64,000 nt of DNA from Mobula hypostoma (taxonomy: Eukaryota), in the NCBI RefSeq assembly GCF_963921235.1, contig NC_086108.1:56484001-56548000 (forward strand). Direction: 5' to 3'. Below are positions 1 to 64,000 of the stretch, in pieces. The notes beneath the pieces are model-generated. The model searched no databases. It saw nothing but the letters and a program-made list of their open reading frames with translations, and had not been told where the DNA came from. Numbering within the stretch: the stretch's first letter is position 1; every line of letters starts with the position of its first letter. Both the position numbers and the translations under genes were made by a program.

Positions 1-554
1 CCTAGGGCAACACTACCAATAATGGAGAAATTAAAATCAGACATAAACAAAAGCTCAGAATGGGGAGATTACAGAAATCACACTGTAGATTTTAGAGCTA
101 ATGGAGATTTCAGAGTTAGATGGTGAAGGTCACAGAAGGATTGAAGCATTGCTAGACAAGATTCAAGTTAGGGTTTGCAATGTAGTTGTCAATGAATTCA
201 AGTTACAGATGGTGGATGATATCCGCCTGCCAAAAAGTTTGGAAGAATCAGGTGTAGAGATTTGGATGAGTGTTTCAGGAGCAGTTGTGATTGATTATTT
301 ACATCAGTATTGCATAGAACCCCCTTGATGTGAATGGTCCGGTTCAGCTTCATGCTCCTCATCACCTCCAGAACATCCAATCTTCAAGCTGGCTATGTAC
401 CACAATTTTGTCCTGTCTAATCTTGTTTTTTTCCTGTTTTTAAAAAATACACACGGTGATAATTTAAAGTAAGAACATTTGTTTTCTATCTGTAAAGTAC
501 CTGCAGATAATAGAATGAAAAAACAACTGAATCTTTATTTTGTCTATGATTCAG

Positions 555-931
555 GAGTGAATGCTAATGGTTCAGCTGAGACGTCAGATCAGTGGCATGA
601 TTATGGTGAAGTCAAGGAACTAAACTACAATGGGCCTGTCAATAGTTCCACAATTTCAGGACCTGCAAAAATGAGCACAAATGGCTGTGAGAAAGATGAT
701 GGATTCTGTGATCTCAGTCTGGTAAATGCGCAGAATGAGAATGATGAGTTTGAATCAAATTGTGAAATCCCAGCCAAGAGTCTGAAAACAGAAGATGACA
801 CTGAAATTGAGAAGAACAATGCAGATATATCAGAAGCAAGCTTGCATGTGAAATCTGATGTTTCTGAGAATTTGATTCTGTCTGATTCCAGACATCAAAT
901 GCCTGTTGAATTGGATGCTCAACAAATCTAG
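555..931 (+). CDS. MIER1: Last coding exon of MIER1 (mesoderm induction early response 1), beta-like acidic C-terminus
   Basis: Acceptor tttattttgtctatgattcag|GA at 554/555. Translation GVNANGSAE...NGP...TNGCEKD...NENDEFE...PAK resembles my recollection of the human MIER1-beta tail (GVSSNGPGE...NGP...TNGYETD...NENDFDE...RPAK). Stop TAG at 929-931. Convergent SLC35D1 neighbour matches human synteny. Confidence 0.8.
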
Positions 932-1600
932 AAAAAATGTATTTACCTGCTTTTTGTCATCTTGGGGAAGAAAAAACCTGGTTTAATAATTGGGTTGGTT
1001 TGTATAAATTCAGTCATTGACATCAGTGATGTCCTTTTTATATATATATATATCTATATATGTTAATATATATATATATGTAAAAATTCTTATTATGTGG
1101 GCTCAAAATACGCTCTGTATTTTTGCCATATTTCTACATAGAATTTGGAAGGATTTTTTGAATAAATACTTGTTCCTTGCATTCATTTGTGTAAAATTTG
1201 TACAGTTGCTAAGCTTTATCGTGGAAGGGGAAAAATAATAAATATACCAAGAGTCTAATTATGTTTGATTCATTCCATTTTGGTACAACTTTTTTAAATT
1301 ATTAAAATGATGGAATGTTTAAAATATTTAAAAGGTAGTGGTTTTACACTGTCTGCAGTTGTTGTTGGGGTCATAGTTTTTACAAGTCAAATTCATTGAA
1401 GCTTTTTGTATGCTATTGTATTACTGCAGCAAAATTTTCAGCTTGAATATAAAATATTGTCCCTCAGTATTGCTGAGTCACAGTCCTGATTATATGCTGC
1501 ATTTTATTGATATTTTTGATACGACAGCTACAACATGTTGAGATGCATGTTACAAAATAAAATTGTGCAAAAACCCAATTGTGATATTTTTCAATAAAAA
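932..1600 (+). other. MIER1: MIER1 3' UTR with polyadenylation signals
   Basis: AT-rich non-repetitive sequence after the stop, with AATAAA at 1556-1561 and 1593-1598. Confidence 0.6.
1038..1079. repeat. Imperfect (TA)n microsatellite in the MIER1 3' UTR
   Basis: tatatatatatatatctatatatgttaatatatatatatat. Confidence 0.9.
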
Positions 1601-2019
1601 AAATTAATCTCTAAGTTTCAGTTATCCTCTAAGACTCCTATTACTCACAAGGTTATTCTGTGCTAGTGTGTGTGTGTAATTAGGCGTGTCAAAGGTGAGG
1701 GGTGAATGCAAGAAGCTTCGAGGTAGAACCACAGCACTTTAGTCTCTTCTGAGGTATTCTGCAGGGTTGTTCCTGAAGAGCAACATTCCAAAGTGCATAA
1801 TATAATTTTTAAATCTGCATTTGACAAGTTGAAGTGCAGGAACTAGGGATAGACTTCTGGAGTTTATGGTCTAGTGTTACAGGAGGAAATGTGACAGATG
1901 CACTTCCAACACAGGTAAATGTGTGTATGTTTTGATAGAACAGAGTATAAGTTATGATGTGCTCAAACTGAGGTTATTTGTATACAAATATTTGGAAAAT
2001 GGCAAGATCAAGTCCACAA

Positions 2020-5000
2020 CATTTTTATGGGGAAGAGTAAGCAGGAGGAGAGGTAGGCGATTCTGTGGATGCAAAAAGGAAATGGGTGGTAGTTTGCCTC
2101 TCAGGTGCCAAGGTCCGCAATGTCTGAACACGTCCACAATATCCTGAGAAGTGAGGGTGAGCAGCCGGATGTCATGGTCCAAATTGGTACCGACGACATA
2201 GGTAGAAAAGGGAAGGAAGTCTTGAAAAAAGAATACAAGGAATTAGGAATGAAGCTGAGAAGCAGGACCTCAAGCATATAGTAATCTTGGGATTGCTGCC
2301 TGTGCCATGTAACAGTGAGGATACGAATAGAATGAGGTGGCAGATAAATGTGTGGCTGAAGAATTGGACCAGAGGACGGGGATTCAGATTTCAGGATAAT
2401 TGGGACCGACTTTGGGGTAGATGGGACCTGTACAAAAGGGAAGGTCTGTACTTGAATGCGAGGGGGACCAATATTCTTGCAGGTAGGTTTACTAGAGCTG
2501 TTGGGGGGTGGTTTAAAACAACATGGCAGGAAGATGGAATCAGTATGATAGAGCTGAGGATGAGCCAGAAGGTTTACCAGTAGATGATGGATGTAACATG
2601 AGTGTAAGGAAGGGCAAGCCAATGATTGGGTACAAATGCACACAGAGCAACGAGTTAAATTGTACCACACAGAGGCAAAATTCAAAAGGGTGAAGATTGC
2701 AGGAGTGAAGGTGATATATTTAAATGCAAGTAACATTTGGAATAAGGTGGATGAACTCGCAGTGCAACTACAGATTTGCTGATATGATGTTGAGGGTATC
2801 ACTGAGTCGTGGCTGAAAGAAGGCCATAGTTGGGAGAATAATATCAAAGAAAACACTTTGTATTGAAAGGTCAGGCAGGAAGGCATAGGCAGCAGTGTGA
2901 CTCTTGGTAAGAGATGGAATTACATATTTAGAAAGAGGTGGCATAGCATCAGAGAATGTTGAATCATTGTGGGTGTAGTTAAGAAACTGCAAGGGTGAAA
3001 GAAAACTATAGGAATTATATATAGGCCTCCAAATAGTAGCCAAGATGTGGGATTGAGATTGTAAAGGGAGCTGGAAAGGGCATGTAATAAGGGTAATGTT
3101 ACAATTGTAATGGGGGACTTCAATATGCAAGGGGATTGGGAAAATCAGGTTGGTGTCGGATCGCAAGAGAGGGAATTTGTTAAGCACCTGCAAGATAGCT
3201 TATTTAGAACAGCTTGTGTTTGAGCCTACTCGGGGAAAGGCTATCTTAGATTGGGAGGTTATGCTGCAACTGTGCAGGGTGTTGGTGAGGCTGTACCTGG
3301 AGTACTGCATGCAGTTCTGGTCTCCTTACCTGTGGAATGATATACTGGCTTAAGAGGTGTTGCAGAGGAAGTTCACCACGTTGATTCCAGAGATGAGAGG
3401 TTAGACTATGAGGAGAGATTGGGTGCCTGGGACTGTATTTTCTGGAATTCAAAAGAATGAGAGGAGATCTTATAGAAACATAAAATTAGGAAAGGGATGG
3501 ATAAGATAGCAGGAAAGTTGTTTCCACTGTTAGGTGAGACCTGAGCTAGAACTAGAACTCAATATTCAGGGGAGTAGATTTAGGATGAAGATGAGGAGAA
3601 ACTGCTTTTCTCAGAGAGGAGTGGATTTGTGGAATTCTCTGCCCAATATAGCAGTGGAAGCTACCTCAGTAAATATATTTAAGATAAGGTTAGATAGATG
3701 TTTGCATAGTAGGGGAATTAAGGGTTATGGGGGAAAGGCAGTTTGGAGGAGATGAGTCCGTGGCCAGATCAGCCATCGTCTTATTGAATGGTGAGGCAGG
3801 CTCGACAGGCCAGATGGCCTACTCCTGCTCCTATTTCTTATGTTCTTATTGTCAATGATTTGAATAGAATTGATGGCTTTGTGGCAAAGTTTGCAGATGA
3901 TACGAAGATAGGTGGAGGGGTAGGTAGTGCTGAGAAAGCAAAACAATTGCAGAAAGACAGACAAATTAGAAGAATGTGGCAGAAGGAATACAGTGTTGGG
4001 AAATGGATGATAATACATTTTGGTAAAAGAAACAATAGTGCAAACTGTTATCTAAATGGGGAGAATATTCAAACATCAGAGGTACAGAGGGACTTAGGAA
4101 ACCTTTTGCAAGACTCCCAGAAGGTTAATTCACAGATTGAGTCTGTGGTAAAGAAGGCAAATGCAATGTTGGCAATTATTTCAAGGAGAATAGAATATCA
4201 AAGCAAGGAGATAAAGCTGAGACTTTATAAGACACTAGTCAGGCCACAGTTGGAGTATTGTCAACAGTTTTAGGCTCCATATCTCAGAAAGGATGTGTTG
4301 TCATTGGAGAAAGTCCAGAGGAGGTTCACAAGGATGATTCCGGGAATGAAGGGGTCAACATATGAGGAGCTATTGGCAGCTTGGGCTGTTCTGACTGGAA
4401 TTTATAAGAACATGTTGGGATCTCATTGAAACCTATTGAATGTTAAAAGGACTAGATAGGGTGGATGTGGAGAGAATGTTTCCTGTGGTGGGGGTATCCA
4501 GAAATAGAGGGCACAGCCTCAGAACTGTAATAAGATGGAATCACAGAGATAAGATGGAATTTTTTTAGCCAGAGAAAAGTGAATCTGTAGAATGCTCTGC
4601 CATAGACTGCAGTGGAGACCAGGTCCATGGGTATATTGAAGGTGGAAGTTGATAGTTTTCTGATTGGTCAGGGCATCAAAGGATAAGGCGAGAAGGCAGG
4701 TGTATGGGGTTAAGTGGGATCCAGAATCAGAAATGATGTAATGGTCGAGCAGACTTGATGGGCTGAATAGCTTAATTCTGCTCCTATGTCTTTTAGAGAG
4801 GATTCTTTCAGGCAGGATTTGCAAGCATCTGGAGAAGCAGGGGGATAGTCAGAAAGGCTTTGTGAGGGCATGTCAGGCTTCACGAGCCTGAGTGACTAAA
4901 GCAAGTGACTAAACAAAATGAAGGTAGAACAGTGGATGGAATATGCTGAAATATGGGTTTTACTAAGGCAATTGATAAGGTTCCCCATGGTAGGCTCATT

Positions 5001-5700
5001 CAGAAATTCAGAAGGCATGGAATCCTTGGAAACTTGACTGTGTAGATGCAGAACTGGCTTGTCCAAGGAAGGCAGAGGGTGGTGTAGCTGGAGCATATTC
5101 TGCCTGGAGGTCCATGATTAGTGGTATACTGCAGGAATCTGGTCTGGGACCACTGCTCTTTGTGATTTTTATAAACGACTTGGATGAGGAATTAGAAGGG
5201 TGGGTTTGTAAATTCACAGATAGAGTTCCTTCCAGAAAAGTGTGAGGTGATACACTTTGGAAGTTCGAACTTGGAGGCAGAGTACAAGGTTAAAGGCAAT
5301 AATTCTGGCGTTGAAGAGGAAGAAAGGGATCTTTAGAGGGCAAGAATGGAGAGTTATGTGGGAAGGAAGGATTAGATTGATCTTTGAGCGGGCTAAAAAG
5401 TCAGCATAACATCACAGGCTGAGGGCCTGTGCTGTATGTTTTATGATTAATGAGGCAGTTTAAAGGGAATTTTATTTTTTAAGACATGGAATGTAAAGTT
5501 AGGAAGTAATACTAAGCTGTCTAAAACTAAGTTGATATAAGGTCCAGATTAGGCTCCAGAATTTAGGAAAGCAGAAAAAGTTTTGAAGGATGTCCAGAAG
5601 AGATGTACTGGAATATTTCTAGAAATGAGGGATTACAATCGTTGGATTAGATTGAAAAGTTGATTAAATCTTAGAGCAGAAAAGTCAAAGAGGACAACAT
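2020..5700 (+). mobile_element. Cluster of decayed CR1 LINE fragments (ORF1 esterase, endonuclease, several RT 3' ends)
   Basis: Frameshifted motifs: GLLPVP...GFRF.DNW (SGNH esterase-like ORF1), YRPPN, GDFN, KFADDTK, LVRPHLEYC, RVV.LWNSLP. 3' tails ending cctatttcttatgttctt near 3845 and 4790. Confidence 0.9.
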
Positions 5701-8345
5701 GAAATATTACAATATTGAGCTGATCGTAATGCCAGTTTATATAAAATGTCCCATTGTTTATCATCCATATCCCTACATTCCCATTATCTTGTCCTCTTCA
5801 CATAGCTTGCATGAATTGACAGGCAGATAAACTCCATCCCCAATTACTACACTGACAAAGACGTTCCAAGTTGACTTTCTTTAATGTAGCAACTGGCGGT
5901 AGGGTACAACTGACAGAAAGAAAAACATACAATCAAAAGGTGTCCAAATTCCCATTATGGTTAAGTACAAGGCAAGCATTAAGTATACCACAAATGATAC
6001 AAAATAATACACAAGGTACTGTATGCAAATAAGTTCCAAATATATCATAAAGATAGGCTACTGGTAAGCAAGATGTTGCTACATACAATGTATCTTATGC
6101 ACATTTTCTCACTACAAGTTAGCCAGAACATGTGGCCTGCATTATTCAATCTGTATTTTATCTGCACACAAACCATTCAAATATCTCTAATTTGTGGTAA
6201 TATGCATATACATCAATAAATAATAAACCCAAAGATTACTTTTACATACTGACGATGCTTTCAAAGACCTGAATGTCAGGATGACATCGAATGAAAAGGC
6301 ACAAGCTCTCCCTCAACTCTACATGGAGAACTGTCTCGACGCCTGCTGATTTTGTACAGGTCCTTGCTGTCAAACTCACCTGGAGGAATGGGATAAGGGC
6401 CACTTTTCTGTGTGAGCAGCGTGGCAGGAGTGAGAATGAATGGATCTTCTGCATCTGTAGACATGGGCACTAGAGGTCTATTGTTCACAATGGCCATCAT
6501 CTCGGCCATAAATAAAGGTGGTGAGCACCTCATGAGTGAGTTTAGAAGGCCATGACTGGAGAAGCATGGAGTCCAGGATTTTGAGGGTGATGCCCATCAT
6601 TCTCGCCCATGCCCCTCCCATATGGGAGGAATGAGGCGGATTGAATGTCCAGGTACAGCCCTTTTCCGAGAGATACCTCTTCACCACATCTTCGTCAACA
6701 TTGGAGGAGATTCCTAGATCTTTGCACGCTCTGATGAAATTCGTTCCCTTGTCAGAATGAATTTGCTTGACTGGCCCATGGATCGCCAGGAACCTTCTCA
6801 GGGCATTTATAAAACTTGAGCTGTCCATGGAGTCTATGATCTCGAGGTGGATGGCTCTGATGCTTAAACAGGTAAATAAAACTGCCCATCTTTTACTTTC
6901 GGCGTGGCCACCCCTCGTACGGCACGCAGCAATGGTCCAGGGTCCAAATACATCAACACCAACTTGTGTGAAAGGTGGTTCCATGCTGAGTCTATCAGGA
7001 GGTAAGTCAGCCATTTTCTGGACTTCACATGTCCCCCAAAGCTTACGGCAGGTGATGCACTTGAAGATGAAACAGCTTACACACCTTTTGGCACCCACAA
7101 TCAGTAACCAGCTGAGTGGACAGCGCCCTCAGTAAAATGGCATCCTTGATGTTGTGACTCCACATGGTAATGTTGCACAAGGAGTAATGTAACATGATGC
7201 CATTTGGGAATGATTAGGGGCCTCTTCTCTTCATGTTCCAACTGTGATTCCTGTATACGTCCACCGACTCTTAATAGGCTGTCCTCACTAATAAATGGAT
7301 CTAGCATCCTCAGCAGACTGTCCTTAGGGATATCTCTTTGGGTCCTGATGCATTCCATTTCTTCAGCATAAGTTTCCTGCTGCACAGATCGAATGATGAC
7401 ATTTTTGCTCCGACTGAGTTCCTCCACTGTGTATGGTGTCTCACAATGATATCATCCCTTGCAGTTCCCTGTAGAATCTTCTGAGGTCTTCTTGAAAAGG
7501 CATGCAATATGTCTGAGACGAGATATGGCACGAGTAAGAGCCCCCCCCCACGGTAGAAAAGCGCTCAAAGCGCTGAGATCCAAGTCGGCTGTCTTGGGTA
7601 GTGGAAGTGAGCACTGTCACTTGCGTGCGAATTTCTTTATCTTGTTCTGAGTCCACTAGATCAAAGACAGAGTGGCGGCCATTTTCCAGAGTGTTGGTAT
7701 AGTAGGTGCTCACAGTGGCGGGCTTGTGGACATTTCCTAGACAGACGTTGCCAACAATTACCTATCCCAAGTCCAGTTTTTGAGCATAGGGGGAGTCATG
7801 TGGCCCATTTACCTGTTTCCGTACTTTATGGATCCTCATGATGTCTCTTCCAAACAGGATCATGATGGGAGCCTGAGGGCCGAGCTCTGGGATCGTTTGC
7901 GCCAGAGGTTTCAGATGAGCATGATGTGGTGCTGCTTCCGATGTGGGGATTTCAGAGTGAGTATTCGGAATCGCGTTACACTCAGTATTGGTAGAGATAG
8001 AATAACCTGCCCATCCATGGATTCCACCTGAAAGCCATGCACTCTTCTGCCTGCTGTCTCAACCACACCAGCACACGTCTTAAGGAGAATTGTGGCCTGT
8101 GATGTTCAAAAGGTCAAAGAACTCAGACCTTACCAATGAGCGATTACTCTGATCGTCCAGTATTGCATATAACCGGATTGCCTTTTCCTGCTGGCCAGCT
8201 GGGTAGACTTTCACGAGACAAATCTTTGAGCACGATTTTCCAGTGAGGTCGCCATCAACTCTACATGGAGAACTGTCTCGACGCCGACTGATGATGGCAT
8301 CAACTAGAGACACAGATCACATGACCTAAATGACTGCTATATAGC
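5700..8345 (-). mobile_element. Internally deleted BEL/Pao LTR retrotransposon (protease and integrase remnants, LTR fragments)
   Basis: YAILDDQSNRSL protease and integrase QKMADLPPDRL...VGVDVFGPW...LFTCLSIRAIHLE...SDKGTNF...HMGGAW...NNRPL are typical of Pao. An LTR-like 31-mer is duplicated at 6313-6343 and 8255-8285. Confidence 0.85.
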
Positions 8346-9205
8346 CGGTCGATCTGCGCGCTGGCGCACGTTCCCCGGGATAGGGCATCTGAGGGCTCGT
8401 TGAGCTTCCTAGGCCTGTACATAATGTCATAGTTGAAGGTGGAGAGTTCGATTCTCCACCTCAGAATTTTATCATTTTTGATTTTGCTTGGTTACTAAAT
8501 ATGAATGCGACTGAGCGCTGGTCAGTTAGCAGGGTGAACCTTTTGCCAGCGAGATAGTGCCTCCAGTGCCTAATAGCTTCCACAATGGCCTGGGCCTCTT
8601 TCTCCTCCGCGGAGTGCTGAATTTCAGGGCCTGAAGGGTACGGGAGAAGAACGCCACTGGTCTTCCGGCCTAGTTGAGGGTAGCAGCCAGTGTAAAGTTG
8701 GAGGCGTCACTCTCTACTTGGAAGGGAATGGCCTCATCGACCGCATGCATTGCTGCTCTGGCAATGTCCCCTTTTATGTGGTTGAAGGCCGCGCGGGCCT
8801 CGGCTGAGAGGGGGAATGTGGTGGACTTGAGCAGGGGGTGGGCCTTGTTTGTATAGTTAGAGACCCATTGGGCATAATTTGAAAAGAAGCCCAGGCACCT
8901 TTTGAGGGCTCTGAGGGTATTGGGAAGAGGGAGTTCCAACAGGGGGCACATACGGTTGGGGTCAGGGCCAATGACTCCGTTCTCCATGACACACCCAAGG
9001 ATAGCAAGTCGAGTGGTCCCGAATACACACTTGTCCTTGTTATAGGTGAGACTGAAAGCTTTGGCCGCTTGGAGAAATTTTTGGAGGTGGTTGTTGTGAT
9101 CCTGCCGGTCATGACCGCAGATGGTGATGTTATCCAGATATGGGAACGTGGTCTTCAGTTGGCATTGGTTCACCATCCAGTCCATTTCCCCCTGGAAGAC
9201 AGATG

Positions 9206-10790
9206 CAGGTGTCCCCCACCTTTCGAACGTTCGCTTTATGAAACCTCACTGTTGCAAAAGACGTACATTAGTACCCTGTTTTCGCTTTCAGAAGGTGTTT
9301 TCACTGTTACGAAAAAAATCAGCGCGTGATAAAAGGCAGCGCGCGCCCCGAGCAGCCGCTCTCCCCCGGATTCAGAACAGCATTCTAGCCAGCATTGCTT
9401 AAACACGTGTCTGTGAGCAGCCGTTTGCAAGATGAGTTCTAAGGTATTGGAAAAGCCTAAAAGAGCTCGTAAGTGTGTTACACTTAGCGTAAAACTAGAC
9501 ATAATTGAGCGTTTCGATCGTGGTGAACGAAGTAAGGACGAAGTGAGTTTGGCTTGTGGAAGCTGACGAACATGATGTTGAAGAGGTTTTGGCATCCCAT
9601 GACCAAGAACTGATAGATGAAGAGCTGATGCAATTGGAAGAGGAAAGAATTACAATTGAAACTGAATGCAGTAGCAAACGGACTGAAAGTGAAGTCGTCC
9701 AGGAACTGAACGTGAAGCAACTGCGTGAGATTTTCGCTGCAATGATAAAGTACGACTTTAATTTTGAAAGGGTACGTAGGTTTAGGGGATATTTGCAGTT
9801 CTTACAAAGAACTGTATGATAGAAAAATGCGCGAGGCTCAGCAGTCAAGCAAGCCTTCCACATCAGCCGCAGCAGACGACGAACCTCAACCTTCGACATC
9901 GAGGCAGGCAGTCATAAGAGAAGATGAGCTGCCTGCTCTAATGGAAACAGGCGACGAGATGACACTCCAGTGTCCCAACACCCCGCAATTCGCGGAGAAT
10001 GCAGCGGTAGCCGGGAGGCACACAGCACATCTTTAAGAAAAAAGCCGAAATAAACATGCTAATTAATTAGGTGCCGCCCGACACGTAATTGTTGGCTCAG
10101 ATCAGAGACGACGCAATCGGAAATCGGCACTGATCTGGGCCGACAATTATGTGCCGAGTGGCACCTAATTAATTAGCATGTCTATTTCGGCTTTTTTCTT
10201 AAAGATGTGCTGGATGCCTCCCGGCTACCGCTGCACCCCTGCATGCTTCGCGGTTCCGTATCTGTCGGCAGCCTGGAGGGTGGGGGCCACTGCACCACCC
10301 AATCTGCGACGACTCAGCCTAATACACCATCGTCAGTGTGCTCAGCGCTGAACCAATTCCGGTAAGTGACACTACACTGTACATACATTATTTCTACTTT
10401 ACATAGGCTCTGTATTTTTATGTGTTATTTGGTATGATTTGGCAGCTTCATAGCTTAAAGGTTACTGGAGAGCGCTTGCACCGTGTTTTTGCCAACAACG
10501 CTTGCGTGAGATTTTCGCTCCGGAGAACAGTTCAGTAATGATTGTGGAAAAGTATTTCTACTTTATATAGGCTGTGTATTTATCATATCATTCCTGCTTT
10601 TACTATACGTTACTGTTATTTTAGGTTTTATGTGCTATTTGGCATGATTTGGTAGGTTATTTTTGGGTCTGCGAACGCTCACATATTTTTCCCATATAAA
10701 TAAATGGTAATTGCTTCTTCACTTTACGACATTTCGGCTTACAAACTATTTCATAGGAACGCTTTACCTTCGGATGGTGGGGGAAACCTG
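9206..10790 (+). mobile_element. Non-autonomous Tigger/pogo (Tc1-mariner) DNA transposon inserted in the Gypsy RT
   Basis: TIRs caggtgtcccccacc / ggtgggggaaacctg. TA target at 10791-10792, left copy reads TG. RT frame GVTNGV|SVFQ rejoins across the insertion. Remnants of an HTH (VKLDIIERFDRGE) and of the Tigger C-terminal EEVLASHDQEL..EEL. Confidence 0.85.
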
Positions 10791-12627
10791 TACACCATTC
10801 GTGACACCAAAGGGGGCCCACAGGAAGTGATAAAGCCTGCCGTCTGCCTCGAAGGCGGTGAAAGGGCGATCCTCCCGGCGGATGGGGAGCTGATGGTAAG
10901 CGGATTTTAGGTCTATGGTCGAGTACACCTTGTACTGTGCTATCTGATTGACCATATCCGTGATGCGGAGTAGAGGGTACGCGTCGAGCTGCGTGAACCT
11001 ATTGATGGTCTGGCTATAGTCCACGACCATCCTATTCTTCTCCCCGTTCTGAACAACGACCACCTGCGCCCTCCAAGGACTTGTGCTTGCCTCAATGACC
11101 CCCTCCCTGAGCAGCCGCTGCAACTCCGACTTAATGAAGGCTCTGTTCCCCGCGCTGTACCTCCTGCTTTTAGTTGCCACAGGTTTACAGTCGGGGGTCA
11201 GGTTGGCAAACAGCGGTGGAGGAGGGATCCTGAGGGTGGAGAGGCCGCAAGTGGCGTCGGTGCTGCGGCAGTTGGCATGGTGTTGGGTGGGATGTGCGGG
11301 TCGGTGTGTGTGTGTGGTCAGTAGCGGGGTATGTGACGTATCCCTACAAAACTGGGGATTTACGACAGTGATTGGTGGGAGGGGCCCATCATACTTCATT
11401 GTCACGCTTTTCAGGTGGCTCTGGAAGTCGAGCCCCAATAGCACAGAGGCACACTGTTGAGGTATGACCAGTAACGTAAAGTCTAGATATTCTGTGCCCT
11501 GCACCACTAGCGTCGCTACACAAACCCCCCGGATGTCTGTTGTATGCGACCCGGAAGCCATGGTGACCCTTTGACTTACCGGCCATATCATGAGTCCACA
11601 ATGCTGCACCGTGTCCGGGTGGATTAAACTCTCCGTGCTGCCTGTGTCAAACAGGCAACTTGTCCTGCGCCCCTCCACCAGGATGTCCATCATTGACCTT
11701 GCGAGCTGGTGGAGAGCACTTTGGTCGAGGGTCATGGAAGCCAGGGTTGAGTCGCTGTCTTGGTCCAGCGCGGTGGGGTGCCCCGTGAGCACCCGTTGGT
11801 TGTAGGTGGTGGGAGGTGGCGCCGACCAAGATGGCCACCCCCATGTCTCACACGTGGTGGCGGCGTGCAGGGAAGATGGCGGCAGTCAAGATGGCGACCC
11901 CCATGTTTCGCACGCGTCCTGCTCGCGGTTTGGACTTACAGACCTTGGCGAAGTGGCCCTTCTTTCTGTAGCTGGAACAGGTAGCTTGTCGGGCCGCGCA
12001 GTGTTTCTGGGGGTGCTTCTCGAGTAGCACTTCGCGGACTCGCGACTGGCAGCAGCCGAGGTCAATTCGCCGCCGGGTTGCAGGGTCTGCGGCACCCACG
12101 AGGCCATCGGGGGATCGTGTGCCTGGAGAGCCTCAGAGTTGTGCAGGGCGGCCTCCAGCGTATCGGCCAGCTCGATCACCGAACTTAAGGTAAAATCAGC
12201 TTTTTCCAACAGCCGCTGGCTGCATGCTGTCCTGCCGTCAGCCCCTGGCAATTGCAGGCTCGCACGAGTGTCTGTAGGGCCTGGACGAACTCAGCACTTG
12301 ATTCCCCGGGCCGCTGGTGCCGAGTCGCTAAACAATGTCGTGCATAGACACTGTTTATCAGCCGCAGGTATTGTCCTTTGAGGGCGCTCATCACGCTGTC
12401 ATAGCTCGGATGGTCTCTGATCAGCGAGTAGACCCGTGGACTGACCCTGGGGAGTAGGACTCTGCGCCTCGCTACAGGGTCGGCCGCTTTAATCTCCTCT
12501 AGGTATGATTTGAAGCAGGCCAGCCAGAGTTTGAAAGCGTTTCCAGCTTTAGGTGTTTGCGGATTGAGGTCTAACTTGTCTGGTCTGAGAGCGTGTTCCA
12601 TGCTTTAAAATTTACTGCGAATAAAAT

Positions 12628-12860
12628 TGAAGCACCTTCAATAATTCCAAAAGACTGAAGTAGGGTAAATACTGAAAGGCTTTTATTTGCAGTAAAATGT
12701 GACCTCCATGCTGAGTGTCTGCCCCTGGTCTGAGGGGGAGGAGCAGGGCGAAATCACCTTTAGTCAGGGGTCTGTGGGAGGAGCCACAGGGATAGTCAGC
12801 AGATGGCGTGTCCGGACAGTTAACCCAATTACAACATATATGTGCGTGTGGTTTACCACA
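12628..12860 (-). repeat. 5' LTR (233 bp) of the Gypsy element
   Basis: On the minus strand it starts TGTGGT and ends TTCA, contains AATAAA (12682-12687) and lies just upstream of the gag ATG. Confidence 0.75.
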
Positions 12861-12899
12861 AAATGCCACCAAATGTCTGATTCCACTGCTATGCTGTTA

Positions 12900-13360
12900 A
12901 CCCAATACAGGCACCTGCCACTCTGAATAAAAGGAACTTGCCCCTCATGTCACCTTTAAACTTACCTCCTCTAACCTGTAAATCTGCGGGGTTTGACATT
13001 TCTACCCTGGGGAACAGATTCTGACTGACTATCCTGTCTGCCTCCTATCGTGCCTCTTAAAATTTTAAAAACCTCTGTCAGGTGTCCCCTCAGCCTCTGA
13101 CATTCCTAAGGAGAGCAACCCAAATTTGTTCATATTCTCTAATACAAATGACCTCCTGATAAACGTATGCAGCTTTTCCATAGTCTTCACGTTCTTCCTA
13201 TAATGGGGCACACAATACTCCAAGTGTGGCCTGACCAAAGTTTTATATAGCTGTAGTATGAGCTTCTTACCCTTATAATCAACACCCCTACCAATGAAGA
13301 CATGCATGCAACATGCCACCTTTACTACCTTAACAACTTGCTAAGTCACTTTCAATGAAC
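12900..13360 (-). mobile_element. CR1 3' fragment, continuing at about 20073-20900 beyond the LTR insertion
   Basis: LYKTLVRPHLEYC; the CR1 sequence ...ttcaatgaac | ctatgaat...agatccctct rejoins across the LTR element. Confidence 0.75.
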
Positions 13361-13789
13361 TTTCATTAAATATTGTGTATTTAATGTTTCAGTAATATTG
13401 TAAATATATTGTGTGATTAAGCATTCTTTTTCATTTAAATAATTCATTACGGGTTATGTGTAGAAATATGTAAATTGTATACATTATCACGCCACCTCAG
13501 TTAAAGTAATTATGAAACTAGACTCGCCTTTTGGACTCCCTTGATTTTTTTTTCATTTAGTGTTATGATTTGGAGTTACAAAATATAACAGTGATGATGA
13601 GAAAGTTTTAAATTAACCCAAGTCGACTATCTACCTTTCGAAGCACAAGAAGTTTGAGTTTTTAAAAAAACGCTGCAAAAAATGGTGGAGTTTTAAAAAA
13701 GTGCAGCATGTGTTCTTGAAGAAAAAGCTTCAATTTTTTTTAAACGGCAGAAAATGGAAGAATACATGGGTTCGTAATCATGATAATAA

Positions 13790-16400
13790 AAGGGCTGGAT
13801 TTAGTGGGGCCGGGGCCCGCCCCTGCCAACACCGTGAAATGCTGCTGTACCAAGCAAGAAAAGGCAAGAACAAGAGCAAAGGTCATACTGGTCTAAATAT
13901 CAAAGCTGTGGACCAAGACATTGGTTTAGTACAATACGTAGGCTATAAACTTACAGGCCTTAGGAGGGAGGACAGAAAGTAATGCAGATTCGTAGTTTGA
14001 AGGACAGCATCTAAAGCACTCAAAAATTGACCTAGGCTTAGTTGGCTTAGTAAAGTTATGAGGGAGACAAAGTATGATGTATCCAATCTTAAATCTTTAT
14101 TTAGCTGTTGCTGCACATACCATAGGCCTTATCTCTCAAACAATGCCAAAGCATTTTTATCCGGTATTTTTCTCAACTGTGTGTTCTGAGAATGTAAAAT
14201 GGAAATGAGAGACAAAAAGGCCAAGAGACATGGCACTATGGCAAACTAGGAAACTTGACAATACTCCAACAATCTTTTTGAAAAATGAGATCTAGCACAT
14301 ACTAACCTATACTATACGTCGGTCTAGTATAGGGGTCCCCAACCTTTTTTGCATTGCGGACCGGTTTCATATTGACAATATTCTTGCAGCCCAGCCGACC
14401 CGGGGGTGGGGGGGAGGGGGTAGGGTTGCCAACGGACAAGAGTAGCAGTCAAATACGTTGTTTACCCCGAGAAAGACTACAATGACCATGAAGCCTTGCG
14501 TGGGCACCAGTGCGCATGTGTGTAGTGCTGCTCTTCAAATCGTTTCTGGCGATTCTGTTCGGGGGTGGGGGGGGGGTTAATCACGACTGGAATATAGGTG
14601 ATACGTGGCTAATACACTCAATTTTGTTTCTAAAAGGGTTTATCTGACGAATTTAATATTAAACACACAGCGCATATTTCCCTCGCATGATTATAGTGAT
14701 AAGTCAATTATCAGGGGAGGACAGGGGAGCTTGAAGTAAATATTGAACGAACTTCCAGTAGAAGTGGTAGAGACAGGTTCGATATTATCACTTAAATGAA
14801 AATTGGATAGGTATATGGACAGGAAAGGAATGGGGGGTTATGGGCTGAGTGCAGGTCAGGGTGAGAGTAGTGTTCGGCACGGACTAGACGGGCAGAGATG
14901 GCCTGTTTCCGTGCTGTAATTGTTATATGGTTATATAGGTCACTTACAAGTCAATAGCATCATAACATTTTAAGTAACGTTTGGATATTAAACATACTTT
15001 CCCCGTATGAACATATAAAATCATTGCAACACACCAATATCGCTGAATCAGTGGGAGCCCTGGGCTTGTTTTCCTGCAACAAGACGGTCCTATCGAGGGG
15101 TGATGGGAGACAGCGATACTCGAAGGAGGTTCCTTATGTCCAGTCTATTTAGTTTTCGTTGCATTCATTGCAGAGATATGTTGGAAGTGGAAGCAACATT
15201 TTCAGTGCATTCGTGGCTACCTCAGGATATTTAACCTTGACTTTGATCCAGAATACTGGCAGAGATGTTATGTCAAACATACTTTTCAGCCCGCCGTCAT
15301 TTGCAAGCTCGAGGAGTTGATCTCCTTCCCGTGTTGACATGGATGATGCGCGGGTAATGACCTCGCATGTGTAATGGCTCAACAGTGGGCGTGACAGGGA
15401 ATGAGGAAAGGTGCAGCTGACTCCTATCGCCAAATCATATCGTTTCCTCACAGCCCGGTAGCACATGCTTTGTGGCCCGGCACTAGTCCACGGCTCGGTG
15501 GTTGGGGACTGCTGGTCTAGTAGACACACACTGTTTTTGCAGTTCTGTATCTATTCTTCCGCTGTCAGACGCTAGTGTAATGTAGGTCAGTACAGTTTTC
15601 TTGTGGTGTTCACTATTTTCATGCTCTCCTATGCGCTCAGCGGCATGTTTCCAGTCGCTAAAGCCAGTTTCGAAGCTGGACTGACAGTTACCATCACTGA
15701 AGATGCGGCATGCAAAGCAAAACACACAGCCGGTGGAAGGGGAATATAAGAGCCATTGCCTTGATATGTACTCACCATTTATGAGCTTGCGTTTAAAGTG
15801 AAATTTGAAGAAAAAATGTCTCTGCTGTTTGTATACTCGTTCCGAAGCTTTGATATCCACATCCTTATTCTGGCAGGACTCCAGCCCTTTCTTAGTCCAG
15901 TATGCTCACTCGGACTGAATCATCTAACATCTCCTTTCCCCAGCAAGCAGGATCAGTGCTGTAAAGATCCTCAGTAGCGGTAACATTAACATTAATGGCG
16001 GCCCAACTTGGTTGTTCAGAGGCCTCTGTGGTCAAAGTCATGCTCTCTGCCTCTTCAATGGTAGCTGCTGACTGTGGTAAGGACAGCGGTCCTGTGCTAA
16101 TGCTGGTGCTAGCGCTAGCCGTTGAACAAGTCTCCATTTGTCCACCGGTCTCAGACTGTGACAAGAGCGATGGTACTGCTGCATCATCGAGAACAGGTTT
16201 AAAAAATTCTGTCAATTTCATTATCTTTTTTAATGCTTCTTTCTCACAGTCCTCTTTTTCTTTTTCCTTTTTTCTTTTCTGTGCTCCACTCCCGTATTTT
16301 TTTTTTGTCCGCCGTGATGATGGCTACCTATTTTGGGCCCCTCTGCAGCTCTGGCCCCTGCGCTGCAGCCCAGCCTAGCCCTGCCTAAAGGCCGGCCCCG
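13790..16400 (-). mobile_element. hAT transposon remnant (TTF zinc-finger, ZMYM1/Tip100-like) nested in the LTR element
   Basis: RQWLLYSPSTGCVFCFACRIF...GFSDWKH...HENSEHH ZnF_TTF domain; imperfect GC-rich termini agggctggatttag / ctaaaggccggccccg. Confidence 0.8.
14330..15514 (-). mobile_element. hAT-Charlie/Buster-type non-autonomous element nested in the TTF-hAT
   Basis: TIRs taggggtccccaacc / ggttggggactgctg; perfect 8-bp TSD gtctagta (14322-14329, 15515-15522); hATC fragment DQLLELANDGGLK...FW.KV...YPE...LLP...YLC; internal CR1 3' piece at about 14715-14930. Confidence 0.9.
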
Positions 16401-16740
16401 AAATAAAAAACCAGCAGAAATAGCTAGCTACATTGGAAAGATTGACATGTTTGATTACACAACAGATAACTGGATATTGTATATGGAGTGAATTGAGCAG
16501 TAGTATTTTAAAGCAAATGAAATAGTTGAAAGAAGTAAGTGCCAATTTTGCTGAGTGCATTGGGTTTAAAGCCATACAGCTTGCTTAGAAATTTAACTGC
16601 TTTAAAAGCTGGAAAAAGCTGGAAGAAGCTTTGCTGATATTGCAAAAGTAATACAAGAACATTTAGAACCAAAACCAATGTTGATTGCAGAATGCTGTAG
16701 GTTTCATAAGTGGAATCAAAAGGATGGGGAGTCCATTTCA

Positions 16741-17520
16741 AGGTTCAAGATCCAAAAAACTTTGTTGTCATTTTAACCATACATCAGCTCTGCAGGGCAG
16801 AATGAGACAGCGTTTCTCAGGAGCAGTGCAATCATAACATAACAAACGCAACACTAAATAATAAACATAACAATAAATAGTAAAACACAACAGCCACATG
16901 TCAGTTAAAATCAGTTATAAGTGTCCAGTGCAAGTTAAAAGTGTCCAAAGCAGAGTCAGCTAGAGCAGCTATTTAGCGCAGTCTGACTGCCTGTGGGAGG
17001 AAGCTGTTTAGTAGCCTTGTGGTTTTAGTTTTGATGCTCCTGTAACGTTTGCCTGATGGCAGAAGAACGAACAGTTCATGGAGAGGGTGTGAGGGGTCTT
17101 TAATGATGTACCGTGTCTTCTGGAGGCATCGACTCTGAAAGAGGTCTTGGACAGAAGGTAGGGAGACCCCAATAACCTTCTCTGCTCCCCTAACCACCCT
17201 CTGCAAGGCTTTTTTGTCGACAGCACTGCAGCTGGAGTACCAGGTTGTGATGCAAATAGTCTGCATACTCTCAACTACACCTCTGTAGAATGTAGTTAAG
17301 ATGTTAGTGGGGAGTGATGCTTGTTTAAGCTTCCTCGGAAAGTGCAATCTCTGCTGGGCCCGTTTCACAATCCCACTGGTGTTCCTGGACCAGGTGAGAT
17401 TGTCCGAGATCTGCAGCCCAAGGAACTTGATGTTTTCCACTCTCTCCACTGTGGAGCCGCTGATGCTAAGGGATGTGTGCTCAGGCTGAGACCGTCTGAA
17501 ATCGACGATCATCTCCTTGG
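16741..17520 (-). mobile_element. 5'-truncated Rex1/Babar-like LINE inserted in gag
   Basis: DUF1891-type ORF MIVDFRR...KFLG.QISDNLTW...KRAQQRL...LLPSGKRYRS...SF.PQA. gag frame rejoins across it with ttca duplicated. Confidence 0.85.
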
Positions 17521-18211
17521 TTCAGAGTACATAGCTGAATTGAAGAGATTATATAAGCATTGTCAGTTCGGTAATGACCTTAATGATGCACTGAGAGAAC
17601 GTTTAGTTCGTGGAATCTTAAAATAAAGCATTCAAAAATGGCTCCTAACAGAAGCACAGTCACGTTTAAAAGAGCTGTTAAGATACGTGGCTGGATCAAT
17701 GCAAACAGCTGACAGAGACGCAACTGAGTTGCAGCCAGGAATGAAAGTTAGTCTGAACAAAATTGCAATGTCTAAATAGAAACCTGCCTTACTGAACAAA
17801 TTATGTAACCATTGTGGCAGGGGCTTATATATACCAGACCAATGCAGGATTAAAGATGAAACCTGCAGAAAATGCAACTAAGTGGGACAAATACAAAGAG
17901 CATGCCGGTCAGACAAAAATAAATAAGACTTCAAAGGAAAGAGAAAAAGCTAAAAAGTTTTAGTTTCAAAAGAAGCACTAATCTGTATGCTATTGATGAA
18001 AAATCGATAATGATGAGGGATTAGGACTGAATAGCCTTGAGATTTACAATGTGAAAACTAACGATGGACAAGCAATAACTTGTCTTACACCAGAAGTGAA
18101 CAACAAACTAATTAAAATGGAATTGGACACTGGCTCAGCAGTTCTAGTCATTACACAAAATGAGGTTGAATGGCATTTCAAAGATACTGAACTGAAGCCT
18201 GCAGATATCGT

Positions 18212-19177
18212 ACGTCCACACTACGCCGCATAATTTTGAAAACGAAGCTTTTACTCTTCGTTTTGCCTTCCCGTCCACACTGAAACGGTGTTTTCAGCCC
18301 CCGAAAACGGAGATTTTCGAAAACACTCTCCAGAGTGAACAAATCTGAAAACGTTTAATATCCGGCATAGTGTGTACGGGGTAAACAGAGAGATTTAAAA
18401 ACGCTGTCATCACAACACCACAACAACAATGCTTTTTTCTGCTTCTGCTTGGTACTGCGCAAGCTGTTATAACGCGCAGTCGGTGTGAACGGCGTGAGAG
18501 TTAAATTGTAAAGTGAGCTTTTTTGGCTATTTAAAAACACTGTCATGACGTGCCGGAACAGATGTTCGTTGTTTTCTTGAACGCCACCACCTAACAATTT
18601 CAGAACAGACGGACGAGACTGAAGCCAGTTGACCCATAGCTTACTGAATAAATAAGTATACTCACTTCGCCCTGTTTTCTGTCCTTGCTTGTATGAAGGT
18701 GGTTTACCAATTTATGCAAGTACTTCTCTGACAATAGATGTGTAACATTGTATGGAAATATAAGATGACGCTGATGCAGACGTTTTATACATTTAACAAG
18801 GTGTTTTATTAATATAACAGAGTTAGTTTTTCAATGTTCGTCGTCAGCTGGGTTATACTGTCCGTGAACTCCCTGTTGGTTGCCTCCATACGCTCCAGTA
18901 TTTGTTTTTTTTTAAAGTTTTATTACCTCCTGTGCGAGAGCCAAGAAAGAGCAATTCCTTTAAAGTTTTTCTTCTCTGTAACTGGACAAACGCGCACGAA
19001 GTATACCGTTTCCTCTTCGCTTGTTTTCTGCATGTCCTGCATATGCCCAGTAGGAGGAGATTCGCCCACATATCCGCCTAATGTGGACGGAGATATTTTG
19101 AAAAACGCTTAGTGTGGACGCCTGTCGTTTTCACTCGAAACCGGCGTTTTCAAAATTATCCGGCGTAGTGTGGACCA
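18212..19177. mobile_element. MITE / non-autonomous DNA transposon (PIF/Harbinger-like TIRs) inserted in the protease region
   Basis: Inverted termini gtccacactacgccgcataattttgaaaacg / cgttttcaaaattatccggcgtagtgtggac with subterminal gtccacac repeats; no coding capacity. Superfamily is inferred. Confidence 0.75.
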
Positions 19178-19452
19178 GAGTAAAGATAACTCCTGTGGAA
19201 ATGGCATTCGAAGTGAAATACAAACACCGACAGGTCACATTGGGCTTGTAAGTGGTAAAAACAAAATGGCCAGCATTGTGGGGAAGTGAGTGGCAGAGAC
19301 AACTACGACTTGATTGGAGAGCCATCCACAATTTGTATGCCACCTCTCCTGCAATAAATTCAACTGAAAGCAAATTAAAGATGGTACTGGATGATGCAAC
19401 AACCGTCTCCGTGCTGTACACCATGAACTGTTGCCCAACAGAGAGAAAACGG

Positions 19453-19890
19453 CTGTTGGTGCCAACCTCTGTGGCTCTGGTTGGAAAGCATCTTGGGCCA
19501 AGGAAGAACCATACTGGCCAGTGGAATTGTGAACGTGATGAATTCAGTAGTCCAACTACAACAGCTTTTGTAGGCAATATATCTGAGGAAGCTGCTGATA
19601 TGTTAATCAGGCAGTTACTTGTGAAGTATGGCTTGGTTTTAACCTGGAAGAGAGTTCAAGGAGCTTCAGGAAAATTGCAGGCATTCAGTTCTTTTTGAGT
19701 GCAATGAACCAGAACCTACTGTGCGTGCATTTGATTTCTTGCATGAACTTCAAATGGGAGATAAAAAGCTTCTTGTAGAAGTAGAAGCAAAGACCAAAGC
19801 GCAGCTAGATGAATGGAAAGCCACAAAGAAAGGAATCAATGGAGATATGAAACTGAATATTCATCAAATGATGATATGAATGAGGAAATA
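19453..19890 (+). pseudogene. RBM25: Intronless RBM25 fragment (RRM region) captured inside the LTR element
   Basis: LLVPTSVALVGKHLGPRK...PTTTAFVGNISEEAADMLIRQLLVKYGLVLTWKRVQGASGKLQAF, then after a frameshift ECNEPEPTVRAFDFLHELQMGDKKLLVEVEAKTKAQLDEWKATKK. Matches my recollection of vertebrate RBM25. Confidence 0.9.
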
Positions 19891-20189
19891 CATTGATTAT
19901 GCTTTATTCTATGTTTAAGTAGTTCATTACGGGTTATATGTAAAAATACATAAATTGGATGTCATGAAGCAAGCACGTAATATGCGTGCACTTTACAGAC
20001 ACACATTTCTCGGCTCTCTTGTATTCCTTTCAACTAGTTTTTTAATGTTTCAGAGTTAAACAAAACATAACACTATGAATAATCTTCTCAAGATCCCTCT
20101 GTACTTCGGTGCTATAAAGAGGCCTACTATTTAACCTTTTCCTTCCATTAGACCTACCAGGTACAGCAACACACTGTTTGTTTATTTAG

Positions 20190-20395
20190 TGAGTCAGTGT
20201 AGAACAGGCCCTTCCAGCCCAATGAACAGTGCTGCCCAGGAACCCACCTATTTAACACCAGCCTAATCACAAGACAATTTACAATGACCAATTAACATAC
20301 TAACCAGTATGTCTTGTCTTTGGACTGTGAGCGCAAACCAGTGCATCTGGAGAAAAACCATACAGTCACAGGCAGAACGTACAAACTCCTTACCA
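20190..20395 (-). mobile_element. V-SINE (HE1-like) remnant
   Basis: Reverse complement contains ggagtttgtacgttct...gtttttctccagatgcactggttt, the V-domain pattern. Confidence 0.6.
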
Positions 20396-22199
20396 TCACC
20401 CAGATAAAACTCCACCTGCTGCTTCTAATCCCCATACCTGCAACAGATCTATATCCTGCTGCATCCTTTGATAGTCCTTTACACTCTCCACAACTCCACT
20501 AATCTTAGTGTCATCTGCAAACTTGCTAATCTGCCCTTCTACATTTTCGTCCAAAATCATTGATATATATCACAAACAACAGAGGTCCCAGCACCGATTT
20601 TTTGCACAATATCGCCGGTCACAGATCTCCAGCCAGAACAATAGCTTTTTATCTGTACCCTGTCTTATATGGGCAAGCCAATTCTGAATCCCAGCTTGTA
20701 GTTTACCCTGTATCAGACGCATCTTTATCTGCTGACTCAATCAATTTTGTAAGGCATGACCTGCCTGGCACTGACTGTCCCTAAACAAGCTATCCCTGAC
20801 AAATTTGCATAAATCCACAGTATCCCTTCTCCAATAGCTTCCCCATCACTGACATGAGGCTCACAGACCTATAATTACCTGATTATCCCCATTTCCCTTA
20901 CTGAACCAAAGCACTACGGCTTAAGTAACCAGTGTCAATTGCTAAGTGAAGATAAGTTGAAGAGTTAGCACAATTGATGACCATGTGGGGATAAAGCATA
21001 GGAGCACAAGAAATAAGTGGGGATGGCCTGATAGGTTGCTAATGTTTTAAAGGCTTCTGTTGGTTATTTGGGTACCAAAGCAACAGCTATCCCATGAAAA
21101 AAATACATAAATGCACGCTCCTCTCCTTAGTGAAAGCGTCACCCTCAGTGGGAGATGAAGACAGCCACATACAAATAAATTGGGGAAATGGGTTACACAG
21201 AATAAATAGTACTTCAGCTATCCCGATGTTAGCTATAACAGGCAGAAAATAAGCTTTTTAATCCCCCCCCCCACTGTACACAGAACATCTTTCTGATACA
21301 GAATGCAAGAAGCTCAGAAGAGATGATTTACAATGAATTGGAGCAGGATAGTTATTAGGCTACATTTCAATGTAATGTTTAGGATATCACGTGAGAAGGG
21401 CACACGTAAAGATGACTAGTATAGATCGGATGGGTTTATTTGAAGGACTGAGAGCAGGATGAAATTCCGAAAATAAATCGGACAATAATGGTAACAATAA
21501 TTTAACACAAGGATTCTTAAAACTAGAAGTACTGGAATATAAACACAAGAACAATTTATACTCCAGTGACATGGAGTAACTGAATGACAAAAACAACAAA
21601 GGATAGCAGAGGAGACCAAGGCAAAGAATACAAAGAAGTGTTTTAAGATTGAAAAGCAAAGAACAGAATTAACCAGAAACAGAACATTAAACATTCAACA
21701 TGCACAAAAACTAGCAATAGTAAAAAGGGCCATGAAAGAATGGTCAAGATAAAATTACAGGAAGAAATAATGATTAAAAACCAAATTGTTAATCTGGGAG
21801 AGTGGCAAAATGCAGTGTAGTGTATGCAGACTAAATTAAATTAGGGAATTACTTGCACAGTAATTCAAAAGAAGAAACATTTTCCAAATCCATGATAAAA
21901 AACCCTGGTCCAGACAGTTTGCAGCCACATATTAAAAATAAAAATAGGGAAAAGAAATGTTGTTTAAATTTATTAGAACTGAAATGACATAGATGAGGTA
22001 AAGCAATCAAGTATAAACACTCAAATTACAAAGTTTCAATGTAGGTATGGCAGGATTAAAACAAATTGATAAAGAGTTAGATTTAAAAAGTGCACAACTA
22101 AAGAAAACTTCTGTCAATAAGTTGAATTTGGAATATTGTGTACAAATCTGTCCACATAATAAAAACTAATATAGAGTCAATTAAAGTTTAAATACTGAG

Positions 22200-22370
22200 C
22201 TTGTAGCTCCTCCAGAGTTGTCCTAGCTCTCCTGGTGGCCTCCCTCACTATTCCCCTCTTGTTTTTGAGGACAGCCAGCTCTAGGCAGATTTACAGCTGT
22301 GCCATATTTTTTCCATTTCTTGATGATTGACTCCAAGGGATATTCAGTGACTTGGAAATTTTCATGCACT
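22200..22370 (-). mobile_element. Tc1 transposase fragment
   Basis: SIIKKWKKYGTAVNLPRAGCPQK HTH motif. Confidence 0.75.
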
Positions 22371-23068
22371 AGCTGTCCACTATCTATAACTCCTACAATA
22401 TTGTACACCTCTATCAAGGGTTCTCTCATCCTTCTTCATGCCAAAGAGAAAAGCCCTAGTTCACTCAACCTTTCCATGCAAGATATGTTTATTAATCCAG
22501 ACAGCATCCTGTCTGCACTCTCTCTAACCTTCCACATCCTTTCTGTAATGAGATGACCAAAAATGAGCAGAAAATACCGTGTGGTCTAATCAGAGTTTTA
22601 TAGTGCTACATTACCTTGGGGTTCTTGAACAGAATCCTCCACTTTATGAAGGCCAACATCCATCTGCCTTATTAACTGCCCTATCAACTAGCACAGCGAC
22701 ATTGAAAGATCTATGCACAAGGACCCCAAAAACTTTCTGTTAGTCCACACTACTAAGAATCCTTCTACTAAATTTGTACTCAGCCCTTTAAGTTCAATCT
22801 TTCTGACTATTTTCCAGATTGACTCCATCTGCTACTTCTCAGCCCAGCTCTGCATTATCCACAACATGACTAACCTTCTTGTCATCTGCACACCACCAAC
22901 CTTCAAGTCACCTGCTAGATTAGGATGTTGAAGTGAAAATCTTAAATAATGTATCAATAGCAGACACATTTGTGAAACAACTACTATGCATAAAATATTA
23001 AAGTCTATCATGGAAGGTCAGGAAAAATTAAAATAGCTCAGAGCCTTCATTCAATTAGAATTGAGTTA

Positions 23069-23470
23069 CAGTCACTATAAAAAGTATTCACCCCCTTGGA
23101 AGTGTTCATGTTTTACTGTTTTACAACATTGAATTTAATCTGGCTTTTTTGACACTCATCAACAGAAAAAGACTCTTTTGTCTCAAAGTGAAAACAGATT
23201 TCTCCAAAGTGATCTAAATTAATTACAAATATAAAACAATAAAATTGATTGCTTAAGTATTCACCCCCTTTAAAATGACACACCAAATTATCACCGGTGC
23301 AGCCATTTTGTTTTAGAAGTCACGTAATTAGTTAAATGGAGATCACCTGTGTGCAGTCAAGGTGTTTCAATTGATTGTAGTAAAATACACCTGTATCTGG
23401 AAGGTCCAACTGTTGGTGAGTCAGTATCCTGGCAAAAACTACACCATGAAGACAAAAGAACACCAAGCAA
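23069..23470 (+). mobile_element. Left end of a Tc1 (IR-DR type) element
   Basis: TA|cagtc...aagtattcacccc with the inner direct repeat aagtattcacccc at about 23255, followed by ATG AAG ACA AAA GAA. Confidence 0.75.
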
Positions 23471-26400
23471 CTACTTGGAACATTTAGATAATAGTCCGCA
23501 CTATTGTTCCTTTTACCAAAATGGATTATCGTACATTTCCCGCTGCTGTATTCCATCAGCCACTTTTTGCCTATTCTTCCAATTTGTCTAAGTCCTGCTG
23601 CAATTGTATTGCTTCCTCAGCACTACCTACCCCTCCACCTATCTTCGTATCATCCACAAGCTTTGCCTCAAAGCCATCAATTCCATTATCTAAACCATTG
23701 ACAAACAATGCGAAAAGCAGCAATCCCAATACTGATCCATGAGGAACACCACTAGTCACCAGCAGCCAAACCAGAAAAGACCTCCTTTATTCCCACTCAT
23801 TGCCTCCAGCCTGTCAGCCATTCCGCTATCCATGCCAGTATCTATCCTGTAAAACCATAGGATTTAATCTTGTTAAACAGCCTCATGTGTGGCACCTTAT
23901 CAAACACCTTCTGAAATCTAAGTAAATGACATCCATTGCCTCGCCTTTGTCCACCCTGCTTGTTATTTCCTCAAAGACCTCTTAACAGATTTGTCAGGCA
24001 AGATTTCCTTTACAGAATCTATGCTGACTTTGACTTATTTTATCACTAGTCTTCGAGTACCTCAAAACCTCATGCTTAATAATAGACTCCAACACTTTCC
24101 CACCACTGAGGTTAGGCTAACTGGCCTATAATTACCTTTCTTTTGCCTTCCTCCCTTCTTGAAGAATGGACTGGGATTTGCAATCTTCCAGTCCTCCGGG
24201 ACCATGCCAGAATCAAGTGATTCTTGAAAGATCATGACCAATGCATCCGTAATCTCTTCTGCAACCTCTCTCAGGACTCTGGGATATAGTCCATCTGGGC
24301 TAGGTGCCTTTATCCACCTTAAGACCTTTGAGTTTGCCTAGCACCTTTTCCTCTGTAATAGCGACGGCACTCACTCCTGCTCCCTGACACTCACGGACCT
24401 CTGGCACACAGCTCATGTCTTCCACAGTGAAGACTAATGAAAAGTACCCATTAAGTTCATCTGCCATTTCTTTGGTCCCCATTAATACCTCACCAGCATC
24501 ATTTTCCAGTGGTCCAATTCAACTCTCATCTCCCTTTTACTCTTACAACTGAAAAACATTTGGTATCCTGCTTTATATTTTTGGCTTGTCTACCCTCATA
24601 TTTCATCTTTTCCCTTTTTATAGCATTTTTATTTGCTTTTTGTTGGATTTTAAAAGCTTCCCAATCATCCAACTTCCCACTCACATTTGCTGCCTTTTAC
24701 ACCCTTTCCTTGGCTTTTATGCAGTCCTTAACTTCCCTTGTCAGCCATGTTGCCTAGCCCTGCCATTTGAGAGCAACTTCTTCTGTGGGACCTATCTGTC
24801 CTGCGCCTTGTGAAGTCTTCTCAAAAACTTCAGCCATTCCTGCTCTGCCATCATCCCCACCAGTACCAACCTCCAATCCACTTGGAGGAGCTCCTCTCTC
24901 ATGCCTCTGTAATTCCCTTTATTCCATTACAATACTAATTACATGTGACTTATGCTTCTCCCTCTCAAACTGCAGTACGAATTCAATCATATTGTGATCA
25001 CTGCCTCCCAAGCGTTCCTTGACGTTAAGTTCCTAAGTAAGATCTGTGTTATTACACAACACCCAATCTAAGATACCCTTTCCCCGAGCAGGGTCAAGCA
25101 CAAGCTGCTCCAAAAAGCCATTTCGTAGGCATTCAACAAATTCCCTCTGTTGAGATTTGCCACCAACCTGATTTTCCCCAATCCCCTTGTATACTGAAGT
25201 CCCCCATTACAATTATGTCATTATGCTTATTACATGCCTTTTCCAGCTCCCTTTGCAATCTCAACCCCACATCTTGGCTACTATTTGGAGGCCTATATAT
25301 GATTCCCATATGGCTTTTATTTTAAACCTTTGCAATTTCTTAACTCCACCTGTAAAGATTCAACATTCTCTGACCCTATGTCACCGATTTCTAAAGATAT
25401 CATTCCATCTCTTACCAACAGAACCATACCAGTGCCTATGCCTTCCTGCCTGTCCTTTCAATATAAAGTATATCCTTTAATGTGAAGCTCCCAACTACGG
25501 CCTTCTTCCAGCCACGTCTGTGATATCCACACTGTCATACTGACCAATCTCTAATTGCACTGAGTTCATCCACTTTATTCTGAATGCTACACGTTTAAAT
25601 ACAGTGCCTTCAGTCCTGCATTCTCTGCCCTTTTGAATTTTGCCTCTGTGATACAATTTAACTCTTTGTTCATCAGGGTCTCCATTTATAACTAATGTCA
25701 GCTGTTTTAGGGCAGCACAAGACCATAAGATATGGGAGCAGAAGTAGGCTATTCAATCATGGGTTGATCCAATTCTTCAAGTCATCCCCACTCCGCTGCC
25801 TTCTCCCCATACCCTTTGATGCCCTGGCTAATCAAGAACCTATCTATCTCTGCCTTAAATGCACCCAATGACTTGGCCTCCACAGCCGCTCGTGGCAACA
25901 AATTCCACAGATTCTCCACCCTCTAAAGTAATTTCTCCGCATCTCTGTTCTAAATGGACGTCCTTCAATCCCGAGGTCATGCCCTCTTGTCCTAGAATCC
26001 CCTACCATGGGAAATAACTTGGCCATATCTAATAAAGCCTTTTAACATTCAGAATGTTTCTATGAGATCCCCCCCTCATTCTCCTGAACTCCAGGGAATA
26101 CAGCCCAAGAGTTGCCAGATGTTCCTCATCCCTTTCATTCCTGGAATCATTCTTGTGAATCTTCTCTGAACCCTCTTCAATGTCAGCATATCCTTTCTAA
26201 AATAAGGAGCCCAGAACTGCACATGATACTCCAAGTGTGGTCTCATGAGTGCCTTATAAGAGCCTCAACATCACATCCCTGCTTTTATATTCTATACCTC
26301 TAGAAATGAATGCCAACATTGCATTCGCTTTCTTCACCACCAACTCAACCTGGAGGTTAACCTTTAGGGTATCCAGCACAAGGACTCCCAAGTCCCTTTG

Positions 26401-27320
26401 CATCTCTGCACTTTGAAATCTCTCCCCATCTAAGTAACAGCCTGCCCATTTATTTCTTCCATCAAAGTGCATGACCATACTTTCCAACATTGTATTTCAT
26501 TTGCCACTTCTTTGCCCATTCCCCTAAACTTTCCAAGTCCTTCTGCTTCCTGAACACTACCCGCTCCTCCACCTATCTTTGTATCAACGGCAAATTTAGC
26601 CACAAATCCATTAATCCCATCATCCAAATCATTGACATACAACGTAAAAAGCAGTGGTCCCAACACCGACCCATGGAATTCCACTGGTAACCGGCAGCCA
26701 GCCAGAATAGGATCCCTTTATTCCCACTGTTTTCTGCCAATAGCCAATGCTCCACCCATGCTAGTAACTTCCCTGTAATTCCATGGGCTCTTACCTTGCT
26801 AAGCAGCCTCATGTGTGGCACCTTGTCAAAGGCCTTCTGAAAATCAAAGTGTAGCACATCTACTACATCTTCTTTGTCTACCCTACTTGTAATTTCTTCA
26901 AAAAAATTGCAGTACGTTAGTCAGACAGGATTTTCCTTGGAGGAAACCATGCTGGCTTTGGCCTATCTTGTCACGTGCCTCCAGATATTCTACAATCTCA
27001 TTCCTAGTAATCGATTCAAACAACTTCCCAACTACTGATGTCAGGCTAACAAGTCTACAGTTTCCTTTCTCTGCCTCCCACCCTTCTTAAAATAGTGGAG
27101 TAACATTTGCAATTTTCCAGTCACCCAATACAATGCCAGAATCTATTCTTAAAAGATCATTGTTAATCACTCTGCAATATCTCCAGCTACTTCCTTCAGA
27201 ACCCGAGGTTGCATTCCATCAGGTCCAAGAGATTTATCCATCCTCAGACCATTAAGCTTCCTGAGCACCTTCTCAGTCTTAATTTTCACTGTACATACCT
27301 CGCTTCCCTGCCACTCTTGA
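23470..27320 (-). mobile_element. Two adjacent decayed CR1 LINEs
   Basis: [27 protein letters not shown] and QRDLGV motifs; 3' tail of the second element near 25720. Confidence 0.9.
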
Positions 27321-27789
27321 ATGTTGCAAAATTATTTAAGCCTGTACCATGGAAAATTAATTAGAGCAATACTTTCCCATCATCTGTTCTTAAAGTTGAA
27401 GTTAAAATCAAACACAATGTTTGATCTATCCAGAATCTCCAACAACCCAAAAAATATCCTTTTCCCCTCAACTGGCAACCACTTTGTAATTCTGCCCATT
27501 TCAATTATTTAAAATATATACTACTTAAGGGAAATTGAAAGAGTTTGAATGACACAAAGCATTTTATTCAGAACCACACACCTGCCTCTCACACTCAAGA
27601 ATATTTGGCATTGACAGCAGTCAACCATGGTTGTTCTAAAAATAAGAAAGACATTTCACTAATGTAAATAATATAGTTGCTGTTTTTAAACTGCAGTCTA
27701 AAAGTTAAAGGGTTTCAGAGGACAATGCACTTTCTTGGTAAATCATATGCTCAATTATTAGAAATTAACTGTAAACTTCAGAATTTGAG

Positions 27790-30050
27790 GTGTAAAAATA
27801 CAATTTTAGATGCCTTATAGGATGTTTTACCTCATTAGCAAAAGGCACAAGTATAAAAGCAGGGAGATTATGCTAGAATTACACACTTTACTTGCTGGGC
27901 CACAGCCAAAGTACTGTGTACAATTCTGGTTATACTACAGAAAGTGATTGCATTAAAAGGGTTGTCTATTTTGGAAGATAGGTGGCCAAGGAGAGACTTA
28001 ACAAATGTATAAAATGTGATGAGAGGGCTAGATTAAAAAGGAAGGACCCATCACTCTAGTCGAGGAATCTAAAGCCAGGAGTTGTGGAATTAAGGTAATT
28101 TGAAGTTTTAGCAAGGAAGTGAAGAAAATTTGTTCTACACAGTGGGTAGAAGAGTCTAAAGAGGCAGAAACTAATCAAATCAAAAGTAGTACATGAACAT
28201 GCAGGACCAAATGTGGAAAATCCAGAATTAGTTCTCAACCAGCATGGTTAAAAGGGACTAATTAGAAAGATGTATAATCTTTGTGCGTAGAGTTAAGAAA
28301 CAGCAAGAGTGAAAAAAAACACACCCAGATGAGAGTTATATACAGGCTTCTGAACAGTAGCCAGGATGTGGGATACAAATTAGGAGAGATAGAAAAGGCA
28401 TGTAAAAAGAGCGATATTATAATGGTGATGGGAGATTTCGATATGCAGGGAGATTGGGAAAATCAGGTTGGTGCTGGATCCCTGCGAAGAAATTAGTAGA
28501 ATGTTTTTGAGGTAACTTTTTTTTAAGAGCAGCTTCTAGTTGAGCCCACTAGGGAAAAGGCAATTCTGGACGGGGTGTTACATAATGAAACAAATTTGAT
28601 TAGGGAGCTTAAGGTAAAGGATCCCTTAGGAGACAAAGAAACTAATACAATTGATTCCACGTTGCAATTTGAGAGGGAGAAGTTAAAATCTGATGCATCA
28701 GTATTATAGTGGAGTAAAGGGAATGAGAGAGATATGAGAGAAGAGCTGCCAAAGATGATTGGAAAGACACTAGCAGGTATGACAGCAGAGCAGCAATAGT
28801 TGGAGTTTCTGGGAGAAATTCTGAAGGTACAGGATAGATTCATTCTAAAGAAGTATTGTAAAGTGTGAATGGGGCAACAAGGAAAATCCAAGACAGCATA
28901 AAAGCGAAAAAAAAGGGCATATAATATTGCAAAAAATTAAAGAGAAGCTATAGGATTGGGAAGTTTCTAAAAACCAATAAAAGGCTACTAAAAAGCCATA
29001 AGGAAAGAAAAGGTGAAATATGAAGGTAAGCCAGCCAATAACAGAGAGAGAATACCAAAAGTTTTTCAGATATTAAACGAAAGGCAAAAATGGACATCAG
29101 ACCACTGGAGAGGTAACATTAGGAGATGAAAAGGTGGACAAACTTGAAAGGTATTTTGCATCAGACTTCACTGTGGAAGACATAAGGGCATGTCAGAATT
29201 TGGAGTGTCAGCAGGCAGAAGGGAGTGTAGTTGCTATTACTAGGGTGAAAGCGCTTGGGAAACTGACAGGTCTGAAAGTAGATAACTGGACCAAATGGAC
29301 TACAGGGTTCTGAAAGAGGTAGCTGAAAGGATTGTAGAGACATTAGTAGTGATCTTTCAAGAATCACTAGATTCTGGAATAGTTCTGGAGAGTAAAAAAT
29401 TGCAAATGTCACTCCACTTTTTAAATAAGGAAAGGAGGCAAAAGACAGGAAATTATAAGCCAGTTAGCCAGACTTTAGTGGTTAGAAAGATGTTGGAATC
29501 CATTATTAAAGGGCAAGGTTTCAGAAATTTCCTTAAAGGGATATCCTACTTGACATATCTGTTGGAACTCTGAGGAAATAACAGGCAGGATAGACAAAGG
29601 AGAGTCAATGGATGTTGTTTACTTGGATTTTCAGAAGGCCTTTGACAAGGTGCCACACGAGGCTGCCTAACAAGGTAAGAGCCCACGATATTACAGGAAA
29701 GATAGTAGCATGAATAGAAGATTGGTAGACTGGCAGGAGGGAAGAGTGGGAATAAAGGAGGACTTTTCATGTTGGCTGCTGGTGACTAGAAGTGATCAAC
29801 AGGGGTCAGTGTTGGGGCTACTTCTTTTCAAATTACATGTCAATAATCTGGATGATGGTAGTAATGGCTTTGTGACAATATAAAGATAGGTGGAGGGGCA
29901 ACCAGTGTTGAGGAAGCAGGGAGTCTGCAGAAGTACCTGGAGAGTTCAGACAAGGCAAAGAAGAGGCAGACAGAACACAGTGTAGGAAAGTACACAGTCA
30001 TGCACTTTGGTTGAGGGAATAAAGGTATAGACTATTTTCTAAATGCAGAG
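27790..30050 (+). mobile_element. Decayed CR1 LINE fragments
   Basis: MGDFDM, RVLKEVA, GNYKPVS and [11 protein letters not shown] motifs. Confidence 0.85.
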
Positions 30051-30089
30051 CATGTAGTAAAACTTACCAGGAAATAAGATGAACATAAA

Positions 30090-32400
30090 ACATACATAAC
30101 AGAACACAGAATAGTACAGCACAGTACAGGCCCTTCAGCCCACAATGTTGTGCCGACCTTTAAACCCTGCCTCCCATATAAACCCCCCCCCACCTTAAAT
30201 TCCTCCATATACCTGTCTAGTAGTCTCTTAAATTTCACTAGTGCATCTGCCTCCACCACTGACTCAGGCAGTGCATTCCACGCACCAACCACTCTCTGAG
30301 TATAAAACCTTCCTCTAATATCCCCCTTGAACTTCCCACCCCTTACCTTAAAGCCATGTCCTCTTGTATTGAGCAGTGGTGCCCTGGGGAAGAGGCACTG
30401 GCTGTCCACTCTATCTATTCCTCTTAATATCTTGTACACCTCTATCATGTCTCCTCTCATCCTCCTCCTCTCCAAAGAGTAAACCCTTAGCTCCCTTAAT
30501 CTCTGATCATAATGCATACTCTCTAAACCAGGCAGCATCCAGGTAAATCTCCTCTGTACCCTTTCCAATGCTTCCACATCCTTCCTATAGTAAGGCGACC
30601 AGAACTGGACACAGTACTCCAAGTGTGGCCTAAACAGAGTTTTACAGAGCTGCATCATTACATCGTGACTCTTAAACTCTATCCCTCGACTTATGAAAGC
30701 TAACACCCCATAAGCTTTCTTAACTACCCTATCTACCTGTGAGGCAACTTTCAGGGATCTGTGGACATGTACCCCCAGATCCTTCTGCTCCTCCACACTA
30801 CCAAGTATCCTGCCATTTACTCTGCCTTGGAGTTTGTCCTTCCAACGTGTACCACCTCATACTTCTCTGGGTTGAACTCCATCTGCCACTTCTCAGCCCA
30901 CCTCTGCATCCTATCGATGTCTCTCTGCAATCTTTGAAAATCCTCTACACTATTCACATCACCAACATTTGCCAGGTCCTTAGTAAAAATCACGAAAAGT
31001 AGAGGTCCCAGAACCAATCCATGTGTGACACCACTAATCACAACACTCCAATCCGAATGTACTCCCTCCACCACGACCCTCTGCCCTCTGCAGGCAAGCC
31101 AATTCTGAATCCACCTGGCCAAACTTCCCCGGATCCCATGCCTTCTGACTTTCTGAATAAGCCTACCATGTGGAACCTTATCAAATGCCTTTGTAAAATC
31201 CATGTAGATTACATCCACTGCACTACTCTCATCTATATGCCTGATCACCTCCTCAAAGAACTCTATCAGGCTTGTTAGACACAACCTGCCCTTCACAAAG
31301 TGACTCTCCCTGATCAGACCATGATTCTCTAAATGCCCATAGATCCCATCTCTAAGAATCTTTTCCAACAGCTTTCCCACCACAGACGTAAGGTTCACTG
31401 ATCTATAATTACCTGGACTATCCCTACCACCTTTTTTGAACAAGGGGACAACATTCGCCTCCCTCCAATCCTCTGGTACCATTCTCATGGACAATGAGGA
31501 CATAAAAATCCTAGCCAGAGGCTCATCAATCTCTTCCCTCCCTTTGTGGAGCAGCCTGGGTAATATTCCGTCAGGCTCCTGGGACTTATCCGTCCTAATG
31601 TATTTTAACAACTCCAACACCTCCCCTCCTTTAATATCAACATGCTCCAGAACATCAACCTCACTCATATTGTCCTCACCGTCATCAAGTTCCCTTTCAT
31701 TAGTGAATACTGGAGAGAAGAATTCACTGAGGACCTCGCTCACTTCCACAGCCTTCCGGCATATCTTCCCACCTTTATCTCTAATCGGTCCTACCTATAC
31801 TCCTGTCATCCTTTTGTTCTTCACATAATTGAAGAATGTCTTGGAGGTTTCCTTTACCCTACTCGCCAAAGCCTTCTCATGCCCCCTTCTTGCTCTCCTC
31901 TGCCCCTTCTTAAGCTCCTGTCTTGCTGCTCTATATTCCTCAATAGACCCATCTGACCCTTGCTTCCTAAACCTCATGTATGCTGCCTTCTTCCACCTGA
32001 CTAGATTTTCCACCTCACTTGTCACCCATGGTTCCTTCACCCTATCGTTCTTTATCTTCCTCACTGAGACAAATTTATTCCCAAACATCGACCACGTGTC
32101 CATAGTACATTTCCCTGCAAAAACATCATCCCAATTCACACCCGCAAGTTCTAGCCTTATAGCCTCAATTTGCCCTTCCTCAATTAAAATTTTTTCTGTC
32201 CTCTCTGATTCTATCATTTTCCATGATAATGTTAAAGGCCAGAGAGCGGAAGTCACTGTCCCCCAGATGCTCACCCACTGAGTGATCTGTGACCTGACCA
32301 GGTTTGCTACATAATACTAGATCTAGTATGGCATTCCCCCTAGTCAGCCTGTCAACATACTGTGACAGGAATCTGTCTTGAACACACTTAACAACCTTTC
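30090..32400 (-). mobile_element. Relatively well-preserved 5'-truncated CR1 LINE
   Basis: Long RT ORFs 30817-31749 and 30032-30796 (DFTKAFDKVPH, RPHLEYCVQFWSP, TRGHGFK) and a tgttctat-type 3' tail. Confidence 0.92.
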
Positions 32401-34189
32401 CAAAATTACTGAAACCTATCAATGCAAGATTTATAAAATATTGCATTTATGTTTCATATGACCTCTACCTGTAAGATGTACCTTGAAGAGAATACAGAAT
32501 TATAATAGACTTACACTGAAGTTAAAACAGTCAGAGCCAGCAGTGTTTGCATTTGTTACAAAATATATTTGTAAACCAAACTTCCCTCAATGAAAATGTG
32601 TACAATGGAATAATTAAAAACAAAGTAGAACAGTTGGCGTTATACATTATTGGGAATTGCATAAGCAATACCTAGAAGCTTCATTTTCTTCAGTTTTGGT
32701 AGTATATACATTTGTAAAATCTAGATTTTAATGCATCTACATTACAATGGGTTAAATACACAAATTTTCATTTAAAAATATTCATAAATTCACCTCTAAT
32801 TCAGTATCTAGGCACTTCAGTGTTTACATACATTGAACAATACTTATTTACTGACCACAAACACCAGCATACAAATTGTTTTCAGTATTAAACGCATTTT
32901 GGAAACCAGCCATTAAACACCTTGGTGGACCAAAGCAAAATTATAAGGGAACACTTCACTGAAATGTTAGCCAATTAGACTTGGTGCTGAACAAAAACAA
33001 AATGCTGCCACAATTTAATAGGAGTCACTGATTCTGAGTAGTGCAGATCTTTATGTCCATAGGACCAATTTAACCTGTAAATGTGCATGAATTTCAATTC
33101 ATCTTGTTGTATTCACAAAATCAAGATCGACAAATGTCACTTGATAAACTATTTTCAGAACATGCATCTTAGAAAATAAAAATTAGGAAATTCTCATTAA
33201 ATATTGCACATTAGGAATTACAGAGTTTACTGAAATCATGCTAACATTTTTCTCAAAAGCTTTATATTCCATAGGCTTTATATTCATGTTTTATGAAGTT
33301 GTCACAAATACACAGATCTTCAAGAAATTTGCCTGGAGTAGAGAATAATTAATCACTGAGGGACATCTTGATTTGGAACAAGGAATTTTAAATTTGAAAC
33401 ATCAATTTAATTTCCTGACAAGTTAGAATTCAATGGATCAAGAGACAGAATGAGTTTCACCAGGTCTATCAGTATTTCTCACACGAGTCAACATTTTCTA
33501 ATGAGATTTAAAATTCTTTAGCAGATTCTGTTAAAAGCACTAAAATATTTAAATGGCTTCATGTTAAAGATGCTACAATTTAAAGTACACTTAGAATTAA
33601 AATTTAATGTTTTAACACAACCAAATCAAATTATATCCTTTGATTGATTTCTCCAATGTCCATCAACTACATTGCAGAAAAAAGGCAGTTCAAAAGACCA
33701 TTAAGCACATTTTGAAAAGAAATACAATTCTCCACTAAACCATCCAGGTGATGGCTTTATGCTTGGTAGAACTGCATTAGTACACAGTTCTTTACAAAGA
33801 TATTTCTGGGCATTTTATGAGATTTGCAAATGACGTGTTAAAATGAGAGATTTGTCTTAACATTGTTGTTTCCCCAAAGTAATTGTCTATTATTTGAAAC
33901 TAGAAAACAATCGTTCCTTCTCAAAATCATAAATTTATAACTAACTCACACTTTCCTACAACAATCTTGTTTCTATCAGAATCAAAGTTTAGCTTAATTA
34001 AAAATACAGCTTCCATTTTATTCAAGCAGTCTGTTAATAGATCAAATTTGGAAGTTGCAATGCAGGAGGCAGCTGACTTGTACCAATGCTCCAAGAAGAC
34101 ACCCTCAGCTTCTCAATCCAGGAGTAAAAAAGTTAAACAGATGTTGAAAACAATAGGCACGCAACTTCCTTTGCTTAGAAGTACAAGTT

Positions 34190-35108
34190 AGGTATCCCTT
34201 CTCTGAAATGCTTGGGGCCAAAAGTGTTTCCAATTTCAGACATTTTTGGAGTTTGGAATATAATTATATATAAAACTTGCGATCACCATCATTTCTGACT
34301 GAATTTATACGCCACCGGTAAGCAGTCTTTGTCTTACACTTGCTCATTACACATCTATACTTAACAGTAAAAATTACTACAAACTACTAACATAATGAAA
34401 ATATAATGTGTGCAGGGTAACAAACGCAGCACAGCAGCTTCAGGAGAATAGCTGAATCAGCTGTTGAACAACAAACAACAGGCTTTCAGTCTTCACCTAT
34501 AATGTCGTGTTTAGATTAAAAGGTTACAGTACACTATTTGTGTTTTAACCTTTCTAAAGTTTTATGTAAGGTATAAAAACAATCAGCATTGGAGATTTGT
34601 TCTGGTGTTGGATTTTCATCAGTGATGATCTTCGCAACTTATCAATAAATTTCTCTGCTGCTTCATGATCAGGAGACACTATTTTAAGATTTCTTTTAAA
34701 TCTTCAAAAATTTAATGTCACGCCTCTTCTTAAATTTCTGCAACTAGCCAGCTGAATATTCACAATTACCTTCAATTTTCAGTTCGTCATGATAGATCTT
34801 TGCTTGTTTCGTGATCAGCATACTGTTGAATGACATACGTTCACTGACAAATCCATTCTTTCAATACATGATTCATTTCTTCATTTTCACTTTATGCAGC
34901 ATTTTTCTATTTTTCATTAATTTCTGTTCATTACATATGTGAGAATACTTCTCAGAACTGTATAATGCACAGAGATTTATGCATTGCCTGGGAACCTTCC
35001 TAGCGCCTTGTGGAATTTTCCATCTGTGATGTCATGTCAGCGCTCAAAAAAAATTCGGATTTTGGAGGCTTTTGGATTTTGGAATTTTGGATAAGGGTAC
35101 TCAACCAG
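34190..35108 (-). mobile_element. Tigger-like (MER44/Tigger7-type) remnant downstream of, or within, the SLC35D1 3' UTR
   Basis: Termini with ...tatccctt / ataagggtactcaacc and tttgga repeats; CENP-B HTH remnant QAKIYHDELKIEGNCEYSAG.LQKFKKR on the minus strand. Confidence 0.7.
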
Positions 35109-35474
35109 TGTTACTAAAATTGGTAGTTTTACAGTTTCATCATCATGTGCTGAGTTGAATAAAGTGGGCGATTATGGTCTTTGACCTTAATTGTTCTTGG
35201 CAAATTTTTCTACAGAAATAATTTGCCATTGCCTTCTTCTGGGCAGTGTCTTTACAATTTGGGTGACCCCAGCCAGTATCAATAAACTTCAGAGATTGTA
35301 TGACTGGCGTCAGTGGTCATCAAACCAGAACTTGTGATATGCACATACAACCCACTCCCATGACTTCACATGACCTTGATGATGACCTGCAGGCTAGCGG
35401 AGGAAAGGAGCGCCTTACACCTCCTTTGGTAGAGACACATCTCCACCCCGCCACCAATGGTTTATAGTTTAGAT

Positions 35475-35554
35475 TAGGGGCTCGCAACTTTTATTATGCC
35501 ATGGACCAATACCATTAAACAAGGGGCTCATGGACTCCAAGTTGGGAACCCCTG
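35475..35554. mobile_element. 80-bp hAT-Charlie MITE
   Basis: Termini taggggctcgcaac / gttgggaacccctg; 8-bp TSD gtttagat / gtttagac. Confidence 0.75.
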
Positions 35555-35876
35555 GTTTAGACAGAGAATTTATTTAAAGTGATTTTAGGCATAATATTTT
35601 CCATCTCCAAGACCACTAGGCTATTGTACAGTTAGGTACAAACAATAAATACTTTAAAACAAATGAATTAAGATCCTCAAATAGAGACATCTATTTGGAG
35701 CTTTGGACTTGGGGAATTTGTAATGTCATAAGCTACCGTGGTTAAGTAGGCCATTTAATACTAGTTTTTCAATTGGTCCTTCAACATTGTAATAAAACTG
35801 AAAACACGGATAACTACAGATAAAAGTAAATCTAAAATTAAAATGAATAAAAAGTTAATCTGTTAAGATGCTCATC

Positions 35877-35985
35877 TCATACAGCAATTTTTTCCTTGGA
35901 TTCAGTGTTGCTGCTGTTTCCTGATGTCCTGGTTACCTGCTCCTCCGTGAATGTAATATAAGAATACACCAAACTCCCCGCAATG
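35877..35985 (-). CDS. SLC35D1: SLC35D1 final coding exon (UDP-GlcA/UDP-GalNAc transporter)
   Basis: ttttgacag|C ATT GCG gives (S)IAGSLVYSYITFTEEQVTRTSGNSSNTESKEKIAV*, matching the SLC35D1 C-terminus; phase agrees with the previous exon. Confidence 0.95.
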
Positions 35986-36799
35986 CTGTCAAAACAAAAG
36001 GCATTTGAAAGGATGACATCTCAATGTATTAATGATGCCAAGTTTAATTAGCAAAATTACAGAACCTGGCAGGCCAAAGAGATCGCTTGAAGATGAACTG
36101 AATACTAGGACCTCAAAGGAACTCTATCCTATTAAACTGAGTGTTATACAATGCATCTGTTACATCTTTTTCTTAAAGAAAACTGTGCCATAGTAAGTCC
36201 TTCCAATAGTCTGCAAACTTCCTCCTAATGACCCAACATGAGGAGAGTCAAGAGAATATATGCACAATACTAATCTATGAAAATGATAAATCTGATAAAT
36301 GCATTCTTATTTGCCCAGATTTCATTGCAACTAATGACTATTTAAACTTTGGAAACTAAAATGGTATCCAGTTACAACTGATTTGCACTTGACTAAACAT
36401 CTTGTCATCTGACTCAAGCCCCAATGCAAGACACAAGCACAAGACAATCTTCAAATCAATCATGTGGAAGAGGATTTTAAATCAAGGGTTCTTGAGCATA
36501 TTCCTTAATTACCACTGGTTAAAATATATTATCCAGTAATTTGTCTCATTCCCCTCATGGACACCTTGCAGGACACAAAATGGCTAGCACATTTACCCAG
36601 ATAATTACTATCAGTGTATGTTAAAAATATAGCAATTTGTCATCCAGTACTTGGGAATATTCAACAAGATGAGAATGTAGCCCATTGAAGTATTAAAAAA
36701 ATTTAGGTTTTCCAAACTATGACAGCAGAAATACTTTATCAAATGCTATGATTCCCAAACTTCAGAGGAAAGTGATTAAAATACCAACTCATCACTAAC

Positions 36800-36882
36800 C
36801 TGATATTTAATCCAATGAAGTTAGTCCACGTGAATATATAATCTCCACCAAGAAACATTCCAATGTAAGTCACCAAAATATT
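36800..36882 (-). CDS. SLC35D1: SLC35D1 penultimate coding exon (83 nt)
   Basis: ag|[27 protein letters not shown](S)|gttagt. Confidence 0.95.
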
Positions 36883-38419
36883 CTGATGGAAAATATTTAA
36901 AAAAAAGCTTTTTAGAATGCTAAAACGCACGCTGTGTATAAACTTGAGGAAAGTAGATCAAGCAAGCCACTGGACATGCTTGAAACAAGATGGCAATACA
37001 AAGAATGAATGATCAAAATGCTTTTAAATTCAAACAGAGGAAGATTTCTAATACAGCTTAAGTATGCATTTTGAAAGACAATGCACTTCATGTTTGTTTA
37101 TCAAAGTGGAAGCTAGGTGCTGATTCCATTTTTAGCAAGTTATTTTTGCGAACATTAAATATTGCCAAAATGAAACTCTCATCTTCAACTTTATTTCTTC
37201 TCTATTCTCTGGCTGCTTTACGGAGGCAGTGAGAAGTACAGAGTGTAGACAGTAGTCAGGAAGTTCCATTAAATATTACAAAGTTGATGCTTCAAATGGT
37301 ATCATTTTTGGGCTGTTCTTCCTATGCTTGGAAATTTCCTCAAACCTATAGTGAATTCACTGTTGCATTCATCTTTCAGCTGGCTTCCAAATATCAACAA
37401 GAGAAGGACATTTGGCCCTTTAAGGCTGCTGCATCACTCAGTGCAATCATACCTGATCCCCTTCCTCCCCAGCTTATGCCTGGTTACTTTCCAAATATCC
37501 CTCAATGTCTTTGCAAAGGTTTTGATCATTTTATAGGGAAGACTTTACATAGAAAGGAGAAGACATAACTTAAATAAGACAGGAAAGCAATCATATCAGG
37601 ACATTTGCTAAACACTAAAAGGTATACAGAAGGTCAATTAACAAATTAGTGCAAATTTCGGTAGCTCAATACACTGAAGAACTGTTGGTGAATCAAATGG
37701 CATCTGAGGGAAGATAGTTCTTTGACATCTTAATTCTGAACCTTTGGATCCACACACAGACAAGGCTGTACCTGATTGGTCTTTAACCAAAAACTGATAT
37801 TGATTACACACACCTCAAAGTTCCCATTATTCTATGAAGATTTTTAAACAAAATATGAAGTGTTTGGGACAGGGTAAGGAACAGCAAAAAATATTTTATA
37901 GATTTTTCAAATGGGAAGAAGCTGCACATGGCAGTATACATCGTGCAAGTCTAAGGAAGATGAGGGTATGATTTTCATCCAAGTCTTTCAATATGGGAAA
38001 AAACTTGTAAGTTATGAAAGACTCTAAATTCTGACTGCAGAGTAACATTCAATATTGATCTGTTGTCAAGTTTAGGGAGAGGACAGCCAGAAGGGAAAAG
38101 GGCACAATTTGCAGTTTTGCTGGCAAAATTAAAATGTTAAGTTTGTTATACTGGATAGAACAGCTTCTAACTAGCTATATTCACACCAGAAAAACTTCCT
38201 TATCTGTCCCTGGTTGTGCATTTTTATTTAGCAAGAAACATTCAAAGTATTGAATGACTTTTGAAGCCTGCTTTTGGGCTTTAATGCAATGGTAATCAGA
38301 ACAGCAGGGTTAGGCAATTTCCTATAAAAGAACACACCTTGTGCGCACAAGTAAAGCCGTTTTGTTTCGTATTTCAGCAGCTCAGGGGCAAGCTCCTAAA
38401 GCCAAAGACCCAGAAATGA

Positions 38420-39620
38420 GGTACCAGAAGACTGAAGAGAGGCTAATGCTTTTGCTTTATTTAAGAACGGTTGGAAGAACAAGCAAGGGAACTGAAGGCT
38501 GGTGAACCTAAAATTCAGTGGTGGGAAAGTTACTGGAGGAGATTTTAAAAGACATGATCTACCAGCATTTGTATACTAACAAGCATGGTTGTGTGCAATG
38601 GAAACCATGTCTCAAATTTGAACGGGTTTCTGTTTTGAAGAGGTGAGAAAGGGAATTCACTATGGCAAGATGGATTTTAACAAGGCCTTAATAAAGTCCC
38701 ACATGGCAGGCTAGACTGGAAATTTAGATCAATTGGATACAAAGGGACTGGTGTTGGATCCACTGTTGCTTAACAATGCTGTTAACAAGGCTAGTAAGTT
38801 TGTGAGTGACACCAAATGGTGGTGTGGTGGACAGTGAAGGTCAACTAAAATTACAACAGGATCTTGATGAACTGGAGAAGTAGGCCAAGTAATGGCAGAT
38901 AACATTTAACTCAGCCAAGTGCAAGGTATTTCATTTTGGCAAGATAAACCAGTGCAAGACATGCAGAGTAAATAGTGGAGCACTGGAGAGAGAGTTATAG
39001 AACAGAGATAACTATGGGACAGTATATTGTTCTCTGAAAAGGTGAAAGTCTGGCACACGGTTTCAGTCAGGATATTGGGAACAGGGATTGTGACGTCACT
39101 TACAAATTATCGCCAAGATCACATGAAATACTGTGCATTCGTGGTTGCTCAGTGGAAAGAATAATATTATTACTCTGGAAAGGATGCAGAAAACATTCAC
39201 AAGAATGTTACTGGGACCAGAGGGCTTGAGCTATAAGGATAGAGTTCTTTCCCCTGGAGTGTAGGAGACTGAGAGACAACCTTATAGGATGCATATAAAA
39301 TTATGAGGACATAAATAAGATGAATGGGCACAGCATTCTTATCAAGATAGGGGAGTCTAACACTAGAGGACATAGGTTTAAAGTGAGTGGAGAAAGATTT
39401 AACAAGGGACTCATGGGGTAACTTTTCCCAAACAGTGGATGGTGGGTATATGGAATGAGCTACCAGAGGAACCCATAGAGCCAGGTATAATTACAATGCT
39501 TAAAAGACATTTAGACTGTTAATATTAAGGTCTAGAGGGATACAAGGTCAAATGCTGATAGGTAGGCAACTTAGCCAACAGTGCGAAATTGAGGCCAAAG
39601 GGAAATGCTTCTGTGCTGTA
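38420..39620 (+). mobile_element. Old, heavily decayed CR1 RT / 3' end
   Basis: Degenerate gattttaacaaggcctt...gtcccacatgg, gacaccaaa and actagaggacataggtttaaag motifs. Confidence 0.75.
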
Positions 39621-40069
39621 TAGTCAATATTAAAATACGCATCAAGTTTGTTCTGGATTAGACTGCAGCATGCAGAAGGTCCCTGGATTATGGAAGACCT
39701 GACCTACAAAAAGCTGATTTATTTTACTTTTAAAAACACACATTCTTCCAGACTCGATTTGCAGGTAAGGTACTTGAAATGTTTCACCAGGAAACAATGC
39801 AGAGATAACCCATACAGAAAAAAAGTGTTCCCTTCTAGTAAACATTGTTAACTGCAAGTCACTTCTTGTTAAAACACAAGCCCTTTTATTGAACTGCTAT
39901 TAGTTCACTTGATGACTAGCAGGTCACTGTCATTCTACCTGGGCTGCATTCAGACAAACAAAAGTCATAGTTGACTTGCTGGTAAGAATTGTAACCATTC
40001 AGATCGGACATTTCCCCATCTATTCTTTGCAAATCAGTACACAGGACTATCAGGCTAAAGACTTCAGAC

Positions 40070-40515
40070 TTCTGGGGCAGCAGGCTGAGGGGAGCAGACA
40101 CCAACAGAATCAACAAACTCATCCGTAAGGCCAGTGATGTTGTGGGGATGGAACTGGACTCTCTCACGGTGGTGTCTGAAAAGAGGATGCTGTCTAAGTT
40201 GCATGCCACCTTGGTCAATGTCTCCCATCCACTACATAATGTACTGGGTGGGCACAGGAGTACATTCAGCCAGAGACTCATTCCACCGAGATGCAGCACA
40301 GAGCGTCATAGGAAGTCATTCCTGCCTGTGGCCATCAAACTTTACAACTCCTCCCTTGGAGGGTCAGACACCCTGAACCAATAGGCTGGTCCTGGACTTA
40401 TTTCATAATTTACATATTACTATTTAACTATTTATGGTTCTATTACTATTATTTATGGTGCAACTGTAACAAAAACCAATTTCCCCCGGGATCAATAAAG
40501 TATGACTATGACTAA
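40070..40515 (+). mobile_element. Rex1-like LINE 3' end
   Basis: SHPLH...RC.TERHRKSFLPVAIKLYN, then ggatcaataaag and a (tatgac)n tail. Confidence 0.8.
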
Positions 40516-41219
40516 ACAATTTCCCCAAAATGATAACTGCCAACCTATGGAAAATTCAAATTACTGACTACTCTTAGGAATTGGAACATCACGTAACCTG
40601 TGGATCCTGTTAGTGGTAAACAGCAATACAATTGATCTAGGTGTAGTTATGAAAGAGAATTCACCAGAACATAAATGCTGGAAGGGAATCTTCGACAATT
40701 ATTCAGGGATTCTCAGCAGTATAAGGATGGGATGGGATTCATCTGTAATTAACCTAAATAAGCCCTGACTTCAAATTATAGCTGGTATTTGAGGGCAGAA
40801 CTAGGGTAGACTGCTTGCCATATACTGCAGTTTTATTTCTCCCATCCTAACCAAAGGAACTGCTCAAAGAGAAGGCCTTCACCACTACAAAGCATTCAAG
40901 CACGTCGAACAGAACTAGCTGAAAATGAAGAAAAATATGCCATTAATAAGCCTCCATGTTTCAAGACTTGGATATCGCATTGGAGTATTGTGAAAGCATA
41001 TACCTGGCTTTCCATTAATGAATGATCACGCATGTCAGAAAGGATTAAATATGCCTCTGCACCTTTTAACAATACTATGGCCAAGCAAAAGTAAATCAAG
41101 TATTACAGAATAACTGACAAGTTGATATCACAGAAAAACAAAACTGAAATCACACTGAATACAAAATATGACCTTTGAAAGACAAACGAAAGGGCATGCC
41201 AAATATTAAAGAAATCTTA

Positions 41220-41327
<108 letters not shown>

Positions 41328-41829
41328 TCAACAAAACACAATGACCCAAACTGCACACAAAATCAAAATGACAATTTAATTTTAATATTTTAAAATACTC
41401 AATACTTAAAATAAAGATTTGCTCCATACTTAAAAAGTAGATTAGAAATTCAAGGAGTCACATATCCTTGTAAGGCATTATGGAGTTTGAATGGAAATTG
41501 CACATCTTGTTCTATGCACTTGGTCAAGAATTTAATTGTAGTAATGTCACATTTGTTAAAACTGTGAGGTGCAGGTGGTCAGTTACTTTTATTTTCCAGG
41601 AAGGTTGCCAACCTCTAATATTTGTGGCCAAAATATTATTTGCCAACTTTTAGTGAGCCTGTTCACCATTAACGGCTTCCCTTTTACTAGCACAGACTAC
41701 ATCTGAGAAACTGCAATTGGAATTAAATTCTTTACAAGCAACAATTTTCCAAATTTATCAGCCAGCAAGGTTTTGAAGAAGATGTAGAGGAATTCTTGCA
41801 GTGATGTCCTTAACTGAAAGAATTTCCTT

Positions 41830-42380
41830 CGATCAACAGGTTATACAAATTATTGGCTAGGCAGAGTATTGTGTACAGTTCTGGTCACAACTTTTAGCAA
41901 GGATGCAGTAGGAATAGTGTGCAGAAGAAATTCATCAAAATGTTGTTTGGAATGGAGCACTGTGGTTACCAAGAGAATGGATAGACTGGGTTCATTCTCA
42001 CTGGAATGTAGGAAGCTGAGGGGTGATCTTACAGAGGTTTATAAAAAATAAGGAGCATAGATAGGATTGATAGAATGTTTTTCCTGGGGCAGGGGTTTCA
42101 GAACTGGATGGTACTATTTTAAGTTGAGAGAAGAATAATTTAAAGAAAATCTGAGGGGCAAGCTTTTCCACATAAAAGCTGGTGGTTACCTGGAACAAGC
42201 TTTCAGAGGAGTGGTTGGAGTACATACAATCACGTTTTGGGCAGGTACTTGGATAAGAGAGAGAAGGACATGGTCCTAATGTGAGCAAATAGGAATAGTG
42301 TAGTTAGACATTTTGGTTAGCATTGGATGAAGTGGGCCAAAAGAACATTTTTCTGTGCACTACATATCTAGGACTCTAAG
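41830..42380 (+). mobile_element. CR1 3' fragment
   Basis: RLGSFSLECRKLRGDLTEVYK. Confidence 0.8.
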
Positions 42381-43185
42381 ATTAACTATAACTACCTTTT
42401 ATCACATCTGCTATGACTCCAATGGATTCTTCCCAACTCGGTCTTCTATTTCACTGCAGATTGTACTTGATAAAAATGGTACCTTGCGGTAAAGTGACTC
42501 GCTTCTGGAGGTCGGCTGTGATGAGACCTTGAACTAGTAATTCTTGCAGACCCAAACCATTATATACAATTCTCTCTCTTCATCTTATTTACAGGGTACA
42601 AGGGAACCACCAGTACAGACTTTAGAGTACACCCCTAATCATCTTGACAATTGGAGAAAAATCCCTTAGCACCCTGCTTTTAAACATGTAACCACACATT
42701 TAAGACTTTGAATGTTAGTACTTTTAAAATATTACACTTAAAAAAATGCTATTTAAAATAAAGAAAAATTAGCTCAAAGAAGCCAATTAATTTTATAGAG
42801 ACAAGTGTGACATTTTAAGCATCAAGGATAGGTTCAAATAAGTTAATGCAACATTGACTTTTAACTCAAGTGATCTGGGATACAACACAGGAGGATGCAT
42901 TTCAGTTGTACATGTGCTTAATCAGACTCCCCTCTGAATTAGTGTTCAGTGTTGGGCACAATGTGAGAGCGACTGTAGCACAGATTCACCAGAATGACAG
43001 AAGGACTGAAGTTTCAGTTATCACAACAGGCTGCTTCAAGGTGTAGCATTAGCCTGGAATGCAAAATGAGCCCATTTCCATTTCAGTTCACCAAATATGT
43101 CAAAAGGTGCTAAATTAAATCTACGTTTTCCAAAAGCTAGTAACATCGTGCTGATTTCCACTTTTAAACTCAACGGCTGTCCAAC

Positions 43186-43474
43186 AAGCAACACACAAAG
43201 TTGCTGGTGAACGCAACAGGCCAGGCAGCATCTCTAGGAAGAGGTACAGTCGACGATTCAGGCCGAGACCCTTCGTTAGGACTAACTGAAGGAAGAGTTA
43301 GTAAGAGATTTGGTCTCTTACTAACTCTTCCTTCAGTTAGTCCTGACGAAGGGTCTCGGCCTGAAACGTCGACTGTACCTCCTCCTAGAGATGCTGCCTG
43401 GCCTGCTGCGCTCACCAGCAACTTTGATGTGTGTTGCTTAAATTTCCAGCATCTGCAGAATTCCTGTTGTTTGC
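43186..43474. mobile_element. Penelope pseudo-LTR fold-back (arms 43186-43308 and 43314-43439)
   Basis: Near-perfect inverted repeat with a 5-nt loop; the arm sequence is nearly identical to the 3' end of the Penelope element at 63205-63325. Confidence 0.9.
43339..43374 (+). ncRNA. Minimal type I hammerhead ribozyme, intact core
   Basis: agtc CTGACGA agggtctcggcct GAAA cgtc gact: stem I, core, stem II and a palindromic mini stem III. Confidence 0.75.
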
Positions 43475-43916
43475 TCACCAACAACTTGCCCAAACAGAAA
43501 TATTTGACATGTTAGGTTAAACAATATGCTTTGGTATTGAATCTGATTATAAATAGCATAAAAGCTTGTTTGCCCCCTCATCCAATGCTAGCATATGTAC
43601 TTTTTAAAAAAAATAATCAGGATACTGCATAATTTTCAGGAGTATTCCAATTCTTTATTTATTGGCCTCATACCTCTGATTAAATGAATGCTGTTATTGG
43701 TACCTTATCTGGAAATGTTTTGAATAGTCTTAGAACCTGCACAGCCCATAGAGTATCACATCGAATGATGAAGAGGTTCACAAGCATTTACCCCTCTAAC
43801 AGAATTAACTGGAAATCACTCAGTGGGAGAAGAAATGGAGTGGAATCTACTGTTTGCTATACAATTATAAACCTGCCAATTTCTTTAGAGGAGTTTATGT
43901 ACATGATTACACTTAC

Positions 43917-43984
43917 CCCATTACACAGGACAGCAGATACTGTGACACAAACATTTCATTTGACCAGCCTTCAAAATTGACTGC
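43917..43984 (-). CDS. SLC35D1: SLC35D1 internal exon (68 nt)
   Basis: ag|AVNFEGWSNEMFVSQYLLSCVM(G)|gtaagt. Confidence 0.93.
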
Positions 43985-46039
43985 CTGGGAAATAAAACAA
44001 TTTCTTAAAGTGAAGTTTACAGGTGAAATATGTCTCAATTACTGCTTGATGAACCACATAATGTAATCGTACAAAATAATTTATTTAACTGACAAGACTA
44101 CGAGGTGCATCAGTGTAATGGTACACAGGAAGGAGGGATGATACCAAGAGCTATTCAAGAGCAACTCCAAAGCATCAAATCAAACATGGGCAAGGAATCC
44201 TTGTACCTATCCTTTACTGATGAATCAGTGTTCCTCCATATTGGGCAACAGAGAAGCACTGAAAGCAGCAAAAACATAGTAAGTACACACAAGGGGTGGG
44301 AGACTTTAATGGCAATCACCAAGGCTGGCTTAGCAGCACTAGCTCTGAGCTAGCCCTGAAGGACCTAGCTATTATACTAGGTCAGTGGTCAGTGCACTTA
44401 GTACTCAGGATACATTCCTGGAAACAGAAATGCTAACAGAATAAGGAGTCAATTTTATATGGCATGGTTTGGTTTTACTGTCATTTTTCTATTATAAACA
44501 ATTAATGCTTAGGATATTACAATATAATTCATTAAACACACAATGAAACTTAACACAACATACAATGTAAACTGACAAAACTAACTTATGAACACAGCAA
44601 CGGAGGTGGCCACGGAATGAAGAGACTATGGCTGAGTGGATAAGCCAGGTGATTACTCAACCTACTGGTGATAAAGAGCCAGATGTACCACTTCATTTTT
44701 GAAGACCAAATTAACTGTCCCTTCCTCTCATGCAGCAGACTTCTGTATACGGAGATGCTTTCTAACGTTCTCTTTACATCACTTGCTAACCTTTTTCCAG
44801 ATACCATTGTCTTCATATACTTGAATAGCCATCCTTTCAAAATAATACAAGCTGCAGCACATAAATCTTTGTTAAGACAATATATTACCATACTCTAATT
44901 GGCCGAGTTACAACTGCCAGATCAATGCAAGGAGATTATACCTTTGGGCATTTTGATCAACACTTTGTGGGTGAGTTAATGTAAATCTCTTAGATTCCAA
45001 ATATACGTAAGGCAACAAATGTTATCTCTTAAAACCCGCTTCAAAATTTAACACAGCTTCGTTAGTCATGTTACAAATAAAAGTACACAAAATCCTGATC
45101 CCTGATCCCTAGACACAAAAACTTTGGCTTCACTCCTCTTGCTCCCCTTCTGTCCCCCAAATTCCCACCACTCTTAACTGAGAATTTGTTACAGTACCTG
45201 CTAGGAACACACTCAAATAAACCACCCCTTGAGAGTAAAACAGAAGTTCTATTCTACACTAGTCTCCCCAGTACATTTTCCCGCTAAAAAAGGTACACAG
45301 TCATACCTTTCACACTCCAACTGGGCAGACACCATGTCTATATAATACATTCAACTATTCTATCGTGCCAAAATAGCCATAAGCTGAGGCCTCATACAAA
45401 TGACCTAGTGTGCATCTGCCAAACATTAACTCATTTGTATTAAGACAGTTTTTAGGCAGAAATACAATTTAAAATATTATCCAAGATAAATCATTTTATG
45501 AATCATCAACTATACTTCCTTGAAACAAAAGACAAACTTAAAGAGCAAATTCCATTCCCTCCAATTCAGAGGAGTTATTTGTGAAAGTTTCTTTACTTTT
45601 CCTTCTCCTAGAACTCTTCATGATTCACAAAAAGTAAAATAAAATTCCTAAAAAGGTCCATACTGCTTCACAATACAGCAATTTTATTCGCAATATCCCA
45701 GGATCTAAATCTGAAACATCCAATATCCTAGTTCTATATGGGGTACCACATCAAAGGATATATTTGAAAAATAAAGTTCATAATATTAGAGACAACATTG
45801 AAATAGACAAGAAAGTTGAATAGTTAATTCAACACCGAGAATGGTCAAAAATTGGTCATCATCTGATTCTAAGATGTACTGAGTGGTGTATCATATGAAC
45901 TAAAGCTGCAAATTCAACAACAATTTATACAATGTGTGCTGGAATTATAACATAAATGTGTGAGGGAACGCAACTACAAATAGAAATTAGGTAGAAAGGT
46001 ATATGGAGTATATGGGCCAAATGAGTGGACAATGATTCT

Positions 46040-46180
46040 TACTGCTGGTTGTACGTTCTCCACGGGTGTTGTGGTTTCCTTCCACATTCCCAAGATGTAC
46101 GGGTTTGTAGGTTAACTGGTCACATAAGTATAACTGGGCCAGAAGGGACTGTTACTGTACTGTATCTCTAAATAAATAAA
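46040..46180 (+). mobile_element. V-SINE (HE1-like) remnant
   Basis: gtacgttctcc...ggtttccttccacattcccaagatgtacggg...; CR1-like 3' end and (taaa)n tail. Confidence 0.65.
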
Positions 46181-48029
46181 AATAAAATCTGGGAAAGAGT
46201 GAAATGCAGGAAAATATGGAAGTGTCAACTTTAGCATGAAACAAAGTGTTATTCAAATGAAAGACTACAGAGTTGCAAGATGCAGAGAAATGCAGTTGTC
46301 CTAATTTATGATTTGTAAAGTGCTAGTATCCCAGAACAATCAGTAATTTAGAGAAAAATGATATTGTTTGCTCCAAGTAGAAATGAATCCCAAAGGAGAG
46401 ATTAACCTCCAGTTTTACAGGGAATTGATGAGACCTCTCTTTTACTACCCTGTCATCTGGAATGTTGTATGTAGTATCACTCTCCTCATTTAAGGATAAA
46501 TCTTGGTACGTTTGTAAGCATTTCTGAGAGGATTTACTTAATATGCAAGAGTATCTATTGGAATTTAGTAAACCGAGATAATGATGAATATAAAAAGACC
46601 TCGCGGGATCTTGACAGAAAAGTTTCCTCTTGTGACAAAACCTGCAACAGCAGTCGGGTGGGTGGGGGGGGAGGGGATTGTTTAACAAAGATTCAATTTG
46701 AAGGCAGATATCAGGAAGTAGCTCCAAATATTCATGACCTTTTCAGTAAAGCACTCTTTCTCAAAGTGTGAGAAGCATTCTGAAGTAAAAGGTAGCTAGT
46801 TACCTGTTAAGTGGGGCTGGATGGCGGTGGTGTCCGAAAATTATGTGGATAGGTGGGAATATGGGAATATAGAACTGACATAATAATCAAAGCAGCTAAC
46901 GGTCGTTATTACTAGGTTTGATGGCTTAATTTAGGCCCAACCATTTCTAATTAATTTTCAGTTAATATATTCTCAAAGGAAATAAAGTTAGATTCAGCTT
47001 ATGTGCTCCTTCAATTGCAAAGCAACAACAATTACCAAAGTCACCTTGCTCCTTCAAATAGTAATGTTAAAAGTTTACACAGAAGTATATTAGTATAACC
47101 TTAACATCAGGCACTTACTGCCATACTTTCACAAGACTGGCACTAAATTAGTTATACCAGGAATAGCATTAACATTTTAAAACCCCAAAATACAATTTAA
47201 TCATGGATAATGTACAATCCACTCTAAACTCAAAATTTATTGCAATCACTTTGTTTTTATAACAAGAACACCTCCCACAGAAAGACCAATGTCATGGCCT
47301 ATCTAAATATAGCAATGCCACAGCAAGTTTACTGCACTACCTTCAAAATGTTTGCTGAGGACTTCTAGGGGGAAAAAACATCCAACAAACCCAGGGACTC
47401 CATTTTTCAAGAATACCAATTAGACAAGTAGAGATTAATTCAGAAAAAAGTGACACAAGTAACATTCAAGTTCATGCAATTATAAAACAGCTTAAAAGTA
47501 ACAGAACTTCCTAAAACAATTCAGAATATCAAAATTTTGATACCATCCTACACGGTGCAGATGGTTAAAAGCTTGGTAGAGTAAAAATTTTAGGAAATGC
47601 AGTGAGGGGAGAAGAATTCTAGAAGTTTGGAGTTCAGACCTCTCTATCAATGGTGAATCAATACAATTCAGAGAAATTCGCATGCTTAAAATTGGTGCTG
47701 TGCTAAGTATTGTAGGACAGGAGACTATTAGAGGAGTTGGGATTAGGGATTGATAGCTGTGGAAGCATGGAGTAAATCTTTTTAAAAGCACGTAGTTGGA
47801 GAAACTGGGAAAATAGATGGCGTCCTTGCAGGAGGTAGGGTAGGAGGTACAGCTAAGAAAGCTACAAGATCCAGTGCACTTGTAATTGGTTGCTAATCTG
47901 TCTCCTAACAGAGGTCAAGAAAAGGAAGGAGTCAGGTATGGGCCACATGAAAACGACAGCAAATGGGCAGCAAAAGTACTTATCCAAACTTCATTAAATG
48001 TTGAAATCAAACCCACATTCACCGCTTCT

Positions 48030-50820
48030 AGCTCATTCCACACACCCACCATCCTGAGTGAAGTTGTTCCCCTTCACGATCCCCTTAAAAATGCCACCTT
48101 TCACCATTAACCCAGACCTCTAGTTCATGTCTCACCCAACCTCAGTGGAAAAAGCCTGCTTGCATTTACCCTATCTATACCCTTCATAATTTTGTATTTT
48201 TCTACCAAAACTCCCCTCATTCTCCTATGCTCCAGGGTTTAAAGTCTTAACCTTTCCCAGTAACTGAGATCCAAGTCCTGGCAACATCCTTGTAAATTTT
48301 CTCAGAACTCTTTCAATCATATTGGCATCTTTAATAGGGAGAAAGTAAATCTGACTTAGCAGTATTTCAGTGAAGTAAAGGAAATTACAGTGGTATGAGC
48401 AAGGAGCTGGCCAAAGTAAATTGGAAGGAGGTGTTGGCAGGGATGACAGCAGCACAGCAATGGTGTGAGTTTCTGGGAAAAATTAGGAAGGTGCTAGATA
48501 GATGTATTCCAAAAGCAAAGAAATACTCAAATGGCAAAACAGTACAACCGTGGCTGACAAGGGAAGTCAAAGCTAATGGAAAAGCAAAAAGAGAGGGCAT
48601 ACAAAGCAAAAATTAGTGGGACGACAGAGAATTGGGAAGCTTATAAAACCCTACAGAGAGCAAATAAAAGAATCATTAGGATGAAAAAGATGAAATATGA
48701 AAGCAAGCTAGCAAACAATATCAAAGTGGATAGTAAAAGCTTTTTCAAGTGTGTAAGAAATAAAAGAGAGGAGACTGGATATAGGACCACCAGAAAATGA
48801 GGCCAGAGAAACAATAACGGAGGACAAGGAGATGGCAGATGAACTAATTAAGTTGCATCAGTTGGTTTCACTACGAAAGACATTAGCAGTGTGCCAGTTG
48901 TTGAAGACTGAGGGAAGAAAAGTGGGTACAGTTACTATTACAAGGGAGAAGGTGCTCAAAAAACTGTAAGACCCAAGGGTACACAAGTCACCTGGACCTA
49001 ATGAACTGTAGCTTAGGGTTCTGAAAAAGGTAGCAGTAGAGATTGTGAAGGCATTAGTAATGATCTTCCAAAATCACTGAACTCTGGCATGGTGTCAGAG
49101 GACCGGAAAATTGTAAATGTCACTCCACTTTAAGAAAGGAGGAAGGCAGCAGAAAGGAAATTACAGACCAGTTAGCCTGACCTCAGTGGTTGAGAAGATG
49201 TTGCAGTCAATTGTTAAGGATGAGGTTATGGAGTACTTGGTGACACAGGATAGGATAGTACAAAGTCAGCATGGTTTCCTCAAGGGAAAATTTTGACAAA
49301 CCTGTTGGAATTCTTTGAGGAGATTACACATAGGATAGATAAAGGGGATGCAGTGGATTTTGTATACTTGGACTTTCAGGAGGCCTTTGACAAGGTGCCA
49401 CACAAAGCTGCTTACCAAGTTAAGAGCCCATGGTATTACAGGAAAGTTACTGACATGGTTAGAGCATTGGCTGATTGTTTGGAGACAGCAAGTGGAAATA
49501 AAAGGATCCTTTTCTGGTTGGCGGCCAGTGACCAGTGGTGTTTCGCAGGGGTCGGTGTCGGGACCATTCTTTTTAATCAATGATTTAGATGACGGAATTG
49601 ATGGCTTTGTTGCCAAGTTTACAGATGATACGAAGATTGGTGGAGGGGCAGATAGTGTTGAGGAAACAGGAAGGCTGCAGGAGGACTGAGATTAGGAGAA
49701 TGGGCAAGAGAGTGGCAAATGAAATACAACGTTGGAAAATGCATGGTCATGCTCTTTGGTAGAAGTAATTATGCAGACTATTTCCTAAACAGGGAGAAAA
49801 GTCCAAAAATCTGAGATGCAAAGGGACTTGGGAGTCCTTATGCAGAACACTCTAAAGGTTAACTTGCAGGTAGAGTCAGTGGTAAGGAAGGCAAATATAA
49901 TGTTAGCATTCATTTCAAGAGGTCCAGAATCCAAGAGTAAGGATGTGGTGCTGAGGGCTTATAAGACACTACTGAGGCTTCACCTCGACTACTGTGAACA
50001 GATTTGGGCTCCTCATCTAAGAAAAGATGCACTGGCATTGGACAGGGTCCAGAGGAGGTTCACAAGGATGATTCCGGCAATGAAAGGGTTATCATACAAG
50101 GAACCTTTGATAGCTCTGGGTCTGTACTCACTGGAATTTAGAAGGATGGGGGGTGGGGGTGGAATCTCATTGAAACCTTTCAAATGTTGAAAGGCCTAAA
50201 CAGAGTAAATGTGAAAACGATGTTTCCCATGGTGGGAGAGTCTAGGACATGAGGGCACAGCCTCAAGATAGAGTGGCATCCATTTAAATCAGAGATGCAG
50301 AGAAGTTTCTTTAGCCAGAGGGTGGTGAATTTGTGAAACTTATTACCACAGGCAATTGTGGAGGCCAGGTGGTTGGATGTATTTAAGGCAGAGCTTGATA
50401 GGTTCTTGATTGGATATGGCATCAAAAGTTACAGGCAGAAAGCCAGGGAGTGGGGCTGAGGAGGGGAAAAAAGGATCAGCCATGTGAGAAGGCGGAACAA
50501 ACTTGATGGGCTAATTCTGCTCCTATGTCTTATGGTGTTTCCTGTAGGTAGGTGACCGAAACTGCACACAATGCTCCAAATTAGGCTTCACCAACATGTA
50601 TTTAACTTCAACACCCCAAGTTCAGCACTCAATACTTTATGAAGGCCAATGTGCCTTAAGTTCTCTACATGACGCTATCTGTAACGCCACTTTCAAGGAA
50701 TTATGGATCTGTATTCCCAGATTTCTCTGTCTCAGTACCTTACCACTCACCATACAAGTCTTGCTTTGGTTTGTCCTCCCAGAATGTAACACCTCACTCT
50801 TCTCTGCATTAATTTCCATA
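48030..50820 (+). mobile_element. CR1 LINE (+, 48330-50535) flanked by pieces of a minus-strand CR1
   Basis: PWLTREVK, TNLLEFFEE, KFTDDTKIGG and QRDLGV motifs; the minus-strand CR1 pieces at 48030-48330 and 50540-50820 appear collinear. Confidence 0.85.
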
Positions 50821-51639
50821 TGCCTGTTCTATTCAGTTTCCTGAATAGGACTTAAACGAGAACAGTTCCAAGTATCCCACAAAATGACAGGCATAACTCT
50901 GCAAACAAAAGGGGGTCAGAGGGGGCTATGAAGCCCTGGCACAGATGACAGAAAGGGGAAGGGGCTTGGTAGTGTCAAGAGAGAGGGGAGGGTGGGAGTG
51001 TTCAGTGAAGGTGGGGTAAGAGGAAGATGGAGTCTCTGATGACCCAAAAGCAGGCGGTGGGACTTGAGAAACACAATGGAGATGTTTGACGGAAGCACGA
51101 ATTTAGCCAGGTGAAGGAGGGTGCTGGTGTAGGGGAGACTACCTGTACTTTGTAAGCACGGGGGGGTTTCAATGATTGTCAAGCTGGGTGACATTAACAC
51201 ACTGGAAAGGGATGACATCGACAACAGCAGCAGTAAGCAGTTAACAAATGTCAATTAACTCGAGTACTAGGAAAACAAATTTAAAAGACAGCTATTTAAT
51301 GAAAACAGGGAGAACAAGAGGTGCATTTCATAAAACAAACTTGCAGAAGGGATCAGTGTGGGAATATCTGGAGATGATTCAAGTCAAGTTTGGGGTTAGG
51401 GGTTGGTGGGAGGGTGAACATCCGAGTTTGACTTTGTGCCATGGGAAAAGTAGTGAAGCAGCGAAGCAGCTGGCCATATGGTTTTAATCCTTACAATTAA
51501 GATTTTTAAGATAGCTTTGTGTCGAAATATACAGTGAAAATGTGTTCTTTGTTTCAATGACCAACAGTCTGAACGTGTGCTGGGCTTAGTCCACAAGTGT
51601 CACCATGCTTCCAGCACCAGGGTAGCATACCCACAACTT

Positions 51640-51810
51640 ACTAACCCTAACCCATACATCTCAGGAATGTGGGAGAAAACCGGAGCACCTGGAATAAACA
51701 CACGTGATCATGGGGAAAACATACAAACTCCTTGTAAACTGCAGAGTAAATGAACCTGGGCAGCTGGCACTGTAAAAGTTGCACTAACTGCAATGTTAGC
51801 ATGCCATCTA
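51640..51810 (-). mobile_element. V-SINE remnant
   Basis: gaatgtgggagaaaaccggagcacctgga...acatacaaactcc. Confidence 0.7.
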
Positions 51811-52910
51811 ATCAATCCCTTGTGACCAAAAACTTTAATTTTGTTACACTAGCTGGAGGAAAGGATTGAAAATAGTGAGAAAAATAAAACTGTTTGTAAT
51901 ACAGGAAAGAAGCTAAGCATTATAGACTGATCCTGTAATATTGAACAACATTTGGTAAACAATGCTAATGTTCATTAATGCTTTTCAATGTCCTACAAGA
52001 TCTGCAGGAAAATCCTGTTTTGAGTTTGGTTTCTCTATAGCAGGAAGAAATCTACATCCATGTTGAGCTGCTTCAGTAGAAACATTTGAAAGCTAGACCC
52101 AACCATGTGATCATTTAAAAATATACCAACATTAGTAACATAGTATGCTAATTTAGATCCAAGCTGTTATGGCTCAGAAGCTGTACTGTCCATCTTACAT
52201 TAGGATGGGGTGATGATCCAGGATTTGTATTGAGTAAGGTGATTTATGTCCAGAGATATTCTTGGTCACTTACAGCTCATTCTAATGGTTTATTTTCATC
52301 TTCCACTGCTATCAGCTAACAAGTTGTATATTTATGGACCGAGACGTCTCATTTGGTCATTGGATAATTGACTAACAGCACTTTTTCATTTTGGACAATT
52401 TATAATATTAAGCACCTTTTGCTCATTCGGACAACATTTTTTAAAATGCTAGACATCATACTTTTGGGTCACATCCCAACCTGTAAACTATAATGGCTTG
52501 CTTCCAATAATGAGTCATTGCACTCAGCACAAGCAATGTGTCTATTGAGACCTTAAATTCTACCAAATAGTACTCAGAAGCACACAATATAGCGTTTAGG
52601 TGTCCTTGATGGGTACACTATTAATAGCAGTATCAGGTATTTTTGTGCAATGATGAGTTTTACAACAAGGTGCATAATTTTAAGTATTTGCCCTCATTTA
52701 TATGTATTTGCCCTGGGAACCACAACACAGCGATGTGGCTAGCTAGGGTGGAAAGTGGGTTAAAGAGGAAGAATGCACAGGAGGTGGGGACTAGACTAAA
52801 GGGAATCAATGTCTATTTTGACATGTGCAGAAGAAATATAACAAGACTTGATGAGAAATTAAACAGTAACATTCTGTAAAATGACATAAATAATGCAATA
52901 AAAGGCTTAC

Positions 52911-53003
52911 CTTCTGCAGATCTCCCGTAACATATGCAATGACCACAGAAGGCAAAATCATAAAGAGGGCATTGTAATAAAGTAGTCCATATTTTCCCAG
53001 CTC
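52911..53003 (-). CDS. SLC35D1: SLC35D1 internal exon (93 nt); upstream exons apparently lie beyond the window
   Basis: ag|[31 protein letters not shown]|gtaag; all five exons join in one frame. Confidence 0.95.
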
Positions 53004-54329
53004 CTACAAAGGAATGATACATCAGTAAGAATAAACAGTTCTGGTGGTCTAGAAGGAATGTGGAACGGAAATAAATCCTTCAGCCCATCATATCCACACT
53101 GACCATGATGCCAATAACTAATCACATCTGCCTACACACAATCTACCACACTATTCCCTGCTTGTTCATGTGTTTAAATGCGTCAATAATGTTGTCATCA
53201 TATCTGCTTCTACCACCTTCCCTGTAAAACCATTATTTCACTGCTCCTTTATTCAAGGACAAGGACAAACCAGGAAATTAAAACTTTAATTAGTATTAAG
53301 AAAACAGAAGACTCTTAGGGCCAGGATTTACTCAGATTCGGAAAAGCACAAACACATCACAGATAGTTGGCATGGCTTTACATTGCAGACATTGTGTCTC
53401 ACAAATCTGTTTTTTTTTGAGGTGATGACGAAGATGATTGATGGGGGGTAGAGCAGTGGATATTGCCTAAAGCATTTGGCAAGGTGCTCATGGTGGTCTG
53501 GTCCAGAAAATTAAGTCACATGGTATCTACAATGAAATGGTAAATAGAAAATTATCTTGGTCCTAATGTGAGGGTTGTGGTGACACAAGGGTGTTCAGGT
53601 GTGTAGTCAAATCTTGACAAGGGAGATCTTTGAATTAAGACTGCCAGTGCCACTCCCACTTACTACAGAAGAGAAAAGTGATTCAAGGCACACACACCAA
53701 CTAAGGGACAATAGCTTCTCAAACTTCAAAGTATCATTGGTTATCAGCTTATAGGTTCTATTGATTTTTAACACCTCTATTGTGAATGGTGACTGTTCTT
53801 GCGAATAAGGAACTAAACATACAGTTTACCACATAGTCAATATCTGTAACTGCTTGCCAATTCTGCACAAAATAGAACAGTGCAGTGACAGGGACCACGC
53901 TGCTCTCCGTGTGCACAAGCAAAATAAAGGTTAAGTCCTAAATGCACATATTCTGATTCCAGTTACTTATTATTGGTGATGACAAATATTTTGAGGTTCC
54001 ATTGAGGTGGCTAAACCTTGGTTTTGTTCTATGACAGAAAGGAATTCAGCCCTAGCAGCTGATCAGTCCCAAATCCAAGGCTGCTGATATGTGAGAAAGG
54101 GAGAGAGTCTGCTGTTGGAATGCACATTTCCCTCGGTGAGGAGTAGTTAAAGTACACTAACACCTTAGTCGCCAACACAGGAAAGCTGCAGTCTTTACAA
54201 AGAAAAAAATAATGGGGTGCCCTGGTTGGGACCTGATCAGAGTTGCCCTGGTCCAGGTCGGGTCCTGCAGGAAGCATAGGAAAACATTACCCTGGTCTAG
54301 GTCACATTCTGTGTTCTCCCCTAGCACAT

Positions 54330-54590
54330 ATTAATCCACCAAACTATCTTCTTCTGTATTTGTTCCCATTCCCTCCCGACCTTTAGTTCTATCAGACCAT
54401 CATCCCTTCTCTATCTGGCTCCCCCTATCACCCACCCAACAGCTAATTATTGGCAAAATCTTTGCTCTTCCCTTCGGTCTTGATGCAGGGTTAAACCCAA
54501 AACATTCGACACCATTTGCCTCCATAGATGCTGCTAAACCCATCAAAAATCTTCCAGCAATTTTTTGTTCCAGTTTCCATCATCTGCATT
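54330..54590 (+). mobile_element. Old Penelope pseudo-LTR remnant with a decayed hammerhead
   Basis: CT-rich tract followed by ggtc ttgatgc aggg...ccc aaaa cattc gac...tccatagatgctgct...ccatcatctgca. Confidence 0.6.
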
Positions 54591-55066
54591 CTCTTTTGCC
54601 TTTAAGCAGGATAATTTCAAACCAGAAAGCCATCTTTCAGTTTACTTGCAATTGCTAAAACAATGGAAAGTTTCACTGAGTGATGTCAAGCAGTATTTAT
54701 TCCTCAAGATCCAGCTCACTGATTATTCATTTGGCATTCTGCCAGGATCACTCAATTCTATTTCTTGGACCCTGATCCAAACATACAACAAAAAGCTGAA
54801 TTCCAGCTCTGGCAAGAGTGCCACCTTTCCTTGTTCTCTCTAATTTACTTATTTTAAAATTGCTGTGCGGACCAGCCATTGCACTGAGCAGTAATTTGTT
54901 ACATGGCCTGAAAGCTGCAGTCCTTTAAATGTTTTTCTTTGTAATAAGCATACTATGAATATTAAGAGTGAAAATGAAAAACCACTCCTCACTTTATTTA
55001 ATAATTGAACTGTATAATGAAATTCAATTTATTGTTACAATTTGTAACAGTGTTGTAACTTGAAAT

Positions 55067-56237
55067 CAATCATCATGGCTTGGCTTCGCGAACGAAGATT
55101 TAGGAACAGGCTGCCCATGTCTGCTGCAGGCTCGCCGGTGGCTGACGAGGCCAATACGGGACAGGCAGGTCCGGCCACAGCGGCTGCAAGGGAAATTCTG
55201 TTCTGGGTTTGGTGCTGCTGTGTCACGGTTCTTCCTCCCTCTCCTTTTATCTTCAATGCCAGCCCTGCGTGCGTTCTCAAAGGAGGAGACAGACTGGTGA
55301 ATGGTGTGTCGCCAGACCTCGCGATCGGAGGCTAGATTAGACCACTGGCGATGGTCAATGTGACAGGCACCAAGGGATTTCTTCAGAGAATCCTTCGGTG
55401 CCCCTCTGTCACGGTGGCCAGTGGAGAGTTCGCCACACAGCACAATATTGGGATGATCCTCCATCCTGGAGACGTGTCCTGCCCAACGCAGCTGCGTCTT
55501 CAACAGCATGGCCTCGATGCTGGTGACCTCCGCCTGTTCGAGGACTTTGATGCTAATGATGAAGTCATTCCAGTGGATGTTGAGGATAGTGCGAAGGCAG
55601 CGCTGGTGGAAACGCTCAAGGAGTCGTAGGTGGTGACGGTAGGTCGTCCAAGACTCAGAGCCGTACAGGAGGGTGGTCAGTACAACGGCTCTGTACATGC
55701 TGATCTTTGTGCCTTTCTTCAAATGTTTGTTGTTCCAGACTCTTTCGTACAGCCTGCTGAATGCGCTGTTTGCCTTTGCCAGTCTGTGTCAATCTCTTTG
55801 TTGATCTTGGCATCTGACGAAATGGTGCACCCCAGGCAGTTGAACTGGTGGACTGTCTTCAGCTCTACCTCACCGATGGTGATGTGGGGAGGGTGGTAAT
55901 CTTCCTGAGGTGTGGGCTGATGGAGAACTTCTGTCTTCTTCAAGCTGACTTCCAGTCTGAAGAGCTCGGCAGCCTCTGCGAAGCAGGATGTTATACGCTG
56001 CAGGGCTGTCTCTGTGTGGGCAACAAGGGCAGCACTGTCGGCGAAGAGTAGCTCTCGGATGAGTTGCTCCACTGTCTTGGTGTGGGATTGTAGTAGCCTC
56101 AGGTTGAACAGGCTGCCATCGGTGTGGTATCAGATGTAGGCATCGTCCTCGTCATCAAGGTCTTCTGTGGCCCTTTCGAGCATCATGCTGAAGAAGATGG
56201 TGAAGACGTCCTCATGCCCACTCTCTTCACCATCTTC
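55067..56237 (-). mobile_element. 5'-truncated RTE (BovB-like) LINE with TSD and a short 5' inversion
   Basis: LLFADSAAL, LLYGSESWT, QLRWAGHV and a C2H2 finger CSRC...H...C; (gat)n tail; 11-bp TSD taacttgaaat (55056-55066, 56238-56248). Confidence 0.92.
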
Positions 56238-57119
56238 TAACTTGAAATACTGACAATGTTGAAGCTCAAATCTTTCCAAGATTGTATAACATTTATTATT
56301 TTAAAAGTTTATGGATTACATTCATGTAATTAATTTCAGGGTATTTCACAATTATATGAATAGATTTCAAAATTATATCCTACAGAAAATTCCAGCTGTG
56401 CAGCAACAAAGGCTATGTCCGTGGGAGCATTTCAGTTACCGCATGGGCACTCACCAGCTTAGAGGGAACAGTGGCCACCTCTGACATGAAGGAAACACTT
56501 GACCAAGTGCAGCATTAAGCTCATATAAAACCAAAATTAAATGTCAAAAGGAAAAATACACACCAAATGTTTGGAATAAATTGCACCAAAGAAGATGTAC
56601 ATGGTGGATGGAGGTCAATCATCCCAGCTTGAGGGCATTACTGAAGGAGTTTCTCACAGGAGTATCCTAAGCCTAACCATCTTCGGCTGCTTCAATACTC
56701 CTTCTTCTATCACAAGGTTAAAAATGGAGAGGTTACTGATGACTGCACCATCTTAGTTCCATTTGCAGCACCTCAACACATCAGCCAGTCTATACTTGCA
56801 TGCAGGAAAACAACATTCCATCACAGGCAGATAAATAACAATTCAGCCACAAAACTGCCAGGCAATGTCCATGTCTAATTTAAATGGCCTGAACACCTAC
56901 TCTTAACATTCAATTGTTCAGGAATCTCCAAGCCCTATTTATTAACATCGTGGGACTCCCCATTAACAAAAAAACTCCAACTGGGCCAGCCTCAAGTTCT
57001 ATAGCTGCAAGAAAAGGCCAGACATTACCTTTCCTGCCACAAGTAACACATCAGCCCAAAGCCTTTTCACCATTTACAAGTCACAGATTAAGATAATAAC
57101 GTTATACTTTCTAATTGGG

Positions 57120-58170
57120 AAACTAGTGAGCTGGATTCAAAATTAGTTTGATGATACAAAGCAGAAGATGGTTGAAGGTAGATTCTCTAACTGGAGGCCT
57201 GTCACCAGTGGGGTGCCCCAGGGATCAGTGTTGAAACCTATATTAATCATTATATGTAAATGATTTTATATGAATGTAAATAGCATGATTAACAAGTCTG
57301 ATGATGACACTAAATTAGACATTCTTGATAACAGTGAATCAGGCTACAAGGAATTGCAAAGATACTTTGATCATTTAGGGAAATGAACTGATAAATGGCA
57401 AATTAATTTCAACTTGGATAAGTCTTGGGCATTTTTGACATTCTAACCAGGGTAGGACGTATACAGTGAACGATAGGGCGCTGACGTGCTGAGGAACAGA
57501 GTATATGCAGAGTTCACGGAAAGCAGTCATTCAAGTAGACAGGGTGGTGAAGGAGTTGTTTAGCATTCCAGCCTTCATCACTCAGAGCATCAAGTCTGAG
57601 TTGGGACTTTACACGGCAGCTACACAAATCTTAGATGAGGTGACACTTGGAGTACTGTGTACAGTACTGGTCACCCGTTATTGGAAAAGCATTGGCTAAC
57701 TGAAGGTGATGCTGAAGAGATTTACAAGAATACTGCCTGGACTGTAGAGCCCAGTAATAGGGAGAGGGTGATCATAATGCAGCACAGGAGCAAGGGGTGA
57801 TTACATGAAGTTTACAAAATCATGAGAAATATGGATAAGGAAGATGGCCATAATCTTTTCCCCAGGGTTGTGGAGGCCAAAATTAGAAGGCTCAGATACA
57901 AGATAAGTGGGGAGAGCTTTAAAAAGGGACTTGAAAGGTAACTTCTGATAGTTTACACAACTGATAGTGAGGACCTGGAAAGAGCTGCAAGAGCATGTGA
58001 TCAAGGTAGGTACAAATGCAACAAAAGAGGCATTTGACTAGGTACAAGGAAGGGAAGCACCTGGAAGGTTATGGCCCCGAATCTACGCAACTGGGACTGG
58101 AAGGAAGGGTGCTGTAGTCAGCATGGGCCATTTGGCTTGAAAAGCCTGTTTCCTTGCTTTGTTCTACGAT
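57120..58170 (+). mobile_element. Decayed CR1 RT / 3' end
   Basis: gtcaccagtggggtgccccagggatcagtg (GVPQGSV), DDTK and LEYC motifs. Confidence 0.8.
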
Positions 58171-58784
58171 CCAGTTGAAATAAGTAAAATGCTAAGTACA
58201 AATCTCCATACAGAAAGTTACTGCAGCCTGGAAAAGTTCTGTCATAGGACTTGCTTGAAATAAATCAATATATCAGTTAAAATAATGTTAGTATATGAAG
58301 CAGAGAGATAACAAGGATACTGGGAGAGTGCAGGACAATGCTTATATGATTAATAATAGGCACAGTATATATTTACATAAAATTTAACTCCTTTAATTTT
58401 ATGGATTCTTTCAAAAGATTACCTATTGCTCTACATTCTCAACACACTTGTTCTGGTGACACTGGTACAACTTTTACTGCACGCCTTGAAAGAAAATCAA
58501 AAAGCTCCAAAAAACAAACCTGTGTTAAAGCAACACTGCTTTTGTATTCATAATTACATTACCTAATCTACAATATTACAGTGGGCTATGTCTGCCTATC
58601 AAGTATCCTTCATAATAACCTAATGTTTAAAATAACTACCTTTCTTAGCAGGTTAATTATACAATGTGAATGATAAATAAGCATTTAAAATACAAGTTTG
58701 CCTTTTAAAAAATTCCCCACTTTGCTCAAGCTTTAAGTGCATTTGATCTGGACAAGCCTCTCTGAATAACCTTTATTTGGTGCT

Positions 58785-61510
58785 CAAATGGAAACCAAGG
58801 CATATGATTTAGTGGCCATTGCAGAAACCTGGTTGCAAGGTGGAGATGACTGGGAATTAAATATCCAAGGGTATCAGGTAATATGAAAAGATAGGCAGGA
58901 AAACAAAGGAGGTGGGGTGGCTCTCTTAATTAAGGATGAGATCAGGGTGATTGTGAGAGACGATGTAAGATCTAGAAAGCAGAATGTTGAGTCCATCTGG
59001 GTAGAGATTAAGAATAGTAAAGGAAAAAAAAAAATCACTGGTGGGAGTTGTCTATAGGCCACCTAATAAAAATATTGCAGTGGCAGAGGCGATCAACCAA
59101 GAAATAACTGAGGCTTGTAAGAATGGAACAGCAGTTGTCATAGGGGATTTTAACTTCCACATAGATTGGGTGAATCAGGTTGGTCAAGGAAGTCTTGAGG
59201 AGGACTTCATAGAATGTATCTGTGATAGCTTTCTTGAGCAGTACGTTAGTGAACCTACAAGGGAAAATGCTATCTTAGATCTAGTCCTGTGCAATGAGAC
59301 AGGTAAGATTAACAATTTTGTAGTCAGGGATCCTCTTGGAAAGAGTGATCATAGTATGATTAAATTTTGCATCAAATGGAGGATGAAATAGTTAGATCTA
59401 AAGCTAGTGTATTATGCTTGAACAAGGGAGACTACAACAGGATGAGGGAGGAGTTGGCTAATGTGGATTGGGAGCACAGGCTATTTGGTAGGACAGATGA
59501 CGAACAGTAGAATACTTTCAAGGAGATTTTTCACAGTGTTCAACAAAAGTATATTCCAGTCAAAAGCAAGGACATTAAGTGTGGGGAGAGCCAGCCTTGG
59601 ATAACTAATGAAATAAAAGATAGTATCAAACTAAAAGCTCATGTGTACAAAGTCACAAAGAGTAGTGGGAGACTGGAGGATTGGGAAAACATTAAAAAGC
59701 AACAAAGAACAACTAAACAAGAAATAAGGAAAGGGAAGATAGAGTATGAAAGTAAATTAGCACAAAATATAAAAACAGATAGCAGAAGTTTTTATACGTT
59801 TGTAAATATATAAAGCAGAAGAGGGTGGCTAAAGTCAACGAAGGTCCCTTGGAAGACGATAAGGGGAAACTGATACTGGGTGACAAGGAAATGGCTGAGG
59901 CATCCAATGACTATTTTGTGTCGGTCTTCACACTGAAGGACACGTGTAATATGCCAAAGAATGATGTTATGGACAATATGGGAGGTGAGGACTTCGATAA
60001 AAAAATCACTGTCACTAAAGAGATAGTGATGAGCAAACTAGAGGGCCTGAAGGTAGGTAAGTCCTCTGGTCCTGATGGGATGCATCCCAGGGTGCTGAGC
60101 GAATTGGCAGAGGTTATAGTAGACGCATTGGTAATCATTTACCAAAACTCTCTAGACTCTGGGCAGGCCCCAGCGGATTGGAAGACAGCGAACGTCACGT
60201 CACTTTTTAAAAAAGGATGTAGGCAAAAGACGGGCAACGCTTAACATCTGTAGTCAGGAAAATGCTTGAAGCTGTTATTAAGGAAGAAATAGTGAAACAT
60301 TTAGAAAGGAGTGGTTCCATTAGACAGATGCAGCATGGATTCAGAAAGGGCAGGTCCTATTTGGCAAACTTACTGGAGTTCATTGAAGACATAATGAGTG
60401 CAGTGGATAGAGGGGAACAGGTGGATGTCGTATACTTGGATTTCCAGAAGGCGTTCGATAAGGTGTCGCACAAGAGACTTATAAATAAGATACGGATGCA
60501 TGGAGCTAGAGTAAGTGTATTGGCATGGATAGTGGATTGGTTAACCAATATAAGCCAGAGAGTTGGTATAAATGGGTGTTTCTCTGGTTGGCAGTCAGTG
60601 GTGAGTGGGGTGCCGCAGGGGTCGGTGCTGGGCCCGCAGCTGTTTACCATTTACATTGATGATTTGGAAGACGGGACTGAGTATAGCGTAGCAAAACTTG
60701 CTGATGACACTGAGTGGAAAAGCAAATTGTACAGAGGATGTGGAGAGTCTGCAAAGGGATATAGATAGGTATCTATAGGTTGTGCAGAAGGACTTGGGAG
60801 TGCTTGTGCATGAATCGCAGAAAGGTGGCTTGCAGATACAACAGGTTATTAAGGCGGCAAATGGAATGTTGGCCTTCATTGCTAGAAGGATTGAATTCAA
60901 GAGCAGGGAGGTCATGCTGCAATTATACAGGGTACTGTTGAGGCCACACTTGGAGTACTGTGTGCTGTTCTGGTCTCCATACTTGAGGAAGGATATATTG
61001 GCTTTGGAGGCAGTGCAGAGGAAGTTCACCAGGTTGATTCCAGGGATGAAGGGGTTAACCTATGAGGAGCCATTGAGTCGCCTAGGACTATACTCCCTGG
61101 AATTCAGAAGAATGAGAGGCGCTCTTATAGAAACATACAAAATTTTGAAAGAGACAGATAAGATAGAAGTAGTAAAGTTGTTTCCATTGGTGGGCGAGAC
61201 TAGAACTAGGGGAAAATGCCTCAAGATTCAGGGGAGAAGATTTAGGACGGAGATGAGGAGAAACTTTTTCCCCCAGAGAGTGATGAATCTGTGGAATTCT
61301 CTGCCCAAGGAAGCAGTTGAGGCTTCTTCACTAAATATATTTAAGATACAGTTAGGTAGATTTTTACGCAGTAGGGGAATTAAGGGTTATGGGGAAAAGG
61401 CAGGTCGATGCAGCTGAGTTTACGGACGGATCAGCCATGACCTTATTGAATGGCGGGGCAGGCTCGATGGACCGGATGGTCTACTCCTGCTCCTATTTCT
61501 TTTGTTCTTA
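58785..61510 (+). mobile_element. CR1 LINE, near-complete ORF2 (endonuclease + RT) with frameshifts
   Basis: [47 protein letters not shown] and RPHLEYC motifs; CR1 3' tail. Confidence 0.93.
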
Positions 61511-61589
61511 TAAGGGTTAGCACCATTTTTTGTTTATTTCAAAAAGTACGCAAAACATTCATGACCAAAGAGGTTAATACTGTTCTGCG

Positions 61590-63325
61590 TACTTCCATCC
61601 CCCATCAGGAAGGTCTCAAAGCTCTATGCTTCTTTTTGGATTCCAGACCTAATCAGTTCCCCTCTACCACCACTCTGCTCCGTCTAGCGGAATTAGTCCT
61701 TACTCTTAATAATTTCTCCTTTGGCTCCTCCCACTTCCTCCAAACTAAAGGTGTAGCTATGGGCACCTGTATGGGTCCTAGCTATGCCTGTCTTTTTGTT
61801 GGGTTTGTGGAACAATCTATGTTCCGTGCCTATTCTGGTATCTGTCCCCCACTTTTCCTTCGCTACATCGACGACTGCATTGGCGCTGCTTCCTGCACGC
61901 ATGCAGAACTCGTTGACTTTATTAACTTTGCCTCCAACTTTCACCCTGCCCTCAAGTTTACCTGGTCCATTTCCGACACCTCCCTCCCCTTTCTAGATCT
62001 TTCTGTCTCTGTCTCTGGAGACAGCTTATCCACTGATGTCTACTATAAGCCTACTGACTCTCATAGCTATCTGGACTATTCTTCTTCTCAACCTGTCTCT
62101 TGCAAAAACGCCATCCCCTTCTCGCAATTCCTCCATCTCCGCCGCATCTGCTCTCAGGATGAGGCTTTTCATTCTAGGACGAGGGAGATGTCTTCCTTTT
62201 TTTAAAGAAAGGGGCTTCCCTTCCTCCACTATCAACTCTGCTCTTAAACGCATCTCCCCCATTTCACGTACATCTGCTCTCACTCCATCCTCCCACCACC
62301 CCACTAGGAATAGGGTTCCCCTGGTCCTCACCTACCACCCCACCAGCCTCTGGGTCCAACATATTATTCTCCGTAACTTTCGCCACCTCCAACGGGATCC
62401 CACCACTAAGCACATCTTTCCCTCCCCCCCCCTCTGCATTCCACAGGGATCGCTCCCTACACAACTCCCTTGTCCATTCGTCCCCCCCATCCCTCCCCAC
62501 TGATCTCCCTCCTGGCACTTATCCGTGTAAGCGGAACAAGTGCTACACATGCCCTTACACTTCCTCCCTTACCACCATTCAGGGCCCCAAACAATCCTTC
62601 CAGGTGAGGCATCACTTCACCTGAGAGTCGACTGGGGTGATATACTGCGTCCAGTGCTCCCGATGTGGCCTTTTATATATTGGCGAGACCCGACGCAGAC
62701 TGGGAGAACGCTTTGCTGAACATCTACGCTCTGTCCGCCAGAGAAAGCAGGATCTCCCAGTGGCCACACATTTTAATTCCACATCCCATTCCCATTCTGA
62801 CATGTCTATCCACGGCCTCCTCTACTGTAAAGATGAAGCCACACTCAGGTTGGAGGAACAACACCTTATATTCCGTCTGGGTAGCCTCCAACCTGATGGC
62901 ATGAACATCGACTTCTCTAACTTACGCTAAGGCTCCACCTCCCCCTCGTACCCCATCTGTTACTCATTTTTATGCACACATTCTTTCTCTCACTCTCCTT
63001 TTTCTCCCTCTGTCCCTCTGAATATACCTCTTGCCCATCCTCTGGGTCACCCTCCCCCCTTTGTCTTTCTTCCCGGACCTCCTGTCCCATGATCCTCTCG
63101 TATCCCCTTTTGCCTATCACCTGTCCAGCTCTCGGCTCTATCCCTCCCCCTCCTGTCTTCTCCTATCATTTTGGATCTCCCCCTCCCCCTCCAACTTTCA
63201 AATCCCTTACTCACTCTTCCTTCAGTTAGTCCTGACGAAGGGTCTCGGCCTGAAACGTCGACTGCACCTCTTCCTATAGATGCTGCTTGGCCTGCTGCGT
63301 TCACCAGCAACTTTGATGTATGTTA
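61590..63325 (+). mobile_element. Penelope-like element (RT + GIY-YIG endonuclease + pseudo-LTR), 5' truncated
   Basis: QTKGVAMGT.MGPSYA, RYIDD, LPFLDL, YYKPT; VIYC.QC..C...YIGET.R.L.ERF.EH...HFN GIY-YIG; CT-rich 3' region. Confidence 0.93.
63228..63263 (+). ncRNA. Minimal type I hammerhead ribozyme in the Penelope pseudo-LTR
   Basis: agtc CTGACGA agggtctcggcct GAAA cgtc gact, identical to 43339-43374. Confidence 0.75.
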
Positions 63326-64000
63326 CTACAATGGGAGTTGTGTTGTCACAGCTGTTCTTCCCCTGAAAGCTGGGGCCATTACTCAAATCAGGCTAAAATT
63401 CAAAAGACAGTCAGCAAAATCATTACCAGAGGAAGAAGTCAGCTGCTATGACTGGTTATGGCCCATATTTGTGTAATCCATAACCCAAAATAAAGACAAG
63501 CACATCTCTAAACCAATGCTCAAATTTCCCATCCAATATACTCTACCATACAGGCTTCTCGATGGAACAGATGGCCAATGATAAAAGTGATAAAAGGTGA
63601 GCAATGTTTTAAAGGCAGTTGCAACATACGTAAATGTACAGCCAAGGCGTACACTAAGTTATCATTACTTCAAGGAAGGAATAATGAGAGGCAAGGAAGA
63701 GTTCCCATAGAGTGTTAGAACATCAGAAGAAAGCAAATAGGACTGTTCAGGGAGATAAAGACAAAGGAAGCAGAATAAATTGTGCAAATGAAAACACAGA
63801 GGTTGCCCACAACTGAGAACTCATCCATAGCCCAATGAAGAAACTTAGTATCAATGTCTTTGTTTTCAACAATTTACTAGGGTTTTTATCGAAGCTACAT
63901 TTCATTATCTGCATGGACTTAACTGCAGCTCAGCAGATCTTTTAAAAAGTAATTTTTAACATGACTGTGAACCTCAATGAGATTATTATTTTCTATCTAG

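Follow-up and report, generated by a model that had tools for sequence, protein, structure and literature searches.

A decayed LTR element carrying an intron-free piece of host RBM25 in place of pol: a high-copy family in Mobula hypostoma and related fishes

The capture of host messages by LTR retrotransposons has been described in metazoa by Tan et al. (2016) and, in the portion of that study drawn on here (PMC5131818), a partial spliced mRNA replaces the internal open reading frames between the two LTRs. Retrocopies of this kind lack a poly(A) tail and TSD, exhibit microsimilarity at the switch point and a junction that is sense and in frame, and are recopied non-autonomously, but in the cases covered by that portion secondary spread reached few sites, 18 for nine fly retrocopies and 1-5 for maize Bs1, an element with three parent genes and a reported functional hybrid protein. 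Among vertebrates, crocodilian ERVs have spread the mRNAs of KIT-ligand (CrocERV29) and nectin3 (CrocERV31) across relatives; these are true ERVs in which, according to the part of the report used here, KIT-ligand is placed between pol and env, no major part having been lost, and nine copies keep the open reading frame under purifying selection (PMC4299795).

The locus described here lies in a 64-kb window of the Mobula hypostoma genome (contig NC_086108.1) and shares with the retrocopies of PMC5131818, as far as the portion used goes, a spliced host piece, replaced internal open reading frames, two LTRs and a junction common to the copies of its secondary spread; with Bs1 it shares a non-autonomous LTR element, captured host exons and switch points common to copies. 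It differs from these cases in that, as read depth suggests, the RBM25 family runs to roughly 10^3 copies, is common to at least three species labels and is old, and from Bs1 in having one cargo gene in the locus copy and far more copies. Like the crocodilian ERVs it represents LTR spread of host mRNA in a vertebrate, although here pol is replaced and the cargo is an RRM fragment. The mechanism, LTR-mediated capture followed by non-autonomous spread, is thus already known from the part of PMC5131818 considered, and it is the scale that differs. No paper on an RBM25-carrying LTR family came up among the titles listed by literature searches; subscription journals, repeat libraries and preprint supplements may hold it.

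It is now largely confirmed that the locus holds a retrovirus-like element, one copy of it and decayed, in which an in-frame, intron-free piece of host RBM25 has replaced the pol enzymes. The unit occupies 13371-20072 and runs LTR, decayed gag, protease, RBM25 piece, second LTR, so that the RBM25-bearing LTR unit of the original prediction is borne out in its bounds and architecture with some corrections. The features, in window coordinates, are as follows.

13034..13361, minus strand: left flank of the CR1-type LINE into which the element is inserted; aligns with window CR1 copies up to 13361.
13371..13590, plus strand: 5' LTR, decayed; start approximate.
13591..13790, plus strand: putative decayed PBS and 5' leader, placed by position only, as originally predicted.
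13791..16400, minus strand: nested DNA transposon, which we take to be hAT-like; ends approximate, candidate 8-bp TSD 7/8 alike, weak zf-C17orf113 match (E 0.013).
14330..15514, minus strand: second TIR element (TIR pair I14), inside the preceding one; perfect 8-bp TSD at 14322-14329 and 15515-15522.
16417..16740, plus strand: presumably the 5' part of gag, decayed, from translation, position and likeness to Gypsy-type gag; no Pfam match.
16741..17520, minus strand: nested LINE 3' fragment splitting gag; ORF 16973-17521 matches Pfam PF09004 (E 1.9e-16); short flanking repeat.
17521..17910, plus strand: 3' part of gag, in which a motif scan gives two zinc knuckles, both decayed, at 17804 and 17864.
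18117..18212, plus strand: N-terminal part of the aspartic protease, DTGS at 18126; ENA protein P0260 residues 1-36 (E 4e-5), Pfam gag-asp_proteas (E 0.077).
18213..19177, no strand: non-coding TIR element splitting the protease; 38-nt inverted repeat, 89%.
19178..19407, plus strand: C-terminal part of the protease and post-protease linker; P0260 residues 36-126 (E 4e-13), stop at 19249-19251, high summed depth.
19396..19407, plus strand: junction zone fitting both linker and RBM25; the P0260 alignment runs through it and the P0315 alignment starts at 19396.
19396..19887, plus strand: captured spliced RBM25 mRNA piece that contains the isoform insert (about 19405-19452) as well as the complete RRM, its frame being broken near 19690 and again near 19853.
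19886..20072, plus strand: 3' LTR, truncated at the 5' end by about 31 nt in the LTR alignment and with no polypurine tract; its junction with RBM25 is also present in organism B (contig record 24).
20073..20190, minus strand: right flank of the CR1-type LINE, matching the left one in register; CR1 alignment, and single-locus depth (6.8-12.4) at 20158-20193.

The retroviral part of the unit is recognisable despite its decay, which had been predicted and is visible as frame breaks, stops and nested insertions. The order of gag with decayed CCHC-type knuckles followed by a retropepsin is present but is not specific to Gypsy, and the Ty3/Gypsy label is one that we assume from the style of gag and protease. 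Both knuckles, the two that had been predicted, have the CX2CX4-X-X4C spacing; the His is lost in each and the second contains a stop; a Pfam search with four gag pieces matched in none of the four. The predicted protease is matched by P0260 on either side of the 965-bp TIR insertion; P0260 itself has a weak RVP match (E 0.1) and Atlas neighbours with retropepsin families. RT, RNase H and integrase had been predicted to be absent, and when five window ORFs were used as tblastn queries only 7 of 82 matches fell inside the unit, the best with an E of 0.71; the interval 19407-19886 is moreover too short for pol. This absence applies to the single copy at 13371-20072. No tRNA genes were found in the 64-kb window.

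On alignment, the piece following the protease is firmly identified as RBM25. The best match, a shark RBM25-like protein (P0314), aligns over 19411-19887 in three frame segments (70/92, 39/52 and 7/14 residues), with the whole RRM (P0314 residues 52-120) inside the piece, and P0315 takes the match back to 19396, so that the predicted start at 19453 and size of about 440 bp become about 19396 and about 490 bp. The stretch 19411-19452 was considered as a third, unrelated sequence and rejected, as it matches the in-frame insert of shark RBM25 isoforms, which the cargo contains. Compared with shark RBM25-like XP_067833825.1 (PF00076 RRM and PF01480 PWI), to which it is 76% identical over 92 residues, isoform insert included, the cargo has only the N-terminal ~160 residues, without the Arg/Glu-rich region and PWI, and is intronless and frame-broken. 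It is continuous over four exon junctions placed near 19452, 19623, 19681 and 19843 by the gene models of orthologues rather than by the host's own RBM25 gene, and on these read-through models the host sequence behaves as spliced mRNA. This continuity, together with the lack of pol, supports the proposal that a spliced RBM25 mRNA was captured and took the place of pol. In other searches Pfam gave no family for the decayed ORF, the ESM Atlas no usable match for the chimeric ORF and the PDB only weak, generic RRM matches, whilst a metagenome scan gave five loci, 48-64% alike in the RRM part only, and none of seven viral contigs matched.

That the two terminal repeats belong to one family is indicated by a colinear alignment of 13402-13597 with 19886-20078 (139/180 columns, 77%; none of 500 shuffles scored as high), along the length of the LTRs, and by the ATAACA that terminates both (13590 and 20072), against the suggestion that they might derive from different families. 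The left LTR starts at about 13371, and the right LTR has no counterpart to 13371-13401; some 31-40 nt of the left LTR's 5' end are missing from the right one, and the two sides of the CR1 meet at 13361/20075. Within 19840-19900 no purine run exceeds 7 nt, the longest lying in RBM25 codons, so that a polypurine tract is absent from the locus. The truncated right LTR and the missing tract are read as a later deletion, and the 3' interior of this copy was thus likely lost after insertion; the predicted layout of 440 bp followed directly by LTR is then likely the product of that deletion and not the layout of the family.

The predicted rejoining of the CR1 across the unit holds for two of the three other window CR1 copies, in which 13361 and 20075 map to adjacent positions (30760/30761 and 22712/22713), but the right-flank alignments are weak (1/500 and 109/500 shuffles equalled their scores) and the third copy gave none (495/500). 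No clean TSD of the LTR element was found, the best candidate, chosen by eye, being 4/6.

The abundance of the chimera was gauged from three DNA runs (X1, X5 and X11) that carry three species labels, organisms C, E and F (share 0.05-0.07) being left out of the depth counts. Peak summed contig depth over RBM25, which is an indication and not a copy number, was 15,194, 20,707 and 21,720 in X1, X5 and X11 against 6.8, 7.5 and 12.4 in the unique CR1 flank, giving ratios of about 1,750-2,760, and the protease tail (11,516-13,505) and LTR core (11,474-14,004) were of the same order as RBM25. In each DNA run more than 100 contigs carry a different letter at 19398 and 19404, a position that in the best contigs lies 63-93 letters away from an end. 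The protease-RBM25 junction is spanned by X11 record 9 (19270-19488), which extends over 31 letters beyond it in either direction, and among the 32 pieces listed (14,238 further) one clear and one marginal case bridged it with 31 letters a side. The orthologue-based exon junctions were also crossed by divergent DNA contigs (X1 records 1, 5 and 6; X11 record 16; X5 record 22). The locus copy differs by 16-20% from the listed DNA contigs of other copies. Depth and divergent junction-crossing contigs accord with the prediction of a multi-copy rather than single-copy chimera, and the summed depth and shared junction with that of RBM25-like copies spread through the genome; given also the absence of RT, RNase H and integrase from the locus, the proposed non-autonomous family is supported. 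The chimera is a high-copy family of roughly 10^3 copies, a figure to be taken as an indication rather than a count, and the hybrid is likely present more than a thousand times in the host and related fish genomes. Depth within RBM25 varies more than 50-fold with local decay (173-490 at two X1 bins), making dips unreadable; the low values at 19870-19905 (84-143) were considered as proof of a rare RBM25-LTR junction and rejected, as local decay dips similarly at 19690-19725. Run X9, whose RNA nature is a guess, yielded one 201-nt contig identical to 19901-20101, which reaches the CR1 flank, is possibly DNA and is given no weight here.

The locus is probably one decayed copy of a high-copy, pol-less LTR family with an RBM25 piece after the protease, formed by template-switch capture and spread with the aid of a helper. 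A single capture is likely, made when reverse transcriptase changed templates. An RBM25 message that was already spliced, and that carried the in-frame insert known from shark RBM25, would have been co-packaged in a virus-like particle, and the enzyme may have switched near 19396-19407, where the two sequences are briefly alike (a similarity seen at the protein level only), so replacing RT-RH-IN. The chimera, which retained LTRs and leader, is found at high copy and would have reached about 10^3 sites with RT and integrase likely borrowed from autonomous relatives; none of six candidates in a low-sensitivity protein search was a pol-bearing helper with the same LTRs. The locus copy entered the CR1 before the split of organisms A and B, and probably D; its 3' interior would have been lost at some later time, a deletion that took in the polypurine tract and the beginning of the right LTR, and the copy also received four nested insertions and decayed. 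The process, in the portion of PMC5131818 used, is marked by partial cargo, replaced pol, secondary spread and a brief similarity where the templates switch; the first three recur here, in favour of LTR-mediated capture, and the similarity at 19396-19407 is one of protein. Against the reading as a whole stand the 23% difference between the LTRs, the lack of a clean TSD and the weak right-flank CR1 alignments.

An important consideration is whether the cargo was ever of use. The original prediction envisaged a once-expressed Gag-Pro-RRM fusion, and it is possible, though unlikely, that master copies made such a polyprotein, with the host RRM in place of Pol kept by selection and driving expansion by aiding RNA packaging, protection, splicing control or escape from splicing and decay. 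The piece holds the whole RRM, and the protease-RBM25 junction is sense and in frame, an arrangement that would occur by chance in one case in six. The junction zone is crossed without gaps by divergent contigs (X1 record 1, X11 record 10), the break near 19690 is not common to many other copies, and the crocodilian KIT-ligand ORFs offer an analogue under purifying selection in the part of PMC4299795 consulted. The predicted ORF 19252-19698 does run in one frame from the protease tail into RBM25, open stop-to-stop for 148 codons (P 0.03-0.17 for that stretch), but it follows a stop at 19249-19251, breaks within the RRM near 19690, with a further break near 19853, and was chosen for its length between flanking stops. 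The 75-76% identity to shark RBM25 agrees with the 0.72-0.79 that neutral decay would give for d of 0.10-0.13, the stop-free run fits such decay as well, and with its stops and frame breaks the locus copy shows no intact ORF under purifying selection. No protease-RRM fusion occurred among 316 retrieved proteins, seven regex matches being RBM25-type proteins with a chance short motif, nor, in low-sensitivity searches, among 120 listed of 266, 150 listed of 201, 58 or six candidates; these blanks are weak, since the 120 lacked full-length shark or ray RBM25. The fusion is accordingly not favoured, and the RBM25 cargo was most likely a neutral passenger.

Improbable, too, is a LINE-made, 5'-truncated RBM25 processed pseudogene that entered an LTR element from which pol was then deleted, the chimera spreading non-autonomously. 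CR1 LINEs abound in the window, and LINE insertions, too, typically show a short similarity where their 5' end joins. This route nevertheless requires two events at one site, and the poly(A) tail and TSDs that had been named as the mark of an independent RBM25 insertion were not found, TSDs at the cargo ends not exceeding 4 nt and runs of A not exceeding 3, a weak test for poly(A) since the cargo's 3' end has likely been lost from this copy, perhaps with its tail. It is just as doubtful that the locus is a composite whose right LTR came from a second family copy by recombination, the LTRs not belonging to one insertion; the 77% LTR identity, truncated right LTR and lack of a clean TSD would fit, but the CR1 flanks are in register against two of three reference copies and the 23% gap between the LTRs is not much greater than the 16-20% separating the locus from other copies. 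Tandem or segmental amplification in place of retrotransposition is highly improbable, for although depth alone does not establish dispersal, in the CR1 flank it falls to that of a single locus, and most records are less than 95% alike to the locus (4,082 of 4,466 in X1), a divergence that old, dispersed copies would be expected to show.

Most documented cases of gene capture by LTR elements in animals are young and low in copy number, and a pol-less family at about a thousand sites provides a large natural sample in which to ask whether captured cargo is neutral or selected. Were the RRM to have been useful, this would be a vertebrate LTR lineage using an in-frame host domain as payload, amplified thousandfold. 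A recent preprint (10.64898/2026.06.26.734816), in the part consulted, ties vertebrate retrocopy abundance to non-LTR elements and places SUDS3 among the top parents in cartilaginous fishes, RBM25 being unmentioned in its main text; the family described here constitutes a non-LINE route to high retrocopy counts in these fishes. Its many RBM25-like copies can confound read mapping and annotation and, if transcribed, would presumably yield small RNAs that target the host gene.

The LTR-bounded unit at 13371-20072 spans 6,702 bp, of which later insertions make up some 4,350 bp. Its left and right terminal repeats are colinear, with 139 of 180 columns alike (77%), a score reached by none of 500 shuffles, and both end in ATAACA (13590 and 20072). 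Between them lie a leader, a gag region into which a LINE fragment has inserted, a pair of zinc knuckles (placed by motif scan at 17804 and 17864, the His gone from both) and a protease whose DTGS the same scan placed at 18126. The protease is divided by a 965-bp TIR element, and the halves on each side match the ENA protein P0260 with E values of 4e-5 and 4e-13; P0260 itself gives a weak retroviral-protease match (E 0.1), and retropepsin families are found on its Atlas neighbours. A Pfam search of the gag pieces returned no family for any of the four, and the region is taken to be gag from its motifs and its place in the unit, while calling the element Gypsy is an assumption. A tblastn search for pol with five ORFs from the window (RT, RNase H, integrase, gag) placed only 7 of 82 hits inside the unit (best E 0.71), and the space from the protease tail to the right LTR is too small for pol. 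The original prediction of an LTR - gag - protease - RBM25 - LTR order lacking pol is therefore borne out by the LTR alignment, the DTGS and P0260 match and the tblastn result. Other elements observed in the window are as follows:

473-931, plus strand: 152-codon ORF, acidic, of low complexity and not transposon-like, possibly a host exon
6478-7128, minus strand: ORF resembling an integrase, from a further LTR element, presumably BEL/Pao-like
8670-12604, minus strand: separate pol-bearing LTR retrotransposon (gag, protease and RT pieces), just upstream of the RBM25 unit
10000-10235: palindromic MITE-like repeat
13791-16400: DNA transposon with a nested TIR element, the latter with a perfect 8-bp TSD
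43186-43439 and 63199-63327: another palindromic MITE-like repeat, in two copies of 92-93% identity
55066-56129: fragment of an RTE-like LINE
61450-62624: fragments of what we take to be Penelope-like RT and GIY-YIG-type ORFs

Nesting reaches four levels, the TIR element lying in the DNA transposon, this in the leader of the LTR element and this in turn in a CR1. If the ORF at 473-931 were a host exon, the region would be in or near a gene. The retrotransposon at 8670-12604 was ruled out as a helper of the RBM25 unit, since there is zero similarity between them.

The ORF at 19252-19698 (148 codons, stop to stop) matches RBM25 across vertebrates, the closest match of the cargo being the shark RBM25-like proteins XP_067833824/5, with 70 of 92, 39 of 52 and 7 of 14 residues identical in three frame segments over 19411-19887. 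A complete RRM (residues 52-120 of P0314, a shark RBM25-like protein) is contained in it. The cargo had been predicted to start at 19453, but the exclusion of 19411-19452 was wrong, as P0314 and two other RBM25 proteins (P0269 and the unnamed P0315) share the same insert, which in them follows the usual MIPVPM..APAT segment and precedes the VLVPT exon. In the window it occupies 19405-19452, in frame and directly before the VLVPT exon, and only 3 of the 316 retrieved proteins have it. The shark insert is of about 16 residues, with a longer form of 20, and the element carries the shorter, so that it records this isoform as present in the host germline when the capture took place. The closest match and the isoform insert together suggest that the host was a cartilaginous fish. 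Similarity to P0315 reaches back to 19396 and retroelement similarity to P0260 continues through 19407; the zone 19396-19407 is thus compatible, at the protein level, with both parents, and a template switch would leave such a zone. Intron positions were inferred from the points at which orthologue gene models run into intron-like sequence: after QLL[AS] (24/316 proteins), at a Q before VL.PT (13/316), after SGKLQ (26/316 diverging, 4 of them plain substitutions) and after NG (4/316). The window sequence is continuous through all four and, judged against these gene models, the cargo is intronless.

The extent of spread was assessed by comparing 19150-20200 with Logan contigs from 4 of 23 listed runs at an 80% likeness threshold. 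Three DNA runs (X1, X5 and X11, from organisms A, B and D) yielded 4,466, 4,873 and 4,438 matching records, and in X1 4,082 of the 4,466 were less than 95% alike to the window. Summed contig depth peaked over RBM25 at 15,194, 20,707 and 21,720, and the CR1 flank gave 6.8, 7.5 and 12.4, a ratio of about 1,750-2,760 which is no copy number and indicates order of magnitude only; the protease tail (11,516-13,505) and LTR core (11,474-14,004) were of the same order as RBM25. In each DNA run, over 100 contigs differ from the window letter at 19398 and at 19404, the best of these differences lying 63-93 letters from a contig end. Among 32 matches listed (14,238 more exist), X11 record 9 extends over 31 letters past the junction in both directions, record 10 does so marginally and four further contigs begin within 19383-19395 and continue into RBM25. 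The inferred exon junctions are crossed by divergent DNA contigs (X1 records 1, 5 and 6; X11 record 16; X5 record 22). Given this depth and these contigs, the intronless, junction-bearing chimera is a repeat family under three species labels, and the proposal of a multi-copy, non-autonomous family holds.

The copy at 13371-20072 is dead. It had been proposed that the flanking CR1 rejoins across the unit, and the flanks do join in register at 13361/20075 against two of three other window CR1 copies, but the right-flank alignments are weak (scores reached by 1 and 109 of 500 shuffles) and that to the third copy was reached by 495 of 500. No clean TSD was found at the ends of the unit. The right LTR has nothing that corresponds to 31-40 nt at the left end of the insertion, and upstream of it no polypurine tract is present. 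In LTR replication the U3 of both LTRs derives from the 3' end of the RNA, so with the left complete and the right truncated the loss would postdate insertion. The 3' deletion is thus likely private to this copy, the layout of 440 bp followed by LTR that was noted earlier is likely secondary, and in the family as a whole the RBM25 piece may extend further. Organism A has the locus without differences (records 7 and 8), and B has it with the same RBM25-LTR junction, at 4 other letters and 11 gap letters in record 24. A single X11 contig seems, from its distance to the contig end, to cross the LTR-CR1 boundary, which suggests that the insertion is older than the split from D.

A selected Gag-Pro-RRM fusion appears unlikely. 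The protease-RBM25 junction is sense and in frame, but this would arise by chance one time in 6; a stop codon stands at 19249-19251, the 75-76% identity to shark RBM25 is as predicted under neutral decay of 10-13% (0.72-0.79), and 148 stop-free codons have a P of 0.03-0.17, uncorrected for choice by length. Protein searches, of low sensitivity, retrieved no such fusion. Contigs pass through the junction without gaps and, among the matches listed (12 of 40 rows), the frame break near 19690 is not common to many other copies, so that together with the in-frame junction a past fusion is possible. Overall, the cargo was most likely a passenger on a successful pol-less element.

The mechanism, LTR capture followed by non-autonomous spread, is already known. 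The sections covered of Tan et al. 2016 (PMC5131818) describe it in animals, with partial mRNA in place of internal ORFs, switch points with short similarity, further copying as non-autonomous elements and, for each retrocopy, spread to a handful of sites. Captured KIT-ligand and nectin3 occur in crocodilian ERVs, nine KIT-ligand ORFs being under purifying selection, in the part of PMC4299795 covered. A 2026 preprint (10.64898/2026.06.26.734816), which covers 244 vertebrate genomes, links retrocopies to non-LTR elements, RBM25 being absent from its main text. No description of an RBM25-carrying LTR family was found in a literature search that lay outside repeat libraries and subscription journals. 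The RBM25 family is a variation on a known mechanism, set apart by how large and how old it is for a vertebrate case and by its in-frame RRM, and to it the 13371-20072 copy adds two details, the likely private 3' deletion and the captured isoform.
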